Shown: positions 1 to 64,000 of the stretch, piece after piece
Numbering within the stretch: position 1 is the stretch's first letter
Layout: each line of letters begins with the position of its first letter
Assembly: GCA_963720595.1 (NCBI GenBank)
Contig: CAVRFY010000005.1
Coordinates: 1,615,733-1,679,732 of the forward strand
Direction: 5' to 3'
DNA from: an uncultured Actinomycetota bacterium
Lineage (GTDB): Bacteria; Actinomycetota; Actinomycetes; Streptosporangiales; Streptosporangiaceae
Length of the DNA stretch: 64,000 bases
Program-made: the position numbers and the translations under genes
Notes under the pieces: generated by a model
Told to the model about the DNA's origin: nothing
Databases searched by the model: none
Seen by the model: only the letters and a program-made list of their open reading frames with translations

Positions 1-160
1 GGTCATCGACCCGGCCAGGCCAAGGGCGTGACCAAGCGCGTCGAGCACTCGGGTCATCGGCCCGCCTCCCGCCCGGCTCCGATCGGCTGGTCCCGCAGGT
101 TATCGCACCCGGGCCTGGCCCGATCAGGGGCAGGGCAGGAAGCCGGGATCCGCCTGCCGG

Positions 161-2284
161 TTACCTTGCGTCGGAGCCGACGGTCTCCAGCTCACCGGTC
201 AGGTCCTCATCGCGCTGAGGCTCACGCGCCAGCCGGCTCGGCCACCACACCTTGCTGCCGATGTCCAGGTTGAGCGCGGTGACGAGGACCGACCTGACGA
301 TGATGCTGTCCAGCAGCACGCCGAAGGCGACGGCGAAACCCAATTCGGTCAGGAACGTGATCGGCAGCGTGCCCAGCACGGCGAACGTGCCGGCCAGCAC
401 CACCCCAGCCGAGGTGATCACGCCGCCGGTAGCCGCCAGGGCGATGAGCGCGCCCCGCCGGGTGCCGTGCCGCTTGGTTTCCTCCCTGACCCTGGTCATC
501 AGGAAGATGTTGTAGTCGATGCCGAGCGCAACGAGGAAGACAAACACGAACAACGGGAACGAGGTGTCCGCGCCGCCGAAATGGAACAGGTTATTGAACA
601 CCAGCGCGCTGACACCGAGTGCCGCCCCGAACGAGAGAACCACGGTGGCGATCAGCATGATCGGCGCGACGATGGCCCGCAGCAGCAAGGCCAGGATGAG
701 GAAGACGACGGCCAGGATCACCGGGATGATCACATCCCGGTCATGTGCCGCCGCCCGCTGAACGTCCAAGTTGACGGCCGTATTGCCGCCGACCAGCGCG
801 TGAGCTCCGGGCACCGCATGCACGGCCGCACGCACCCGATCGATGGCCGTATACGCCGCCTGACTGTCGGGCGGCATCTTCAGCGTGCCGTCGATGAAGG
901 CATGACTGCCGTGGACCTGCGGCTGGGTAACGCCCGTGATGCCGGGCACGCCGGCCAACGCCGTTCGCAGCTGCGCGGACGCTGCCGGGCTGCCGACGAC
1001 CACTACCGGCTGGCCCACGCCCGCGGGGAAGTTCCGGTCGAGCACCTGCTGCCCGATGACGGAGTCAGGGTGATGACCGCTGAAGGACTGCGCGGCGGTC
1101 AGGCCACTGGCCTTCAAGCCGGTCAGCCCGATCGCCATCACGCCCAGGACCAGTGCCGTGGTGACCCAGACCACGCGCGGTCGTAGCGCCACCCGGCGGC
1201 CGACGCGAGCCCAGACTCCGCTGCTGGTCGGCTCGGCCGAGCCGAACTTCGGCCGGACCGGCCAGAAGATCCACCGCCCGAAGATCACGAGCAGCGCCGG
1301 CAGCAGCGTGATCATGGCGACCAGAGCCACGCCGACGCCGATGGCCAGCACGGGGCCCATGCCCTTGGTGGAGTTCAGTTCCGCGATCGTCAGCGTCAGC
1401 AGGCTCAGGATGACGGTTCCGGCGCTCGCGATGATCGCCGGGCCGGCCCGGCGCAGCGCCACGGCCATGGCCTCGTGCCGGTCCTCATGACGGCGCAGTT
1501 CCTCGCGATACCTGGCCGTCAGCAGCAGCGCGTAGTCGGTTCCCGCGCCGAAAACCAGCACGTTCAAGATGCCGGCGGACTGGCCGTTCACGGTCAGGCC
1601 GGCATGCGCGGCCAGCAGGTAGATCAGTGCCTCCGCGCTGGTCAGCGCGATACCTGCGGTGATCACGGGCAGCAGCCAGAGCACCGGGCTGCGGTAGGTG
1701 ATCAGCAGCAGCACGATGACGACCGCGAGCGTGGCGAAGAGCAGCGTGCTGTCAATTCCGCTGAACGACTTGGCCGAATCGGCCGCGCTGCCTAGCGGGC
1801 CGGTAATGTGCACGGTCACGCCGTTGTTGCCCGACTGGGCGATCGAGCGCAGCTTGTCGACTGCCGCGGTGGCTCCGTTCCAGCCCTTGGAGCCCAGGTT
1901 AACGGGGACGACCGTCTGGGCGGCCCTGCCGTCGGACGCGAAAAACGGGCCGGCGACCTGGTGCCGCACGACGCCGTGCACGCCCGCGAACAAGGCGACA
2001 TCCCGCATGGCCTGCTGCCGGTCGGCGGCTGTCAGCGCTCCCGGCCGGCTGTAGACCACCACGGCGGGGAAGACGTTCGGCGACTCGAACGTCGACTGCA
2101 GTCTCAGCACCTGCGTTGACTCGGCCTTGGCGGGCAGCCAGGACTGGGCGTCGTTTTTCTCCGCACCGGTCAGCTTGCCAGACAGCGATCCGGCAACCGC
2201 CGCTACGATCAGCCAGAAGACCAGGACCGCCCATTTGGTCCGGCGGCCGCCGGGCAGGCGCACCAGGGCGCGGGCCTTGCTCAT
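161..2284 (-). CDS. MMPL-family (RND superfamily) membrane transporter
   Basis: ORF 161..2362. Long hydrophobic protein with a duplicated MMPL core (GAGTDYALLLTARYREE and ALGIDYNIFLMTRVREE). I prefer the ATG at 2284 (MSKARALV) to the ORF-track start. Confidence 0.85.
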   Translation of the reverse strand: MSKARALVRLPGGRRTKWAVLVFWLIVAAVAGSLSGKLTGAEKNDAQSWLPAKAESTQVLRLQSTFESPNVFPAVVVYSRPGALTAADRQQAMRDVALFAGVHGVVRHQVAGPFFASDGRAAQTVVPVNLGSKGWNGATAAVDKLRSIAQSGNNGVTVHITGPLGSAADSAKSFSGIDSTLLFATLAVVIVLLLITYRSPVLWLLPVITAGIALTSAEALIYLLAAHAGLTVNGQSAGILNVLVFGAGTDYALLLTARYREELRRHEDRHEAMAVALRRAGPAIIASAGTVILSLLTLTIAELNSTKGMGPVLAIGVGVALVAMITLLPALLVIFGRWIFWPVRPKFGSAEPTSSGVWARVGRRVALRPRVVWVTTALVLGVMAIGLTGLKASGLTAAQSFSGHHPDSVIGQQVLDRNFPAGVGQPVVVVGSPAASAQLRTALAGVPGITGVTQPQVHGSHAFIDGTLKMPPDSQAAYTAIDRVRAAVHAVPGAHALVGGNTAVNLDVQRAAAHDRDVIIPVILAVVFLILALLLRAIVAPIMLIATVVLSFGAALGVSALVFNNLFHFGGADTSFPLFVFVFLVALGIDYNIFLMTRVREETKRHGTRRGALIALAATGGVITSAGVVLAGTFAVLGTLPITFLTELGFAVAFGVLLDSIIVRSVLVTALNLDIGSKVWWPSRLAREPQRDEDLTGELETVGSDAR

Positions 2285-2514
2285 CGCTCCAACTCCCCCA
2301 TCATCTCGGTTGCACCGGTCAAGGTCAGCCCGCGTCATCTCACGACCACAAGGCCAGAACAAGTTATATCTCGATTCGCCTGAGGGTCACAAGTTGAATC
2401 TGGCGCACCTGCCGGTGCGGCGGCAGCCTGTCTCGGGCTTCCCCGGTACGCTGCTGCTGGCGCGCCGGGAAGCCTCGTCGGCGGACTTCGTGATCGAATG
2501 GTGAGGTCAACGCC

Positions 2515-4096
2515 GTGCGCGGTGTCGAAACTGTCCTGTTCCTCGTCGTGCTGGGCACCATAGTCGCGGTCTTCGCCCGGCGGCTTCGGATCCCCGCGCC
2601 ATCTCTGCTCGTCATCGCCGGGATCGTGGTCGGCCTGCTACCCGCGGTGCCGCCGATCCGGGTGTCACCTGACGTGGTCAGCCTGGTTGTGCTGCCGCCC
2701 CTACTTTACGCCGCGAGCGAGGAACTGCCGTGGCGGGATCTACGTGCAGTATGGCGGCCCGTGACCGTCCTGGCGGTGGGCCTGGTGCTGGCCTCGGCGG
2801 GCGCGGTTGCCATCGTGACCGGGGTCATCGCTGGCGTCCCGGCCAGCATGGCCTTCGTGCTCGGCGCCGTGCTGGCCAGCACGGATCCGGTCGCGGTCAG
2901 TGCGCTGGGCCGCCGCCTGTCGCTGCCTGCCAAGATCCAGGCGCTGGTACAAGGCGAAAGCCTATTCAACGACGCCACCAGCCTGGTGCTGTTCCAGATC
3001 GCGGTCTCGATCGCGGTCGGCGGAGCGTCGGCCGGTACCTCGGCCGCCGGCATCTTGCTGAAGGCGGCAGGCCAGTTCGCGATCCTGGCGGCGGGCGGTG
3101 CCGCGGCCGGGGCCCTGATCGCAGGCGGGGTCATCCTGGTGCGCCGGCGAGTTGCGCGACCCGGTACTGGAGACCGTGCTGGCGCTGGTCACTCCGTACG
3201 CGGCGTACGTGCTCGGCCAGGTTGCGCATGTCTCTCCGGTGACGACGGTGATCGTCGCCGGGCTGGCCATCGGTAGCTGGCGGACGAGCATCACGACCGC
3301 CGCCACCAGGCTGCAGGTGCGGGCGTTCTACCAGACCATCATCTTCCTGCTGGAGAGCGTCGTCTTCAGCCTCATCGGCCTGCAGTTGCCCGTCCTGATC
3401 CGCTCCCTCACCCAGGCCGTGGCGTGGCCGGCCATCGCGCTGGCGGTCTTCGGGACGCTGGTCGCGACCCGGGTCTTGTGGGTCTTCCCGCTGTCCGCCG
3501 TCATGCAGCGGCGCCAGGGCACGCGCCGCCCTTCCTGGTCGGCGCCCGCCGTGGTGTCCTGGGCCGGGACCCGAGGCGTGGTCCCGCTCGCGGCGGCCTT
3601 GTCGATACCTCTCGCCGCTGACAGCGGCGCTCCGCTGCCGCAGCGCGACCTGATCCTGGTCCTCACCACGACGGTCATCGTGATCTCGCTGATCGTGCAG
3701 GGACTGACGCTCGAATCGCTGGCCAGGTTCACCGGTGTCGCAAGGCGGCCGGACGCCGGGCACGAGGAAACGGTCGCCAGGCTGCGGCTGGCGGAGGCAG
3801 CGCTGAGCCGCCTCGATGAGCTTGCCGACAGCCACGTCGCGCCCGACGAGGCGATCGACCGCGCCCGCGTCCAGCTGGAGACGCGCCTCGGCCAGGCCAG
3901 GGCGCACGCGGCCGGGGCGCGGGCCGAGGAGCACGGCGGCCTGACCGACCGGCAGCTGGCACGCGACCTGATCGCGGCGCAGAACGCCGAACTGGCCGGC
4001 CTGTTCGACAGCGGCGTGATCGGCGACGCGACCCGCCAGCGGCTGCAGCACTCGCTGGACCTCGAAGCGGCCAGGCTCGGCGATAGCCAGCCCTAG
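2515..4096 (+). pseudogene. CPA1/NhaP-type Na+/H+ antiporter, reading frame broken near 3140-3155
   Basis: ORFs 2515..3276 (frame 1) and 3152..4096 (frame 2) together read as one cation/proton exchanger (ASTDPVAVSALG, GESLFNDATSLVLF, then RDPVLETVLALVTPYAAYVLG, GTRGVVPLAAALSIP). The frame-1 product turns to nonsense after VILVRRR. Confidence 0.75.
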
Positions 4097-4157
4097 CGAA
4101 CGGTCGCGGACCGTGCGGTAGCCTCACGGCACGCCGGGGTCGATGGAGGTAGCGCCG

Positions 4158-5339
4158 ATGCTCCCGCTCGAGGGGATCACGGTCGTCGCACTAGAGCAAG
4201 CGGTGGCCGCGCCGTTCGCCACCCGCCAGCTCGCCGATCTCGGCGCCAGGGTCATCAAGATCGAGCGCCCGGAGACCGGTGACTTCGCCCGCCACTACGA
4301 CCGGTCCGTGCTGGGCCAGGCAAGTTACTTCGTGTGGCTGAACCGGGGCAAGGAATCCGTCGAGCTCGATGTCAAGAGCGAGGCAGGGCGGGCCACCATG
4401 GCCGCCTTGCTCGGCCGGGCCGACGTCTTCGTGCAGAACCTGGCCCCCGGCGCCGCCGAGCGGCTGGGCCTGGGCGCGGAACCGCTGCGTGCCCGCTACC
4501 CGCGGCTGATCTGCTGCTCGGTCTCCGGCTACGGACCCGGCGGCCCGTACGAGCGCAAGAAGGCATATGACCTGCTCGTCCAGTGCGAGGCCGGCCTGCT
4601 CTCGGTGACCGGAACGCCGGACGAGCCCGCTAAAGCCGGGATATCGGTGGCTGACATCGCCGCCGGAATGTATGCCTACACCGGCGTGCTCACCGCGCTC
4701 TACGAGCGCGAACGCACCGGGCACGGCTCGAGCTTCGACGTCTCGCTGCTCGATGCGCTCGGCGAGTGGATGAGTCAGCCGTACTACTACTCCGTCTATG
4801 GCGAGCACGCCCCGGCCAGGACCGGATCCAGGCACGCCTCCATCTCCCCGTACGGCCCCTACTCGGTCGCGGGCGGCCGGGTGTTCCTCGGATTGCAGAA
4901 TGACCGGGAGTGGGTCGTGCTCTGCGAGCGCGTGCTGCGACGCCCCGAGCTCAGCACCGACCGGCGCTTCGCGACCAATCCCGACCGGGTGACCAACGAC
5001 GGCGAGCTGACAAAGATCATCGAGCACGCGTTCAGCTCACTCTCCCCCGACGAGGTGACCGCGCTGCTAGACGAGGCCGGCATCGCGAACGCCCGGTTGC
5101 GGACGCCAGCCGAGTTCGGCGCGCACCCGCAGCTAACAGCCAGGGATCGCTGGCGCGAGGTAGCCACTCCAGCCGGCCCGGTCAGGGCCTTGGTGCCGCC
5201 GGTTACCGCGCCTGGCAGGGAAGCGATCATGGGTGCTGTCCCACGGCTCGGCCAGCACACCGCCGCGGTCCTGGCCGAACTCGCGGACCCGGCGGAGGAT
5301 GGCCAGATGAGCGGTCCGACGATCACGGGCGAGCGGTGA
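4158..5339 (+). CDS. Family III CoA-transferase (CaiB/BaiF type)
   Basis: ORF 4143..5339. N-terminus LEGITVVALEQAVAAPFATRQLADLGARVIKIERPETGD is typical of the family. The ATG at 4158 has GGAGG 8 nt upstream. Confidence 0.85.
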   Translation: MLPLEGITVVALEQAVAAPFATRQLADLGARVIKIERPETGDFARHYDRSVLGQASYFVWLNRGKESVELDVKSEAGRATMAALLGRADVFVQNLAPGAAERLGLGAEPLRARYPRLICCSVSGYGPGGPYERKKAYDLLVQCEAGLLSVTGTPDEPAKAGISVADIAAGMYAYTGVLTALYERERTGHGSSFDVSLLDALGEWMSQPYYYSVYGEHAPARTGSRHASISPYGPYSVAGGRVFLGLQNDREWVVLCERVLRRPELSTDRRFATNPDRVTNDGELTKIIEHAFSSLSPDEVTALLDEAGIANARLRTPAEFGAHPQLTARDRWREVATPAGPVRALVPPVTAPGREAIMGAVPRLGQHTAAVLAELADPAEDGQMSGPTITGER

Positions 5340-5855
5340 CCGCGGGCCCGGCAGAGTCACCGTGGGCGGCCAGCCTGGCGGCCGGCTCATCGGTCACCAG
5401 CAAGATCCTGGATGCCAGCGCCGGCGACGACAGGTTCGGCTCCGCGCTCCTCGCCCGCGCCGACAGGCGGTGGCAGCCTCGGCGCGGGCCGTCGACGGCG
5501 ACGACGCGGCGCTGACCGCCATCGCCACGCCGGAAGCTGCGCACTGGCTGATGTATCCCGTCAGGAAGCGCTGGCGGGTGGCGCCGGGCCTGCGGTCGAG
5601 ATCTGGGCCTCGACGCTGCCATCGACCCGCCGCGACTCCGGGTGAAGTTCGTGTTCGCCGGGCGCCGACGCTTCGACAGCCAGGAACAGCCCGCGGACGC
5701 CGACCAGGAAACGGGCTTCGTCTCAGTTCCGCGGTGGCAATCGAGGCATACAGCGAGTCCGCGCCGACTCGCGTGCAGGCCGTCGATCTTGTCTGGCCCG
5801 CGATCGAACTCGAGATCACGCGTGCTCTCGGAGCGGGAGACTGGCGACCGGCCAG

Positions 5856-6899
5856 CTAGGTCACCTCCATCGCATCGGCGGTGAGGTCAGTCCCCGCTGC
5901 ACCGCCGGCCTGGTCGGAGTACCACCAGGCGGTCGAGGAGATGTCGTCGCGCAGCGGCAGGTAGCGGCCATTCGCGCGCCAGCCGAGTGCCTGCACGGTC
6001 ACGCGGATGTCCGCCGCGAAACGGATCGGATCGGGCAGATGCCATCGGTACATTCCGAAACGCTGCTGGCTGCGGTACAAGCCGTCGGGGCGCAGGACCT
6101 GCGGTAGACCGAGATAGGGCGTGCTGTAGGCCGTATAGCCCTGGCCTGGCACGTCGAAGTTCCAGGCGCCGCCAAAATAGTCTTCCGTTCCTGTTCCGCA
6201 AATGGTCGGAGAATCATCGTCGCCATCGAGGTAGAACTTGACCTCGCCCTCGCCCCACCAGCCAGAGCTATGTGACCCCCAGGCCAGGTAGGTTCCCGCG
6301 TAATGCCCGCGCCCGCGGACGCCGTCGAGGATGGTATGCACCTCGCGATCGGCGAGCGGATTGCTTCTGCGCCATTGCGCGTGCAGAAAACCCGCCTGCT
6401 CGTCGACCTCGGCAAGCTCATAGTCGATCTGGTAGTAGACCACCGCGCCGCTCTCGCCCATGTTCTCAAGTTCGATGCGAGCCCTGCTGCGATACGGCAT
6501 CTCCCAGTAGCTGTTGAATCCGCCATGCGGGTTCACCGCGACGACTGCCGAGTTGACGTGGGCGTACTCGCACCAGCCCTGGCAGAAGAAGTCGCCGAGC
6601 GGTACCGCCACGGCAGGCGAGGTCGCATCGTCCCATCTGGCGCGCAGCACCAGTGATCGCCAGTGCCCGGGATGAGTGGTCAGCCAGACATGCCGGATCA
6701 CCCCCGGCCCCGCGATGTCGGCGAGCGTCACGACCTGGCCGGCCGGAATCTCGATGCTCGGCGAGACCTTCCAGCCAGGACCGAGGTCCCTGGCGGCGGC
6801 GGCTCCGGTGCCCTGGACGGCCGCGGCACCCGCGCCCTTACCGCCGGTCAGGTTCTCCGGGCTCACCGCGCGGCTGCGCCCGGCCGTCAGCGTCGACAT
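5856..6899 (-). CDS. DUF2961 / glycoside hydrolase family 172-like protein
   Basis: ORF 5856..6995. Motifs SPENLTGGKG, IRHVWLT, DFFCQGW, NSYWEMPY, YYQIDY and GTEDYFGGAW fit DUF2961. Start taken at ATG 6899 (MSTLTAG). Confidence 0.75.
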   Translation of the reverse strand: MSTLTAGRSRAVSPENLTGGKGAGAAAVQGTGAAAARDLGPGWKVSPSIEIPAGQVVTLADIAGPGVIRHVWLTTHPGHWRSLVLRARWDDATSPAVAVPLGDFFCQGWCEYAHVNSAVVAVNPHGGFNSYWEMPYRSRARIELENMGESGAVVYYQIDYELAEVDEQAGFLHAQWRRSNPLADREVHTILDGVRGRGHYAGTYLAWGSHSSGWWGEGEVKFYLDGDDDSPTICGTGTEDYFGGAWNFDVPGQGYTAYSTPYLGLPQVLRPDGLYRSQQRFGMYRWHLPDPIRFAADIRVTVQALGWRANGRYLPLRDDISSTAWWYSDQAGGAAGTDLTADAMEVT

Positions 6900-7093
6900 T
6901 CCGCTGCTCCAGCGATTCTCGCCCACCGCTGCTCCTTCGCGATCAGGCCGGCCCGGGTGCCACCTGGCACCTCGATCCTGCCGTCCGCGCCGCACCCGTG
7001 CTCGGTGACATGCCGGACCTGGCGCCCGCGAGAGTGGTTAGCTTGACCGGGCGTCGGGCCCTGACGTCCAGTCAGCAGTAGGGAGCGAGCGGC

Positions 7094-7912
7094 ATGCTGG
7101 TGCTGGTCTCCGTTGACATGGAAGGAATCGCCGGCGTAGTCGACGGCGAGGACGTCAGTCCCGGCCACGGTGAGTACGACAGGAACCGCGGGCTGATCAC
7201 GGCAGAGGCGAACGCCGCCGTCCGCGGCGTCTTCGCTTGCGAGCCCGGTGCGCGGGTGCTCGTGACGGAAGCGCACGGCAACTTCCGCAACCTGCTGCCC
7301 GAACTGCTCGACCGCCGCGCCGAGTTGCTGCGCGGCAAGCCGAAGCCGGACGGGATGCTGGCGGGCCTGGCGGCCGACGTCGACGCCGTGCTGTTCATCG
7401 GCTACCACGGCAAGGCCGGCACGGGCCGGTCTGTCCTGGCCCACACCATCCATGGCGGCGTGATCGCCGACGTCCGCTGCGACGGCCGATCCCTCGGCGA
7501 GCTCGGCCTGAACACCGCGCTGGCCGCACACCGGGGCGTTGCCGCCGTGCTTGTGGCCGGCGATGACAGCGTGGCCGCGGAAGCCGCCGACGTGGCGCCC
7601 GGCATGCACGCGGTCATCGTCAAGCGGGCGCTCGGCGCGCGCGCGGCCGCGCTCCTGCATCCCGACGAGGCCTGCGACCGGATCGAGGCCGAGGTGCCGA
7701 AGGCGCTAGCCGACCGGGAGTCGGTGCGGCCGCTGCGCTTCGACGGGCCGGTCGTCCTCGAGGTGGACGTGCTGCGCCCAGACCAGACCGAGCGAGCGCA
7801 GCTGATCCCGGGAATCGAGCTGACTGGCGGCCGGACCCTGCGGTACGCCGCTCCCGACTACCCGACGGCCTACCAGGTCACCCAGCTCATCGCGATGCTC
7901 GGCGGCATCTGA
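7094..7912 (+). CDS. M55 family metallopeptidase (DppA-type D-aminopeptidase)
   Basis: SVDMEGIAGVV, TAEANAAVRGV, VTEAHGNFRN, FIGYHGKAG and VAGDDSVAAEA match the DppA/M55 pattern. Confidence 0.8.
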   Translation: MLVLVSVDMEGIAGVVDGEDVSPGHGEYDRNRGLITAEANAAVRGVFACEPGARVLVTEAHGNFRNLLPELLDRRAELLRGKPKPDGMLAGLAADVDAVLFIGYHGKAGTGRSVLAHTIHGGVIADVRCDGRSLGELGLNTALAAHRGVAAVLVAGDDSVAAEAADVAPGMHAVIVKRALGARAAALLHPDEACDRIEAEVPKALADRESVRPLRFDGPVVLEVDVLRPDQTERAQLIPGIELTGGRTLRYAAPDYPTAYQVTQLIAMLGGI

Positions 7913-7991
7913 CGATCCGGCCGCCGCGAGCCCGACCAGGCGACCGCCGCGGCGCTGCGATCGCAATCCCGCCGTGTCATGATCCTGTCCT

Positions 7992-8798
7992 GTGGATGAC
8001 CGTCCAGCAGAACGCGCGGCCCTGGCTGCGACCTTTACCCACCGCGGCGTGGCGACCGCTTACCGGTACCGCCCGCCGTATCCGGCCGAAGTATTCGGCA
8101 TCCTGGAGCGACTGATCACCGACCGGCCGCGCACGGTCCTCGATCTTGGGACAGGCGAGGGCGCACTCGCGCGGCCGCTGGCGAGCATCGCGGACCAGGT
8201 CGACGCGATTGACATCTCGGCAGCGATGGTCGAGACCGGCCGCCGCCGGCCCGGCGGCGCGCAGGCGAATCTGCGCTGGATCGTCGGCCCGGCCGAGACA
8301 GCCGAGCTTGGCGGCCCATACGCGCTGGTGACTGCGGGCGCGAGCCTGCACTGGATGTCGTGGCCGCGGACGCTGCCGCGGGTGGCTGCTGCGATGACCG
8401 AGCACGCCTGCCTGGCGATCGTCGAGCACGGGCCGCATGAACTTCCCTGGAGCGAAGAGCTGACCGGGATCATCGCGCGGCACTCCCGCAATCCTGACTA
8501 CGATCCTGGCTTCTCGCTGGTCAGCGCGCTGTCGCAGAGCGGGCTCTTCGTGCTCTCCGGCCGAGTCAGGACCGAGCCGGTCCTGTTCAGCCAGCCCGTT
8601 GCTGAATACGTCGAGCAATTCCATTCCACCGCGAGCCTGGCGCGCGAGCTCATGCCGGTCGAGGAATCCGCGGCCTTCGGACGGGCCATCTCCGATCTGG
8701 TCCGGCCGTACGCGGTGGACGAGGTCCTCCAGATCGCTGTCGTCGCCGATATCGCATGGGGTCGCACTGGTCAGGCCCGCGGTGCCAGGCCGGCGTAA
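7992..8798 (+). CDS. Class I SAM-dependent methyltransferase
   Basis: Motif I VLDLGTGEGALARPLA followed by VDAIDISAAMV. Confidence 0.7.
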   Translation: MDDRPAERAALAATFTHRGVATAYRYRPPYPAEVFGILERLITDRPRTVLDLGTGEGALARPLASIADQVDAIDISAAMVETGRRRPGGAQANLRWIVGPAETAELGGPYALVTAGASLHWMSWPRTLPRVAAAMTEHACLAIVEHGPHELPWSEELTGIIARHSRNPDYDPGFSLVSALSQSGLFVLSGRVRTEPVLFSQPVAEYVEQFHSTASLARELMPVEESAAFGRAISDLVRPYAVDEVLQIAVVADIAWGRTGQARGARPA

Positions 8799-8807
8799 GG
8801 TTCGCAT

Positions 8808-9284
8808 GTGAACGATCGTGGACCGCGGCTGAGCCGGTCGCTGCGCGAGGAACTCGACCAGCGCCAGCGGGCCGCCCTGGCGAGCTGGATCGCCTTTACC
8901 GGCACCTTCGGCGCGGTCCGCGGCATCACCTGGAGTATCAGGGCCGGGCACGGCCCGTTCGGGAACATCAAGGCAGGCGGCGAGCACCTGCACCACTACC
9001 TGTGGGGCATCGGGATGCTCGCCGGCGTCGGAGCGGTCGCCGTGCGCGGCACCGACCGGCTGCGGTCCCATCCGGGCGTCGCGATCTGCTACGGCAGCGG
9101 CCTGGCCCTGGTCGTCGACGAGTTCGCGCTGCTGCTCGACCTGAAGGATGTCTACTGGGCGCGACAGGGGCGGATCTCGGTCGATCTCGGCGTCGGCGGG
9201 ATCGCGGTGGCCGGATCGTACTTCGCGGCCCTGCCAGCGCTGCGCGCGCTGCGCCACGACCGTCGCGCCGCCGCCCGGCGATAG
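8808..9284 (+). CDS. Hypothetical integral membrane protein
   Basis: 158-aa ORF with several hydrophobic helices and high third-position GC. No recognisable family. Confidence 0.5.
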   Translation: MNDRGPRLSRSLREELDQRQRAALASWIAFTGTFGAVRGITWSIRAGHGPFGNIKAGGEHLHHYLWGIGMLAGVGAVAVRGTDRLRSHPGVAICYGSGLALVVDEFALLLDLKDVYWARQGRISVDLGVGGIAVAGSYFAALPALRALRHDRRAAARR

Positions 9285-9315
9285 CTGAACTCCCCAACCG
9301 CGGGAATGGGCGCGC

Positions 9316-10047
9316 TCAGTACAACGTGCCTGACATCTGCTGATCAGCTTCCGCCAGGCCGAAGAGCGGGCGGCAGGCATCGAAGCCACTGATCTCGATG
9401 CCCTGGGCACCGTCGCCGGCCACCCAGTCAGCGCGCGCCAGGCGCATGTGCACCATCACGTCGACCTGGTCGCCGCGCGCCTGGTAATGCTCACCGTTCC
9501 AGCGATACCCCACCGCCCTGGATACTCCCAGCGAGGCGTGGTTGTCATGCCAGGCCGAGGTGATAGCCGCCCGCGCGGCCATCGGTCCGAAGGCCAGCGC
9601 GAGCACCGCGCGCCGCATCTGCTTGCCGTAACCGCGGCCACGCGCGGGCTGGACGAGGAAGGAGGAGGTATCGACCGTGCGGAGAGTCGGGAAGTCGTTG
9701 CCCTCGAGTTCCTGGAAGCCGACGATCTCCTCAGCCGCCGAGACGACGAAGCCGAGTCGCCAGGCCCCTGGCCGCCATGTGCCGACCGAACGCCAGTACT
9801 CCTGGTGCAGGACGATGCCGCGGCGGAGGTGATCGTCGGCGATCGCGTACCTGGTGGCGGCCGGATCCTGCTCGACGTCCGCGGGCAGCAGATCCGCCAT
9901 TGCGCCGAGGTCGGCCTCGGTCATCGGGCGCAGCGTCAGGTCGGGTGCTGTCAGCCGCAGGTCGAACAGCGGCCAGTAGCCGGGTGTCACACGGCGACCG
10001 TAGGAGAGGCCGGCGGCCAGGCGCAACACCATATCGGCGCCACCCAT
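9316..10047 (-). CDS. GNAT family N-acetyltransferase
   Basis: ORF 9316..10446. GNAT core FLVQPARGRGYGKQMRRAVLALAF. Start placed at ATG 10047 or 10032, because the upstream part of the ORF is Arg/Pro-rich nonsense. Confidence 0.7.
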   Translation of the reverse strand: MGGADMVLRLAAGLSYGRRVTPGYWPLFDLRLTAPDLTLRPMTEADLGAMADLLPADVEQDPAATRYAIADDHLRRGIVLHQEYWRSVGTWRPGAWRLGFVVSAAEEIVGFQELEGNDFPTLRTVDTSSFLVQPARGRGYGKQMRRAVLALAFGPMAARAAITSAWHDNHASLGVSRAVGYRWNGEHYQARGDQVDVMVHMRLARADWVAGDGAQGIEISGFDACRPLFGLAEADQQMSGTLY

Positions 10048-10106
10048 CACCGGCCACCCATGACCGCCGACGTCTGCCGCCGCCGGTCGGCCCGGGCGCG
10101 GCTGAC

Positions 10107-10295
10107 TCACTTGCTGGGATGCGGGCACCCGACCTTCGGGTTGGCGCCGAGATAGTTCAGCGGTCCGGCCAGGACGGTGACGATGATGGTGCCGGTTCTG
10201 GCGCAGCCAGGGTCTGAGTTGTAGTAATGCCGCTGAGCTCCGGCGATCGCGCCGATGATCACCCAGACGATGAGCACGATTCCAAGGATCCGCAT
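10107..10295 (-). CDS. Small hypothetical membrane protein (62 aa)
   Basis: MRILGIVLIVWVIIGAIAGA is a TM helix. The ORF lies in the non-coding extension of the neighbouring ORF. No family assigned. Confidence 0.45.
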   Translation of the reverse strand: MRILGIVLIVWVIIGAIAGAQRHYYNSDPGCARTGTIIVTVLAGPLNYLGANPKVGCPHPSK

Positions 10296-10539
10296 GGAAG
10301 CCTCCGATCATCACGAGCGACGGCTGGGCCGCCCGGGCCGCGGCGGATCTAACGGGGGTGCTGGTGTCCGCCGCAGGCCGCCCGCAACTACCACCCGTTG
10401 CGCTACGTAAACGTCGCATTGCGGGCGTGACCGCCCCGCGGCGCATCGCGGCACGGGCCTGCGAGCGGCCAGCGGAGTGTTTAGGGGAATCTGAGCGGGC
10501 AGGGTCATGGGCTCACCGGCAGCAGAAGGAAGCAGTCCC

Positions 10540-10809
10540 ATGGTCGTCGTCTTCGCGGTGTTCTTGGTCGCCATGCTCCTGGCATTCCTCAAGCCGGAGG
10601 GACGGCCCGGCCGAATAGCCCGCGTGTCCGCTCTCCTCGCCCGCGCGAGCCAGACTGCCAGCACTGTGCTGGCCAACGGAACCGAGATCGTCGAGCGCGC
10701 CGCTGCCCACGTGGCCAGGGATCAGCACGGCCAGGTCGGCCTTGACCAGTTGCTGCACACCCCGCGCCCGGGCCAGGCCGATCCCTCCGACGCGAACCCC
10801 GAACCCTGA
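10540..10809 (+). CDS. Small hypothetical membrane-anchored protein
   Basis: ORF 10507..10809. From ATG 10540 (MVVVFAVFLVAMLLAFL) third-position GC is high. No family assigned. Confidence 0.35.
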   Translation: MVVVFAVFLVAMLLAFLKPEGRPGRIARVSALLARASQTASTVLANGTEIVERAAAHVARDQHGQVGLDQLLHTPRPGQADPSDANPEP

Positions 10810-10857
10810 CGTCCCGTCCCGCTTGCCCTTCCCTCCTTCCTTTATTTTGCCCTCCCG

Positions 10858-11814
10858 ATGTTTGAAATCCGCATGGCGGGCACGAATGGCACGTGTGGGA
10901 GAACTGGGTTGCCGGAGGTGACCGGGAATGATTCGACCAGCGACGAGCGGCCAGGCGAGCCCGATCCGCGACGTCTCGATCGCGATGCGAGCCGCGATCT
11001 GCCGAGCCGCGAGCTGCCGAGCCGCGAGCTGCCGAGCCGCGATCTGCCGGCCGGGGATCTAGAGCAATGCGACGACGCCGAGTTGCTTGACATGGTCCGC
11101 TCCCTGCCGCGCGAGAGCCCGCTGCGGGAAACGGCGTGCGAGGTGCTCGTCAACAGGTACCGCCCGCTGGTGCGATCCTGCGTCCGCCGGTTCCAGAACA
11201 GCCCCGAGCCCTACGAGGATCTCCTTCAGGTCGGCTACGTCGGTCTGATCAAGGCGATCAACAACTACGACCCCGACGCCGGTACGGGGCTGGCCGGCTA
11301 CGCGCTGCCCTGTGTCAGCGGCGAGATCAAGCGGTACTTCCGCGACAAGCGCTGGCAGGTCCATGTCAAGCGGTCACTGCAGGAACTGCGGCTCGCGGCG
11401 CGCGCCTGCACTGCGGAGCTCACCCAGGACCTGGGCCACGCGCCGTCTGACGCCGAGCTGGCCGAGCGGATGAACATCACCGAGGCGGAGCTTCGCGAGG
11501 TCAAGCGCGCCGAGCTGGCGTTCCAGTCGTCATCGCTCGACGCGCCGATGGCGGACGAGGATGGCCGGGCCAGCCTTGCCGACCTGATCGGGACCGAGGA
11601 TCCGCAGCTCGAGCAGGTGCTCGACATGGAGGCGGTCTGGAAGCACTGGGGCGGCCTGCCTGAGCGCGAACAACAACTACTGCTGTTGCGCTTCTACGGC
11701 AACATGACCCAAGCCGAGATCGGCAAGCAACTCGGCATCTCGCAAATGCACGTCTCCCGGCTGCTTGCCGAGGCCCTTGGGTACCTGCGCGAGCGCCTGC
11801 TAGAGCCGGCCTAG
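10858..11814 (+). CDS. SigB/SigF-type (group 3) RNA polymerase sigma factor with repeat-bearing N-terminal extension
   Basis: Region 2 LLQVGYVGLIKAINNYDP and SGEIKRYFRDKRWQVHV; region 4 EIGKQLGISQMHVSRLL. The N-terminus carries SRDLP/SRELP pentapeptide repeats. Confidence 0.85.
   Translation: MFEIRMAGTNGTCGRTGLPEVTGNDSTSDERPGEPDPRRLDRDASRDLPSRELPSRELPSRDLPAGDLEQCDDAELLDMVRSLPRESPLRETACEVLVNRYRPLVRSCVRRFQNSPEPYEDLLQVGYVGLIKAINNYDPDAGTGLAGYALPCVSGEIKRYFRDKRWQVHVKRSLQELRLAARACTAELTQDLGHAPSDAELAERMNITEAELREVKRAELAFQSSSLDAPMADEDGRASLADLIGTEDPQLEQVLDMEAVWKHWGGLPEREQQLLLLRFYGNMTQAEIGKQLGISQMHVSRLLAEALGYLRERLLEPA
10990..11055 (+). repeat. 15-bp tandem repeat x4 (agccgc-ga[tg]ctgccg) inside the sigma factor gene
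   Basis: Read directly at 10990-11055. In frame, encoding SRDLPSRELPSRELPSRDLP. Confidence 0.9.
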
Positions 11815-11858
11815 CCAGCGCGCCTTCTCCCAGCCCGGCAACTCGAAGGGACCGAACC

Positions 11859-12179
11859 ATGAAGTCAGCGACAGCACTGACGACGTTGGCGGTCGGCGCG
11901 ATCTTCGCGTTCGCCGTCACCGCGCATCCGTCATTCCTCAATCTCCAGATACTCGGCTGGGTGCTCATGCTCACCGGAATCACCGGGCTGATCATTCCCC
12001 GGCGCGGCCGGGGCTGGCTTCGCCGCAGCGTGCTCGTGAAGGGCTCGCCGGACTTCACCGAGACCGCGACGGCCGATGTGCGTCAGCCGATCATCGCACT
12101 CGGCAGCGGCGAATCCGCGCCGACGGTCGCCGAGGGCCAGGTGGAACGCGAGTCGATCGTGGAGTACATGGAGAAGTAG
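11859..12179 (+). CDS. Small two-helix membrane protein (DUF6458-like)
   Basis: LAVGAIFAFAV and ILGWVLMLTGITGLIIPRRGRGW resemble DUF6458 architecture. Assignment is tentative. Confidence 0.5.
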   Translation: MKSATALTTLAVGAIFAFAVTAHPSFLNLQILGWVLMLTGITGLIIPRRGRGWLRRSVLVKGSPDFTETATADVRQPIIALGSGESAPTVAEGQVERESIVEYMEK

Positions 12180-12224
12180 CCGCGGATCGCAAGCACGACT
12201 CCAGCGGCCGCCATCCAGCCCGGG

Positions 12225-14147
12225 TCACCGCTTGCGCGGCATGCGTTCGGGATTGTCACCGACCCGCAACACCAGCATCGTGATGTCGTCGATGAGATTG
12301 CCGGCCGTGAATTCCAGCAGCGTTCGGCGCAGTGCCGCCGCGAGCTCTTCCGGACCGAGCCCCGACAGGCCGGCGAGTTCGTCGGCAAGGTGCGCCTGGA
12401 AGTAGGTCCGGTCGAGCCCGCGTGCCTGGGTGAGCCCGTCGGTATAGAGGAACAGGACATCACCCTTGTGCAGCGTGAGCTCATGGGTCCCGGGTTCGGC
12501 GTCGGGGAGCAGCCCGAGCGGAAGCCCTCCACCGCCGGGCATCTGAACCCGTCCGTCCGAGCGGATCACCGCGGCACTCGGATGCCCCGCGCTGCCAAGA
12601 ACCACGGTCAGCGCTTGTTTTCGCCAGCTCAGGTGCGCGATGCTCGCGGTGACGAAGCCCCCGCTGAGTTCCTCCGCGAGCAGGATCTCGTTCGCGCCAG
12701 CTAGGACCGCGGCCGGGTCGGCCGAACCATGTGCGATAACCCGGATCGCGTGCCGCGCGGCGGCGGTCACCGCCGCGGCCTGTTCGCCCTTCCCGCACAC
12801 GTCACCGACCGACAGTCCCCAGCCCCCGGGCGTCCGGTAAGCGTCGTAAAAGTCAGCGCCGATCTCAATGCCCTCGGTCGCGGCCAGGTATGCGGCCGCG
12901 AGTTTCACGCCAGGGATCTCCGGCAGGTGCCGCGGCAGCAGGCTTGCCTGGAGCGCATCGGCGATCTCGGTCCGGCGGCGGAACATGTGATCGACGCGGA
13001 TAGCCAGTGCGAGCTGCTCGCCGAGTTCCTCGAGCAGGCCGAGATCGGCGATCTCAAAATGGTTCTCGCCGGTGCGCCTGGCCAGCGTCAGCACACCGTA
13101 GCGGTTCTCGCCGTCGGTGATCGGGACCGACATGACCGAGGTCGAGTCGAGCAGCATGAGCAGCGGCATCTCGGCTGGCCCCGGCCCGAGGATGCCAATG
13201 TCCTCGGCATGTGCGATAAGCACCGCCTGCCCCGACTCATGGACCTGCTGGGGCAGCGAGCCCGGCGTCGGATTCACCGACGCCGCGGAATCGCTGATCG
13301 CGGCCAGGCCGGGCCCTTCAGGTCCGATGACGAAGTGCCGCCTCAATAGCCCACGGCGGTCAAGGTCCACGATTACCCAGGCAGCCAGCTCGTCGGCCAG
13401 CAACCGAGCGCTGCGCTGCAGCGTCATCGACTCGCTGAAGTTCTCGTTCTCCAGCAGGATCCTGGTGATCGCGGTGACCAAGTCCATCCGCTGCGTGATG
13501 GCCTCCACGGCTCCGGCGCTGGCCACGCTCGCGGCGCCGTTCGTCTCCCCCGCCCCGGCCAAGCTGCCAGCGTTCCCAGCCTCGCCGGCGCCGTCGGTGA
13601 TCGCCACGATCAGCCGGTCAGCCTCGCCGCTCACCTCAACCAGGCCGATGGTCAGCTCACGGACCGCGGTCACGGCCGGGCCGAGCAGACCGCACCGCGC
13701 GCGGCCGGCCTTGCCGCTCCTGGCCACCGCGTTGAGCTGCGTCTGCACGGTCGCCCGCCCGGGCAGCGCCACGAACGCGGTGAACGGCCGGCCGGTCGCG
13801 TATCCGGGCTTGGACCCGAGCAGCTGGCTGCCCGACTTGTTGACCCGGAGCACGGTGCCGTCCCTGGCGAGCAGGAACAGCGGGACGGGCGCGTCGGTGA
13901 AAGCGGCCCGCAGCAGGCGGCGCTCGGCGCCGTCCGGGTCCTGCGCGCGTCCCTCGGCCGGCTGGCCGGCCGATCCGCTCGGCGCCGCGAGCAGCCCGAT
14001 GGCGCCGTCAAGCTCGGTGAATGCCGCGTCGAGCAGCGCGGCAAGGTCGGCCGCAGGAAGGCTCGCCGCCTGGCGCAACGCGGTGTGCCGATTCGCAAGC
14101 TCGGCGACCTGACTCATCGCGTCGTCGGGTTCGGGCGCTACCTGCAC
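12225..14147 (-). CDS. PAS/GAF-containing PP2C (SpoIIE-type) serine phosphatase
   Basis: C-terminal PP2C block IGADFYDAY, GDVCGKGEQAAAVTA, GHPSAAVIR, LFLYTDGLTQAR. PAS-like and GAF-like N-terminal regions. GTG at 14147 or ATG at 14117. Confidence 0.85.
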   Translation of the reverse strand: MQVAPEPDDAMSQVAELANRHTALRQAASLPAADLAALLDAAFTELDGAIGLLAAPSGSAGQPAEGRAQDPDGAERRLLRAAFTDAPVPLFLLARDGTVLRVNKSGSQLLGSKPGYATGRPFTAFVALPGRATVQTQLNAVARSGKAGRARCGLLGPAVTAVRELTIGLVEVSGEADRLIVAITDGAGEAGNAGSLAGAGETNGAASVASAGAVEAITQRMDLVTAITRILLENENFSESMTLQRSARLLADELAAWVIVDLDRRGLLRRHFVIGPEGPGLAAISDSAASVNPTPGSLPQQVHESGQAVLIAHAEDIGILGPGPAEMPLLMLLDSTSVMSVPITDGENRYGVLTLARRTGENHFEIADLGLLEELGEQLALAIRVDHMFRRRTEIADALQASLLPRHLPEIPGVKLAAAYLAATEGIEIGADFYDAYRTPGGWGLSVGDVCGKGEQAAAVTAAARHAIRVIAHGSADPAAVLAGANEILLAEELSGGFVTASIAHLSWRKQALTVVLGSAGHPSAAVIRSDGRVQMPGGGGLPLGLLPDAEPGTHELTLHKGDVLFLYTDGLTQARGLDRTYFQAHLADELAGLSGLGPEELAAALRRTLLEFTAGNLIDDITMLVLRVGDNPERMPRKR

Positions 14148-14257
14148 GTGGTGTCCTGTCTCATCGCAGATCTACAACTCTCATCGCGGAACTATCGCCA
14201 ACTAGATCAGCCGCCGATCGCGACCGTCTAGTGACAGCAGCTTCCGATCATGTCTGA

Positions 14258-14839
14258 TTACGCCGCCGGCCTGCGCCTGGCCCGCCTGGCGCGGCGGAGC
14301 CGCCCGATCGCGGACGCCGCCAGGTCAGCGACGTGAGCCAGAACGCTCAGCTCGAGGAACGTCACGTTCGGCCGCGAGCGGCTGCGGACGATTGTGATCG
14401 CGCCAATCGCGCTTTCGTCGACTGTCAGCGGGCTCACCGCGTACGACCCGGCCCCGAGCGCGTCGGCGACGCGCCGACCACCGGGAAGGATACCGAGCTC
14501 GGCCGGGTCGGCCATGGCCGCCTGCACCAGCGGGGTGCGCTGGGACATCGCGGAGACGATCATGGGGCAGCTGCGCGCGGGCAGTTCGGCCAGCGCCGTG
14601 GCCAGCTCGGGCTGGTGCCGCCGGCTGGCCACGGTGCGAGATGCCGGGCCGCGTGCCGCGAAATCCACGATGACCCAGTCGGCGAGACGCCCGGCGAGGG
14701 CCTCAGCCGTGTCCGCCAGCAGATCCCGCTCGGCGGTCGCGGCCGCGGCCGCGGCCCCGGCCGCAGCGACGGCATCCAGTGCCGCCGTCCACGCGCGGAC
14801 CCGTTCCGCGGCCAAGACGTCTGCTGCCGGAAGTTTCAT
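14258..14839 (-). CDS. GAF-domain-like protein
   Basis: 193-aa ORF. The LADWVIVDF, SYAVSPLTVDESAIGAITIV pattern is GAF-like. Likely co-transcribed with the PP2C gene downstream. Confidence 0.5.
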   Translation of the reverse strand: MKLPAADVLAAERVRAWTAALDAVAAAGAAAAAATAERDLLADTAEALAGRLADWVIVDFAARGPASRTVASRRHQPELATALAELPARSCPMIVSAMSQRTPLVQAAMADPAELGILPGGRRVADALGAGSYAVSPLTVDESAIGAITIVRSRSRPNVTFLELSVLAHVADLAASAIGRLRRARRARRRPAA

Positions 14840-14970
14840 CGTCCTTCTGCCTGGTCTCCGGTCGCTGCCCCGGTCGCTGCCCCGTCTCGCAGGACTGTCG
14901 GCTGCCGCGCGACCGGCGGGAATGTCGCAACTCGCGGGCAGCTACCCCGCTGCCGCCGGCCAAACCACCC

Positions 14971-15693
14971 TCAGCGGCGCTCGAGTTCGTGCGACTCGAT
15001 GATTCTCCTGGCAACCTCGGTGACCTTGATGTGGCTGCTTTGCGAGATCTGGCGCATCCGGGCGAGTGCCTCGTCCGCGGTACAGCTAAGGCCGACCATC
15101 AAGATGCCCTTGGCCTGGTCGACCACAGACCGGGAATCGGCACCCTCGCTGAGCTGGCGGACGGTCCGCTGGGCAGCGTCGAAGGTCGAGGTGTTCCGCA
15201 TGACCGCGCCGCCGAACGCGATCAGCAGATCGCCGATCGGCGTCCGCTCCGGGTCGAGCACCCGCGGACGCGTGGCGTACATGGTCAGCGTCAGCGCGAA
15301 CGGGTCGCTGAGATGGACGAGAGTGAGCGAGGACCGCACCCCGGTGGCCAGCGCCTGGCTCGTGTACTCCGGCCAGCGCGTCTCGCCAAGCGTGTCCTGG
15401 CAGCTCACTTGCGTGCCGCTGGCCAGCGCGTCGATGATCGGCCCGCGCAGGCACGCCTGCTGAATCTCGGCGAGCTCGGACAGGTCGGGATGGCTGGCGG
15501 CGGTGATGGTCGGTTCGCCGCCGTGCCAGAGCCCGCCGGTAGCTCCCGAGCATCCAGGCACATGCCGGGCGGCCAGCTCGACCAGCCGGTGCATGGCCCG
15601 TGACTCCGAGGCGCTCGCCAGCGTCAGCAGCTCTCCTGCGGCCTGCGCGAGCTCTGCGCTCAGGTCACCTGACTGCCCTTCTGACACCGCCAC
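14971..15693 (-). CDS. GAF + ANTAR domain RNA-binding regulator
   Basis: ORF 14971..16071. C-terminal ANTAR block IDQAKGILMVGLSCTADEALARMRQISQSSHIKVTEVARRII. Start proposed at GTG 15693 (ATG 15594 is an alternative); the upstream ORF part looks non-coding. Confidence 0.75.
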   Translation of the reverse strand: MAVSEGQSGDLSAELAQAAGELLTLASASESRAMHRLVELAARHVPGCSGATGGLWHGGEPTITAASHPDLSELAEIQQACLRGPIIDALASGTQVSCQDTLGETRWPEYTSQALATGVRSSLTLVHLSDPFALTLTMYATRPRVLDPERTPIGDLLIAFGGAVMRNTSTFDAAQRTVRQLSEGADSRSVVDQAKGILMVGLSCTADEALARMRQISQSSHIKVTEVARRIIESHELERR

Positions 15694-15913
15694 CTCGCGC
15701 AAGCGAACCGCTACCGATAACAACCAGGATCTACCAGTTGGCCGGCCACTGCCGCAACCCGGCGGCGCACCAGCCGCCGACGCGCTCCGGCTGCGCCGAC
15801 AGGACGTCCGCTCACCATGCAGCCGATTGCCGCCGAACCAGGCACTATTCGCCCTTCGCGAGTAAGCTCCGGTCGATGGACCGACCTGGCAGGACCGTCT
15901 GAGGGATTGCGGA

Positions 15914-17097
15914 ATGCTCCAGCTTGCCACAGAAGGCACCGCCACCGATGAGTTGGTGCCAGTACTCCTGATCGAGGATGACGAGGCTGACGCCATCCTC
16001 GTGCGAGAGTACCTGCACGACGCCGGGCTGGGGGTCTCGCTTTCCTGGCAGCAAAGCCTGGCCGCGGCCACGCCCGAGCTGCAGGCAGGGCCGGTCTGCG
16101 TGCTCCTCGACCTCGGGCTGCCCGACTCGGTCGGTTTCGACGGGCTCCGGCACGTACTTACGCTGGCCCCTGATGCCGCCGTCCTGGTTCTGACCGGTGC
16201 GAGCGACGCGTCGCTGGGAGTCGCGGCGATGACGGCGGGAGCGCAGGACTACCTCGTCAAGGGCCAGGTCGACGGCGCGACCCTGAGCCGGTGCATCAGG
16301 TACGCGATCGAGCGAAAGCGCGCGAACGAGTCGGCCCGCCAGTTGCGCGAGGCAGCGATCCGGCAGGCCGAGTACGCGAGGCTGGAGCGCGGGCTGTTGC
16401 CCGTCCCGATCTTGACCGACGCGAGCCTGTATCACTCGCTGCGCTACCGGCCCGGCCGGGATCAGGCACTGCTCGGCGGCGACTTCTACGACCTGGTGGA
16501 GCTGAACGACGGCACGGTGAACGTCCTGATCGGCGACGTCTGCGGCCACGGACCCGACGAGGCGGCGCTCGGCGTGTGCCTGCGGGTGGCCTGGCGGACC
16601 CTGGTGCTATCCGGCCGCGAGCCCAACCAGACCCTCGACTGCCTGCAGGAGGTCCTGATCCGCGAGCGGCACAGACCCGAGGTGTTCGCCACGGTCGCGA
16701 CACTCAGCATCAACGTGAACACCGGCAGCGGGGTAATGCACGTGGCCGGGCATCCGCCGCCTGTCTTGCTCGGCTCGACGCCGACGACGCTCGGAGACGG
16801 TCGTGCCGGGCCGCCGCTCGGCCTGTTCGACGAGGAGTGGCCAGAGGTTCGGGTCGAACTCGGCGCCGAGTGGTCTTTGCTGCTCTACACCGATGGGCTG
16901 ATCGAGGGCCGAGGCGGCGTCGACAAGAGGGTGCTCGGCCCGGAGGGCCTGCTCGACCTGATCGCCGCCTCGGCGCCCGGGCCTTCCGTGCACGGCTTCG
17001 AGGACACGCTCGCGGACTCGCTGCTCAAGACCGTCGAGCGGCTCAACGGCGGCCCGCTGGTGGACGACGTCGCGGTCATCATCGTCGGACGGAAGCC

Positions 17098-17101
<4 letters not shown>
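15914..17101 (+). CDS. Response-regulator receiver fused to PP2C (SpoIIE-type) phosphatase
   Basis: REC: VLLIEDDEADAILV, LLDLGLPD, AQDYLVKG. PP2C: GGDFYDLV, GDVCGHGPDEAALG, GHPPPVLL, LLLYTDGLIEGR. Confidence 0.85.
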
Positions 17102-18689
<1,588 letters not shown>

Positions 18690-18693
<4 letters not shown>

Positions 18694-19136
18694 TCGCCGA
18701 CGATTCGGGGATAATGATCCAGATCTTGCTTGTCGAGGACGATCCAGGCGATGTGCTCATCACCCGCGAGGCGTTCGCCGAAAACAAGGTACGCAACGAA
18801 CTCAGCGTGGTTTCTGACGGCGAATCGGCGATGCGGTTCCTGCGGCGGGAGGGCGAGTTCGCGGCCGCTCCGCGCCCCGACCTGATCTTGCTCGACCTCA
18901 ACCTCCCGCGGAAGGCCGGGCACGAGGTGCTCGAAGAGGTCAAGTCAGACGCCGACCTGCAGCGCATCCCGGTTGTCGTGCTAACGACCTCAGATGCCGA
19001 GGAAGACGTACTCCGCAGCTACGAGCTGCACGCGAACGCGTACGTAACCAAGCCGGTCGACTTCGATCGCTTCCTGACCGTGGTCAGGCAGATCGACGAC
19101 TTCTTCGTCACCGTGGTCAAGCTGCCCGGCCACTGA
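18690..19136 (+). CDS. Single-domain response regulator (REC only)
   Basis: [40 protein letters not shown] 18690 overlaps the HK stop (TTGA) and has AAGGAGG 5 nt upstream. ATG 18714 is the alternative start. Confidence 0.8.
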
Positions 19137-19163
19137 CCTCTCAGGTGCGAATAGCATGCACCC

Positions 19164-20042
19164 GTGACACCACCCGAACCGGGTTCAGTCCGGGCCGAGC
19201 GGGACGAGGCCGAACTGGCGGTGATGCTGCGCCGCTGGAGCGATGACCTGGCAGCCTGGGCCATCCCCGAGCACATCATCGCGGCGGCTCCCGAATCGCC
19301 CTGGGTGCTGCCAGCGCAGGTCTTCGCCAGGCGCGCCGACCAGCTGAGCGCAGCGCCAGGCGGGCCCTCGTTCGCCCGCGCCTGGGCAGCACTCGATCCG
19401 CCCGGCAGTGTCCTGGACGTCGGCTCGGGGGCCGGAGCCGCGTGCCTGCCATTGCTGCCCCGCACCACCGCGTTGACCGCTGTCGATGCCGAAGAGCCGA
19501 TGCTCGGCTTGCTTGCCGAGCGGATCGCGGCGCGCGGCGCGTCGGCTTGCTGCGTCCCCGGCCGGTGGCCGCAGGTCGCCTCCCAGGTAGCGACGGCGGA
19601 CGTGGTGACCTGCCACCACGTGCTGTACAACGTCCCCGATCTGGAACCGTTCGTGGCGGCGCTCACCGGCCACGCCAGGCGGCTGGTGGTGGTCGAGGCC
19701 ACCACGACCCATCCGCTCACGTCGCTGAACCAGATGTGGCTGGACTTCCACGGACTCCGGCAGCAGGCCGGCCCGGCGGCGGACGATCTGCTCGCGATTC
19801 TGCGCGCCATGGGCCTGCGACCCGAGCACGAGCGCTGGCGCCGGCCAGGCGGCCCCGACTACGCCAGCTTCGCGGAACTGGTCGACGTCACCCGCAGGAG
19901 GCTCTGCTTGAGCCGCGACCGCTCCGACGATGTCGCGGCCGCGCTGATCAAGGCGGGCGTCGATCCGGCGCACCCGCAGGATCTCGGCTCGTCGGGCCGG
20001 GAGGTCATGACGATCTGGTGGGGCGGCGGTGCAGCAAATTAA
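19164..20042 (+). CDS. SAM-dependent methyltransferase-like protein
   Basis: Motif I VLDVGSGAGAACLPL, then AVDAEEPML. Confidence 0.6.
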   Translation: MTPPEPGSVRAERDEAELAVMLRRWSDDLAAWAIPEHIIAAAPESPWVLPAQVFARRADQLSAAPGGPSFARAWAALDPPGSVLDVGSGAGAACLPLLPRTTALTAVDAEEPMLGLLAERIAARGASACCVPGRWPQVASQVATADVVTCHHVLYNVPDLEPFVAALTGHARRLVVVEATTTHPLTSLNQMWLDFHGLRQQAGPAADDLLAILRAMGLRPEHERWRRPGGPDYASFAELVDVTRRRLCLSRDRSDDVAAALIKAGVDPAHPQDLGSSGREVMTIWWGGGAAN

Positions 20043-20126
20043 CACGAAGTCGATAGCCAATTTGGCTGCTCGCTCGTCATGTTGTAGAGACGAACAGGAC
20101 AGTGCGACGACGGTGAGGCACCACTC

Positions 20127-21713
20127 ATGACCGACTGGCCAGATGACTGGTTTCGCGGTGCACCGGGTGCAGGCGAAAGCCAGTCAGATCACGGGTCCAT
20201 GCCAGCACAAGGAGTCGCTGGCCAGGCCGGGGGTAGCGCAAAGCCCGCCGCCGGGAGCGCAGATCCGACCGTGCAACTCAGCCGCCGCTCGGCCGGCCAG
20301 GACACCGGCACGCCCGGTGGGCAGGCAGGAGCGGAGGAGGTGACCAGGCCAGGCCAGGCCGCCCCGCGCCGTAGCGGGCAGCCGGGCCCCGCGGCCCGGT
20401 CGGGATCCCCCGGCGGACCGGACGGCTACGGCCAAGGTGGCTACGGCCAAGGTGGCTACGGCCCCGGTGCAGGCGGCCCACTCGGAGGCGGTCTTGGCGG
20501 ACCGGGCAGTCCTGGCGGACCGGGCAGTCCTGGCGGACCGGGCAGTTTTGGCGGACCGGGCAGTCCTGGCGGACCTGGCGGACCGGCCGGCGGGTGGCCC
20601 GCCCAGCCCGCGATCCGCACCCCGAACCGGCCGGGCCGCGGCACGGGACTGCCGGCCAGGCCCGGCGGCCCCGGCGGCCCTGGCGGCGCGGGCAGCGGAT
20701 ACGGCGGCGGGTCGGCCCGTCCGCCGCGGCTGGGCTGGCGGCGCTGGCTTCGACCACGCCCGATCATGGCGATCATCGCCGTGGTCCTGTCCATCGCCGT
20801 CATCGGCAGCCTCGCGACCTACTTCTACATGGACTCGAAGCTGACCAGGAAGAACATCCTGGTGGACTACGCCGGGCGGCCAGCCGTCGGCGCGGGCCAG
20901 AACTGGCTGATCACCGGCTCGGACAGTCGCCAGGGCCTGACCAGGCAGCAGGAACGCCAGCTCGCCACGGGCCACGACATCAGCGGCCGGCGCTCCGACA
21001 CGATCTTGGTGCTGCACATTCCGGCCAACGGCGGCCGGCCGGTGCTGGTCAGCCTGCCCCGGGACTCCTACGTGCCGATCCCCGGCCACGGCTCGGACAA
21101 GATCAACGCGGCGTACGCCTTCGGCGGGCCGAAACTGCTCGCCGAGACCGTGCAGAACGTCACGGGATTGCACATCGACCATTACATGGGGATCGGGTTC
21201 GGCGGGTTCGTCCACGTGGTGGACGCGATCGGCGGGGTCCGGCTGTGTCTCAAGGCACCGCTCGTCGACCCGAAGGCCGGCCTGCACCTGCATAAGGGCT
21301 GTCAGGTCCTGGACGGCGCGGAGGCACTTGGGTTCGTTCGCACCAGGTATACCTTCGCCACGGCGGACCTGCAGCGGATCCAGAATCAGCGGATCTTCCT
21401 GCGCGCGCTGCTCCGCAAGCTCACCAGCGCCGGGGTGCTGGCCAACCCGTTCTCCAGCCTCCCGGCCGCCTCGGGCGTCGCCGGCACGCTGACCGTCGAC
21501 CAGGGCACTCACCTGTACCAGTTGCTGCAGGTAGCGTTCGCGCTGCGCAACCCGATCACGACCACGGTGCCCATCGCCGGGAACCTCGTGACGCCCAGCG
21601 GCGAGGCCGCGCTGCAATGGAACAGCACCGAGGCGCGGCAACTGTTCGGTGACCTGCGTACCGACCGGAAGGTTCCCAAGAGCCTGATCACCGGCTCGAC
21701 CCAGGCAGGTTAA
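20127..21713 (+). CDS. LCP (LytR-CpsA-Psr) family cell-envelope phosphotransferase with long Gly/Pro-rich cytoplasmic N-terminus
   Basis: TM helix [17 protein letters not shown], then the LCP core [48 protein letters not shown]. Confidence 0.85.
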
Positions 21714-21830
21714 CGGGCCTGGCAAGGCACCCGAAACACCGGGAACCTCGATGTGCCTCTCAGCCCGCATTCAGGCAACGTTCAGCCAGGGGGCGGAGAA
21801 TAGCGGGATGAGCACTGCGGCTGGCACGAG

Positions 21831-22550
21831 ATGAGCACCGACGCTGGCGAGCGCGCGCAACCCACGGCGAAGCTGCTGGTCGTCGAGGACGAGCCGAACA
21901 TCCTCGAGCTGCTAGCGGCCAGCCTGCGTTATGCGGGCTTCGAGGTGGTCACGGCCGCCGCAGGCTCCGACGCCGTGCAGGCGGCCCAGCGGCACCGGCC
22001 CGATCTGATCGTGCTCGACGTGATGCTGCCGGACATGGACGGCTTCGACGTGCTGCACCGGCTGCGCGGCGGCGGCACCAGGATCCCGGTGGTGTTCCTG
22101 ACCGCGCGCGACTCGACCGAGGACAAGATCCGCGGCCTGACTCTCGGCGGTGACGACTACGTCACTAAGCCGTTCAGCCTGGAGGAGGTCATCGCGCGGA
22201 TCCACGCGGTGCTCAGGCGCACCCGCGGCGGCGCGTCCGAGCCCTCGCCGAGGCTCGCCTTCGCCGACCTCGAGCTTGATGAGGACAGTCACGAGGTGTG
22301 GCGGGGCGGCGCGCAGGTCCAGCTCTCCCCGACCGAATTCAAGCTGCTCAGGTACTTCATGCGGAACGCGGGCCGGGTCCTGTCCAAGATGCAGATACTC
22401 GACCATGTCTGGGACTACGACTTCCGCGGCGACACCGGCATCGTCGAGTCCTACGTCTCCGTGCTGCGCCGCAAGGTCGACGCCACCGAGCCGCACCTGC
22501 TGCATACCCTGCGCGGGGTCGGCTACGTCATGCGGCTCCCGTCCACCTAG
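21831..22550 (+). CDS. OmpR-family response regulator
   Basis: LLVVEDEPNI, LDVMLPDMDG, GGDDYVTKPF, and winged helix LSPTEFKLLRYF ending TLRGVGYVM. Confidence 0.9.
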   Translation: MSTDAGERAQPTAKLLVVEDEPNILELLAASLRYAGFEVVTAAAGSDAVQAAQRHRPDLIVLDVMLPDMDGFDVLHRLRGGGTRIPVVFLTARDSTEDKIRGLTLGGDDYVTKPFSLEEVIARIHAVLRRTRGGASEPSPRLAFADLELDEDSHEVWRGGAQVQLSPTEFKLLRYFMRNAGRVLSKMQILDHVWDYDFRGDTGIVESYVSVLRRKVDATEPHLLHTLRGVGYVMRLPST

Positions 22551-22561
22551 CCGGCCTTCGC

Positions 22562-24226
22562 ATGGCTCATCCATCGCCGACCGGCGGCATCTGGCGGGCA
22601 GCGCGGCAGCTGCCCAGCAGGACACCGCTGCGCGTCAAGCTGACCTTGGCGGTGCTCGCGCTGGTCAGCGTCGCGCTGGTGATCATCAGCGTGGCGGGCA
22701 TGTTCGTCTTCCGCGACTACCTGATGTCCAGGGCGGACAGCCAGCTCCAGAACCAGTATCACGAGCTCATGGCCGCCATGCGGCAGAACGATTCGCCCTA
22801 CGGCGGGCCGCCCGGCGTGCAGTTCGGGAAGATTTACGTCCAGGGCCCCTACATCGACGTGATCCGGCTGCAGGGACAACAGCTCAACCCGTCGGCCATC
22901 ACCGGCTACAGCCCGTCTCAGTCGATCGCGCTGCCTGCCGTGCCACTCAGCCCTAATTGGGTCAGGGAGCACGCCGGCCGCCTGGTCACCGTGCCCGGCC
23001 TGGCCAGCCGGGACAAGTGGCTCGTCATCACCGCCCCCGTCCGCTATTACGTGTACCGGTGGCAGGTCGGCACGCTCATCATCGGCTACGACCTCGGCGA
23101 CATCAACGCCTCGGTGGGCAAGCTCGCCGCGATCGACGCCCTGATCGGTGGCATGGCCCTGGTGGGGATGGCCATCATCGGCGTCGCGGTGGTACGGGCG
23201 AGCCTGCGGCCGCTCAGCGACATCGAACGCACCGCGCAGCAGATTGCCGCCGGTGACCTGACCCGCCGGGTTCCGGAGACCGACATCAGGACGGAGGTAG
23301 GCAGTCTCGGCCGGTCGCTGAACCTGATGCTGGCCCACATCGAGGCCGCGTTCCGGGCCAGGACCTCGTCCGAGGAGGCGGCCAGGCGGTCCGAGGAGGC
23401 GGCCACGCGCTCGGCCCTTGCCGCGGGCCGCTCGGAGGAACGGATGCGGCAGTTCGTCGCGGATGCCAGCCACGAACTGCGGACCCCGCTAACGGCGATC
23501 AGGGGCTTCGCGGAGTACTACCGCCAACGGGGCGGCGTGGGTGACGAACCGCCTGACGCCGCCGCCGCGAGCCCGCTCAGCGGCGCCGACCTGGACCGGC
23601 TGATCGAGCGAGTCGAGAGCGAGGCGGTACGGATGGGTGTGCTCGTCGACGACATGCTCCTGCTCGCCCGCCTGGACCAGCAGCGACCGCTGGACTTCCG
23701 CACCGTCGACCTGCTCGCGATCGCCGCCGACGCGCTGCACGACGCCCGCGTCATCGCCCCGAAGCGCACGATCAACCTGACCGTCGGCACGCCGGAGGCG
23801 CCGCTGGTGACCGGCGACGAGGTCGGCCTGCGCCAGGTGGTCGGCAACCTGATGACGAACGCCATGACACACACACCTGATGGCACGCCGATCGACATCA
23901 CGATCAAGTCGGGATCGCTCGGCAACGGCCACCGGCCCGCGGCCAGCACAGGCGCGGAATCCGGTGCGCCTGCCATCATCCTCGAGGTCGCGGACCAGGG
24001 CGCCGGGCTGACCGACGAGCAGCAGCAACACGTGTTCGAGCGGTTCTACCGCACCGACCGTGCCAGGACCAGGACGGCAGGCGGAACCGGGCTCGGCCTG
24101 GCGATCGTCGCCGCGATGGTCAGCGCCCACCATGGCCGCGTCTGGGTCGACTCCGAGCCGGGCAAGGGCTCGACCTTCGGGTTCGCGCTCCCGCTTGCGC
24201 CCGAAGCCAGGACGGCGGCGAGCTAG
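22562..24226 (+). CDS. Sensor histidine kinase (HAMP-HisKA-HATPase)
   Basis: ORF 22298..24226, ATG 22562 (MAHPSPTG) 12 nt after the RR stop. HAMP LRPLSDIERTAQQIAAGDL, H-box FVADASHELRTPLTAIRG, GTGLGLAIV. Confidence 0.85.
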   Translation: MAHPSPTGGIWRAARQLPSRTPLRVKLTLAVLALVSVALVIISVAGMFVFRDYLMSRADSQLQNQYHELMAAMRQNDSPYGGPPGVQFGKIYVQGPYIDVIRLQGQQLNPSAITGYSPSQSIALPAVPLSPNWVREHAGRLVTVPGLASRDKWLVITAPVRYYVYRWQVGTLIIGYDLGDINASVGKLAAIDALIGGMALVGMAIIGVAVVRASLRPLSDIERTAQQIAAGDLTRRVPETDIRTEVGSLGRSLNLMLAHIEAAFRARTSSEEAARRSEEAATRSALAAGRSEERMRQFVADASHELRTPLTAIRGFAEYYRQRGGVGDEPPDAAAASPLSGADLDRLIERVESEAVRMGVLVDDMLLLARLDQQRPLDFRTVDLLAIAADALHDARVIAPKRTINLTVGTPEAPLVTGDEVGLRQVVGNLMTNAMTHTPDGTPIDITIKSGSLGNGHRPAASTGAESGAPAIILEVADQGAGLTDEQQQHVFERFYRTDRARTRTAGGTGLGLAIVAAMVSAHHGRVWVDSEPGKGSTFGFALPLAPEARTAAS

Positions 24227-24370
24227 CCGACCGCGCTGGCGCACAAGCGGGTCAGACCGGCATCATTCCCTGAGCCGACCGCGCTGGCGCACAAGCGGGT
24301 CAGACCGGCATCATTCCCTGAGCCGACCGCGCTGGCGCACAAGCGGGTCAGACCGGCATCATTCCCTTAG
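24227..24370. repeat. 48-bp tandem repeat x3, near-perfect, intergenic
   Basis: Unit ccgaccgcgctggcgcacaagcgggtcagaccggcatcattccctgag at 24227-24274, 24275-24322 and 24323-24370. The only difference is one base in the last copy. The array starts 1 nt after the HK stop. Confidence 0.95.
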
Positions 24371-24417
24371 CCATCGCCGTCCGCGCAGGGCGCGCCGGCG
24401 AAACGGGAGTGAGGCAC

Positions 24418-26979
24418 ATGACCCTGCCGCAGCGCAGCGAGATCGTGATCATCGGCGGCGGCGTGGTGGGCTGCAGCATCGCCTACCAGCTCGCGCGGCG
24501 GGGCAAGACCGACGTGACCGTGATCGAGCGCAGGCGGCTGACCGAGGGCAGCACCTGGCATGCGGCCGGGCTGATCGGCCAGCTGCGGAGCTCGAGCAGC
24601 CTGACCGCGCTGATGCGGTCGAGCGTCGCGACCTACCGGACGCTGGAACTTCAGACCGGTTACGCCACCGGCTGGCATGAGGCAGGCAGCATCAGGGTGG
24701 CATCCAGTGACGACCGCTGGCACGAGCTCAGGCGCCTGATCACTGCCGCCAGGAGCTTCGGATTCGACGCCGACCTCATCTCCGCGAGTACCGCGCGCGA
24801 GCTGTTCCCGCCCCTGTCTGTCGAAGGCGTCCGCGGCGCGGTCTGGGTGCCCTCGGACGGCTACGCCGACCCCAGCCAGCTCACGCACGCCTTCGCCACC
24901 GGTGCCCGCGCGCTCGGCGTCCGGATCGTCGAGAACACCACGGTCACCTCCATCGAGCGCAACGGGCGGCGCGTGGTCGCCGTCGGCACGCAGGCCGGGC
25001 GGATCGAATGCGAGGTCGTCGTGAACGCCACCGGCATGTGGGGCGGCCAGACGGCGGCCATGGCCGGGTCCGACCTCGCGGTCAGTCCCGTCGAGCACCA
25101 GTACGTGGTGACAGAGCGGATCGACGCCCTGCCGCCCGACCTGCCGACATTCCGCGACCCCGACGCGCGGTTCTACGTGAAGCCGGAGACCGGCGGCCTG
25201 GTAGTCGGCGGCTGGGAGGACGGCAGCCGGGTGCCGTGGCGGCCGGTGCCCGCCGACCTCGGCCCCGAGCTGTTCCCGCCCGCGCACGACAGGTTCGCGC
25301 CGCTCGCCGACGCGTGCGCGCAGCGGATTCCCGTCTTCGCCGAGGCTGGCATCAGGACCTGGATCAACGGGCCGATCCCGTTCTCCCCCGATGCCGAGCC
25401 GCTGATGGGCGTGACGGAGGACGTGGACAACCTGTTCCACTGCTGCGGCTTCTCGGCCGGGATCGCGGCGGCCGGCGGCGCCGGGCACGCCATGGCCGGC
25501 TGGATCATCGACGGCGACCCCGGCCTGGACCTGTGGCCATTCGACGTGCGCAGGTTCGGCCGACCGCACAGCGTGCCTGGCTACCTGGAACAGCGCTGCG
25601 TGGACGCCTACGCGAACTACTACCAGGTCGCGTTCCCCAACCGCGAGCTCGCGGTCGGCCGGGGCCAGCGCCGCAGCCCCGTGCATGACGTGCTGGCCGC
25701 GCGCGGTGCCGTCTTCGGCGCGAAATTCGGCTGGGAGCGGCCCAACTGGTTTGCCCCGGCCGGGACCGCGCGATCCGGGGCCGCACTGTCCGGGGCCGCA
25801 CGGTCCGGGGTCGCGCGGTCCGGGACCGCCGCCTCCGAACAGCTGACCTTCGGCCGCAGCAACGCCTGGCCCGCGATCGAGGCCGAGCACCACGCGGTCC
25901 GCCGGGCCGCGGGCCTGATCGACATGAGCTCGTTCAGCAAGTTCGAGATCGCCGGGCCGGGTGCGCTGTCGCTGCTCCAGCGGCTGGCGGGCGCCGATCT
26001 CGACGTCGCGGCCGGCAAGATCGTGTACACCCAGCTGCTGAACGAGCGCGGCGGCATCGAGGCGGATGTCACCATCACCAGGCTGGGCGAGGCGGAGTTC
26101 TATCTCGTCACCGGGGCGGGTTTCGGCCGCCACGACGTCGCGTTCGTGCGGCGGCATGCGCCCGACGACGGTTCGGTGACCGTCCGCGACGTGACGTCGG
26201 CCTTCGGCGTGCTGACCCTGGCCGGGCCCTCGGCGCGGCAGATCGCGCAGCGGATCAGCAGCGCCGACCTCACGAACGCAGGGTTCGGCTACATGACGGC
26301 CCGCTGGATCGATCTCGGCCACGCGCCCGTGCTCGCGCTGCGGGCGGGCTACGTCGGCGAGCTCGGCTGGGAGTTCCATGTCCCGGCCGAGTACGTGCGC
26401 GACCTGTTCGAGCGGGTGCATGAGGCCGGCGCCGATCTCGGCCTGCGCGACGTGGGCTACCGCGCCGTCAACTCGCTCCGGCTGGAGAAGCAGTACCTCG
26501 CATGGTCCGCCGACATCAGGAGCGACGACGATCCGTACGCGGCCGGCCTCGGCTTCGCGGTCAGGCCGGACAAGCCGGGCCTGGTGGCCGGCCCGGCGCT
26601 GCGCAAAATCCGCGACGAAGGAGCCGCCGAACGGCTGTGCTGGTTCACCGCGGCCCCCGACGTGATCATGCACGGCGGCGAGCTGCTGACCTGCCCGGGG
26701 CACGCGGTCACGGCGAGCGTCCGCAGCGCTGGCCCCGGGTTCACAGCCGGCCGGACGATCTTCTCGGCCTACCTGCCGGCCCAGGTCGCCGCGGCTACCC
26801 ACACGACCGCGGCCACCGACACACCCGCGGCCACCGACACGCCTGCGGCCACCGACACACCTGCAGCCGCCGACACGCCAGGGACCGACTTCGTGGTCGA
26901 GGTCGCCGGCGACCAGCACCCGGCCGCCAGGCACCTGCGGCCGCTCTACGACCCGGCCGGCACCCGGATTCGCTCGTAA
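24418..26979 (+). CDS. FAD-dependent oxidase fused to a GcvT-type folate-binding aminomethyltransferase domain (dimethylglycine oxidase / sarcosine dehydrogenase-like)
   Basis: N-terminus IVIIGGGVVGCSIAYQLA (FAD fold). C-terminal GcvT-like GYVGELGWEFHVP. About 850 aa, as in DMGO-type enzymes. ATG 24418 is preceded by GGGAGTGAGG. Confidence 0.8.
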   Translation: MTLPQRSEIVIIGGGVVGCSIAYQLARRGKTDVTVIERRRLTEGSTWHAAGLIGQLRSSSSLTALMRSSVATYRTLELQTGYATGWHEAGSIRVASSDDRWHELRRLITAARSFGFDADLISASTARELFPPLSVEGVRGAVWVPSDGYADPSQLTHAFATGARALGVRIVENTTVTSIERNGRRVVAVGTQAGRIECEVVVNATGMWGGQTAAMAGSDLAVSPVEHQYVVTERIDALPPDLPTFRDPDARFYVKPETGGLVVGGWEDGSRVPWRPVPADLGPELFPPAHDRFAPLADACAQRIPVFAEAGIRTWINGPIPFSPDAEPLMGVTEDVDNLFHCCGFSAGIAAAGGAGHAMAGWIIDGDPGLDLWPFDVRRFGRPHSVPGYLEQRCVDAYANYYQVAFPNRELAVGRGQRRSPVHDVLAARGAVFGAKFGWERPNWFAPAGTARSGAALSGAARSGVARSGTAASEQLTFGRSNAWPAIEAEHHAVRRAAGLIDMSSFSKFEIAGPGALSLLQRLAGADLDVAAGKIVYTQLLNERGGIEADVTITRLGEAEFYLVTGAGFGRHDVAFVRRHAPDDGSVTVRDVTSAFGVLTLAGPSARQIAQRISSADLTNAGFGYMTARWIDLGHAPVLALRAGYVGELGWEFHVPAEYVRDLFERVHEAGADLGLRDVGYRAVNSLRLEKQYLAWSADIRSDDDPYAAGLGFAVRPDKPGLVAGPALRKIRDEGAAERLCWFTAAPDVIMHGGELLTCPGHAVTASVRSAGPGFTAGRTIFSAYLPAQVAAATHTTAATDTPAATDTPAATDTPAAADTPGTDFVVEVAGDQHPAARHLRPLYDPAGTRIRS

Positions 26980-27015
26980 GACCTAGCTGAGCAGCCGGGC
27001 AGCCGCCCGCTCCGC

Positions 27016-27080
27016 GGTCACCCCGCTCCCCGGTCACCCCGCCCCCCGGTCACCCCGCCCCCCGGGTCACCCGCTCCCCC
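27016..27080. repeat. 16-bp tandem repeat x4 (ggtcaccccgc[tc]cccc)
   Basis: Read directly at 27016-27031, 27032-47, 27048-63, with a degenerate 4th copy. It sits between convergent genes and runs into the 3' end of the minus-strand gene. Confidence 0.9.
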
Positions 27081-28053
27081 GGCCGGCCCGTTCGGACGCC
27101 CGGAGCACGCCGGCCCGGTCGAACGCGGCCCTGATCCACCGCACAACCTGGTCGGGCGCGACCGTCAGCTCATGCCAGCCGAAGTGGACCACCTCGAACC
27201 CTGCCTCGCGCAGCGCGGCATCGCGGCGCAATTGCGAGCGGGCCCGGTCGGGATCGGCGTACTTGAGCGCGCCGTCGGCCTCAGCGATCGTCCTGTGCTC
27301 GCGCCACAAGAAGTCCACCCGGCCGATGGCTCGATCCGGCCCGCCAACCCAGACCTGGAGCTCGGGGGGAGGTAAGCCGCCGTCGCGGAAGGCCACCCGC
27401 GAGATCGACTCGAATGGCGACTCCGACCGCGAGTCGCTGAAGTCGACGACCCGCCTCGCCCGGTCGATCCCTGGCCAGCGGGCACACACCGCGATGACGG
27501 CTCCGAGTTCGGCCTTGGACGTGGTCCCGCCGTGCAGCGCGCAGTCGGCCAGCGTAACCCCCGATCGGAACGGGGTCGTCCTGGCCAGGTCGATCACGGT
27601 CCTGGCGACCGAGGTCGCCGGCACCTTGTTGCTGACCACCACATGCCGGTCGGGAAGCGAGGCCGTGTGCACCCGCAGGCCGGCTCTCCCAGTTCGGTGG
27701 CCGGTCACGCCCCGTGGGCAGGTGACGGTGAACTCATCTGCCTTCGGGCGGTCGAGCAGGGCCAGCCCGTGCAGGATCGCGGCGTCCTGGTGACTGGCGA
27801 CGGCCTGGGGACCGACGATCGCGAGGACGGCCGCGAGCCGAAGTAGCCGCTCGCCATCTCGGCCACTGGCGACCGAACTGGCCAGATCGGCCCTGGCGTA
27901 GGCGCCCCGGCCGAGCCGCTTGAGCTGACCCGCACCGACTAACTGCTGGATTCGGTCAGGAGTCACACCTGCCCCGACAAGCTCAGCAGTCGTACAAATT
28001 GCCGCTAACCGGGCCGAAATCGGCCCTGAGTCAAGCCACTGAACGGGTTCCAT
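27067..28053 (-). CDS. AbiEi-type N-terminal domain + DUF559 (Vsr-like endonuclease fold) protein
   Basis: ORF 27067..28293, ATG 28053 (MEPVQWLD). N-terminus TTAELVGAGVTPDRIQQLVGAGQLKRLGRGAY. C-terminus VDFLWREHRTIAEADGALKY ending FEVVHFGW. Confidence 0.7.
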   Translation of the reverse strand: MEPVQWLDSGPISARLAAICTTAELVGAGVTPDRIQQLVGAGQLKRLGRGAYARADLASSVASGRDGERLLRLAAVLAIVGPQAVASHQDAAILHGLALLDRPKADEFTVTCPRGVTGHRTGRAGLRVHTASLPDRHVVVSNKVPATSVARTVIDLARTTPFRSGVTLADCALHGGTTSKAELGAVIAVCARWPGIDRARRVVDFSDSRSESPFESISRVAFRDGGLPPPELQVWVGGPDRAIGRVDFLWREHRTIAEADGALKYADPDRARSQLRRDAALREAGFEVVHFGWHELTVAPDQVVRWIRAAFDRAGVLRASERAGRGSG

Positions 28054-28080
28054 GCCGGTCCACGATGCCACTCCCCGCCG

Positions 28081-28259
28081 ACATCCACCCCCGAAGGCCA
28101 GTCGCCCGCTCACATTCACCCCCGAAGCCGTCGCCCGCTCACATTCACCCCCGAAGCCAGTCGCCCGCTCACATTCACCCCCGAAGCCAGTCGCCCGCTC
28201 ACATTCACGCCCGAAGCCAGTCGCCCGATGACATTCACCCCGATGCCAGTCGCCCGATG
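28081..28259. repeat. About 30-bp tandem repeat x6 upstream of the AbiEi/DUF559 gene
   Basis: Unit acattcacccccgaagccagtcgcccgctc. Perfect copies at 28141-28170 and 28171-28200; degenerate copies at 28081, 28112, 28201 and 28231. Confidence 0.9.
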
Positions 28260-28514
28260 ACATACAGCACCTTTGAGGGAATCTGTTGGTCAATTAATCA
28301 GTATTTACTAGTTTTTGCACTCCTCCAAAGGTGTAGTAAGTGCGGAGCCGCCCTCATCCAGCACACATCAAGTCCGGCATTTCGGTCACTCCGCGTCGGT
28401 GAGCCGTCAGGCCGAGCCTGGGCGGGGGGCGCGGCGGGCCGTTCGGCCTGGGCGGGCCCGGGCGGGGCCGGGCGGGGCGGCGCGGACCCGGGGCGAGGAC
28501 GGCGCGGAGCCGGG

Positions 28515-29372
28515 TCAGATCCTGAGTGTGGCGTGGGCGGCGGCCATGGCCGATTCCCGGTAGGCGGCGCCGAACAGGCAGACGTGCACGAGCAGCGGGT
28601 GCAACTGGTGCAGCGGCACCCGCGCCCGCCAGCCGCTGGCCAGCGGGGCCACCTCGCCGTACGCCGCGACGATCCGGTCCAGGTACGGCGCGCTGAACAG
28701 CGCCAGCATCGCTAGGTCGGTCTCCCGGTGGCCACCATGCGCCGCGGGGTCGATCAGCCAGCCGCGCCCGCCCGACCACAGCACGTTGCCCGACCAGCAG
28801 TCCCCGTGAATCCTGGCGGGCGGCTCGGCCTGACCAGCCAGCTCGCCCACCCGCTCGGCGACGGACTCCACCGCGGTCACCTCGGCGGCACCGAAGGTCC
28901 CCGCGTCGCGAGCCAGCCGGCAGTACGGCAGCAGCCGGTGTTCGGCGTACCACGACGGCCACGAATCCGCCTGGTCATTGGGCAACGGAAGGCTCGCGAT
29001 GAACCCCGGCCACGGCGCGCCGAACTGGCCAGCGCCTGACTGGTGCAGCAGCGCAAGATCACGCCCGAACCGCTCCGCGGCTGCCAGGTCGGGACCGGCT
29101 TGCGGCAGCCAGGTCACCGCCAGCAGGCCGGGCGAGGTGGCATTGATCTCGGGAACCGGTACGGCCCCCGCCTCGGCGAGCCAGCGCAGGCTCAGGGCCT
29201 CGGCCTCCAGCGCGGCAAGGCCCACCTCGCCAGCCGCCTCCTTGACGAAGAGCTCGCGCCCGTCGGCGAGCTGTGCCCGGTAGTGCCGCACCCCGTGGCC
29301 GCCGCCGACCGGACGGCATGTTGCCACCGGCGACCCCGCCTCAGCGGCCAGTCGTTCTACCAGCTCACGCAC
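28515..29372 (-). CDS. Fructosamine kinase family protein
   Basis: IHGDCWSGNVLW catalytic block, HRETDLAMLALF, and PAYGE-like C-terminus. Confidence 0.75.
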   Translation of the reverse strand: MRELVERLAAEAGSPVATCRPVGGGHGVRHYRAQLADGRELFVKEAAGEVGLAALEAEALSLRWLAEAGAVPVPEINATSPGLLAVTWLPQAGPDLAAAERFGRDLALLHQSGAGQFGAPWPGFIASLPLPNDQADSWPSWYAEHRLLPYCRLARDAGTFGAAEVTAVESVAERVGELAGQAEPPARIHGDCWSGNVLWSGGRGWLIDPAAHGGHRETDLAMLALFSAPYLDRIVAAYGEVAPLASGWRARVPLHQLHPLLVHVCLFGAAYRESAMAAAHATLRI

Positions 29373-29934
29373 CGTCGCTGCCGGCCAGCGTCCCGGCTAG
29401 CCCAGCGACCAGGCCGCGCGTTGCCGCTTGCACCAGGTCGAAGACCTCGGCGAACTGCTCAGGCCCGCCGCCGTACGGGTCGGGCACCTGCGCCCCGTCC
29501 GGCGCGGCAGGATCGAACGATCGCAGCAGCCTGATCCGACCGGCCAGCCCGGGACGGCCGGCCGCCATCCGCTCGAGATTCCGCAGGTTGCTGGCGTCCA
29601 TGGCGATCAGCAGGTCGAACCGGTCGAGCCAGCTTGGGTCGATCTGCCTAGCCCGGTGCTCGGACCCGTCGTAGCCGCGCCGCGCGAGCTCGGCCCTGGC
29701 CCCCCGGTCCATCGGATCGCCGAGGTGCCAGTCGCCGGTGCCCGCGCTCTCCACGCTCACCCGCTCAGCCAGTCCCGCGGCGGCGAGCTCGGCCCTGATC
29801 AGGGTTTCTGCCATCGGTGACCGGCAGATGTTGCCAAGGCATACCACGCATATCTTGTATATTCCCAGCAAATGCTGGGGGAACGAATCCTTCGGAGCCG
29901 GTGGCGGCAGCAACGCGCGTCGGTCAATGGGCAT
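29365..29934 (-). CDS. Low-molecular-weight protein tyrosine phosphatase
   Basis: The last ~190 codons of ORF 29365..31476 read as the P-loop VCLGNICRSPMAE and the DPYGG motif. Start is ATG 29934 or a nearer TTG. Overlaps the next gene by 8 nt. Confidence 0.8.
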   Translation of the reverse strand: MPIDRRALLPPPAPKDSFPQHLLGIYKICVVCLGNICRSPMAETLIRAELAAAGLAERVSVESAGTGDWHLGDPMDRGARAELARRGYDGSEHRARQIDPSWLDRFDLLIAMDASNLRNLERMAAGRPGLAGRIRLLRSFDPAAPDGAQVPDPYGGGPEQFAEVFDLVQAATRGLVAGLAGTLAGSDGA

Positions 29935-29988
29935 GATAACTAGGATGGCCGGCCAACCCGGCCGGGCAGCGAACGGGGACGGTGCGCA

Positions 29989-31374
29989 ATGAGCCAGGCT
30001 GACGAATACCGTCGGCTCTCCCTCTGGCACGACACCGTGCCGGGGCCGCTCGAGCCGGCGGCGAGCCTGGACGCTGACACCGCGGCCGACGTCGCGATTG
30101 TCGGCGCAGGCCTGACCGGGCTGTGGACTGCCTACTACCTGAGCAAGGCCGACCCGGCCCTGCGGATTGTCCTCTGCGAGCGCGAGATCGCCGGGTTCGG
30201 CGCCTCGGGGCGCAACGGCGGCTGGTGCTCCGCGCTGTTTCCCGCCCCGCTGCCCAAACTCGAGCGGATGGCTGGCCGCGAGTCCGCCATCGCGATGTAC
30301 CGCGCGATGCAGCAGACCGTCGACGAGGTCGGCAAGGTGTCGGCGGCCGAGGGTATCGACTGCCACTGGGCCAAGGGCGGAACGGTCCAGTTCGCCCGCT
30401 CGCTCACGCAACTGGAACGCGCGCGGGAAGAGATCCACGAGGCCAGGCTCTTCGGCTTCGACGAGACCGATCTGCGGCTGCTGTCGGCGGCGGAGGCGCA
30501 GGAGTTCGGCGGGGTATCGGATGTGCTCGGCGGCGTCTTCACGCCGCACTGCGCGGCGATCCACCCGGCCAGGCTGGCCCGCGGACTGGCGGACCTGCTC
30601 CGCTCGAGGGGCGTGAGCATCTTCGAGAAGACCGAGGTGCAGCGGCTCGAGCCCGGCCGGCTGGTCACCTCCGGGGGGACGGTCAGCGCCAGGTACGTGA
30701 TCCGCGCCACCGAGGGCTATACGCCAGGGCTGGCGGGGAACGAGCGCGCGGTAGTCCCGGTCTACTCGCTGGTCGTGGCGACCGCGCCGCTGCCCGAAGA
30801 TGTGCTCGATCAGGTCGGCCTGGCGACCAGGCCGACCTTCAACGACCTGCGCCACCTGATCATCTATGGCCAGCGCACCGCCGACGGCCGGCTGGTGTTC
30901 GGCGGCCGCGGGGCGCCGTACCACTTCGGCTCGGCGGTCCAGCCGTCGTTCGACCGGGTGCCTTCGGTCTTTTCGGCGCTGCGGCGGACGCTGATCGAGT
31001 TGTTCCCCGTGCTCGAGGACGTGGTCATCACGCACACCTGGGGCGGGCCGATCGGGATCGCGCGGGACTGGTGCGCCTCGGTCGGGCTCGATCCGGCGAC
31101 CGGCGTGGGCTGGGCCGGTGGTTACGTCGGCGACGGCCTGTCGACCACCAACCTGGCCGGCCGGACCCTGGCCGACCTGATCACCGGGACCGACAGTGCG
31201 CTCACCAGGCTCCCGTGGGTCGGCCACCGGTCGCCGTCGTGGGAGCCTGAGCCGCTGCGCTGGCTGGGCGTCAATGCCGGCCTGCGCGCGATGACCTGGG
31301 CTGACCGGGAGGAGGCCAAGACCGGCCGGCCGTCGCGGGCGGCCGCGGTCGTCAGCAGGCTGCTGCGCTCTTGA
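29989..31374 (+). CDS. FAD-dependent oxidoreductase (DAO family)
   Basis: VAIVGAGLTGLWTAYYL and GASGRNGGW. Confidence 0.75.
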   Translation: MSQADEYRRLSLWHDTVPGPLEPAASLDADTAADVAIVGAGLTGLWTAYYLSKADPALRIVLCEREIAGFGASGRNGGWCSALFPAPLPKLERMAGRESAIAMYRAMQQTVDEVGKVSAAEGIDCHWAKGGTVQFARSLTQLERAREEIHEARLFGFDETDLRLLSAAEAQEFGGVSDVLGGVFTPHCAAIHPARLARGLADLLRSRGVSIFEKTEVQRLEPGRLVTSGGTVSARYVIRATEGYTPGLAGNERAVVPVYSLVVATAPLPEDVLDQVGLATRPTFNDLRHLIIYGQRTADGRLVFGGRGAPYHFGSAVQPSFDRVPSVFSALRRTLIELFPVLEDVVITHTWGGPIGIARDWCASVGLDPATGVGWAGGYVGDGLSTTNLAGRTLADLITGTDSALTRLPWVGHRSPSWEPEPLRWLGVNAGLRAMTWADREEAKTGRPSRAAAVVSRLLRS

Positions 31375-31511
31375 GCGGAGCCAGGTTCGCGGTGACTGGC
31401 GATGAATAGCGGTCCGTACGTTCCGGTTCAGGCGCCCAAGCGGTACCGACTCGGACTTATCGTCCAGTTGGCGCACGCCGGCAAGTCGCTGGTAGCATCA
31501 CTCAGGTTCCA

Positions 31512-31584
31512 GCGCCGCTAGCTCAATTGGCAGAGCAGCGGACTCTTAATCCGCGGGTTCGGGGTTCAAGTCCCTGGCGGCGCA
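31512..31584 (+). tRNA. tRNA-Lys (anticodon CTT)
   Basis: 73-nt cloverleaf. Acceptor GCGCCGC/GCGGCGC, anticodon stem GCGGA/TCCGC with loop CT-CTT-AA, T-arm CGGGG-TTCAAGT-CCCTG, discriminator A. No encoded CCA. Confidence 0.9.
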
Positions 31585-31720
31585 CCCGTCCTGACCTAGC
31601 CTTATACCGATGTTGGCTGCCTTTGCGCGGCCCGCTCCTGGGCCAAGTTTGCTCCACCTTTGCTCGTCAGTCCTGGCGGATCTGGGTGATCTGCGCGGCG
31701 ACGCGCTGTGCCGCTGGTGC

Positions 31721-31756
31721 GGCCGGCGCCGCGGGTCAGAACCCGCGGCGCCGGCC
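31721..31756. terminator. Perfect 15-bp-stem GC hairpin between the tRNA and the convergent lactonase gene
   Basis: ggccggcgccgcggg-tcagaa-cccgcggcgccggcc, 22 nt past the minus-strand stop. No U-tract. Confidence 0.45.
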
Positions 31757-31777
31757 TGTATTAAGGGATGGTCAGAA

Positions 31778-33010
31778 TCAATTGACCACGATGCCGGCGG
31801 GTTTGGCCCCAGCAGGCAGCGAGGTTGGGGAGGTGGCAAGCTCGGTCAGGTTGCCGCCGTTTACCGCAAACGCGCCGACGACGCCGATCTTGCTCTCGTC
31901 GACGTACAGGAAGCGGCCGTCGGGGCTGAGGCGTGCGTCGACGGCGCCGACCCCGCCGGTGTCGTTGACGGGGGTGCTGCCCAGCAAGGTCAGCGTGCCG
32001 CCAGCGGCGATCTGGTAACGGGAGATCTCGCCGGATCCGGTGTTCACGGTGAACAGGAACTTGCCGTCATGAGTGATCTCCACCCAGCACGGCGCGGTCT
32101 GGTCATCGGCGAACGGGGAGCCCGCGAGCGCTGTCAGCGTGCCATTGAAGGAGTCGCTGAACGCGGAGACGGTTCCCGTGCCAGCGCCGACGTTGTGCGC
32201 GTTGGACACGAAAAGCTGGCTGGGATTGGTCGGCCGGAACTCGCTGCCGAACGGGCCTAGGCCCTGGGCCGGGAAGGGCGAGCCCGGCGCAGCGGTCAGC
32301 CGCCCGCTGAAGCCGACAGCGAAGCTGTCGATCTGGGAGGTCCCTACCTCGGTGCCGACCAGTTTGGTGCCGGTGCTGTTGAACAGCACGTCAGCAGGTG
32401 CGGCGCCGGCGGCCAGCGACACGGTCGACCGCGGGATCGGACGCAATTGGCCGAAGAATCCGAGCCGGAAGCCGGTGTAGTTGCTGCCGCCGGTACCGGA
32501 GTTGGCCACGTACACGAGTTTGCCGTGGACGGCGATGCTGTCCGGCAGGACGCCGCCGGAGGAGACGAGGCCACCGGGCACGCGGCTGATCGAGCCGTCG
32601 CCGTGGATCCGCAGCACCGAGATCTGGTTGCTGCCCGCGTCAACGGCGAGCAGGAACTGGCCGTCCGGAGTGATCTGGATCGCGCCTTGGGAGGCCAGCC
32701 CGGCGCCGGTCCCAGCCCCGCCAGCCGCGAACGGGGACCCGGCCTCGGGGGTCAGCGAGCCGTCCGCGTGCCGGTCAAACGCCCCGATCGTGTTGGTCCC
32801 GGCAGTGTTGTCGTTGACATAAACGTGCCCGACCACCGGTGAGGATACGACTGATGCCGAGGCTGCAGTGGGCACCGCCACTGCCGCAGCGGCCGCCAGG
32901 CCGAGGATCAGCGCACCCAATCCGCCGTGCATCCGTGCATGCCTTCTTTCTGGTTGGACATCGCGGGCCCGTACGGCTGCTTGCTTCCGCCGACGTGACT
33001 CGAAGTTCAT
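31778..33010 (-). CDS. Secreted 7-bladed beta-propeller lactonase family protein
   Basis: ORF 31778..33244, ATG 33010. Signal-like LILGLAAAAAVAVPTAASA, then repeated blade motifs (YVANSGTGGSN, LFVSNAHN, FLYVDES). Confidence 0.7.
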   Translation of the reverse strand: MNFESRRRKQAAVRARDVQPERRHARMHGGLGALILGLAAAAAVAVPTAASASVVSSPVVGHVYVNDNTAGTNTIGAFDRHADGSLTPEAGSPFAAGGAGTGAGLASQGAIQITPDGQFLLAVDAGSNQISVLRIHGDGSISRVPGGLVSSGGVLPDSIAVHGKLVYVANSGTGGSNYTGFRLGFFGQLRPIPRSTVSLAAGAAPADVLFNSTGTKLVGTEVGTSQIDSFAVGFSGRLTAAPGSPFPAQGLGPFGSEFRPTNPSQLFVSNAHNVGAGTGTVSAFSDSFNGTLTALAGSPFADDQTAPCWVEITHDGKFLFTVNTGSGEISRYQIAAGGTLTLLGSTPVNDTGGVGAVDARLSPDGRFLYVDESKIGVVGAFAVNGGNLTELATSPTSLPAGAKPAGIVVN

Positions 33011-33143
33011 CTGCTGCCCTTTCCTCAGGCGTAGCCGGAATGGCCGGGGCCACAGCGGCGCCGCTGTTTGGTTACCTTTGGTTGGCGTTCGGGGGCAGCC
33101 ACGTCTTACGTAGGGAAGCAAAAGAACTGCCGTCGGGCGCCGC

Positions 33144-33239
33144 GGGTGCCGAGTCGTGCGGGTGCCGAGTCGTCCGGGTGCCGACCAGCCCGCCCGTCGT
33201 GCACTCCGGCCAGCCCGCGCGTCGCGCACTCCGGCCAGC
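33144..33239. repeat. Tandem repeats: 16 bp x3 then 24 bp x2
   Basis: gggtgccgagtcgtgc / gggtgccgagtcgtcc / gggtgccgaccagccc, then two ...gtcg[tc]gcactccggccagc copies. Confidence 0.85.
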
Positions 33240-33544
33240 AGCACCTCGACGGCCAGCTACCCATGGTGCTCGCCAGAGTGCCGGCCGATGTCTACGCCAG
33301 GGAACACGACATCCGGCCCGTCGACGTGGCGACTGTCAAGTAACGGAACCCGTTGACGAAGTCCTGCCATGGCGACGGATTGGACCGACAACGCGGTCGG
33401 CGGCTTGCCGGCCTGGGTGCCGAGACAAATGATCGGCTGTCCGGCGTCGAAGGCCGCGATGGCATGGAAGATCGGGGCGCTGGAACGCGGATGCCGCCTG
33501 CCGGGCTGGTTTCGCCGGCAGGAGCCGCAGCGGCGAGCCGGTTA

Positions 33545-33763
33545 CTAGCCTTCGTCGGATACTGCGGCCAGCAGCCCCTCGAAGTCCTCACCGCAGGGGC
33601 CGCACGCTCGCAAGTGCGCCGCGATGCCGGGGTACCGCTGCTCCGCCGGGGCGCCGGTGGCGGCGAGCTCGGCATAGACATGGAGCATCTGCATCGCCTC
33701 CTCGCAGCCCACGTCGCGCGGATCAGTCCGCAAGAACCTGTCCAGCGCCGACCAGCCGTTCAT
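33545..33763 (-). CDS. Small zinc-binding (ZAS-type, HxxxCxxC) anti-sigma factor
   Basis: 72 aa. GCEEAM early in the sequence, and HLRACGPCGEDF carries the H-x3-C-x2-C signature. Confidence 0.6.
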   Translation of the reverse strand: MNGWSALDRFLRTDPRDVGCEEAMQMLHVYAELAATGAPAEQRYPGIAAHLRACGPCGEDFEGLLAAVSDEG

Positions 33764-33995
33764 AAGCGCCTCGAAAAGTCATCAGGTAGATATCGGTTAG
33801 CGGCCAGAGCAGCGCGCAACTTACGCCGCGTCGAACAACATCTTGTAGATCGCATTGCGGCTGGAAGCCTGCGCAAGGACCAGCGTATCCAGCGGGACAT
33901 CGTTGAGCACGATCGCGACGAACACTTCACGCCGGCGTGGGGGTGAGCTCGGTAGCCACGGCCGGGCGCACGGTGGTGCGCACAGAAGAGTCATC
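33764..33995 (-). pseudogene. ECF sigma factor remnant (region 4 only, at least 2 frameshifts, 5' truncated)
   Basis: My own translation of the minus strand gives VATELTPTPA(stop) / RREVFVAIVLNDVPLDTLVLAQASSRNAIYKMLFDAA(stop) / KLRAALAANRYLPDDFSRRL in three successive frames, ending at the anti-sigma ATG. No regions 2-3 upstream. Confidence 0.6.
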
Positions 33996-34090
33996 GCCTG
34001 TTCATCTGGCCTTTTCTCTCCTTTTGTTCTCCTGGTGGGTTAATCACAGTTGGCTGTGCCGGGCTGGATCCCATGCATGCTGGAGGAAAA

Positions 34091-35356
34091 ATGCGCAAAC
34101 GTCCCCTGCTGGCGCTCGTTGCGGCTGGGCTGCTTCTATCGGCGGTTCCTGCCGGATCCGCGCTCGCCTCGCCCGGAGGCGGCCGCGGCCCGCTGACGGT
34201 CGCGGTCTACGGTGATTCACCGTACGGCGTAGCCGCCTATGCGCCGGGCGGCCAATCTGGTGACACCGCGGAACTGCAGAAGAGCCCCGCATTCATCAGC
34301 ACGATCAACGCCAATCCGTCGATCAGCGAGGTGATCCATGTCGGCGACATCCACTCAGGCAAGGACTTCTGCACCGAGGCGTACGACAACCAGATCGCGT
34401 CGCTCTGGCAGCAGTACAGCAAGCCGCTTGTCTACACCCCTGGGGACAACGAGTGGTCCGACTGTCACAAGGCCACGAGCCTGACCAAGCCAGGTGAGGG
34501 CGGCGGGTTCTACGCTGCCGGCGTCCTGAACTACATCGGAACGTCGGGCCTGACGACCGACCCGTCGATGTGCGCCGACTACCAGTGCGGGAACCCGCTC
34601 GACAACCTCGCGAAGGTCCGCCAGCTGTTCTTCTCCCAGCCTGGCCACACGCTCGGCAGCGGAGCCTTGAACGTGGTGTCACAGGCCACCGCCTATGACC
34701 CGAACCACCCGACGGACGCACAGTATGTCGAGAACGTGATGTGGTCGCAGCGGGACATCGTGTTTGTGACCATCAACGTCCCCGGCGGGTCGAACAATGA
34801 CGCCGACATCTGGTATGGCGCTCCTTCCGCGTCGCAGGCACAGATCGACGAGCGGGCCAACCGGACGGGCGCGGACATTCGCTGGCTCGACGCGGCGTTC
34901 GCCCGGGCAGCCGACCAGCACGCCAAGGGCGTCGTCATCGTCACCCAGGCGGATATGTGGGACCTCGACGGCAAGACGCCGGCTCACCTGACCAACTACG
35001 AGCCGATCATCAGCGATATAGCGTCGCGGACGACTGCCTACGCCCGCCCGGTACTGCTGTTCAACGGCGACTCGCACCTCTACCGTTCCGACAACCCGCT
35101 CTCGCCGACCGCACCGTGCGTCGGTGAGACCGATCCCGCCACCGGGATGTCGGTGTGCGCACACGACCCGAACAGCACCGCGTGGAGCGAGCACCCCTTC
35201 TACAACGTGCCCAACTTCCACCGCGTCGTCGTGCATGGCAGCACATTCCCGCTCGAATGGTTGAAGCTGACCATTGACCCCGACGCCCACTACAAGACCA
35301 CCGCCACGACCTTCGGCCCATTCGCCTGGCAACGAATGCCGCAGCCTCAGCTGTAA
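34091..35356 (+). CDS. Secreted calcineurin-like metallophosphoesterase
   Basis: Signal peptide MRKRPLLALVAAGLLLSAVPAGSALA. Motifs VYGDSPYG, HVGDIHSG, TPGDNEWSDC. Confidence 0.7.
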   Translation: MRKRPLLALVAAGLLLSAVPAGSALASPGGGRGPLTVAVYGDSPYGVAAYAPGGQSGDTAELQKSPAFISTINANPSISEVIHVGDIHSGKDFCTEAYDNQIASLWQQYSKPLVYTPGDNEWSDCHKATSLTKPGEGGGFYAAGVLNYIGTSGLTTDPSMCADYQCGNPLDNLAKVRQLFFSQPGHTLGSGALNVVSQATAYDPNHPTDAQYVENVMWSQRDIVFVTINVPGGSNNDADIWYGAPSASQAQIDERANRTGADIRWLDAAFARAADQHAKGVVIVTQADMWDLDGKTPAHLTNYEPIISDIASRTTAYARPVLLFNGDSHLYRSDNPLSPTAPCVGETDPATGMSVCAHDPNSTAWSEHPFYNVPNFHRVVVHGSTFPLEWLKLTIDPDAHYKTTATTFGPFAWQRMPQPQL

Positions 35357-35400
35357 CCGGCCGGGCCTGCCCAGGTCCGGCTGGCTGGTCGGCGGGGTCC

Positions 35401-35553
35401 TTCGCCAGACGAGGGATCCCGCCGACCGCCGGCTGGATGGTCGAGCAGGTACTCAAGGCACACCCGGCTGTGCTCGACGCTCTGGTGGCCGGCGTGCCTG
35501 ACGAGCGGTTCGGCGAGCGCGTCGCCGCCGAGGTCGAACTGCGCCCAGGCGCC
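35401..35553 (+). pseudogene. C-terminal fragment of an AMP-dependent acyl-CoA synthetase/ligase
   Basis: VEQVLKAHPAVLDALVAGVPDERFGERVAAEVELRPGA is the conserved extreme C-terminal block of adenylate-forming enzymes. No upstream body. Confidence 0.6.
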
Positions 35554-35559
35554 GGGCGC

Positions 35560-35651
35560 GCGCCCGTATGCCGGGCCAGCTGCACCAGGATCGTGCCAAC
35601 GCCGCCGCTAGCGCCCAGCACGAGAACCGTCTGCCCGGCCCGCACCTCCAA
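35560..35651 (-). pseudogene. Fragment of an MDR-family (quinone oxidoreductase-like) dehydrogenase
   Basis: EVRAGQTVLVLGASGGVGTILVQLARHTGA is the NAD(P)-binding Rossmann segment. It abuts the ligase fragment. Confidence 0.5.
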
Positions 35652-35723
35652 ACGCCATGAAAGCCGGCAGGGACTGGCGCCAGATCGAAGCTCCTAGGAC
35701 GGACGGTGATGACAACCTTGGCC

Positions 35724-36086
35724 TCAGCCTTGCGCAGGCGCGGCAGGAAAATGCCGTCGTGCCTGCAGGTCTCCGCAGACGAAGGTGAGCGCCAGTACGG
35801 CCGCGCTCAAAGAGTCCCGCTTTCCGATGGAACGAAAGCTTGCGAGGCTGGCGACGGCGTCGAGCGAATCACTCGCCAATGCTGTTGCCGTCCAGCGGCG
35901 GAGATCTGCCATGTCACCTGATCTTGCTGCGGCAACGGTGCCCAGGCCCAGGACAAGGTCTCGAATGCCGATCGTTCGCATGAGCAGCAAATCGGCGCCG
36001 GCGGCCTCATGCTGGCCGGCGAGCCGCATCGGTGCTCCCGGTGCCGCAATGAGAGCGAGACCGACTGCGGTTCGGAGCCATCCCAT
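35724..36086 (-). CDS. Hypothetical membrane protein
   Basis: ORF 35724..36266, ATG 36086 (MGWLRTAVGLALIAAPG). Three or four hydrophobic helices. Confidence 0.45.
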   Translation of the reverse strand: MGWLRTAVGLALIAAPGAPMRLAGQHEAAGADLLLMRTIGIRDLVLGLGTVAAARSGDMADLRRWTATALASDSLDAVASLASFRSIGKRDSLSAAVLALTFVCGDLQARRHFPAAPAQG

Positions 36087-36324
36087 TGTCTCGGATCCCG
36101 TGATCGACACAGTCGCAGCGTAGTTCACGTACGTATCGCTCTGTCGGATACGGGCTCCGTGGCAGCCATAACGATCCATCTGGGGTGAGCGGGCAATCAG
36201 CCACGTCTGATCACCAGGCCGCTCCCGGCCACCAGCTTGCGGAATTCTGGACATGCAAGACCGCATTTTGCGGCTGCTCGTGGCCAGCAGATCGATTAGG
36301 CGCTTAGTTGTGCTGAGCCGATCT

Positions 36325-36792
36325 TTAGGGTCCCGCGCACAGATCGTTCAGTTCGGAGCATGTCTGCACCGATACGGCCAAGGGCTCCCGTCTAGATGAC
36401 ACTCGGCTATTGATCAAGGGCCTCCGCTTGCGGCAGATGCGCGCGTTGGCGGCGTGGATCCCGTAGGCCAGGTCGATGCCGACGTGCGGCCCTGCGTGGA
36501 TGACGATGGCCAACTCGGCTGCGGGGACGTCGAGCGCGGTGACCCGGCCCATGGGCTGCGGGGGCGCCTGGCAGGGGAGGAAGATCGTCGCCTCGCCGCG
36601 CTCGTCGGTGACGATCTCGGTCTGGTAGATGCCGCCGCCAGGGCCAGTGGCGGTGATGTGCTGGGCAGCCAGGGTGGCGTGCAGTTCCCCCCGTGTGCCC
36701 CCTGGTACCAGGCGAGGGCGTGGGCGACGTATACGGCCGGGGGCTGACAGGACCGCGTTGATCTCCTCCAGCGGGAGTGTCATGCCTCCCAT
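36325..36792 (-). pseudogene. GyrI-like effector-binding domain fragment (MerR-family C-terminal domain), lacks an HTH
   Basis: GPGGGIYQTEIVTDERGEATIFLP and ALDVPAAELAIVIHAGPHVGIDLAYG match the GyrI-like domain. There is no MerR HTH upstream, and the C-terminal tail reads as nonsense. Confidence 0.4.
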
Positions 36793-36911
36793 GATGGGAG
36801 AGTCAAGCCGACCCTGGCGGCTTGACTCTCCCGCCGGGGGAGGACCCACGCTGGCTTCATCGGCCGAGAACGCCGACCGCACGGAACCGACACGCAAGGG
36901 AGTCACCACTG

Positions 36912-37289
36912 ATGACCAGCGATGCCAGTGCAATCGCCGTGCTGCCACACATCGTGGCCGAGCACATCAACGCGGTCAACGCCTTCGACAGCGACCGGAT
37001 CGTGAACACCTTCGCCGCCGACGCCTACGTCAACGACAACCGTCGCGAGATCTGGGGCACCGACGCCATCCGCGCCTTCATGGTCAAGGAATTCGTCGGC
37101 GACCAGGTGACCATGGACGTCCGCGAAGTCGTCGACCACCACGGGGACATCATCGTCCGGGCTAAGTACGACGGCACCTACGACAAGACCAACCTCCCCG
37201 ACGAGCTGATCATGACCAGCTACTTCGGCATCCGCGACGGCAAGATCATCAGCCTCGCGGTCATCTTCAACCAGCCCTCCCCGTACTGA
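36912..37289 (+). CDS. SnoaL-like / NTF2-fold protein
   Basis: 125 aa. HINAVNAFDSDRIVNTFAADAYVND followed later by IRDGKIISL is typical SnoaL-like. Confidence 0.6.
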   Translation: MTSDASAIAVLPHIVAEHINAVNAFDSDRIVNTFAADAYVNDNRREIWGTDAIRAFMVKEFVGDQVTMDVREVVDHHGDIIVRAKYDGTYDKTNLPDELIMTSYFGIRDGKIISLAVIFNQPSPY

Positions 37290-37561
37290 GCCGGGACGGG
37301 ACCGGCCGGGGGCCTGCTCCGCCTCGGCCTGCACCTCACCGCGCCGCGCAGCACGACTAGTTCGGCAGCGAACAGGCCGCGCGCTGGGACCCCCGAAGGT
37401 GGTGAATTCGAACCCGGAACTCTTTCCACTGCTCGCGTCCTGAGTCCCGGTCGCGGCCTTGGCGCAGGCGGTGGGCTCGCCGCACCTCCGCGGGCGCTCT
37501 TCCTGACCGTGAGGAGTTCCGGACGGCAGCCGCTAACAGTAGACCGGGTAACAAACAAGAC

Positions 37562-37618
37562 TGGTGTTCAAAAGTTGCTTTACGAACACCTTGTGTGTTC
37601 GTTCCGGTTGGTGTTCAA
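37562..37618. promoter_or_regulatory. Candidate operator: four GTGTTC(A/G) half-sites upstream of the DeoR gene
   Basis: TGGTGTTCAA at 37562-71 and 37609-18 (10-bp direct repeat), an inverted copy cgaacacc at 37583-90, and gtgttcg at 37595-601. The cluster ends 8 nt before the ATG. Confidence 0.4.
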
Positions 37619-37625
37619 TCGCGGC

Positions 37626-38387
37626 ATGAGCAACGCAGACCGGCACCGACTGATCGCCCAGGCTGTGAAGAACTCGGGCAGTGCCACCGTCCCGGAACTA
37701 GCCGAGTTGACCGGCGCCTCGGAGATGACCATCCGGCGCGATCTGGGCACCCTCGCCGCCCAAGGCGTCCTCGAACGATTCCGCGGCGGGGCTCGCACCC
37801 TGCTGCTGCGGGGCGAGGAGCCGCCCTTCGCGCTGCGCGCCCACGAGGCTGTCGACGCCAAGCGCCGGATCGCCGCCGAGGTCTCCCGGCTCATCGCCGA
37901 CGGCGAGACCGTCCTGCTCGACAGCGGCACCACCTGCCTGGAGGTCGCCCGCTTGCTGCACGGCCGGCAGGTCACCGTGATGCCCCTGTCGCTGCAGGCG
38001 ATCCAGACACTCAGCGACGCCCCCGCCCCGACAACTCTCATCGTGCCGGGCGGACGGCCCCGCAACGGTGAGGGCGCCCTGACCGGCCCCCTCACCCTCG
38101 CCTCTCTCGCAGCACTGCGCTTCGACACCGCGATCGTCGGCTGCTGCGGCCTGAGCGCCGCCGAGGGCCTGACCGCCTATGACCTCGACGACGCGGCGGT
38201 GAAGAAGGCGATCATCGCCTCCACGCGCCGCATCATCGCCGCCGCCGACGGCAGCAAACTCGGCCGCACCGCCCACGCCCACGTCGGCCCCTCCACCATC
38301 GTGAACACCCTCGTCACCGACACCACCGCGCCCGCCGACGAAATAGCAGCGCTCGAAGGAACCGGCACCGTCGTCAAAACCGCCTAG
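37626..38387 (+). CDS. DeoR/GlpR family transcriptional regulator
   Basis: HTH VPELAELTGASEMTIRRDL plus a DeoR C-terminal sensor domain. ATG 37626. Confidence 0.85.
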   Translation: MSNADRHRLIAQAVKNSGSATVPELAELTGASEMTIRRDLGTLAAQGVLERFRGGARTLLLRGEEPPFALRAHEAVDAKRRIAAEVSRLIADGETVLLDSGTTCLEVARLLHGRQVTVMPLSLQAIQTLSDAPAPTTLIVPGGRPRNGEGALTGPLTLASLAALRFDTAIVGCCGLSAAEGLTAYDLDDAAVKKAIIASTRRIIAAADGSKLGRTAHAHVGPSTIVNTLVTDTTAPADEIAALEGTGTVVKTA

Positions 38388-38405
38388 ATTCGAGGGGTCT
38401 CCTCC

Positions 38406-39656
38406 ATGCCATCCGCGCTCGCCGCTGCTGAGGTTGCGACCACCCCGTCCGCGGCGCGCTCGGTCTGGGCCTCGCCGCTCTACCGCGGAGCGACCGTCGC
38501 GCTGTTCCTCTCTGGGCTGGGGACGTCCGCCGCCGCCCCGCAGATCACCCTGTTCCTGGTCAACGACCTGCACGTCTCGCTGACCACGGCCGGGCTGTTC
38601 TACCTCACCAACATCACCGCCCCGCTCGCCGGCTACCTGATCGGCGCACGCTCGGACCGCTCCGGAAAGCGGCTCGGGTTGTTCCGGTGGTGTGCCCTGG
38701 CGGGATTCCTCGGGTGGATCGCGATGGCCTTGGCCGATCAGGTGTGGATGCCCTTCGTGATCAGTGCCGTCGTCCTGGCCTTCTCGGGCGCCGCCGGCTC
38801 GCAGCTGTTCGCCGCGGTCCACGACGACCTGCAAACAACCGCGAACCCCGTGGCCGACGGGGTCGTCTCCATCGTACGGATGGCCATGACGGCCGGATGG
38901 GTCGTCGGCCCGGTCCTGGGCTCAATCCTGGCGACTGCCGCCGGCTCGCGCGTGATGCTCGCGGCGACCGGGTCGTGCGCCCTCGCGCAGATCGTCCCTG
39001 TGGGCTTCGCGCGCACCGGCTCGGCTCAGCCCGGCGCGCACACCCCGTCCGGGTCCGAAGTGCAGGCCGAGCGCCTCGCGCAGCGCCCGAAACGCCGGGA
39101 GATGCTGCCGCTGCTCGCGTTCACCGGACTGTACGTCTTCGTCTATGCGGGTGAGCCGATCAAATACGGCTACCTGCCGATCTACATGCGCTACGACATG
39201 CATCTGCCGACGGCGGTCAGCGGCGCGGTCATCGGCATCCAACCTCTGATGGAGCTGATCCTGATGCCCGTGGCCGTGGTCGTCGCCCGCCGTATCGGCA
39301 TGATGCACCTGATGATCCTCGGCGCGACTTTCGGCGTCGGCGCAAATCTCTGCTTCGCTCTGACCGGCGACGCCGCCGGAATGTTCGCCGGGCAGATCCT
39401 CATGGGCGGGGTATGGGGTGTGTTCGCGGCCCTGGGCATCATCGTCGCCCAACGACTGCTGCCCCAAGCCGTCGCGACCGCCTCAGCCGTCTTCATGAGC
39501 TCCACGGCGATCGCCAGCGCCCTCGGAGGGCTGACCGGCAGCCTCGGCGTCAGCGTTCTCGGCCTGCCGCATGTCTTCCTCGCCCCGGCTCTCTACGGAC
39601 TCATCGCCACCAGCGGGATCGCGGTCATGAGCCGCTCCCGGTTCTCCGTGCTCTAG
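38406..39656 (+). CDS. MFS transporter (sugar-efflux-like)
   Basis: About 12 hydrophobic helices. The SDRSGKR loop motif lies between TM2 and TM3. Confidence 0.8.
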   Translation: MPSALAAAEVATTPSAARSVWASPLYRGATVALFLSGLGTSAAAPQITLFLVNDLHVSLTTAGLFYLTNITAPLAGYLIGARSDRSGKRLGLFRWCALAGFLGWIAMALADQVWMPFVISAVVLAFSGAAGSQLFAAVHDDLQTTANPVADGVVSIVRMAMTAGWVVGPVLGSILATAAGSRVMLAATGSCALAQIVPVGFARTGSAQPGAHTPSGSEVQAERLAQRPKRREMLPLLAFTGLYVFVYAGEPIKYGYLPIYMRYDMHLPTAVSGAVIGIQPLMELILMPVAVVVARRIGMMHLMILGATFGVGANLCFALTGDAAGMFAGQILMGGVWGVFAALGIIVAQRLLPQAVATASAVFMSSTAIASALGGLTGSLGVSVLGLPHVFLAPALYGLIATSGIAVMSRSRFSVL

Positions 39657-40074
39657 CCCGAACGTCCAGGCGATCACCGAGACGACCGCCTCGTCCGGGC
39701 GGCCCAGCGCGCCGAACCCGAGCCCTTGTCGTAGAGCGCCTTGGCCACTTGCCCGCGCAGGGGCAGCTCGCGGCTGCACCGACCGGTCAACGAGCCGGTC
39801 GAGCAGCTGGGCGGCGTGACCGAACGCTACCAGGCGACCGGCCGGATACTGGACTATTGCCTGCACACCACCCACGCTGCCGCCTGCATCGTGAACCCGG
39901 CCGCGGGCCGCGGGCGGCCGAGCCGACACCGCCTGGGATCACCTTCACCAGGCCATGACCTGTTCGGCCAGCTAGCAGACGTCGTCAAACTAGGCCGCGG
40001 GCCGGTTCGATATATCAGCAACGGTCATAGTTCCGGGACGGGCGGTTACGGGATTTCGATGGTATCGTTTTCCC

Positions 40075-40311
40075 ATGGAAGCAGTCATCGATCAGGCCGG
40101 CCGGGTTGTGCTGCCCAAGCCCATCCGCGATGCGCTTGGCCTGCTGCCCGGCACCAAGGTTGACATCACGGCATATGGCGCCGGCGCGCAGCTCCTGCCT
40201 GCTGGCCGGACCGCGCGCTTGGTCGAGGAGGACGGCGTGCTCGTCGCGGACGCCGAGACCCCGGTCGATGACGACACGGTATTCGCCCTCATCGATGCGG
40301 GCCGCAAGTGA
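40075..40311 (+). CDS. vapB: AbrB/SpoVT-fold antitoxin (VapB-type)
   Basis: [25 protein letters not shown] is the swapped-hairpin AbrB motif. 78 aa. The stop overlaps the toxin start. Confidence 0.8.
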
Positions 40312-40715
40312 CGGTCGCGGTCGACACTAGCGTCGCCATACCGCTGCTTGTCCGCTCACATCACCATCATGCTGGCGTGGTGCGATGGTGGGGCGGGCAG
40401 GAGGTCGCGCTCAGCGGTCACGCCCTCGCCGAGACGTACTCGGTGCTCACCAGGCTGCCAGGCGACGCGCGGCTGGCGCCAGCCGACGCCGCCCGGCTGC
40501 TGAATGAGCGCTTCGCTGCGCCGTTCATGCTGAGCAGGCCGCTTGCCCGTAAGCTGCCGGAAACTCTCAGCCGCTTGGGCATCGCAGGTGGTGCAGTTTA
40601 CGATGCGCTGGTGGCGCTGGCCGCCAAAGAGCACGGGGCCGCCCTCGCAACTCGGGATGCGCGGGCACGCGGCACCTACGATGCCGTCGGCGTCACGGTA
40701 ATCGCGGTCACCTGA
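40308..40715 (+). CDS. vapC: PIN-domain toxin (VapC-type)
   Basis: N-terminal VDTSVAI (first acidic residue), [10 protein letters not shown], and [26 protein letters not shown] overlap with vapB. Confidence 0.8.
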
Positions 40716-40843
40716 TCGCAGGGGGCATCGTCGCGGACCGACGTCCGTCCGCAATCCGACGATGCGTGCCTCGCACTCACGGCGGTTCACTACAGTCTCG
40801 CTAGAAGAATGGCGGCTTCCGCGGATACGGGAGGACCAAGGCC

Positions 40844-43213
40844 ATGGCGAGGGCGGCGCATGACCGGCTGGCCAGGAAGTTGCGCGGCGACACGCAGACC
40901 GCGTTCAGCGTGGAACTGACGGCGAGCACGGGCGACTTGAGCCTGGAGGTCGAGGGTTTCGGGCAGGTCAAGTTCCCGGTGACCCCTGCGAAGGCCCGCA
41001 AGCTGCTCGGTCTCGGTCAGCCGGCCCGGTTCGGCCGTGGCGAACAGACGCTGACCGACCCGGACGTTCGGGACACGTGGGAGATCCCGAAGCGCCTCGT
41101 CCGCGCCGAGTGGAGCGACGCTATGCCGGAGGTCATCCTCGCGACGGTGAAAGAGGAGCTAGGACCCCCGAATGCTGCCGAGCTGGCTGCCGATCTTCAT
41201 TCCCTCCTGGTCTACGAGCCAGACCAGTTCTTCCTCGCCCACCAGGACTCCGAGATAGACGACTCGATGATCGGCACCCTGGTGGTGACCCTGCCGTCCA
41301 GTTACACCGGCGGCGAGCTGATGGTGGGGCTGGGCGGGGAGTGGAAGACCTACCGAGGGTCGAGGACAGCGCTGTCACTGGTCGCCTTCTACGCCGACTG
41401 CCGGCACGAGGTTCTCAAGGTGCAGTCGGGCTATCGCATCACGCTCACCTACAACCTGCTCCTGCGCGGCGACACCCGCCGTCCGCAGGGCGATGAGGGA
41501 ATCGTCGCCGAACTGGCGGACCTCCTCCGCGAGCACTTCAGCACGCCTGTCTCCCGCTATTACGGCGGACCCGCAGCGGACCCGCCGAACCGGCTCGTCT
41601 ACCTCCTCGATCACGAGTACACGCCCCGCGGGCTGAACTGGCGACGCCTAAAAGGCGCGGACGCGAGCAGGGTGACGCTGCTGCGGGCCGCCGCGGAAAA
41701 GGCAGACTGTGAAGCCATCCTCGCGCTCGCCGACATCAGGACAACACATAGCGCGTTCCCGGCGGACGAAGCCTACGGATCCTGGCGGCGCTGGGACGAT
41801 GCCGACGACGAAGACGCCTACGACGAAGACGAGGACGACGGCAACGCCACCCAGTACGAGATTCAGGACCTGATCGACTCCGAGATTATCCTCACCCACT
41901 GGACCGGGCCGGATGGCAGCCGGCTAGAAGAGATGTCGCTGTTCGTGGGCGGCAACGAGGTCTGCGCGTCTACCCCGTCCGGCGACCTCACGCCGGACGC
42001 CCAGCAGTACGAGGGCTACATGGGCAACTGGGGCAACACGCTGGACCGCTGGTACCACCGGGCGGCGGTCGCCGTCTGGCCCCGTGATCAGGCCTTTGCG
42101 AACCGCGCAGAAACCTCGCCGGCCTGGGCTCTTGATGAGGTCACCGCGATGGCGTCATCGGGCGATGTACCAGGCGCTCAGGCCGCCACGGCGACACTCG
42201 CGCCGTTCTGGGACGGCGCGGTGCGCGGCCGGACTCCGGAGGCAAGTGCCAGGACCACCGGGCTGTTCGGCCCGGCGCTCAGGGCGGCGGACGCCGTGGT
42301 GGACGCGAGCGCCGCGGCGATGCTGCTGCGCCCGTTCCGCGTCGAGAATCTGACAGATGCGCATGTGACCTCGTTCACGAAGATCGTCGGCGGCTACGGC
42401 CATCAGTGGACGGCGGACCTGCTGCGAACATGGTTCGGCGGGGATCAGCCAGCCTCGGCATACGGCGGCGGCCGGGAGCGACCGGAGTGGGTGGCGGACT
42501 TCCTGCCAGGCGTGTGCGCGGGACTGCACGCCGGGGGCAGTGCTGGCGCGGTGGCCGCGCAATGGCTGCTTGACCTCGCGTGGGAATGGATCAGCAAGGA
42601 CATCCGCAGCGGGCTCGGCTTGTCGTTGCCAAGCAATCGCGACAAGCAACTCGGCGACCTGGGTCAACCGCTCGCCGCGGTGCTCACGGCAGCCGCCGCG
42701 ATCGGGGAGACCAGCACGCGGGACATAGTTTCGGGATACATCCGGGAACAGGGCGACCCGGTGACCACGCTAGAGCTGTCTGCGCTGCGCGCCGCTGACC
42801 AGATGCCCCGGGATGGCGCACGCGGCGACGGCAGCTTCGGCGACCTGGCCGCCGACTGTGCGGCGCGGCTCCGCGCCCGGCTAGCCCGCCCGCAGCGCGC
42901 GTCGGGTGACTGGTCGATCGAACTGCCTGCGGGGGGCTGCACATGTGACCTGTGCGGCACCCTCGGCACGTTCCTGGAGCACAGGAGCCGACGCACCTTC
43001 GAGTGGCCACTTGCCAAGGATGGCCGGCACCTTGTGCACGCCAGGATCGACGGTGCCGAACTGCCCGTCAGCCACTTGACCAGGCGGCAAGGCCGCCCCT
43101 ACACGCTCGTCCTGAACAAGACCGACGCGCTCTTCTCCCGCGACTGGGAGGCGCGGATCAAGGATGAAGCGGATCTGAAGTGGCTCACGGCAAACGGGAC
43201 TTCCGCCGCTTGA
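40844..43213 (+). CDS. Large (789 aa) protein: N-terminal prolyl-hydroxylase-type 2OG-Fe(II) dioxygenase domain plus ~550 aa of unknown function
   Basis: FFLAHQDSE (HxD), TGGELMV, ADCRHEVLKVQSGYRITLTYNL (distal His, Arg). Acidic linker DDADDEDAYDEDEDDG. C-terminal Cys/His cluster GGCTCDLCGTLGTFLEH...HLVH. RBS GGGAGG precedes the ATG. Confidence 0.75.
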   Translation: MARAAHDRLARKLRGDTQTAFSVELTASTGDLSLEVEGFGQVKFPVTPAKARKLLGLGQPARFGRGEQTLTDPDVRDTWEIPKRLVRAEWSDAMPEVILATVKEELGPPNAAELAADLHSLLVYEPDQFFLAHQDSEIDDSMIGTLVVTLPSSYTGGELMVGLGGEWKTYRGSRTALSLVAFYADCRHEVLKVQSGYRITLTYNLLLRGDTRRPQGDEGIVAELADLLREHFSTPVSRYYGGPAADPPNRLVYLLDHEYTPRGLNWRRLKGADASRVTLLRAAAEKADCEAILALADIRTTHSAFPADEAYGSWRRWDDADDEDAYDEDEDDGNATQYEIQDLIDSEIILTHWTGPDGSRLEEMSLFVGGNEVCASTPSGDLTPDAQQYEGYMGNWGNTLDRWYHRAAVAVWPRDQAFANRAETSPAWALDEVTAMASSGDVPGAQAATATLAPFWDGAVRGRTPEASARTTGLFGPALRAADAVVDASAAAMLLRPFRVENLTDAHVTSFTKIVGGYGHQWTADLLRTWFGGDQPASAYGGGRERPEWVADFLPGVCAGLHAGGSAGAVAAQWLLDLAWEWISKDIRSGLGLSLPSNRDKQLGDLGQPLAAVLTAAAAIGETSTRDIVSGYIREQGDPVTTLELSALRAADQMPRDGARGDGSFGDLAADCAARLRARLARPQRASGDWSIELPAGGCTCDLCGTLGTFLEHRSRRTFEWPLAKDGRHLVHARIDGAELPVSHLTRRQGRPYTLVLNKTDALFSRDWEARIKDEADLKWLTANGTSAA

Positions 43214-43350
43214 TCAGGGCAATCAGCGAACGGTCGGCACGGCCAGGTCACCGACGATGAGCAGATGGCCGACGAGCTCGACCTGCTCGCCAAGCTCGAG
43301 AATGCGCATCCGAAGAAGATTCGCCAGACCAGTGTGTCCGCTCTGACGGT

Positions 43351-43554
43351 TCACTCAGCGAAGGGGTTGAGAACCTGGACTCCGGCGAGCTCAAAGTCCT
43401 TGACGTTGCGGGTGACCACGGTCATGCCGTGCACCCGCGCCGTTGCCGCAATGAGCGCGCCGATCACTGGGAGGGGCTGCGCGCACTGCTGACGACCCCA
43501 GGCAGCGGCGATCGGGAGGGTGACCGGGAGAACCCGATCTAGTAGCTCTGGCCT
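43351..43554 (-). pseudogene. C-terminal half of a second PIN-domain toxin (N-terminal half missing)
   Basis: [17 protein letters not shown] and PLPVIGALIAATARVHGMTVVTRNVKDFELAGVQVLNPF form a typical VapC/FitB C-terminus. The upstream part of ORF 43351..43752 is the antisense of other debris. Confidence 0.65.
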
Positions 43555-43622
43555 GCCGTGCAGGCGGTTGGCTCTGGCCTGCCGTGCAGGTGGTTGGCTC
43601 TGGCCTACCTTCAGGCGGTACC
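43545..43622. repeat. 26-bp tandem repeat x3
   Basis: gctctggcctgccgtgcaggcggttg / gctctggcctgccgtgcaggtggttg / gctctggcctaccttcaggcggtacc. Confidence 0.9.
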
Positions 43623-43724
43623 GTTTACGATTCGCTCGTGGCGCTGGCAGCCAAAGAGCACGGGGCCGCCCTCGCCACCCGGGATGCGCTAGCACGCGGC
43701 ACCTACGACGCGACCGGTGGCTGA
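43623..43724 (+). pseudogene. 3'-terminal remnant of a vapC paralogue
   Basis: Translates to [33 protein letters not shown](stop). 80 of 88 nt are identical to 40596-40683 of the intact vapC, by my manual alignment. Confidence 0.7.
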
Positions 43725-43821
43725 CGGCAGTGCGGTTGATCAGGATCGTCAATACCAGACTTGATCCGCCTGCTGGCCGTGGCCTTGCGCCGATTGAAAG
43801 TCCAGACTAACGTCTGGACAC

Positions 43822-44388
43822 ATGTCCGAAAGTCTCGCGACTGAGGCCACCAGACGGCAGCTAACCGCCAGGCAGGCCGACACCGTGCGCCGGCTCACCG
43901 AGGCCGGGATCGACGAGGTCCGCAGGACCGGCTACGAGAACCTGAGCATCAGGGACGTGGCCCGCCGGGCCGGCGTCGCGGCGGCGACCGCCTATACCTA
44001 TTTCGGCTCTAAGGACCATCTGCTCACCGAGATCTTCTGGCGCCGCCTGAACGCGCTGCCGCCGGTACGCAAGGGCCAGCAGCCGAGCCGGGCTCGCGCC
44101 ATCTCCGTGCTGCGCGAACTCGCCCTGCTGGTCTCCGAGGAGCCGGAATTGGCGGCCGGGTGCACGGCCGCGATGTTCGGCGCGGAGCCCGATGTCAGAC
44201 AGCTGAGACTGCAGATCGGGATGGGCATTCACCAGCGGATCGAGGCGGTCGCCGGGCCGGGCAGCGCCGCGGCCAGGCTGCTCGAGCTCGCCTATTTCGG
44301 CGCGATGGTGGAGGCCGGACTCGGATACACCACGTACGGGCACATGGCTGACCGGCTCGCTGAAGCCGCCGAGCTGATCATGAGGTGA
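43822..44388 (+). CDS. TetR/AcrR family transcriptional regulator
   Basis: HTH LSIRDVARRAGVAAATAYTYFGSKDHLL. Confidence 0.85.
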   Translation: MSESLATEATRRQLTARQADTVRRLTEAGIDEVRRTGYENLSIRDVARRAGVAAATAYTYFGSKDHLLTEIFWRRLNALPPVRKGQQPSRARAISVLRELALLVSEEPELAAGCTAAMFGAEPDVRQLRLQIGMGIHQRIEAVAGPGSAAARLLELAYFGAMVEAGLGYTTYGHMADRLAEAAELIMR

Positions 44389-44394
44389 GGCCGC

Positions 44395-45579
44395 GTGCCC
44401 GTTTCCTTCGATCCCTACGACTACGCGATCCACGACGATCCTTATCCGCACTATGCGCGGCTGCGGGACGAGGCGCCGCTGTACCGGAACGACGAACGGG
44501 ACTTCTGGGCGCTGTCCAGGCACGAGGACGTCGCGGCCGCGTTCCGTGATCCTGGCAGGTTCTCCAACGCCAACGGAGTCTCGCTCGATCCCGCGGCCTG
44601 GGGACCACACGCGCATCGCTCGATGTCCTTCCTCGCGCTCGACCCGCCGCGGCACACGAGGATGCGGGCGCTGGTGGCCAGCGGATTCACGCCGAGGCGG
44701 GTCCGCGACCTCGAGCAGGTAATCAGGTCCCTGGCCTGCCGGTACCTGGACCGGGCTCTGGCCAAGGGATGGTTCGACTTCGTCGCCGACTTCGCCGGGC
44801 TCTTGCCAATGGACGTGATCTCGGACCTGATGGGCGTACCCGAGCCGGACCGGCCGATGTTGCAACGCCTAGCCGATGCACTCGTGCACCGCGAGCCCGG
44901 CCTGCACGACGTGCCGCCCGCGGGGATCGAGGCAGCGCTGACGCTGGCCGGGTACTACAGCGACCTGGTCGCCGACCGCCGCCGAAGCCCGGCCGACGAC
45001 CTGACCTCCGCGCTGCTGACCGCCGAGATCGACGGCGACCGGCTGGCCGACAGCGAGGTAATCAGCTTCCTGTTCCTCATGGTGGTGGCCGGGAACGAGA
45101 CGACCACCAAGCTGCTGACCAACGCGGTCTACTGGGGCTGGCGCAACCCGGCTGAGCTGACCAAGGTGCTGCGAGACCCGTCGCGGGCCGGCGACTGGGC
45201 GGCCGAGACGCTGCGGTACGACGCGTCAACTCAGATCACCGCGCGCACTGTGGCCACGGAGTTCCCAGCGCATGGACGCACCGTCCCGGCGGGCGCCAGG
45301 CTGCTGCTGCTGATCGGGGCGGCCAACCGCGACCCGGCGGTCTTTGCCGATCCGGATCGCTTCGACCTGGACCGCGACACCTCGGCGCTGATCAGTTTCG
45401 GCGCCGGACGGCACTACTGCCTGGGCGCGAACCTGGCCAGGCTCGAGGCCCAGGTCGCGCTCGGCGAATTTGCCAGCCGGGTTAGCGGCTACGAGATCGA
45501 CGAAACCGGCGCGGAGCGAGTCCACTCGGTGAATGTCAGGGGCTTCGCGACACTGCCGGTGCGGGCTCAGGTGCGCTGA
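44395..45579 (+). CDS. Cytochrome P450
   Basis: Heme loop FGAGRHYCLGANLA, ETLR (ExxR), I-helix VVAGNETT. Confidence 0.9.
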   Translation: MPVSFDPYDYAIHDDPYPHYARLRDEAPLYRNDERDFWALSRHEDVAAAFRDPGRFSNANGVSLDPAAWGPHAHRSMSFLALDPPRHTRMRALVASGFTPRRVRDLEQVIRSLACRYLDRALAKGWFDFVADFAGLLPMDVISDLMGVPEPDRPMLQRLADALVHREPGLHDVPPAGIEAALTLAGYYSDLVADRRRSPADDLTSALLTAEIDGDRLADSEVISFLFLMVVAGNETTTKLLTNAVYWGWRNPAELTKVLRDPSRAGDWAAETLRYDASTQITARTVATEFPAHGRTVPAGARLLLLIGAANRDPAVFADPDRFDLDRDTSALISFGAGRHYCLGANLARLEAQVALGEFASRVSGYEIDETGAERVHSVNVRGFATLPVRAQVR

Positions 45580-45580
45580 G

Positions 45581-46435
45581 ATGCCAAGGTTCGAGCCGCA
45601 TCCGCAGCGTCGGCCCGCCGTCATCGCGGGCGCGTCGTCGGGCATCGGCGCCGCGACCGCGATCGCGCTGGCGGAGGCCGGGCATCCGGTGGCACTCGGC
45701 GCGCGCCGTACCGGCGCTCTGGACGACCTGGCTGCGAAGATCGCGGCCGGAGGCGGCGAGGCGGTCGCCTTCCCGCTCGATGTCGGCGACGACGAGTCCG
45801 TCCGTGCCTTCGCCGCCTCGGCTGCGGAAGCGCTCGGGCCGATCGAGGTCCTCGTCAGCTCGGCGGGCGACATCGACGCGCATCTGGTGCACGAACTCGG
45901 CCCGGCCGACTTCCTGGCCGAGATCCAGGTCCACCTGGTCGGCGTGCACCGGTTGGTAGCCGCGATCGTGCCCGGCATGGTTGGCCGCCGCCGCGGCGAC
46001 GTCGTGTTCATCTCCTCCGACGTCGTGCGTGCGCCCCGGCCGCGGATGGGCGGCTACGTTGCGGCGAAGCACGGTGTGGAGGGCCTGGCCAGGGCGATGC
46101 AGATGGAGCTGGAGGGAACGGGGGTTAGGGCGTCGGTGATCAGACCGGGCCCGACCAAGAGCGGGATGGGGATGACCTGGGATGCCGCGACGGTCCAGGC
46201 GGTGCTGGATGACTGGTCGCGGTGGGGGCTGGCCAGGCATCCGTACTTCCTGCGGCCGTCGGACGTCGCCAGCGCCGTCGTCTCGGTCGTGTCGGCGCCC
46301 AGGGGCGCGCACCTGACGCTGATCGAGGTGCAGCCGGAAGCACCGCTCCGGCCCGAGCCCCAGCAGCCCGAGCCCCAGCCGCCCGAGCCACAGCCGCCCG
46401 AGCCACAGCCGCCCGAGCCAGGGAGCGGGCCGTGA
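45581..46435 (+). CDS. SDR family oxidoreductase with PEPQP-repeat tail
   Basis: ORF 45533..46435, ATG 45581. AVIAGASSGIGAATA (TGxxxGxG), YVAAKHGVE (YxxxK). C-terminus PEPQQPEPQPPEPQPPEPQPPEP. Confidence 0.85.
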   Translation: MPRFEPHPQRRPAVIAGASSGIGAATAIALAEAGHPVALGARRTGALDDLAAKIAAGGGEAVAFPLDVGDDESVRAFAASAAEALGPIEVLVSSAGDIDAHLVHELGPADFLAEIQVHLVGVHRLVAAIVPGMVGRRRGDVVFISSDVVRAPRPRMGGYVAAKHGVEGLARAMQMELEGTGVRASVIRPGPTKSGMGMTWDAATVQAVLDDWSRWGLARHPYFLRPSDVASAVVSVVSAPRGAHLTLIEVQPEAPLRPEPQQPEPQPPEPQPPEPQPPEPGSGP

Positions 46436-47778
46436 CGGCCAGCGCGCCCCGCCTGGTTTCCGGCGGCGAGGCAGGCGGGCACCTGGAGGAACTGCGCCGC
46501 GACCCGATCGGGCTGATGCGCCGGGTCAGGGCCGAGTGCGGCGACGTCGGTGCACTCGACCTGGCCGGCCGGCCGGTGGTCCTGCTGACCGGCGCGGAGG
46601 CCAACGAGTTCTTCTTCCGCGCACCGGACGAGGACCTGGACCAGGCTCAGGCGTACCCGTTCATGACGCCGATCTTCGGCAAGGGCGTGGTGTTCGACGC
46701 CTCGCCCGAGCGGCGCCGCGAGGCGCTGCACAACCAGGCGCTGCGCGGCGACATGATGCGCGGCCACGCGCAGACGATCGCCGACGAGGTCGTGGCGATG
46801 ACGGCCGGATGGGGTGGCGCTGGCCAGATCGACCTTCTCGACTGGTTCGCCGAGCTGACGATCTACACCTCGTCAGCCTGCCTGATCGGCAAGAAGTTCC
46901 GCGATCAGCTGGACCGCCGGTTCGCCGAGCTTTATCACGATCTTGAACGCGGCACCGACGCCGTGGCGTTCGTTGATCCCTATGCTCCTATTGACAGCTT
47001 CCGCAGGCGGGACGCCGCTAGGGCCGGACTGGTCAGCCTGGTCGAGGCGATCATGGCAGTCCGCGCCGCCGCGCCGTCGCCCGGCCGCGACGACCGCGAT
47101 CTGCTCGACGTGCTGATCTCGCTGCGCGGCCAGGACGGCACGCCGGCGTTCACCGCGGACCAGGTCACCGGGATGTTCATCTCGATGATGTTCGCCGGGC
47201 ACCACACCAGCTCGGGCACGGCCGCGTGGACGCTGATCGAGCTGCTGCGCCATCCGAGCGAGCTGGCGCAGGTCGTGACCGAACTCGACGGGCTGTACCG
47301 CGACGGTGCCGAGATCAGCTTCCAGGCGCTGCGTGAGATCCCGCGGCTCGAGTCGGCCATCAAGGAGGCACTGCGGCTGCATCCGCCGCTCATCCTGCTG
47401 CTCAGGGCCGCCACCAGAGACCTTGAGGTGCAGGGCGTCCAGATCCGGGCAGGCGCGCTGGTCGGCGCGAGCCCGGCGATCTCGAACCGGATACCGCAGG
47501 ACTTCCCGGACCCGGACAAGTTCGTGCCGCAGCGGTACGCCGAGCCGCGGCAGGAGGACCTCGTCAACCGGTGGACGTGGATACCGTTCGGGGCCGGGCG
47601 ACACCGCTGCATCGGCGCGAACTTCGCGATGATCCAGCTCAAGGCGATCTTCTCGGTGCTGCTCAGGGACTGGGAGTTCGAGCTCGCGCAGCCCGCCGGC
47701 AGTTATCGCGACGATCACTCGAAGATGGTCGTCCAGCTCGCCAGACCCTGCGTCGTGGCGTACCGGCGCCGCGGATGA
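46432..47778 (+). CDS. cyp51: Sterol 14-alpha-demethylase-type cytochrome P450 (CYP51)
   Basis: Colinear with the M. tuberculosis CYP51 sequence as I remember it (HLEE.R.DPIGLM.RVR.ECGDVG, AYPFMTPIFG.GVVFDASPERR, ELTIYTSSACLIGKKFRDQLD, MMFAGHHTSSGTA, WIPFGAGRHRC.GA.FA). GTG 46432 overlaps the SDR stop. Confidence 0.9.
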   Translation: MTASAPRLVSGGEAGGHLEELRRDPIGLMRRVRAECGDVGALDLAGRPVVLLTGAEANEFFFRAPDEDLDQAQAYPFMTPIFGKGVVFDASPERRREALHNQALRGDMMRGHAQTIADEVVAMTAGWGGAGQIDLLDWFAELTIYTSSACLIGKKFRDQLDRRFAELYHDLERGTDAVAFVDPYAPIDSFRRRDAARAGLVSLVEAIMAVRAAAPSPGRDDRDLLDVLISLRGQDGTPAFTADQVTGMFISMMFAGHHTSSGTAAWTLIELLRHPSELAQVVTELDGLYRDGAEISFQALREIPRLESAIKEALRLHPPLILLLRAATRDLEVQGVQIRAGALVGASPAISNRIPQDFPDPDKFVPQRYAEPRQEDLVNRWTWIPFGAGRHRCIGANFAMIQLKAIFSVLLRDWEFELAQPAGSYRDDHSKMVVQLARPCVVAYRRRG

Positions 47779-47969
47779 GGATCGAGGTCGACCTGGACCT
47801 GTGCCAGGGCCACGCGATGTGCCAGTTGGAGGCGCCCGCCGTGTTCTCCGTGCCCCGCAAGGGGAAGGTGACCGTGACCGACCCGGCCCCGCCAGCTGGC
47901 GAGCGGTCGGCGGTACTGGCCGCCGTGCGGTACTGCCCGACTCAGGCACTCCGGCTCGTCGATGACTGA
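47775..47969 (+). CDS. Small [3Fe-4S]-type ferredoxin
   Basis: 64 aa. VDLDLCQGHAMC and CPTQAL. ATGA overlap with cyp51. Confidence 0.8.
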   Translation: MRIEVDLDLCQGHAMCQLEAPAVFSVPRKGKVTVTDPAPPAGERSAVLAAVRYCPTQALRLVDD

Positions 47970-48049
47970 GCGCGCCGCAGATTACCTCAAGCCGCCCGCC
48001 GGCGTGCAGCTCGCCGGACCTGGCTACCGACCGATCACGGAGGCTCGAC

Positions 48050-48601
48050 ATGCCCGCATTCCCCCGCGCGGAACTCGACGAGATGGTGCGGAAGTGGCTG
48101 GCGGCCAATGCCGCGTGCGAGGCTGACGGCGACTGGCGTCCGCTGGCCGAGCTGTACACGCCAGGTGCGACCTACGGCTGGAGCCTGGGGCCGTCGGAGG
48201 AGTTCATGGTCGCCGGGCGAACCGAGATCAGGGACATCGCGCTGGCGCTGGAGATGGGCGGGCTCGACGGCTGGTCCTACCCGTACCAGAAGGTGCTGAT
48301 CGACGACGCCCAGGGCGAGGTGGTCGGGTTCTGGAAGCAGGTCGCCGGCGCGACGCGGCCGGGCGGCGGCCGCTACGAGGTGGCCGGCATTGGCGGCAGC
48401 TGGTTCAGGTACGCCGGCAACTGGCAGTGGTCGTGGCAGCGGGACTTCTTCGACCTCGGCAACGCGGTCGCCCTGTTCCTGGAAATGATCAAGGCCGACG
48501 CGCTCTCCGACGGCATGCGGCGCCGGATGGAACGCTCGACCTCGGGAGAGCGTCTGCCCGGCCACTACCCGATCGGGACGGGGCCAGCCACCCTCTGGTA
48601 A
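48050..48601 (+). CDS. NTF2/SnoaL-fold conserved hypothetical protein
   Basis: 183 aa, occupying the position of Rv0762c downstream of the ferredoxin. The family call is tentative. Confidence 0.55.
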   Translation: MPAFPRAELDEMVRKWLAANAACEADGDWRPLAELYTPGATYGWSLGPSEEFMVAGRTEIRDIALALEMGGLDGWSYPYQKVLIDDAQGEVVGFWKQVAGATRPGGGRYEVAGIGGSWFRYAGNWQWSWQRDFFDLGNAVALFLEMIKADALSDGMRRRMERSTSGERLPGHYPIGTGPATLW

Positions 48602-48658
48602 CGACATCTGCGGCCCCCTGATGTCGTCCTAGCGACAGCTGCGGAACATTGCTGTCGC

Positions 48659-49348
48659 TCAGGTCGCCGCGCCGGGCCGGGCCGGGACGTGCGAGGTGCC
48701 ATCACGCATCGGCGGGAACTCGAAGCTGGCCGCCGTGGTGCCGCGGGTGATCCCGGTGATGTCCGCCTCGGGCAGCACCTCGGTGTCGTCGTCGATCGTG
48801 ACCTCCCACCGGCAGACGGGCACCCGGCCGGCCGGGACCCGGGGCGGCCGGTGCACGGGCCGGATCCGCGCCCGCGGGTTGACGGCCTGGGCCGTGACAT
48901 CGAACGTGCCGTCCTCGATCGTGTGGCACATGCCGCGGACCGCGCGCTCGCCGAACGGTTCCACGTCGAGCAGCGCGCCGCAGGACCTGAGCTGGAAGAA
49001 CCCGTGGTTCTCGTCGACGACCTCGTACTGCACGTCCATGTAGTGCTGAGCGAACCCCGGATCGAGCTGGAGCTGCTTGAAGATCGCCGGGACCCCGTTT
49101 CCCTCGATGTTCATGATCGCGCGGATCCGCTCGGTGTAGATCGGGCTCGCGCCGCGCCACTCCTCGATCGCGATCTCCTCCACCGCCTGCTGGCCGTACC
49201 GCAGCCCGATTGTGGCGAAGACGGACCGGTCGAGCAGCTGGGCGATCAGCGCGTACTCGCGCACCAGCCGGACGAGCGCCTCCTTCGAGAGATCCTCGTA
49301 CCGGAAATCCGGATCAAATTCGCCGGAGTAGTCCTTGCGCTCGGTCAT
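48659..49348 (-). CDS. Conserved hypothetical protein
   Basis: ORF 48659..49384, ATG 49348 (MTERKDYSGEFDPDF). Good codon bias. No motif I recognise. Confidence 0.55.
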   Translation of the reverse strand: MTERKDYSGEFDPDFRYEDLSKEALVRLVREYALIAQLLDRSVFATIGLRYGQQAVEEIAIEEWRGASPIYTERIRAIMNIEGNGVPAIFKQLQLDPGFAQHYMDVQYEVVDENHGFFQLRSCGALLDVEPFGERAVRGMCHTIEDGTFDVTAQAVNPRARIRPVHRPPRVPAGRVPVCRWEVTIDDDTEVLPEADITGITRGTTAASFEFPPMRDGTSHVPARPGAAT

Positions 49349-49371
49349 GGGCTGAACTGTAATCTGGACGG

Positions 49372-50133
49372 GTGTCCAGAACAAGTGACCGCTTTGCGGG
49401 CAAGGTCGGGATTGTGACAGGCGCGGCGCAGGGAATCGGCGAGGCCTACGCCAGGGCGTTGGCCGCCGAGGGCGCCGCCGTGCTCGTCGCCGACGTGAAC
49501 GTCGAGGGCGGGACGAAGGTCGCGGCGTCGATCGAGGCCGAGGGCGGCCGGGCGGCCTTCGCCCGCACCGACGTGTCGGATCCCGGCTCGGCGATCGCGA
49601 TGGCCGCGGCGGCGGTCGACCGCTTCGGCGGCATCGACTACCTGGTGAACAACGCCGCCATCTACGGCGGCATGAAGCTCGACACGCTGCTGAAGGTCGA
49701 CTGGGACTATTACAAGTCCTTCATGGGCGTGAACCAGGACGGCGCACTCGCCTGCACCCGAGCCTGCTACGAACACATGGCCGCGCGCGGCGGCGGCGCG
49801 ATCGTCAACCAGTCCTCGGTCGCGGCCTGGCACTACGCGAGCTTCTACGGCCTGGCCAAGGTGGGCATGAACGGCCTCACCCAGCAACTCGCCCACGAGC
49901 TTGGCTACCTAAAAATTAGAGTCAACGCAATCGCACCCGGACCCACCGACACCGCCGCGACCAGGTCCGTGGTCGGCGATCTGGCGACCGATCTGGTCAA
50001 GGGGGCCGCGCTGAAGCGACTCGGCCAGCCGTCGGACCTGGTCGGGGCCTGCCTGTTCCTGCTGTCGGACGAGGCGAGCTGGATTACGGGCCAGGTGCTC
50101 AACATCGACGGCGGGCTGGTCTTCCGCCCATGA
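49372..50133 (+). CDS. SDR family oxidoreductase (FabG-like)
   Basis: IVTGAAQGIGEAYA, NNAA, YGLAKVG. Confidence 0.85.
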   Translation: MSRTSDRFAGKVGIVTGAAQGIGEAYARALAAEGAAVLVADVNVEGGTKVAASIEAEGGRAAFARTDVSDPGSAIAMAAAAVDRFGGIDYLVNNAAIYGGMKLDTLLKVDWDYYKSFMGVNQDGALACTRACYEHMAARGGGAIVNQSSVAAWHYASFYGLAKVGMNGLTQQLAHELGYLKIRVNAIAPGPTDTAATRSVVGDLATDLVKGAALKRLGQPSDLVGACLFLLSDEASWITGQVLNIDGGLVFRP

Positions 50134-51101
50134 CGGGACCGGACCGGGCCGCCCCGCCCGCGATCGGGTTCATCGGCCTCGGCCAGATGGGTGCGCCGAT
50201 GGCCCGCCGGCTGGTGGACTGGCCGGGCGGCCTGATCGTGTTCGACGCGCGGCCGGAGGCCATGGCGCCGCTGGTCGAGGCCGGAGCGCGGGCGGCTTGC
50301 GGCCCCGGTGAGGTCGCCGCGGCGGCCGCGATCATCTCGGTCATGGTCAGGGATGACGAGCAGGTCTGCCAGGTCGTGCGGGCCGTCGCAGCCGCGGCCG
50401 GGCGCGGCGAGCGGGGCAGCTCAGGTGAACGCGGCAGCTCACGCGAGCGCGGCAGCTCACGCGAACCTGACCTGGATCCGATCGTCGCGATTCACTCCAC
50501 CATCGCGGCCAGCACCGCCCCGATGCTGGCCGCCGAGCTTGGCCGGTCCGGCGTCGAGATCGTCGATGCACCGGTGAGCGGCGGGTTCATGGGAGCGAGC
50601 GACGGCCGGCTCGCCGTCATGATCGGCGGCACCCGGGCGGCCTACGAGCGATGCCGCGAGCCGTTCGGCCGGTGGGCGGACCTGGTGCTCCACATGGGCG
50701 AGGTCGGCGCGGGCACGCGGGCCAAGCTCGCGCGCAACCTGCTGCATTTCGTCGCGTTCACGGCGGCCGCCGAGGCCCAGCGGCTGGCCGAGGCCGCCGG
50801 GATTGACCTGCGCAAGCTCGGCGGGGTGGTGCGGCACTCCGACGCGGTCACGGGTGGACCCGGCTCGATCATGCTCCGCCGCGCTACGGCGCCGGTCCCG
50901 GCAGGCGATCCACTCCTGGCTGTGCTCGAGCACGTGCGGGCGCTCGGCGAAAAAGACCTGGGGCTGGCGCTCGAACTCGGCACCGAACTCGGCATCGAGC
51001 TACCGCTCGCCGCCTTCGCCCGCGAGCATCTCGCGGCCGGGCTCGGCGTGCCGCATCCGGACGGCGGCGCTCCGCCGCCAGGAGAGGACGGACGGGCATG
51101 A
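50130..51101 (+). CDS. NAD(P)-dependent 3-hydroxyisobutyrate-dehydrogenase-like oxidoreductase with GERGSS-repeat insertion
   Basis: IGFIGLGQMGAPMARRL and DAPVSGG. Insertion GRGERGSSGERGSSRERGSSREP. Confidence 0.8.
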   Translation: MTGPDRAAPPAIGFIGLGQMGAPMARRLVDWPGGLIVFDARPEAMAPLVEAGARAACGPGEVAAAAAIISVMVRDDEQVCQVVRAVAAAAGRGERGSSGERGSSRERGSSREPDLDPIVAIHSTIAASTAPMLAAELGRSGVEIVDAPVSGGFMGASDGRLAVMIGGTRAAYERCREPFGRWADLVLHMGEVGAGTRAKLARNLLHFVAFTAAAEAQRLAEAAGIDLRKLGGVVRHSDAVTGGPGSIMLRRATAPVPAGDPLLAVLEHVRALGEKDLGLALELGTELGIELPLAAFAREHLAAGLGVPHPDGGAPPPGEDGRA

Positions 51102-51475
51102 CCGATGACGACAGGCGACGGCGCGGTCTGGAGGTGATGGCGCAGGTCTACGGCTGGGACGTGCAGGACGGGCCAGGCGACTTTTTCGGGCTGACCGTCG
51201 AGCACCTGTTCGCCGAGATCTGGACCAGGCCAGGCCTGACCATCCGCGACCGGCGGCTGCTGCTGCTCGGCCTGCTCGTCGGGCAGGGCAAGCAGGATGT
51301 CGCCGACATCCAGATCGGCGCGGCGCTGCGGAACGGCGAGGTCGATGCCGAGCAGCTCAGGGAGATCGCCATCTTCCTGACGCACTACGCCGGCTGGCCG
51401 AGCGGCGCCGCCCTGAGCATGCGGGCCGAGAAGATCATCGCGGACCAGTCCAAGACGGGCGGCAGCGAGCGCTAG
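51098..51475 (+). CDS. Carboxymuconolactone decarboxylase (CMD/AhpD-like) family protein
   Basis: EIWTRPGLTIRDRRLL and THYAGWPSG. Confidence 0.75.
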   Translation: MTDDDRRRRGLEVMAQVYGWDVQDGPGDFFGLTVEHLFAEIWTRPGLTIRDRRLLLLGLLVGQGKQDVADIQIGAALRNGEVDAEQLREIAIFLTHYAGWPSGAALSMRAEKIIADQSKTGGSER

Positions 51476-51524
51476 TCCCAGGCGCTCGCCGGCAGCTAAC
51501 CGAGGCGCGAGGCGAAGGCGAGGA

Positions 51525-52484
51525 GTGCGAGTGCGGTACGGCGTTGTCCTGTTCACCAGCGACCGCGGGATCACCCCTGCCCGCGCGGCGCAGGCCGCCG
51601 AGGTCGCGGGCTTCGACTCCTTCTACGTCCCCGAGCACACGCACATTCCGGTCAGGCGCGAGGCACCGCACCCGCGAACCGGAACCGCCGAACTGCCCGA
51701 CGACCGTTATCTGCGCACGCTGGACCCTTGGGTGGCGCTGAGCACGGCCGCCGCCGTCACCTCGACGATCCGGCTCGGCACGGCCGTGGCGCTGCCCGCC
51801 GAGCACGACCCGATCGCGCTCGCCAAGACGGTCGCCTCGCTCGACCACCTGACCGGCGGCCGGGTCACGCTCGGCGTGGGGTTCGGCTGGAACGTGGACG
51901 AGCTGACCGACCACGGCGTGCCGGCGGCCAGGCGGCGCACGGTCGTGCGCGAGTACCTGGAGGCCATGCAGGTGCTGTGGTCGCCGGAACCGGCCGGCTA
52001 TGACGGCGAGTTCGTCAGGTTCGGCGCGTCCTGGGCGTGGCCGAAACCGGTGCAGCTCCCGCGGGTGCCGATCCTGCTCGGCGCCGCCGGCACCGAGCAG
52101 ACGTTCGCCTGGATCGCACGATCGGCCGACGGGTGGCTGACCACGCCCGGCGAGGATGGCCTGGAGGGCAAGGCAGCGATGCTGCTGCGTGCCTGGCGGG
52201 ACGCGGGCCGTCCCGGCGCGCCCGAGATAGCCGCGCTGGCCGGCAAACCCGACCGCGACACGCTCGCACGCTGGCGCGACATCGGCGTCACCGAGGCCCT
52301 GTTCGGCATGCCGGACCGGGCCGAGGACGAGGTGATCGGCTATCTGGGCAGACTGGCCGGGAAGCTCGGCCTGCCTGCGCGCCCCGGCCAGCCTGACGCC
52401 ACGGAGCCCGCGCACCCCGGCGAGCCCGCGCACCCCGGCGAGCCTGCGCGCCCCGGCCAGCCTGACGCCACGGAGCCCGCATGA
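51525..52484 (+). CDS. LLM-class (luciferase-like) F420-dependent oxidoreductase with repeat-bearing C-terminus
   Basis: GFDSFYVPEHTHIP and LDHLTGGRVTLGVGFGW. Confidence 0.8.
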   Translation: MRVRYGVVLFTSDRGITPARAAQAAEVAGFDSFYVPEHTHIPVRREAPHPRTGTAELPDDRYLRTLDPWVALSTAAAVTSTIRLGTAVALPAEHDPIALAKTVASLDHLTGGRVTLGVGFGWNVDELTDHGVPAARRRTVVREYLEAMQVLWSPEPAGYDGEFVRFGASWAWPKPVQLPRVPILLGAAGTEQTFAWIARSADGWLTTPGEDGLEGKAAMLLRAWRDAGRPGAPEIAALAGKPDRDTLARWRDIGVTEALFGMPDRAEDEVIGYLGRLAGKLGLPARPGQPDATEPAHPGEPAHPGEPARPGQPDATEPA

Positions 52485-53014
52485 TCATGGATGTCAATCT
52501 CGCGGACCTGTGCGCCGCGGTCGCGGCCGCGGTGCCCGAGCGCTGCGCGCTGGTCTGCGACGGCCAGCGGCTCAGCTACCGCGAGCTGACCTCGCGCAGC
52601 GAGCAGGTGGCGCAGCACCTGGTGACGGCGGGGATCGGTGCTGACGAGACCGTCGGGCTCTATCTGGCCAACTCGGTCGCCTACGTCGAGTCGCTGCTCG
52701 GCTGCATGGTCGCCCGCGCGATCCCGGTGAACATCAACTACCGCTACACCGGCCCGGAGCTCGCCCACCTCTTCGGCGGCGCGGACCTGGCTGCGCTGAT
52801 CGTGGACGCCGAGTACGCCGGCCTCGCGGCCGAGGTAGCGGCGTCCGCCCCGGGCCTGCGCCATGTCCTGGTGGTCGGCGGCGACCGCGCCGCCGCGCCG
52901 TCCCTCGCACCGACTCCTGCGGCATTCCCCGCCGCCGTCACCGTGCTGGACTACGCGACGGCCATCGGCGCGATGCCCGCGGTGCGGCCCGACCTGGAAC
53001 GCGGGGCGACCTGA
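52481..53014 (+). pseudogene. N-terminal ~175 aa of an AMP-dependent acyl-CoA synthetase (truncated before the AMP-binding motif)
   Basis: ALVCDGQRLSYRELTSRSEQVAQHL, VGLYLANSVAYVESLLGCMVARAIPVNINYRY. It ends at RPDLERGAT(stop), where the YTGGTTG-type motif should follow. Confidence 0.7.
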
Positions 53015-53191
53015 CCTGCCGCAACCGGGCCGCCCCGCCTACCAGATAGCGGAGGCGCTCCGGACTTATACACGGCGCGATGGCGCGCAGACGCAGGGTC
53101 AGCGCTCTGCGCGCGTGCATCGCCTTCGTGTCGGCGGGCAAGGACTGAAACTCGACGTCATCACCTAGGGGAGTCAACTAACCAGCCGCCT

Positions 53192-53320
53192 TTAGGCGCT
53201 GGCCGGCGGAGTCGGACGGCTCCGCAGCCCGATACCTACCGGCACCCGCTCCGCTTCCCGGTGTCTTGTCTCGTCCGGATGCTTCATCTCCTCGGCCAGA
53301 TTCATATGCTCGGCCATCAT
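53192..53320 (-). CDS. Possible 42-aa ORF (MMAEHMNLAEEMKHPDETRHREAERV...)
   Basis: Found by my own translation; it is below the ORF-track length cutoff. The start lies 7 nt from an AT-rich repeat/palindrome cluster. Confidence 0.2.
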   Translation of the reverse strand: MMAEHMNLAEEMKHPDETRHREAERVPVGIGLRSRPTPPASA

Positions 53321-53326
53321 GGCCTG

Positions 53327-53365
53327 AAAATAATTCGGAAAAAATAATTCGGGACATTCCGAATT
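53327..53365. promoter_or_regulatory. AT-rich element: 12-bp direct repeat plus 7-bp inverted repeat
   Basis: aaaataattcgg at 53327-38 and 53341-52. Palindrome aattcgg-gacatt-ccgaatt at 53346-65. Confidence 0.4.
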
Positions 53366-53596
53366 GCAGATAACCGCATATACCTCGTGCGATTACTCAG
53401 GGCTATCTGACCAGCGTGCCGACCCCATCTGCCCGGCGTTCCTGCAGGTCAGCGTCGGCCCGAGCGCTTTCCTAATCCGGCGGGCAGACGCTGCAAGAAG
53501 CCGCGAATCGACCAGCGGTCGATTCCAGTTCCCGTGATTTTCGTCAGTGGTGGCCTGCCCTGCTTCGGTGCTAAACAGGGTAGCTGGGGGAAACAG

Positions 53597-54070
53597 ATGA
53601 TGACAAGATTCATGGCTTTGGCAGCCGCCGTGGTCGCGCTAGGCGGGGGCCTGGCCGCAACTACTGCGGCAGCGCCCGCAGCGTCAGCCAGCGTCAGGCC
53701 GAAGGTTGTCGCTTTCAACTGGTGGCACGCAATCCACCACGAACACCGGCCAAATGGAGCCCGCCACGCGAGCCACTACTTCCCGTCCGTCCGGCCGGAA
53801 GCGCTCGGCGGCAGGTACGTCAAGCACCCGCTCAACGACATCGTCTGGAAGCAATGGCAACTGGGCAAGCGGGCGCTTGGGATCGGCCTGCTGAGACAGC
53901 ACGGGGCGTGCCGTCCCTGCTTCGCGGGCGTGACTCTGTCGCACACCAAGCTGCGGCCGGGCGGCCACGGGCACTATTACGCATGGGAAACCATCGACCC
54001 GCAGAGCAAGAACAGCAGCACGATCCGGCTGCGCTGGTCGTTCAAGGCAGGCAACTGGGTCCACCGCTGA
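53597..54070 (+). CDS. Secreted hypothetical protein
   Basis: ORF 53534..54070. ATG 53597 follows GGGGGAAACAG. Signal peptide MMTRFMALAAAVVALGGGLAATTAAAPAASA. Confidence 0.55.
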   Translation: MMTRFMALAAAVVALGGGLAATTAAAPAASASVRPKVVAFNWWHAIHHEHRPNGARHASHYFPSVRPEALGGRYVKHPLNDIVWKQWQLGKRALGIGLLRQHGACRPCFAGVTLSHTKLRPGGHGHYYAWETIDPQSKNSSTIRLRWSFKAGNWVHR

Positions 54071-54074
54071 CCGA

Positions 54075-54096
54075 GTTCGCCACGCCGCTGGCGAAC
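54075..54096. terminator. 8-bp-stem hairpin just after the stop codon
   Basis: gttcgcca-cgccgc-tggcgaac, 5 nt after the TGA at 54068-70. Confidence 0.3.
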
Positions 54097-54221
54097 AGGC
54101 CCAGGTGAAAGCGCCGCGTGCGCGCATCCGCTTAGTGCGCGGCGGGCCGGAACGGACGCGCGCGTTCAGTCCAGCTCGGGCTGATGGCGTGGTATGCGGG
54201 GCTGCTCGTGAAGCGGACTTG

Positions 54222-54701
54222 TCATCCGTGCTGATCCCGATCCGCCCGAAACTGGGAGATGATCGGGGTCACTTCGTGCGCGATGAGCACGATCATCGTC
54301 ACACGCCCAGTGTCGCTGAGCAGCGGAGTGCTGAAGACGTTCCAGTACCGTTCCTCGAACACACCCGGCCTGCCCTGGTCCTCCACGTCGTACCTGGTCA
54401 GCGACACGACCTGGCGCTCGCCTGAGGCCAGCGCCGCCTCCAGCGAGAAGCGAAGGTCGCGCGGCCCGGTGTCAGCCGGATCAGGCCGGTCCGGGAAGAG
54501 GTCGAACGGGCTGTGACCCAGCAGATTTTCCCGCTTGCGCCCCGCCGCCGTCAGGTACTCATCGTTCACATCGAGGATGATGAGATCTGGCGAGAGCAAA
54601 ACCGTGGGGCATGGCGCGATCTTGAAAACACGCTGGTAGTCGATGCCAGATTCCGTCACGGTCCCCCCCGGATGTGGGTCATGCCCGCCGTACCCGCTCA
54701 T
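54222..54701 (-). CDS. Stand-alone PAS domain protein
   Basis: ORF 54222..54791, ATG 54701. LLSPDLIILDVNDEYLTAAGRKRENLLGHSPFDLFP and ERYWNVFSTPLL form a PAS fold. No output domain. Confidence 0.6.
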   Translation of the reverse strand: MSGYGGHDPHPGGTVTESGIDYQRVFKIAPCPTVLLSPDLIILDVNDEYLTAAGRKRENLLGHSPFDLFPDRPDPADTGPRDLRFSLEAALASGERQVVSLTRYDVEDQGRPGVFEERYWNVFSTPLLSDTGRVTMIVLIAHEVTPIISQFRADRDQHG

Positions 54702-54858
54702 GATATTCGGGTATGAGATCGATTCGCGGACTGGCACGAGCGCCGCAGGGACGCGGCGAGCGACTGCGCGCCATTTGGTGGCGCTGCACACGGCAGAGCT
54801 AAATGCAGTGAGTTCAGGGGCTGATGGCCGCCGTCGATAGCGTGTTCTAATCGATGGC

Positions 54859-55059
54859 GTGGACCAGCGGCCGGCGTGGTGGAACTATCCGGCAGCCTGC
54901 CAGGCCGGGCACCCCTGGGCGCCTGGCCGGGTGATCGTCGCGTGGCATCCCTGCGACAGCCCCGTCGCGCTGGCGCAGCCGGGCAAGGGGCATCTCGTGG
55001 TGCGGTGCGGCACAGCCGGGTGCACGTCGGCGCGGTTCAGCCCGAGGTGCGGGCGCTGA
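54859..55059 (+). CDS. Small Cys/His-rich (zinc-ribbon-like) hypothetical protein
   Basis: 66 aa, very high third-position GC. CQAGHPW, WHPCDSP, VVRCGTAGC. Confidence 0.45.
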   Translation: MDQRPAWWNYPAACQAGHPWAPGRVIVAWHPCDSPVALAQPGKGHLVVRCGTAGCTSARFSPRCGR

Positions 55060-55282
55060 TGCGTCAGCCCTTGGGCCGGACCGTCCGGGAGACCAGCTCG
55101 AACCCGATCGCGGCCAGGGCGTGCTCGGCCGTCTTGCGCGCGATGCGCACCTCAAAGGGCTGCCCCCTTGCAGCCACATCCGTTCACGCCCGGCGGCTGC
55201 CGGGTCAGGTCGGGAATCGCGGCCGCGTAGATGCACGTGCACTCGCACTCTCTGCAGTACCGGGCACATCCGAATGGCTCCC

Positions 55283-55534
55283 GACCAGCTGGCTGGCTCG
55301 ATCACGTCCGGCGGCGGGCTCGGCAGCCTCCGCGCCGACGGGCCGGGCACGCAGGCGATCGAGGCCGCGGCCAGGTCAGCCTTCGTCACCGGCCTTGACC
55401 GCATCTGCTGGGTGGCTGCCGCCATCGCCGCCGTCGGCGCGCTGGTCAGCGCGGTCCTGCTGCGGCCGCGGGACATCTCGAGCGCTCCTGAGGCTTCCGC
55501 CGAATACGAGCAATCCCTGCGCCGCGCCGCCTGA
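55283..55534 (+). pseudogene. C-terminal fragment of an MFS (drug-efflux-type) transporter
   Basis: AFVTGLDRICWVAAAIAAVGALVSAVLLRPRD resembles the last TM helix and tail of DHA-type MFS proteins. The upstream ORF part is nonsense. Confidence 0.4.
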
Positions 55535-55565
55535 GCGGGAATCTTGTTACGATCACTGGATCCAC

Positions 55566-55638
55566 GCGCCGCTAGCTCAATTGGCAGAGCAGCGGACTCT
55601 TAATCCGCGGGTTCGGGGTTCAAGTCCCTGGCGGCGCA
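55566..55638 (+). tRNA. tRNA-Lys (anticodon CTT), identical to the copy at 31512-31584
   Basis: The same 73-nt sequence, read base by base. Confidence 0.9.
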
Positions 55639-55677
55639 CTCGCTCGCCCGTACCTCTGACTATCTAGCGCAACGGCG

Positions 55678-56164
55678 GTGATGCCCGTGAGCCTTGTGCT
55701 GCGCAACATCATCTTCACCCTGGTCGTGCCAGGCGCGGGCGGCGTCTACGTGCCCTGGCTGATCCTCACGCGGCACGGTGCCCCGCCGGCTCCGGCTGCC
55801 TGGTACGCCGCCCCGCTGATCGCCATCGGCCTCGCCTTGTACCTGTGGTGCGTGCGAGTCTTCGCGGTCGTCGGCCGCGGCACGCCGGGACCGTGGGACG
55901 CGCCGCGCCAGGTCATCGCGGTCGGGCCCTACCGCTGGGCGCGGAACCCGATCTACATCGCCGCCCTGCTCATCGTCTCCGGCGAGGCGTGGCTGTTCCT
56001 CTCGGCCGCGCTCCTGCTGTACGCGGCCGGACTCGCGGCGGCGTTCCACCTGGTGGTCGCCGGCTGACGAGGAGCCGAGGTTGCGCGCCAGGTTCGGCGA
56101 GCCGTACGAGGCCTACCGGCGCGCGGTCCCCCGCTGGATCCCCCATCCACCCGGCCGGGACTAG
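55678..56164 (+). pseudogene. Isoprenylcysteine carboxyl methyltransferase (ICMT/PEMT) family protein, frameshifted near 56065
   Basis: Frame 1 gives GPYRWARNPIYIAALL, then FHLVVAG(stop). The expected C-terminus DEEPRLRARFGEPYEAYRRAVPRWIP continues in the next frame to the stop at 56162-64. Confidence 0.65.
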
Positions 56165-56188
56165 CGCCAGACCCGCCGCCCACGCCGC

Positions 56189-57442
56189 TCATACCATCGC
56201 GTGCCCGCGCGGTCCGACGACCGCCGGCGGCTCGACGGTGCTGGCGTTGACGAACGTGCTGCCGTGCGGACCGGCTACGACCGCGTCCCCCAGAGCGCTC
56301 CCGCTCAGGTACTTGTGCCACGACAAGAACCATTCCGTCCAGCCGTTGTCCCACGTCGGCGCGACCGGGCTGCCGGTGACGATGACCGGATCGCCGGGCA
56401 GTTCCATCTTGTAGTACGTCTCGGCGTGCGCTGGCGAGGTGTTCACGCATCCGTGGCTGACGTTGAGCGACCCCTGAGCCCAGACCGACCAGTACGCATC
56501 GTGGATGTATTCGCCGCTCCAGGTGAACCGGACGGCCCATGGCACCCACAGCGCGTAGCCAGGGCCCTTCATGAACGTCGGGTTGGCCTTCTCGATGGTC
56601 AGGTACCTGCCATTCGACGTGTCGTCGCCCGGCCTGCCCGTGCTGATCGGCCAGTGGCCGAAGTGCCGTCCCTTATAATATATATCCATATAGTGGGTGA
56701 CTGTGCTCACCTTGGCGATGAGCGACGGCCCGATCTTGAACGCGACGTGCAGATCGTGGGTTCCGTAGACGCCCTTCGCGCCTTCGACGCCGTTGAGGCG
56801 GCCGGTGAAGCTCACCCGGGTGCCCGGCGACCAGTAGTGCCTGGGCCGGAACTCCACGGTCTGGTTCCCGTCCCAGTACCAGGCCCCGATCACCGGCCGT
56901 GATGTGGTGATGCTGAGCGACCGCTCCACGGCAGCCCGGTTCGTGATCGGCCGGCTGAACGTCAGCACGATCGGCATGCCGACCCCGTACTCACCGTGGT
57001 CGGCCTCGAGAACAGTGGCGCGGAACGTCTTGCGCGGAGTCAGCGTCCGGAACGAGCTAGTCGCCGTGACCTTCTTGCCGCCCGCGCCTACCGCCGTTGC
57101 CACCACCGTGTAGCTGCGCGAAGGCGTCAGCCGCGACTTGCTGCGCCAGATCGTTCCGCCGCCGCTCAGATCGCCCGCCAGCGAACCGCCGGCCGCGGTG
57201 ACGACCACCCGCTTGATCTCGCCGTTACTTGCCCGCACCAGGATCCCCGCGGCCGGCTTGACGTCGCGCATGCCGCTGACCGGCGTGATCATCAGCCGCG
57301 CCTGCGGGGTTGCCTTCGCCGGTGCCGCCGCGCCCGCCGCGGCGCCGGTACATCCTGCCACCGCCAGAGCCAGTATCACCATGATCGCGGTAACCGCCGG
57401 CCAGCCGACCCCGGATGCCCATGCCGCATGACGTCTCTTCAC
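56189..57442 (-). CDS. L,D-transpeptidase lipoprotein (YkuD domain with Ig-like N-terminal domains)
   Basis: Lipobox LALAVAGC. Catalytic SHGCVNTSPAHAE. GTG start. Confidence 0.85.
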   Translation of the reverse strand: MKRRHAAWASGVGWPAVTAIMVILALAVAGCTGAAAGAAAPAKATPQARLMITPVSGMRDVKPAAGILVRASNGEIKRVVVTAAGGSLAGDLSGGGTIWRSKSRLTPSRSYTVVATAVGAGGKKVTATSSFRTLTPRKTFRATVLEADHGEYGVGMPIVLTFSRPITNRAAVERSLSITTSRPVIGAWYWDGNQTVEFRPRHYWSPGTRVSFTGRLNGVEGAKGVYGTHDLHVAFKIGPSLIAKVSTVTHYMDIYYKGRHFGHWPISTGRPGDDTSNGRYLTIEKANPTFMKGPGYALWVPWAVRFTWSGEYIHDAYWSVWAQGSLNVSHGCVNTSPAHAETYYKMELPGDPVIVTGSPVAPTWDNGWTEWFLSWHKYLSGSALGDAVVAGPHGSTFVNASTVEPPAVVGPRGHAMV

Positions 57443-57466
57443 GAAGAACCCCGAATCCCCGGTGCC

Positions 57467-57930
57467 TCACCTCGTCAGGACGTTTAGCCGCCCGGGAGCG
57501 AAGTACCCAGGCGGCCGGCCGCGGAAGCGCTCAGGCATAAGAGCATGCCTGCTCATGGGGGAACCTGTAACTTGCCTGCGCTGGTAGACCTCGAGCCCGG
57601 TCTCCACCAGCTTCGGGGGCAGCTTGTCGCGCGTAATGTGCGAGAGCGCCCCCGACCGGCTCGGCGAAGTTATCAGCGCCCGGAGTTGCGGGCGATTCAG
57701 CACCGCCTCAGGCTCGCGCAGGTCGGCCTGGATGACCGCGGTCGCGCCATTATCGGTCAGCAATTCATTAGCGATAACGAGCGCCATCGGGTCACTGTCG
57801 ATATAGACGACCCTGGCGCCGGGGCAACCGCGTGCAGCACTTCGTGCGTGTTGCTCTGCGTCGGCAAATCAGCCGTGACCGTCGGGCCGGTATGGCCGGC
57901 TCGACGGAACCGGGAGGCGACGCTTGTGGA
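57467..57930 (-). pseudogene. DUF574-type SAM-dependent methyltransferase remnant (frameshifted, N-terminally truncated)
   Basis: LPTQSNTHEVLHAVAP in one frame, then GARVVYIDSDPMALVIANELLTDNGATAVIQADLREPEAVL in another. The frame breaks at a run of C near 57815-57822. Confidence 0.5.
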
Positions 57931-58048
57931 GCCGAAGGCGCCCGGCGCGCTCAGCCGTGCGGTAACGGCGGAGGCGGTACCCGATCGCTGCGAGACTCCC
58001 GCCGAGAACCACCCAGGGCGCGAGCATGAACACGATCCCCCCGCTCAT
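57869..58048 (-). CDS. Possible small membrane protein (about 59 aa)
   Basis: Internal ATG of ORF 57869..58177. MSGGIVFMLAPWVVLGGSLAAIGY is a TM helix and third-position GC is high. Confidence 0.25.
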   Translation of the reverse strand: MSGGIVFMLAPWVVLGGSLAAIGYRLRRYRTAERAGRLRLHKRRLPVPSSRPYRPDGHG

Positions 58049-58194
58049 CCCGCCGTCCTCCGCTCGCCCGTCGCCCCGCGAACTACAGCCCGGCAGCGTG
58101 AAGATCGTGTGAAGGCGCCCTGTCGGCGGCGTGAAGCCGGAGCAGCCCCGACGACAGACCAGGCAGGAGACCGGCACCCGGCGCGAAGCCGGCT

Positions 58195-59700
58195 TTATAG
58201 CTCGCTGGCGGAGACTTCGCTCGCGGCGACCACCGCGCTCGCCGCGCTCGCCGCGCTGGCCGCTCCGGCAGCAGCCACCGCAGCCGCGGCGGTGGCCGAA
58301 ACGCGACGCTCTCCCTGCGCCGATGCCCTGGCGGTCGGCCTGCCTGGCGCATCCGCGGCAGCCAGCGGCAGCCTGACGGTGACCTCGGTGCCCGCGCCAG
58401 GCTCGCTCGTGATCTGGATGGTGCCGTGGTGCGCGCGAACCAGTTCGCTGACGATGGTCAGCCCGATGCCACTGCCGGCCACGCCGGAAGATCGCCGGCC
58501 ACGAAAGAACCGCTGGGAGACCATAGGCAGCTCAGCGGACGGGATCCCGATGCCGGTGTCGGAGACTCGCAGCACCGCCATCTCGGCGCCGTCGTCTTCG
58601 GCCTGCCCGGCGGCCATGATCACGATGCCACCGGCCGACGTGAACTTCATCGCGTTGGTCAGCAGGTTGGTGACGATCTCGTGCACGCGACGCGGGTCGC
58701 ACAGCACCGGTGCCCGGTCGAGCCGCCGCTGCAGGGTAATGCCCGCGGCGGCGAAGGCGTCGGCGAGGCTGTCGGCCGCGCCGTCGGCGGCGACCGCGAG
58801 ATCACTCGGAACGAGCGTAAGCTGCAGCGCCGCCGCCTCGGCAGAGGCCAGCCGCTGCAAGTCGTCGACCATGCGGGCCAGCCGCAGTACCTCGTCGCGC
58901 AGCGACGCCAGGTGCTCCGATGTCGGCTTGGCCAGCCCGTCGATCAGCGCTTCGTGTCCCGCCTGCAGGATCGCGATCGGAGTACGCAGTTCATGCGCGA
59001 CATCGGCGACCAGGTTGCGCCGCACGCTGTCCTGCTCCTCCCTGGCATCGGCCATCTCGTCGAATGCCTCAGCCAGTTCGCGGATCTCGCCGAATCCCTG
59101 CACATCCCCGGCTCGCGCCCGTAGATCGCCCCGGCCCCTGGTCCTGGCCGCCTCGATCAGTCGGTCGACTGGAGCGGTAATCCGGCGCGACACGAGCAGC
59201 GCGACCAGCAGCGCGATCACCGCCGCCATGCCGGTCGCACCGATTCTCCCGGTCCACCGCTCCGCCTCGAAGCGGGAGATGGCGGCGCCAATGCCCCTGC
59301 CGTCGAATTCGACCGTCACCCAGCCGACAGGGCGATGGTTCGCGAAGATCTGCCGCGAATAAGAGGATCCGGAGCTGTTACTGCCGAAATGCGCCGACTG
59401 ACGCACCACATTGCGGGCCAGGTCGGTCACCCGCGCTTGGCCGCCGGCCTGGACGGCGAAGTCGATCACCGGGGCCAGCTCCGCGTGCGCCCAGTCCGAG
59501 TGGCCGTAGGCTGCTCCGGCGGCGAGCGCCGTGGCGCTGGTCAGATCGGATTCCTGCTGCCTGACAAGCTGATCGACGTCCAGGGTCGAAGTTAGCGATC
59601 CGAAGAGGATCGACGACGCGATGGCGGCGAACGCGACACCGACGAAGGCGAGCGCGAGCCGCAGGCCGAGTTGGCCGATCCACGGAGTGCCCTTAGCCAT
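58195..59700 (-). CDS. Sensor histidine kinase (HAMP-HisKA-HATPase), here called HK1
   Basis: H-box LVADVAHELRTPIAIL, DTGIGI, GSGIGLTIV. Ala/Ser-rich tail. Overlaps the RR stop by 8 nt. Confidence 0.85.
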   Translation of the reverse strand: MAKGTPWIGQLGLRLALAFVGVAFAAIASSILFGSLTSTLDVDQLVRQQESDLTSATALAAGAAYGHSDWAHAELAPVIDFAVQAGGQARVTDLARNVVRQSAHFGSNSSGSSYSRQIFANHRPVGWVTVEFDGRGIGAAISRFEAERWTGRIGATGMAAVIALLVALLVSRRITAPVDRLIEAARTRGRGDLRARAGDVQGFGEIRELAEAFDEMADAREEQDSVRRNLVADVAHELRTPIAILQAGHEALIDGLAKPTSEHLASLRDEVLRLARMVDDLQRLASAEAAALQLTLVPSDLAVAADGAADSLADAFAAAGITLQRRLDRAPVLCDPRRVHEIVTNLLTNAMKFTSAGGIVIMAAGQAEDDGAEMAVLRVSDTGIGIPSAELPMVSQRFFRGRRSSGVAGSGIGLTIVSELVRAHHGTIQITSEPGAGTEVTVRLPLAAADAPGRPTARASAQGERRVSATAAAAVAAAGAASAASAASAVVAASEVSASEL

Positions 59701-60391
59701 CCCTGGTCAGGCCTAGCCGGTACCCCCCACCGAGCACGGTCTGCACAATTTCCGGGCTGGCCGGATCTTCCTCGATCTTGCGCCGCAGGTTCTTCACGTG
59801 CGAGTCGATGGTCCGCTCGTACCCTTCGAAGTCATAGCCACGGACCCGGTTGATCAGCTCAAAGCGCGAGTAAACCCGGCCAGGAACGGTGGCCAGGGCG
59901 ACCAGGATGCCCCACTCAGTTGGGGTCAGCTCGACCTCGGCGCCGCGGACCTCGGCGACTCGCCGCGGCTCGTCGATGGCCAGCGTGCCGTCGCTAAACC
60001 GGGTGACTCCGCGGTCGCTGGCCGGCGGCGCGTTGCGGCGCAGGATGGCCTGAACCCGAAGCACGAGTTCCCGCGGGCTGAACGGCTTCGTGACGTAGTC
60101 GTCCGCCCCGAGTTCGAGGCCCGCGATCCTGTCTTCCTCGCTGGTCTTCGCGGTCAGCATCAGAATCGGCGTGGAACTGACGGCCCTGACCTCGCGGGCG
60201 ACGGTCTCGCCTGGGACGTCGGGGAGCCCGAGATCCAGCACGATCAGATCGGGCGCCGCGGACTCCGCCACCGTGATCGCCTCGGCACCCGAGTCGGTCG
60301 ACAGCACGGAGAAGCCAGCACGCTCAAGGTACGTGCGGACAAGGTCCCTGAGCTTGCGCTCGTCTTCGACCAGCAGCACCGTCGCCGTCAT
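59693..60391 (-). CDS. OmpR-family response regulator
   Basis: ATG 60391 (MTATVLLVEDE). LDLGLPDVPG, GADDYVTKPF, TPTEWGIL ending GGGYRL. Confidence 0.9.
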   Translation of the reverse strand: MTATVLLVEDERKLRDLVRTYLERAGFSVLSTDSGAEAITVAESAAPDLIVLDLGLPDVPGETVAREVRAVSSTPILMLTAKTSEEDRIAGLELGADDYVTKPFSPRELVLRVQAILRRNAPPASDRGVTRFSDGTLAIDEPRRVAEVRGAEVELTPTEWGILVALATVPGRVYSRFELINRVRGYDFEGYERTIDSHVKNLRRKIEEDPASPEIVQTVLGGGYRLGLTRDG

Positions 60392-60859
60392 CGGGATCCG
60401 ATCATCGTCCGGCGTCTCCGTATTCCGGCGGCCGCTCGGCCGCCTGTCAACATGCAACTATGATCCCATGTCCGCTATGCGACCCCAAGATCAGGCCGCT
60501 GACATGGGCAAAGAACCAGTTCCACACGACCTGCACATCCGGTACACACCGCCGCCACGGCCGGCCTATTAGAATTATGTGCATACCCGCTATGAACGAG
60601 AAACGGGGGTTGGGGGATGAGCACGCGGCGCGTCGCGCCGATCGCCATCTCGCGTGACGCGCCCGGTCGCGTTGGACCTGTCCGGATGACTTGGGGGAGC
60701 ATCCGGCAGATCCGGGACACAATTGGGGGGATGTCCCGGGGAGTCCGTTGCGACCGGGCGCGAACGCGTCCGCGGACGGGTGATCCACCCGTGCTGAGCA
60801 GACCCGCCGTCAGGCGCCCGTGGTCAGGCGCCGTGGTCAGGCTCCTCTCGGCTGGCGAC

Positions 60860-62258
60860 CTAGCTGGTCGCGCATCTGAGCAGCGCGAGCCGACGCGACT
60901 CGACCGGATCAATCGCCGGGAGCAGCACCGTCACTTGCGTCCCGCTGCCTGGCTTGCTCGTGATCGCCAGTTCGCCGCCGTGGGCGTGCACCAACTCGCT
61001 CGCGATTGTCAGACCGATGCCGCTGCCGCCGGCCATTTGCGGCGCGCGGACGCCACGGAAGAACCGCTCCGTCACGTGCGGCAGTTCGTCGGGCTGGATG
61101 CCGATGCCCGTGTCGCCGATCCGCACCATCGCCTGCCCGCTCTCGCCGGCCCCAGTTTCCAGTACAACGGTGCCGCCGGTTGGGGTGAATTTCAGCGCAT
61201 TTGTGAGCAGATTCGAGATAACCTCGCGCATCCGGTCGGCGTCGCACCGGACGTGAACCTCGGTCAGACGCCGCACCAGGCTTACGCCCGCGGTGCCGAA
61301 CGAGCCGCCCAGGTTTCCCGCCGCCTCTGCCGCGATGGTGGCGAGGTCCTGGGGTGCGAGTGTCAGCTGAAGCGCCGCCGCCTCTGCGGCCGCCAGCCGC
61401 TGCAGGTCATCCACCATGTGAGCCAGGCGCAGTACCTCCTCGCGCACTGACTCGAGGTTCTCGCGGCTCGGGTCGGTGATCCCGTCGAGCATGGCCTCGT
61501 GGCTGGCCTGGAGCACGGCGACCGGCGTGCGGAGCTCGTGCGCCACGTCGGCCACCAGGTTGCGCTGCAGCCGGTCCTGCTCGTCGAGCGCGTCGGTCGT
61601 CCGGTTGAAGGACTGCAGCAACTCGCGGACCACGCCGATGCCGCGCACGTTCTTGACCCGGACCGAGCGTCCGCCCTGGCCCCGCGCCCGGACGGCCTCA
61701 AGCAGCAGTTCGAGCGGCCCGCCGATCGCCCTGGCCATCACGAGCGAGACCCCAAGGGCGATCAGCGCCGCTATCCCGGCGGCTATCAGCCGCGATTGCA
61801 GCCGCCTGGACTCGAATTGCCGCACGATCATGCGCGATGCCCTTGTGGCTGAAGCGGACCTGAATCGTGCCGACCGACCGCCCCCTGGTCTCGATGGTCG
61901 CGGTGCGCTCGTGCGCGGTGGGAAAGGCAGCGAACCCGGGGGAGGAACCGACCACCTCATGGGCCATGTCCCTAAGCTCCACGGCCGCGCCGGCCCGCCT
62001 GGCCAGGTCGAAGACCGGGTCAAGGTCGGCGCGACGCCAGCCGATCCCCTGATAGGCCGCGCCCGCGGTGAGCCCGGCGGCCTGGGCCAGGCTGCGCTCC
62101 TGATGCCCGACCACGCGGCCGATGTCAGAGCGGAGGTTTTCCGCGCTGAGAGCCGCGTTGACCGCGATCGCGGCCAGCGCGACAGCAACGAACGCCAGCA
62201 CGAGCCGCCGCCCGAGCTGGCCTATTCCCAGAAACTTTTGATTCCGCATTTCCAGCAC
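60860..62258 (-). pseudogene. Paralogous sensor histidine kinase (HK2) with a frameshift near 61836-61842
   Basis: ORF 61698..62258 gives the N-terminal sensor, colinear with HK1 (GQLGRRLVLAFVAVALAAIA). ORF 60860..62188 gives TM2, HAMP, the H-box LVADVAHELRTPVAVL and the ATPase. The frames meet at HKGIA | SRMIVRQFE. Confidence 0.7.
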
Positions 62259-62376
62259 GGCCGTGTCGGCCTGCCATCACCCCCGTCACCCAGCCACCTC
62301 GTGGCCGGTTTCGTTATCGAACCCCGGATGCCCGGCGCCCCGGGCCGGCTGAAACCACAATGCCCGACCTGCGCAG

Positions 62377-62766
62377 TCAGCCAGCGGCGAGCCGCAGTCG
62401 CCGCCTCGCAGGCTGGCCAGCCGCGCCGGGCCCGGCGGAGCGCGGCTGCCACCTCAGCTGGTCTAGCGCGCAGCACGGACAGAATCTGACCTGCGGGCTC
62501 TCGGCCAGCCATGCGGCGGGCATGGGTTGCTCGCACCGCTCGCAGATCCCGTAGCCGCCGGCCTTGAGCCGGTCGATGGCCTCCTCGATCTCGGCCAGCG
62601 TCTCGTGCGCGGCCAGCACGCGATCTTGCAGCCGCGCGTCCGGATCCTCGTCGTCGGCGATGGACAGCAACACGATCAGGTCGACCGTCTGCCGCCACAT
62701 CTCCTCGAGCCTGGCCAGGCACCGATCAGGATCGGCCTGGCCATCGGCAGCGCACAGCCCGGCCAT
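62377..62766 (-). CDS. TraR/DksA-family C4 zinc-finger protein
   Basis: GYGICERCEQPMPAAWL and RFCPCC. ATG 62766. Confidence 0.7.
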   Translation of the reverse strand: MAGLCAADGQADPDRCLARLEEMWRQTVDLIVLLSIADDEDPDARLQDRVLAAHETLAEIEEAIDRLKAGGYGICERCEQPMPAAWLAESPQVRFCPCCALDQLRWQPRSAGPGAAGQPARRRLRLAAG

Positions 62767-62904
62767 CGTGACGTGCTGACCCGCATCGACGGTGGACCGA
62801 CCCTGTCCGCCGTGAGATTCGATCCCCGACCGCATCGGCATAGCAGAGCAAGCCGGGATGCAGTCCTGATGCCACGACTGTGGAGCCCGCGTGGAGCGTG
62901 CAGG

Positions 62905-63273
62905 TCAGTCCGATTGGCCGGAAAGCAGCACATCAGCGTCGAAACAGGTGCGGTCTCCGGTGTGGCAGGCCGCTCCGCGCTGGTCGACTAGTACCAGGAC
63001 CGTGTCGCCATCGCAGTCGAGCGCGACCGACTTGACGACTTGGGAGTGGCCGGAGGTCTCGCCCTTGACCCAGTACTCCTGTCTGCTGCGCGACCAGTAG
63101 GTACAGCGGCCGGTGGTCAGCGTGCGATGCAGTGCCTCATCGTCCATCCAACCGAGCATGAGCACCTCGCGCGTGTCGAACTGCTGCGCGATCGCGGGGA
63201 TCAACCCGGCCGCGTCCCGCTTGAGCCTGGCCGCGATCCGCGGGTCGAGGTTGCCGTCGCTAGTCGTGTTCAT
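62905..63273 (-). CDS. hisI: Phosphoribosyl-AMP cyclohydrolase
   Basis: [57 protein letters not shown]. Confidence 0.9.
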
Positions 63274-64000
63274 GACTCTCCTGGCTGGCGAGGCGAACCG
63301 GGTATCCCGCTGCCCGCAGTGATTCCTTGACCTCGCCGATCCGCAGCTCGCCGAAGTGGAACAGGCTCGCGGCGAGCACGGCGTCGGCGCCTGCCTGCAC
63401 CGCGGGAACGAAGTCGGCGACCCGTCCGGCCCCGCCGCTCGCGATCACCGGCACGTCGACCACAGCGCGCACCGCCTTGATCAGGGGCAGGTCGAATCCC
63501 TCTTTCGTGCCGTCCGCGTCCATCGAGTTGAGCAGGATCTCGCCCGCGCCCAGCTCGGCTGCCCTGGCGGCCCATTCCAGCGCGTCGAGTCCGGTACCCC
63601 GGCGCCCGCCGTGGGTGGTGACTTCGAACCCGCCAGCCTGGCCCTCCGCGCGCCTGGCGTCGACCGAGATGACCACGCACTGCGAGCCGAACCTGGCGGC
63701 CACCTCGGTCAGCAACCCCGGCCTGGCGATCGCCGCGGTATTCAGCGAGACCTTGTCCGCGCCGGCGCGGAGGAGCCGGTCCACGTCGTCGGCGCTCCGC
63801 ACCCCGCCGCCTACGGTCAGCGGGATAAAAACCTGGTCGGCGGTACGCGCCACGACATCGTGCATCGTCTGCCGCCCGTCGCTCGATGCCGTGATGTCGA
63901 GGAACACCAGCTCGTCCGCGCCGTCGGCATCGTAGCGAGCGGCCAGCTCGACCGGATCGCCCGCGTCGCGCAGGCCGAGGAAGTTGACGCCCTTGACCAC
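63260..64000 (-). CDS. hisF: Imidazole glycerol phosphate synthase cyclase subunit (partial; N-terminus beyond the window)
   Basis: [55 protein letters not shown]. Overlaps the hisI start by 14 nt. Confidence 0.9.

Follow-up and report, generated by a model that had tools for sequence, protein, structure and literature searches.

The window, by which we mean the whole 64,000-nucleotide stretch of DNA that was analysed, carries a vapBC toxin–antitoxin pair upstream of a gene for a 789-aa 2-oxoglutarate (2OG) oxygenase. On balance, we consider it probable that the pair is an independent, leaderless addiction cassette lying beside a stand-alone hydroxylase gene of the accessory genome. The features of the region are as follows.

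40006–40016, plus strand: distal TTCGATATATC motif 5' of vapB, which may be another VapB site
40030–40074, plus strand: putative vapBC promoter/operator with an extended −10
40075–40311, plus strand: vapB, AbrB/SpoVT-type antitoxin, 78 aa (PF04014, E = 1.1e-6; TIGR01439 AbrB, E = 4e-10)
40308–40715, plus strand: vapC, PIN-domain toxin, 135 aa (PF01850, E = 1.5e-15)
40738–40843, plus strand: conserved upstream region belonging to the oxygenase gene itself, with an imperfect palindrome, a −10-like TACAGT, a leader, and the RBS GGGAGG
40844–43213, plus strand: oxygenase ORF, 789 aa (PF13640; GC3 0.84)
40844–41473, plus strand: oxygenase aa 1–210, N-terminal extension and DSBH catalytic domain (PF13640, E = 4.5e-7)
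41495–42082, plus strand: oxygenase aa 218–413, conserved beta-rich domain (AF2 pLDDT mostly 80–95)
42083–42898, plus strand: oxygenase aa 414–685, all-alpha solenoid (DSSP on the AF2 model)
42899–43213, plus strand: oxygenase aa 686–789, C-terminal Cys/His alpha/beta domain (invariant and near-invariant columns)
43351 to about 43545, minus strand: C-terminal half of another PIN toxin, 5'-truncated (PF01850, E = 1e-3, profile positions 65–112)
43545–43609, plus strand: 26-bp tandem repeat of about 2.5 units where the two PIN remnants meet
43612–43724, plus strand: 5'-truncated vapC remnant, the 3' part of a second allele (43612–43711 is 89% identical to 40585–40684)

The initial annotation had described an intact AbrB-type antitoxin and PIN toxin pair with a GTGA overlap, and both the profile matches and the sequence confirmed this at the positions given. 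The 4-bp overlap joins the GTG start of vapC (40308–40310) to the TGA stop of vapB (40309–40311), and the acidic residues D6, E42, D98, and D117 are all intact in the vapC translation. The two genes form an intact, compact type II toxin–antitoxin cassette of ~700 bp. VapB would act as an AbrB-type DNA-binding antitoxin and VapC as a PIN RNase toxin, with their translation presumably coupled, and the pair may serve as a selfish or stabilising module. It resembles other VapBC type II systems, such as those of Mycobacterium tuberculosis, in its antitoxin-then-toxin order and 4-bp start/stop overlap, its PIN domain with four acidic residues, its AbrB-type N-terminal DNA-binding domain, and a promoter that carries a conserved inverted repeat. 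The pair itself is ordinary in all respects; its sole peculiarity is a recurrent site ~130 bp 5' of one oxygenase family, and its spread by recombination jointly with the oxygenase 5' end.

The 45-nt block 5' of vapB is 97–100% identical in all vapBC loci, even in L057, where vapB is only 81% identical. It contains an extended −10 (TG at 40060–40061 and TATCGT at 40063–40068) that ends 6 nt before the vapB ATG, which implies a leaderless vapBC mRNA. In addition, an inverted repeat (CGAT-GGT-ATCG, 40057–40067) overlaps this element. Judged from the sequence, this extended −10 promoter probably gives a leaderless vapBC transcript, and the small repeat lying over it would permit autoregulation. 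A repeated ttcgat...atc motif had earlier been proposed as the autoregulatory site. Its proximal copy (40055–40067) is invariant in all eight aligned vapBC loci, and its distal copy is kept, at variable spacing, in five of them: the window, L002, L010, and L012 have it as GGTTCGATATA(T/C)CAGC, and L021 shows one more change. The distal copy was not found in L001, L073, and L057. The pattern alone does not exceed chance (one match vs. 0.16 expected; 15 of 100 shuffles). The proposed operator is better read as the extended −10 of the leaderless mRNA, with the small inverted repeat lying over it.

The 128-bp gap behind vapC (40716–40843) and the 789-aa ORF with its GGGAGG RBS (40829–40834, 9 nt before the ATG at 40844) lie where they had been reported. 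Because thousands of full-length homologues start at the same Met, the ORF is a real gene rather than a high-GC artefact. The ~105-bp upstream region, including a −10-like TACAGT at 40791–40796, and the RBS are conserved in 64 aligned loci, with or without vapBC and whatever the upstream gene, and DNA homology to loci without vapBC begins at 40744–40777. The oxygenase would thus be a stand-alone gene, transcribed from its own putative promoter. A search of the 128-bp gap for a terminator found none, so some read-through co-transcription from vapBC is possible.

The first ~210 aa had been assigned to a prolyl-hydroxylase-type dioxygenase with HQD, CRHEV, and YRITL motifs, and three lines of evidence agree with this: the PF13640 match, the invariance of H133 and D135 (H133-Q-D135), H188 (CRHEV), and R198 (YRITL) in 115 aligned homologues, and Foldseek. 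The matches of the DSBH domain were 6n1f, PPHD (4iw3/4j25), and PHD2 (E 2e-6 to 1e-4), with PiuC also listed among the top P4H/PHD enzymes. These data support the assignment of the 789-aa ORF as a PHD/P4H-type 2OG oxygenase, predicted to be a catalytically competent Fe(II)/2OG hydroxylase of the prolyl-4-hydroxylase/PHD clade. The remaining ~575 aa (residues 215–789), in which no motif had been recognised, likewise gave no family: no Pfam match, no solved structure by sequence at E < 0.1, and no PDB or viral fold match at E ≤ 1e-3 was found. The AF2 models are confident, with a pLDDT of 86.4 for the full-length protein and 89.7 for the C-terminal model.

The beta-rich domain has nine invariant residues (Y259, K270, D273, G394, N395, G397, W403, Y404, and R406). 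It matched nothing in the PDB or BFVD at E ≤ 1e-3, and hhalign gave no sign that it resembles the DSBH domain (probability 0.1%). The acidic linker noted at about 41791–41845 exists as an acidic stretch (aa 317–334), but AF2 pLDDT values place it in a disordered loop within this folded domain (aa 311–334, 41774–41845, pLDDT < 50) rather than between domains. The alpha-solenoid is the most variable domain (mean pairwise identity 0.38–0.48 vs. 0.69 for the DSBH core), and its Foldseek matches were weak TPR/ARM/HEAT-like ones alone (E ≥ 0.01). The terminal Cys/His cluster reported at about 42935–43010 is present as C699/C701/C704. Across the last domain, C699, C701, C704, H730, H732, and H744, together with R728, R748, and K759, are invariant or near-invariant in the aligned homologues, and C701, C704, H732, and H744 are fully invariant. 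The motif is kept in the Acidiphilium homologue; the domain had no Pfam or PDB match and, given these residues, probably binds Zn.

PPHD, the Pseudomonas prolyl-4-hydroxylase (PDB 4iw3/4j25), hydroxylates EF-Tu, and PHD2/EGLN1 is an animal enzyme that acts on HIF. The window's oxygenase belongs to the same PF13640 and shares with both the DSBH fold, the HxD...H facial triad, and the 2OG-binding Arg on the last strands; both were among the top Foldseek matches (E 1e-5 to 1e-4, TM normalised to target 0.45–0.56). However, sequence identity is only 13–19%, and whereas their catalytic domains are single-domain units of ~200–230 aa, the window's oxygenase adds 575 aa without a structural relative. 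The best structural match (E = 2.3e-6), which was also the best PDB sequence-profile match (E = 0.032, profile positions 32–211, including the N-terminal extension), was 6n1f, a structural-genomics entry for a Burkholderia pseudomallei '2OG-Fe(II) oxygenase family' protein. To our knowledge, no function has been characterised for it so far, and at 237 aa it lacks the C-terminal module and therefore offers no functional lead. The PKHD-type hydroxylase YbiX/PiuC (COG3128) is in the same Pfam family and shows weak structural similarity (3dkq, 9qn4), but differs in length and architecture, and NCBIfam PRK05467 models score 12–17 bits against cut-offs of 143–180; the JGI label YbiX on many family members is thus a domain-level label and not orthology. 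Tpa1/Ofd1/OGFOD1 are two-domain ribosomal prolyl hydroxylases with a catalytic DSBH and a second, non-catalytic DSBH. The succession of a P4H-type DSBH and a second beta-rich domain is similar, but the second domain of the window's oxygenase is unlike its first, and no Tpa1 or OGFOD1 chain was found among the Foldseek matches listed.

The oxygenase family is large and widespread: it comprises 1,601 clusters (50% identity) at E ≤ 1e-30, and its named members include Actinomycetota and Pseudomonadota, some on plasmids (of Streptomyces, Bradyrhizobium, Acidiphilium, Microvirga, and Thiodictyon). The ~750–830-aa architecture of DSBH, beta-rich domain, variable alpha-solenoid, and Cys/His alpha/beta domain is constant down to ~34% identity; the Acidiphilium plasmid protein is homologous over its full length (hhalign E = 1.4e-68 over 704 columns). 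The catalytic domain is thus permanently fused to the other three, and the C-terminal module would dock a macromolecular substrate that the DSBH domain would then hydroxylate in an O2-, Fe-, and 2OG-dependent manner. By analogy with PPHD and EF-Tu and with PHD2 and HIF, this substrate would most likely be a protein.

In a survey of homologues, no conserved housekeeping operon was found, in keeping with the conflict or stress context first suggested for the gene; across phyla, the surroundings of the gene vary strongly and abound in TA, Abi, and mobile genes. Neighbourhoods differ even among oxygenase genes that are 70–78% identical, and TA, Abi, and mobile genes adjoin the oxygenase in Actinomycetota and Proteobacteria. 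Of 16 distinct contexts, whose phylogenetic independence is incomplete, 12 have a TA or Abi gene and 8 a PIN-type toxin no farther than ~3.5 kb away; for PIN-type toxins, the distal frequency would predict ~15% (p = 0.001). Matches to TA/Abi families numbered 15 of 150 proximal vs. 3 of 150 distal protein families (Fisher p = 0.006) in a census of Pfam families with at least two members, single-member families being hidden. PIN alone was not significantly enriched (5 vs. 3 of 150, p = 0.72) and is the joint commonest family among distal genes too. The oxygenase family belongs to the flexible genome, in plasmids and variable, TA-rich regions, which makes it likelier to serve in stress or inter-genomic conflict than in housekeeping. 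MazE/AbrB-PIN pairs lie upstream of distant (~45%) homologues on the same strand in L102 and L103, and PIN-type pairs recur beside distant homologues in Acidiphilium and Thiodictyon; this recurrence may point to a functional connection and not to shared islands. Other neighbours are related to nucleic acids: a WGR protein gene directly upstream in Acidiphilium, SNF2(DUF3670)+SWIM directly upstream in Bradyrhizobium, an adjacent AEP-TOTE primase-helicase in three different arrangements, RtcB in Thiodictyon, and HNH-DUF222 and Uma2 nucleases. The WGR, SNF2+SWIM, AEP-helicase, and RtcB neighbours would suit a nucleic-acid substrate just as well as a protein one.

The initial annotation had treated vapB, vapC, and the oxygenase gene as one candidate module. 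Such a co-transcribed conflict or stress module, in which the oxygenase would serve the PIN toxin as a sensor, a regulator, or a third component, would account for the shared strand and short, apparently terminator-free gap, and for a 3.2-kb block of the three genes that is 86–92% identical at the nucleotide level in contigs with differing outer flanks. It would also suit the same-strand MazE/AbrB-PIN pairs of L102 and L103, although an opposite-strand gene intervenes there. In one clade (L057/L058), vapBC and the oxygenase have co-diverged (vapC ~80%, oxygenase ~72%), indicating that the linkage is not merely recent. However, tblastn found a vapBC orthologue upstream of the oxygenase in only 10 of ~100 related loci, the window included, and none in the other ~90, some of which hold too little upstream DNA to tell; the adjoining genes there are unrelated (HxlR, MazF-like, Fic/Phd, AbiEi, helicases, and uncharacterised genes). 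Moreover, the vapBC-linked oxygenases are polyphyletic, the oxygenase tree placing them in three distinct clades. The promoter-like region and RBS of the oxygenase gene are conserved whether vapBC is there or not, and PADLOC matched no named defence system, only a generic '2OG' domain model. L021 and L001 are 99–100% identical from vapB through vapC and the intergenic region to oxygenase aa 210, and 83–90% identical beyond; nucleotide comparison thus indicates that vapBC spreads among oxygenase alleles by homologous recombination with the oxygenase 5' third. We regard the three-gene module as highly improbable: vapBC adjoins the oxygenase but is probably not functionally tied to it, and the oxygenase would function without need of vapBC.

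Somewhat less improbable, but still unlikely, is that the oxygenase works alone as a conflict effector, in defence, abortive infection, or plasmid competition. Its alpha-solenoid would detect an invader or a stress signal, and its hydroxylase would then modify either a core host factor, such as a translation factor, or a protein of the invader; the clustering of TA modules nearby would follow from the gene's position in defence/TA islands. The extreme neighbourhood variability among close orthologues, the local TA/Abi enrichment, and carriage on plasmids of the five genera are consistent with this, as are the hydroxylation of EF-Tu by 4iw3, the closest bacterial relative for which both structure and substrate are known, the solenoid's position as the fastest-evolving domain, and the recombination breakpoint that swaps the C-terminal two-thirds between alleles. 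However, the protein has no NTPase or comparable switch domain of the kind usual in sensor-effector immune proteins, its architecture is constant, with no other effector or sensor domain combinations seen among family members, and no named PADLOC system was matched. Furthermore, 50,697 phage records held no match and IMG/VR only one, and guilt by association is weak evidence in TA-rich genomes; PIN, moreover, shares first place among the distal families. Action on nucleic acid (oxidation or repair of DNA/RNA bases or backbone), with the Cys/His and beta-rich domains binding the polynucleotide, would fit the recurrent nucleic-acid-related neighbours and the Cys/His cluster with its conserved Arg and Lys. 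Yet each such neighbour occurs in few contexts, the DSBH most resembles protein prolyl hydroxylases and not AlkB or TET/JBP (a Tet_JBP match in only 1 of 58 members, E = 0.023), and the C-terminal domain, judged from its sequence, is not net basic, making this substrate very unlikely. An independent vapBC cassette beside a stand-alone hydroxylase gene is therefore preferred.

Downstream of the oxygenase, the opposite-strand PIN half and the vapC-paralogue remnant reported earlier were both verified by the PIN profile and the 89% identity. The vapC remnant is 92–94% identical to vapC of L001, L002, L010, L012, L021, and L073; the minus-strand PIN half is not present 3' of the oxygenase in L001, L010, L012, and L021. 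Both remnants are window-specific, and DNA homology to related contigs stops at about 43247. They lie head-to-head, each 5'-truncated, across the 26-bp tandem repeat, which may be a deletion or slippage scar. The earlier view that toxin genes had been gained and destroyed repeatedly here was overstated, since one deletion across two divergent TA operons explains both remnants.

The vapBC pair with its GTGA overlap, the 128-bp gap, the large ORF with its ribosome-binding site (RBS) and the PIN remnants named in the initial annotation were all present in the window, as follows:

40075-40311: vapB, 78 aa, with an AbrB/SpoVT-MazE domain (PF04014 E=1.1e-6; TIGR01439 E=4e-10)
40308-40715: vapC, 135 aa, with a PIN domain (PF01850 E=1.5e-15)
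40844-43213 (+): oxygenase ORF, 789 aa, 128 bp after vapC, with a GGGAGG RBS at 40829-40834
43351-~43545 (-): C-terminal half of a PIN gene (PIN E=1e-3)
43545-43609: 26-bp tandem repeat, ~2.5 copies of GCTCTGGCCTGCCGTGCAGGCGGTTG, exactly at the junction of the head-to-head PIN remnants
43612-43711 (+): 100-nt copy of the vapC 3' part, 89% identical to 40585-40684

The large ORF represents a genuine gene with a wide distribution; its sole Pfam match was PF13640 (aa 121-204, E=4.5e-7). A word-indexed search returned >2,800 homologues. The best 120 of these covered the full length (778-802 aa, with a single call of 922 aa) and shared 75-89% identity; the ones with an organism name were Streptosporangiaceae MAGs. 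Exhaustive HMMER scanning of 1.84 billion cluster representatives gave 7,667 clusters at E<=1e-3 and 1,601 (50% identity) at E<=1e-30, and the full-length layout of ~750-830 aa was kept down to ~34% identity. In addition, tblastn against plasmids revealed full-length copies on Streptomyces linear plasmids and N-terminal-half matches on plasmids of Bradyrhizobium, Microvirga, Acidiphilium, Skermanella and Thiodictyon. The Acidiphilium homologue (762 aa) aligned with the family profile over 704 columns, C-terminal Cys motif included (hhalign E=1.4e-68). No homologue was matched in 50,697 phage records, and IMG/VR gave only one match. The family is large and strongly conserved, with a four-domain layout that is constant from Streptosporangiaceae to the Bradyrhizobium and Thiodictyon plasmids. 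Proteins suggestive of other architectures, with the C-terminal module alone or behind other N-terminal domains (P0235, P0226 and P0245), appear to be gene calls with frameshifts or truncations. A literature search found no papers that describe this family or link vapBC to a dioxygenase.

The oxygenase was modelled using AlphaFold2 with a 115-sequence alignment, which gave a pLDDT of 86.4 and a pTM of 0.75 for the whole protein and 89.7 and 0.85, respectively, for residues 215-789. The following domains were predicted from the model:

aa 1-210: domain 1, N-terminal extension and double-stranded beta-helix (DSBH)
aa 218-413: domain 2, beta-rich, with three very long strands
aa 414-685: domain 3, all-alpha solenoid
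aa 686-789: domain 4, small alpha/beta domain with Cys and His residues

Foldseek matched the DSBH to 6n1f (E=2.3e-6) and to the PPHD-EF-Tu complex 4iw3 (1.2e-5), followed by PHD2, Dictyostelium PhyA and PiuC, and the modelled fold is the DSBH of a P4H/PHD-type oxygenase (PF13640), with a Foldseek probability of 1.00 to PPHD, PHD2 and 6n1f. Moreover, H133, D135, H188 and R198 were invariant in the 115 sequences, and the protein carries the HxD/E...H iron triad of this class and the basic residue for the 2OG C5 carboxylate. YbiX/PiuC PKHD hydroxylases are single-domain proteins of ~225 aa, in contrast to the 789 aa found here, and assignment to this group was rejected (NCBIfam PRK05467 scores of 17.3 and 12 bits, with cut-offs at 143 and 180).

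Domain 2 contains the invariant residues Y259, K270, D273, G394, N395, G397, W403, Y404 and R406. The acidic stretch, previously described as a linker, is disordered (aa 311-334) and interrupts this beta-rich domain; it is therefore an insertion in the domain instead of an inter-domain linker. In domain 4, C701, C704, H732 and H744 were invariant, and C699 and H730 were nearly so. The mean pairwise identity across the family was highest in the DSBH core (0.69), followed by domain 2 (0.61-0.68) and the C-terminal domain (0.58), and lowest in the solenoid (0.38-0.48).

The profile and structure searches that had been proposed for the C-terminal region matched no Pfam family, and no PDB or BFVD structure at E<=1e-3. 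Residues 215-789 had no Pfam match in any of 58 members, PF13640 being the only Pfam family; apart from 6n1f, no credible match came from searching PDB sequences with the sequence or its profile; and Foldseek with the dedicated C-terminal model against PDB and BFVD yielded only weak TPR/ARM-like solenoid matches. Two candidate assignments were rejected: domain 2 as a second, degenerate DSBH of the Tpa1/OGFOD1 kind (hhalign probability 0.1% against domain 1), and a SWIM finger for the Cys cluster (no PF04434 match; non-canonical CxCxxC...HxH spacing). The oxygenase belongs to a known enzyme class, of which it is a variant with a new architecture; two of its domains have no fold match, and ~575 residues are confidently modelled yet without a structural or sequence relative in solved structures or Pfam.

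The window vapBC is a routine toxin-antitoxin (TA) cassette of an already known kind. As in other VapBC type II systems, a small DNA-binding antitoxin lies upstream and is translationally coupled to a PIN toxin with conserved acidic residues: the vapC GTG start and the vapB TGA stop overlap as GTGA at 40308-40311, and D6, E42, D98 and D117 are present in the VapC translation. The 45 nt 5' of vapB were 97-100% identical across all vapBC loci, including L057, where vapB itself was 81% identical. Within this block, TG-n-TATCGT (40060-40068) ends 6 nt before the vapB ATG and would fit the extended -10 promoter of a leaderless mRNA, and the inverted repeat CGAT-GGT-ATCG (40057-40067) overlaps this putative promoter. 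These sequence features suggest that the cassette is probably leaderless and autoregulated. Regarding the repeat proposed earlier as an autoregulatory site upstream of vapB, the pattern alone did not exceed chance in the window, although its conservation supports it; the distal motif (40006-40016) was retained in 5/8 loci at a variable distance.

The initial annotation had treated vapBC and the oxygenase as one candidate module, and an obligate vapB-vapC-oxygenase unit would be compatible with the vapC-oxygenase gap of 128 bp, in which no terminator was detected, so that read-through from vapBC is possible. A hairpin at 40725-40765 was rejected as a terminator (z=-0.75, not significant; 3' arm not conserved in L001, L010 and L021). 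However, orthologous vapBC lies directly upstream of the oxygenase in only 10 of ~100 loci (L001, L002, L010, L012/L013, L021, L057, L058, L073 and the window), and these oxygenase genes fall into three separate clades of the NJ tree. In the other ~90 related loci, tblastn found no vapBC orthologue, some of them holding too little upstream DNA to judge. In contrast to tripartite TA and multi-gene defence systems, whose components show conserved co-occurrence, loci lacking vapBC have unrelated neighbours. Furthermore, PADLOC-DB v2 gave no system-specific match for the oxygenase and no match for vapB, vapC or the PIN half; the sole oxygenase match was PDLC01653, a generic cas-associated '2OG' domain model (E=2.3e-8, aa 121-203).

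The upstream region of the oxygenase was also compared, over 145 nt before the start codon in 64 loci. An imperfect palindrome, GGTTCA, cTACAGT (40791-40796), a leader and the GGGAGG RBS were conserved regardless of the neighbouring gene. Expression signals of its own are therefore probable for the oxygenase, and this promoter-like region and RBS argue for independent expression. Given these signals and the vapBC distribution, we consider an obligate three-gene module unlikely. The palindrome, at 40738-40790 and at equivalent positions in 63 related loci just upstream of the -10-like TACAGT, has the consensus CCGCGGAAGCGT-GGCTCGCGGCTTACGGCGG; the window copy (CCGACGATGCGT...ACTCACGGCGG) has in part lost this pattern. 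The palindrome might serve some regulator as an operator.

DNA homology of the vapBC-oxygenase block extends from ~40030 (39982 in L010) to ~43247, with outer flanks that differ per contig, and starts at 40744-40777 in loci without vapBC. Comparison of two vapBC-bearing loci, L021 and L001, showed 99-100% identity from vapB through vapC and the intergenic region to oxygenase codon 210 (window equivalents 40030-41473), and identity then fell to 90, 83 and 85% beyond codon 210 (41474-43213). This indicates a recombination breakpoint inside the oxygenase gene and, therefore, that vapBC spreads between alleles by homologous recombination with the 5' third of the gene as one arm. L031 and L055, sisters of L021, have the downstream genes of L021, and L031 carries a MazF-like gene in place of vapBC upstream of the oxygenase. 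No convincing flanking inverted or direct repeats of the kind found at transposon termini were seen around the oxygenase or the vapBC-gene block. The locus offers a clean case, in nature, of a TA cassette that spreads through homologous recombination with a neighbouring gene as homology arm.

Gene order was almost never alike around orthologues that are 70-78% identical to each other, and no conserved partner gene of the oxygenase was found across the compared neighbourhoods. Pfam searches identified the following TA and abortive infection (Abi) genes next to the oxygenase:

L004-9: PIN+RHH and DUF5753/DUF6879
L011: PIN pair
L014: MNT/HepT
L016: UPF0175 and RHH
L017: AbiEi/AbiEii and Fic
Acidiphilium: VapC/RHH, RelE and MazE
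L102: two PIN pairs, ParDE and HepT
L103: MazE-PIN and PIN_12
L104: FitA-like RHH and RHS toxin
Thiodictyon: UPF0175/DUF3368
metagenome loci: Fic/Phd, MazF, Gp49/HigB-like, MNT and Uma2

A TA or Abi gene lay within ~3.5 kb in 12/16 distinct contexts, and a PIN-type toxin was found in 8/16, versus ~15% expected from the distal-gene PIN frequency (binomial p=0.001); the contexts are not fully independent and the regions are TA-rich overall. The most frequent Pfam in a set of 150 de-replicated protein families located within 2.5 kb was PIN (5), with FitA, Fic, PemK, AbiEii and AbiEi at 2 each; among 150 families >=3.5 kb away, PIN accounted for 3 and the remainder were metabolic or housekeeping. 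TA/Abi family matches numbered 15 proximal versus 3 distal (Fisher p=0.006, for families with >=2 members, single-member families being hidden in both lists), and PIN alone did not differ significantly (p=0.72). Contexts with TA or Abi genes beside the oxygenase were found across phyla.

Several other genes were observed beside oxygenase homologues, each in a minority of contexts. An AEP-TOTE primase + SF2 helicase of ~800-860 aa occurred in three arrangements (downstream, upstream and immediately upstream), in L012/L013 (6821-9241 in L012), L035/L036 (2060-4573 in L036) and L069. On proteobacterial plasmids, the homologue follows SNF2(DUF3670)+SWIM genes in Bradyrhizobium (L019, 2753-6367) and an 89-aa WGR protein in Acidiphilium (L018, 6360-6629), and lies beside RtcB in Thiodictyon (L106, 4227-5423); each of these partners is nucleic-acid-related. 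HNH-DUF222 was also among the recurrent neighbours. A helical protein of ~160-230 aa without Pfam or NCBIfam match (cluster c13) adjoins the oxygenase in two arrangements and two clades (L011 7257-7748; L028, L029 and L090, upstream on the same strand; L038 and L040, downstream on the opposite strand) and could be a partner of the oxygenase.

The best-supported reading, which we regard as reasonably probable, is that two independent units adjoin: a routine, probably leaderless and autoregulated vapBC and a hydroxylase of the P4H/PHD type that stands alone and belongs to the flexible genome. The conserved C-terminal module of the hydroxylase would most likely dock a macromolecular substrate, and a protein substrate is favoured by analogy with the nearest structural relatives. 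The nucleic-acid-related neighbours would fit a polynucleotide substrate, although we think this quite unlikely. Island association and plasmid carriage make a single-gene conflict-effector role plausible for the oxygenase, a role to which we nevertheless assign a low probability. A bolder and similarly doubtful reading takes this protein of 789 aa as founding member of a widespread conflict system that consists of a single gene and acts as an O2/Fe/2OG-dependent protein hydroxylase. There, the variable alpha-solenoid and the unique beta-rich and Cys/His domains would recognise an invader or a stress signal, and the DSBH would then hydroxylate either an invader protein or a core factor such as EF-Tu or a ribosomal protein. 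If true, this would account for the movement of the gene as one unit among the plasmids and TA/defence islands of Actinomycetota and Proteobacteria.

The value of the locus lies in the oxygenase and not in vapBC, and nothing at the locus is categorically new or highly surprising. To our knowledge, there are few bacterial protein hydroxylases, PPHD being the main characterised example. A family residing in flexible, TA-rich genomes could reveal a new post-translational or nucleic-acid modification in stress or conflict and is well suited to structural and biochemical study; its importance would be modest if it is an ordinary accessory enzyme.

Downstream of the oxygenase, the two PIN remnants are both 5'-truncated and face apart, the (-) strand remnant ending at ~43545 and the (+) strand vapC remnant beginning at ~43600. 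The vapC remnant shares more identity with its counterparts in related contigs (92-94%) than with the resident vapC (89%), and the debris is specific to the window. A single deletion spanning two divergent TA operons would produce precisely the arrangement seen and account for both remnants, so the repeated gain and destruction of toxin genes suggested earlier need not be invoked. The 26-bp repeat unit partly resembles vapC sequence just 5' of 40585.

GC content was flat across the locus (0.65-0.71), and Rfam searches for known RNA elements found only two tRNAs. These are complete, identical tRNA-Lys(CTT) genes, which flank the locus at a distance of 24,054 bp from each other:

31512-31586: tRNA-Lys(CTT)
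55566-55639: tRNA-Lys(CTT)

A tRNA-flanked integrative island was rejected: none of the 20 ORFs scanned, which lie within the tRNA-flanked segment or just beyond it and are metabolic genes or fragments, encodes an integrase, and the repeat identity is confined to the whole tRNA gene (77 nt, 99%) and does not resemble a partial-tRNA att site. The bracketed segment contains gene fragments at 35437-35697 (+), 52481-53014 (+) and 31778-33244 (-); they include an AMP-binding C-terminal piece that precedes an AMP-binding N-terminal piece encoded on the same strand, as well as an ORF with only a partial lactonase match. The fragment order suggests past rearrangement or duplication and decay. A 427-aa ORF at 34073-35356 (+) has good coding statistics (GC3 0.84) and no Pfam match. 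In addition, short GC-rich (near-)tandem repeats resembling CCGCGCACCCCGGCGAGC occur at 52357-52480 with spacings of 51 and 18 nt, at the 3' end of a luciferase-like monooxygenase ORF (51525-52484).
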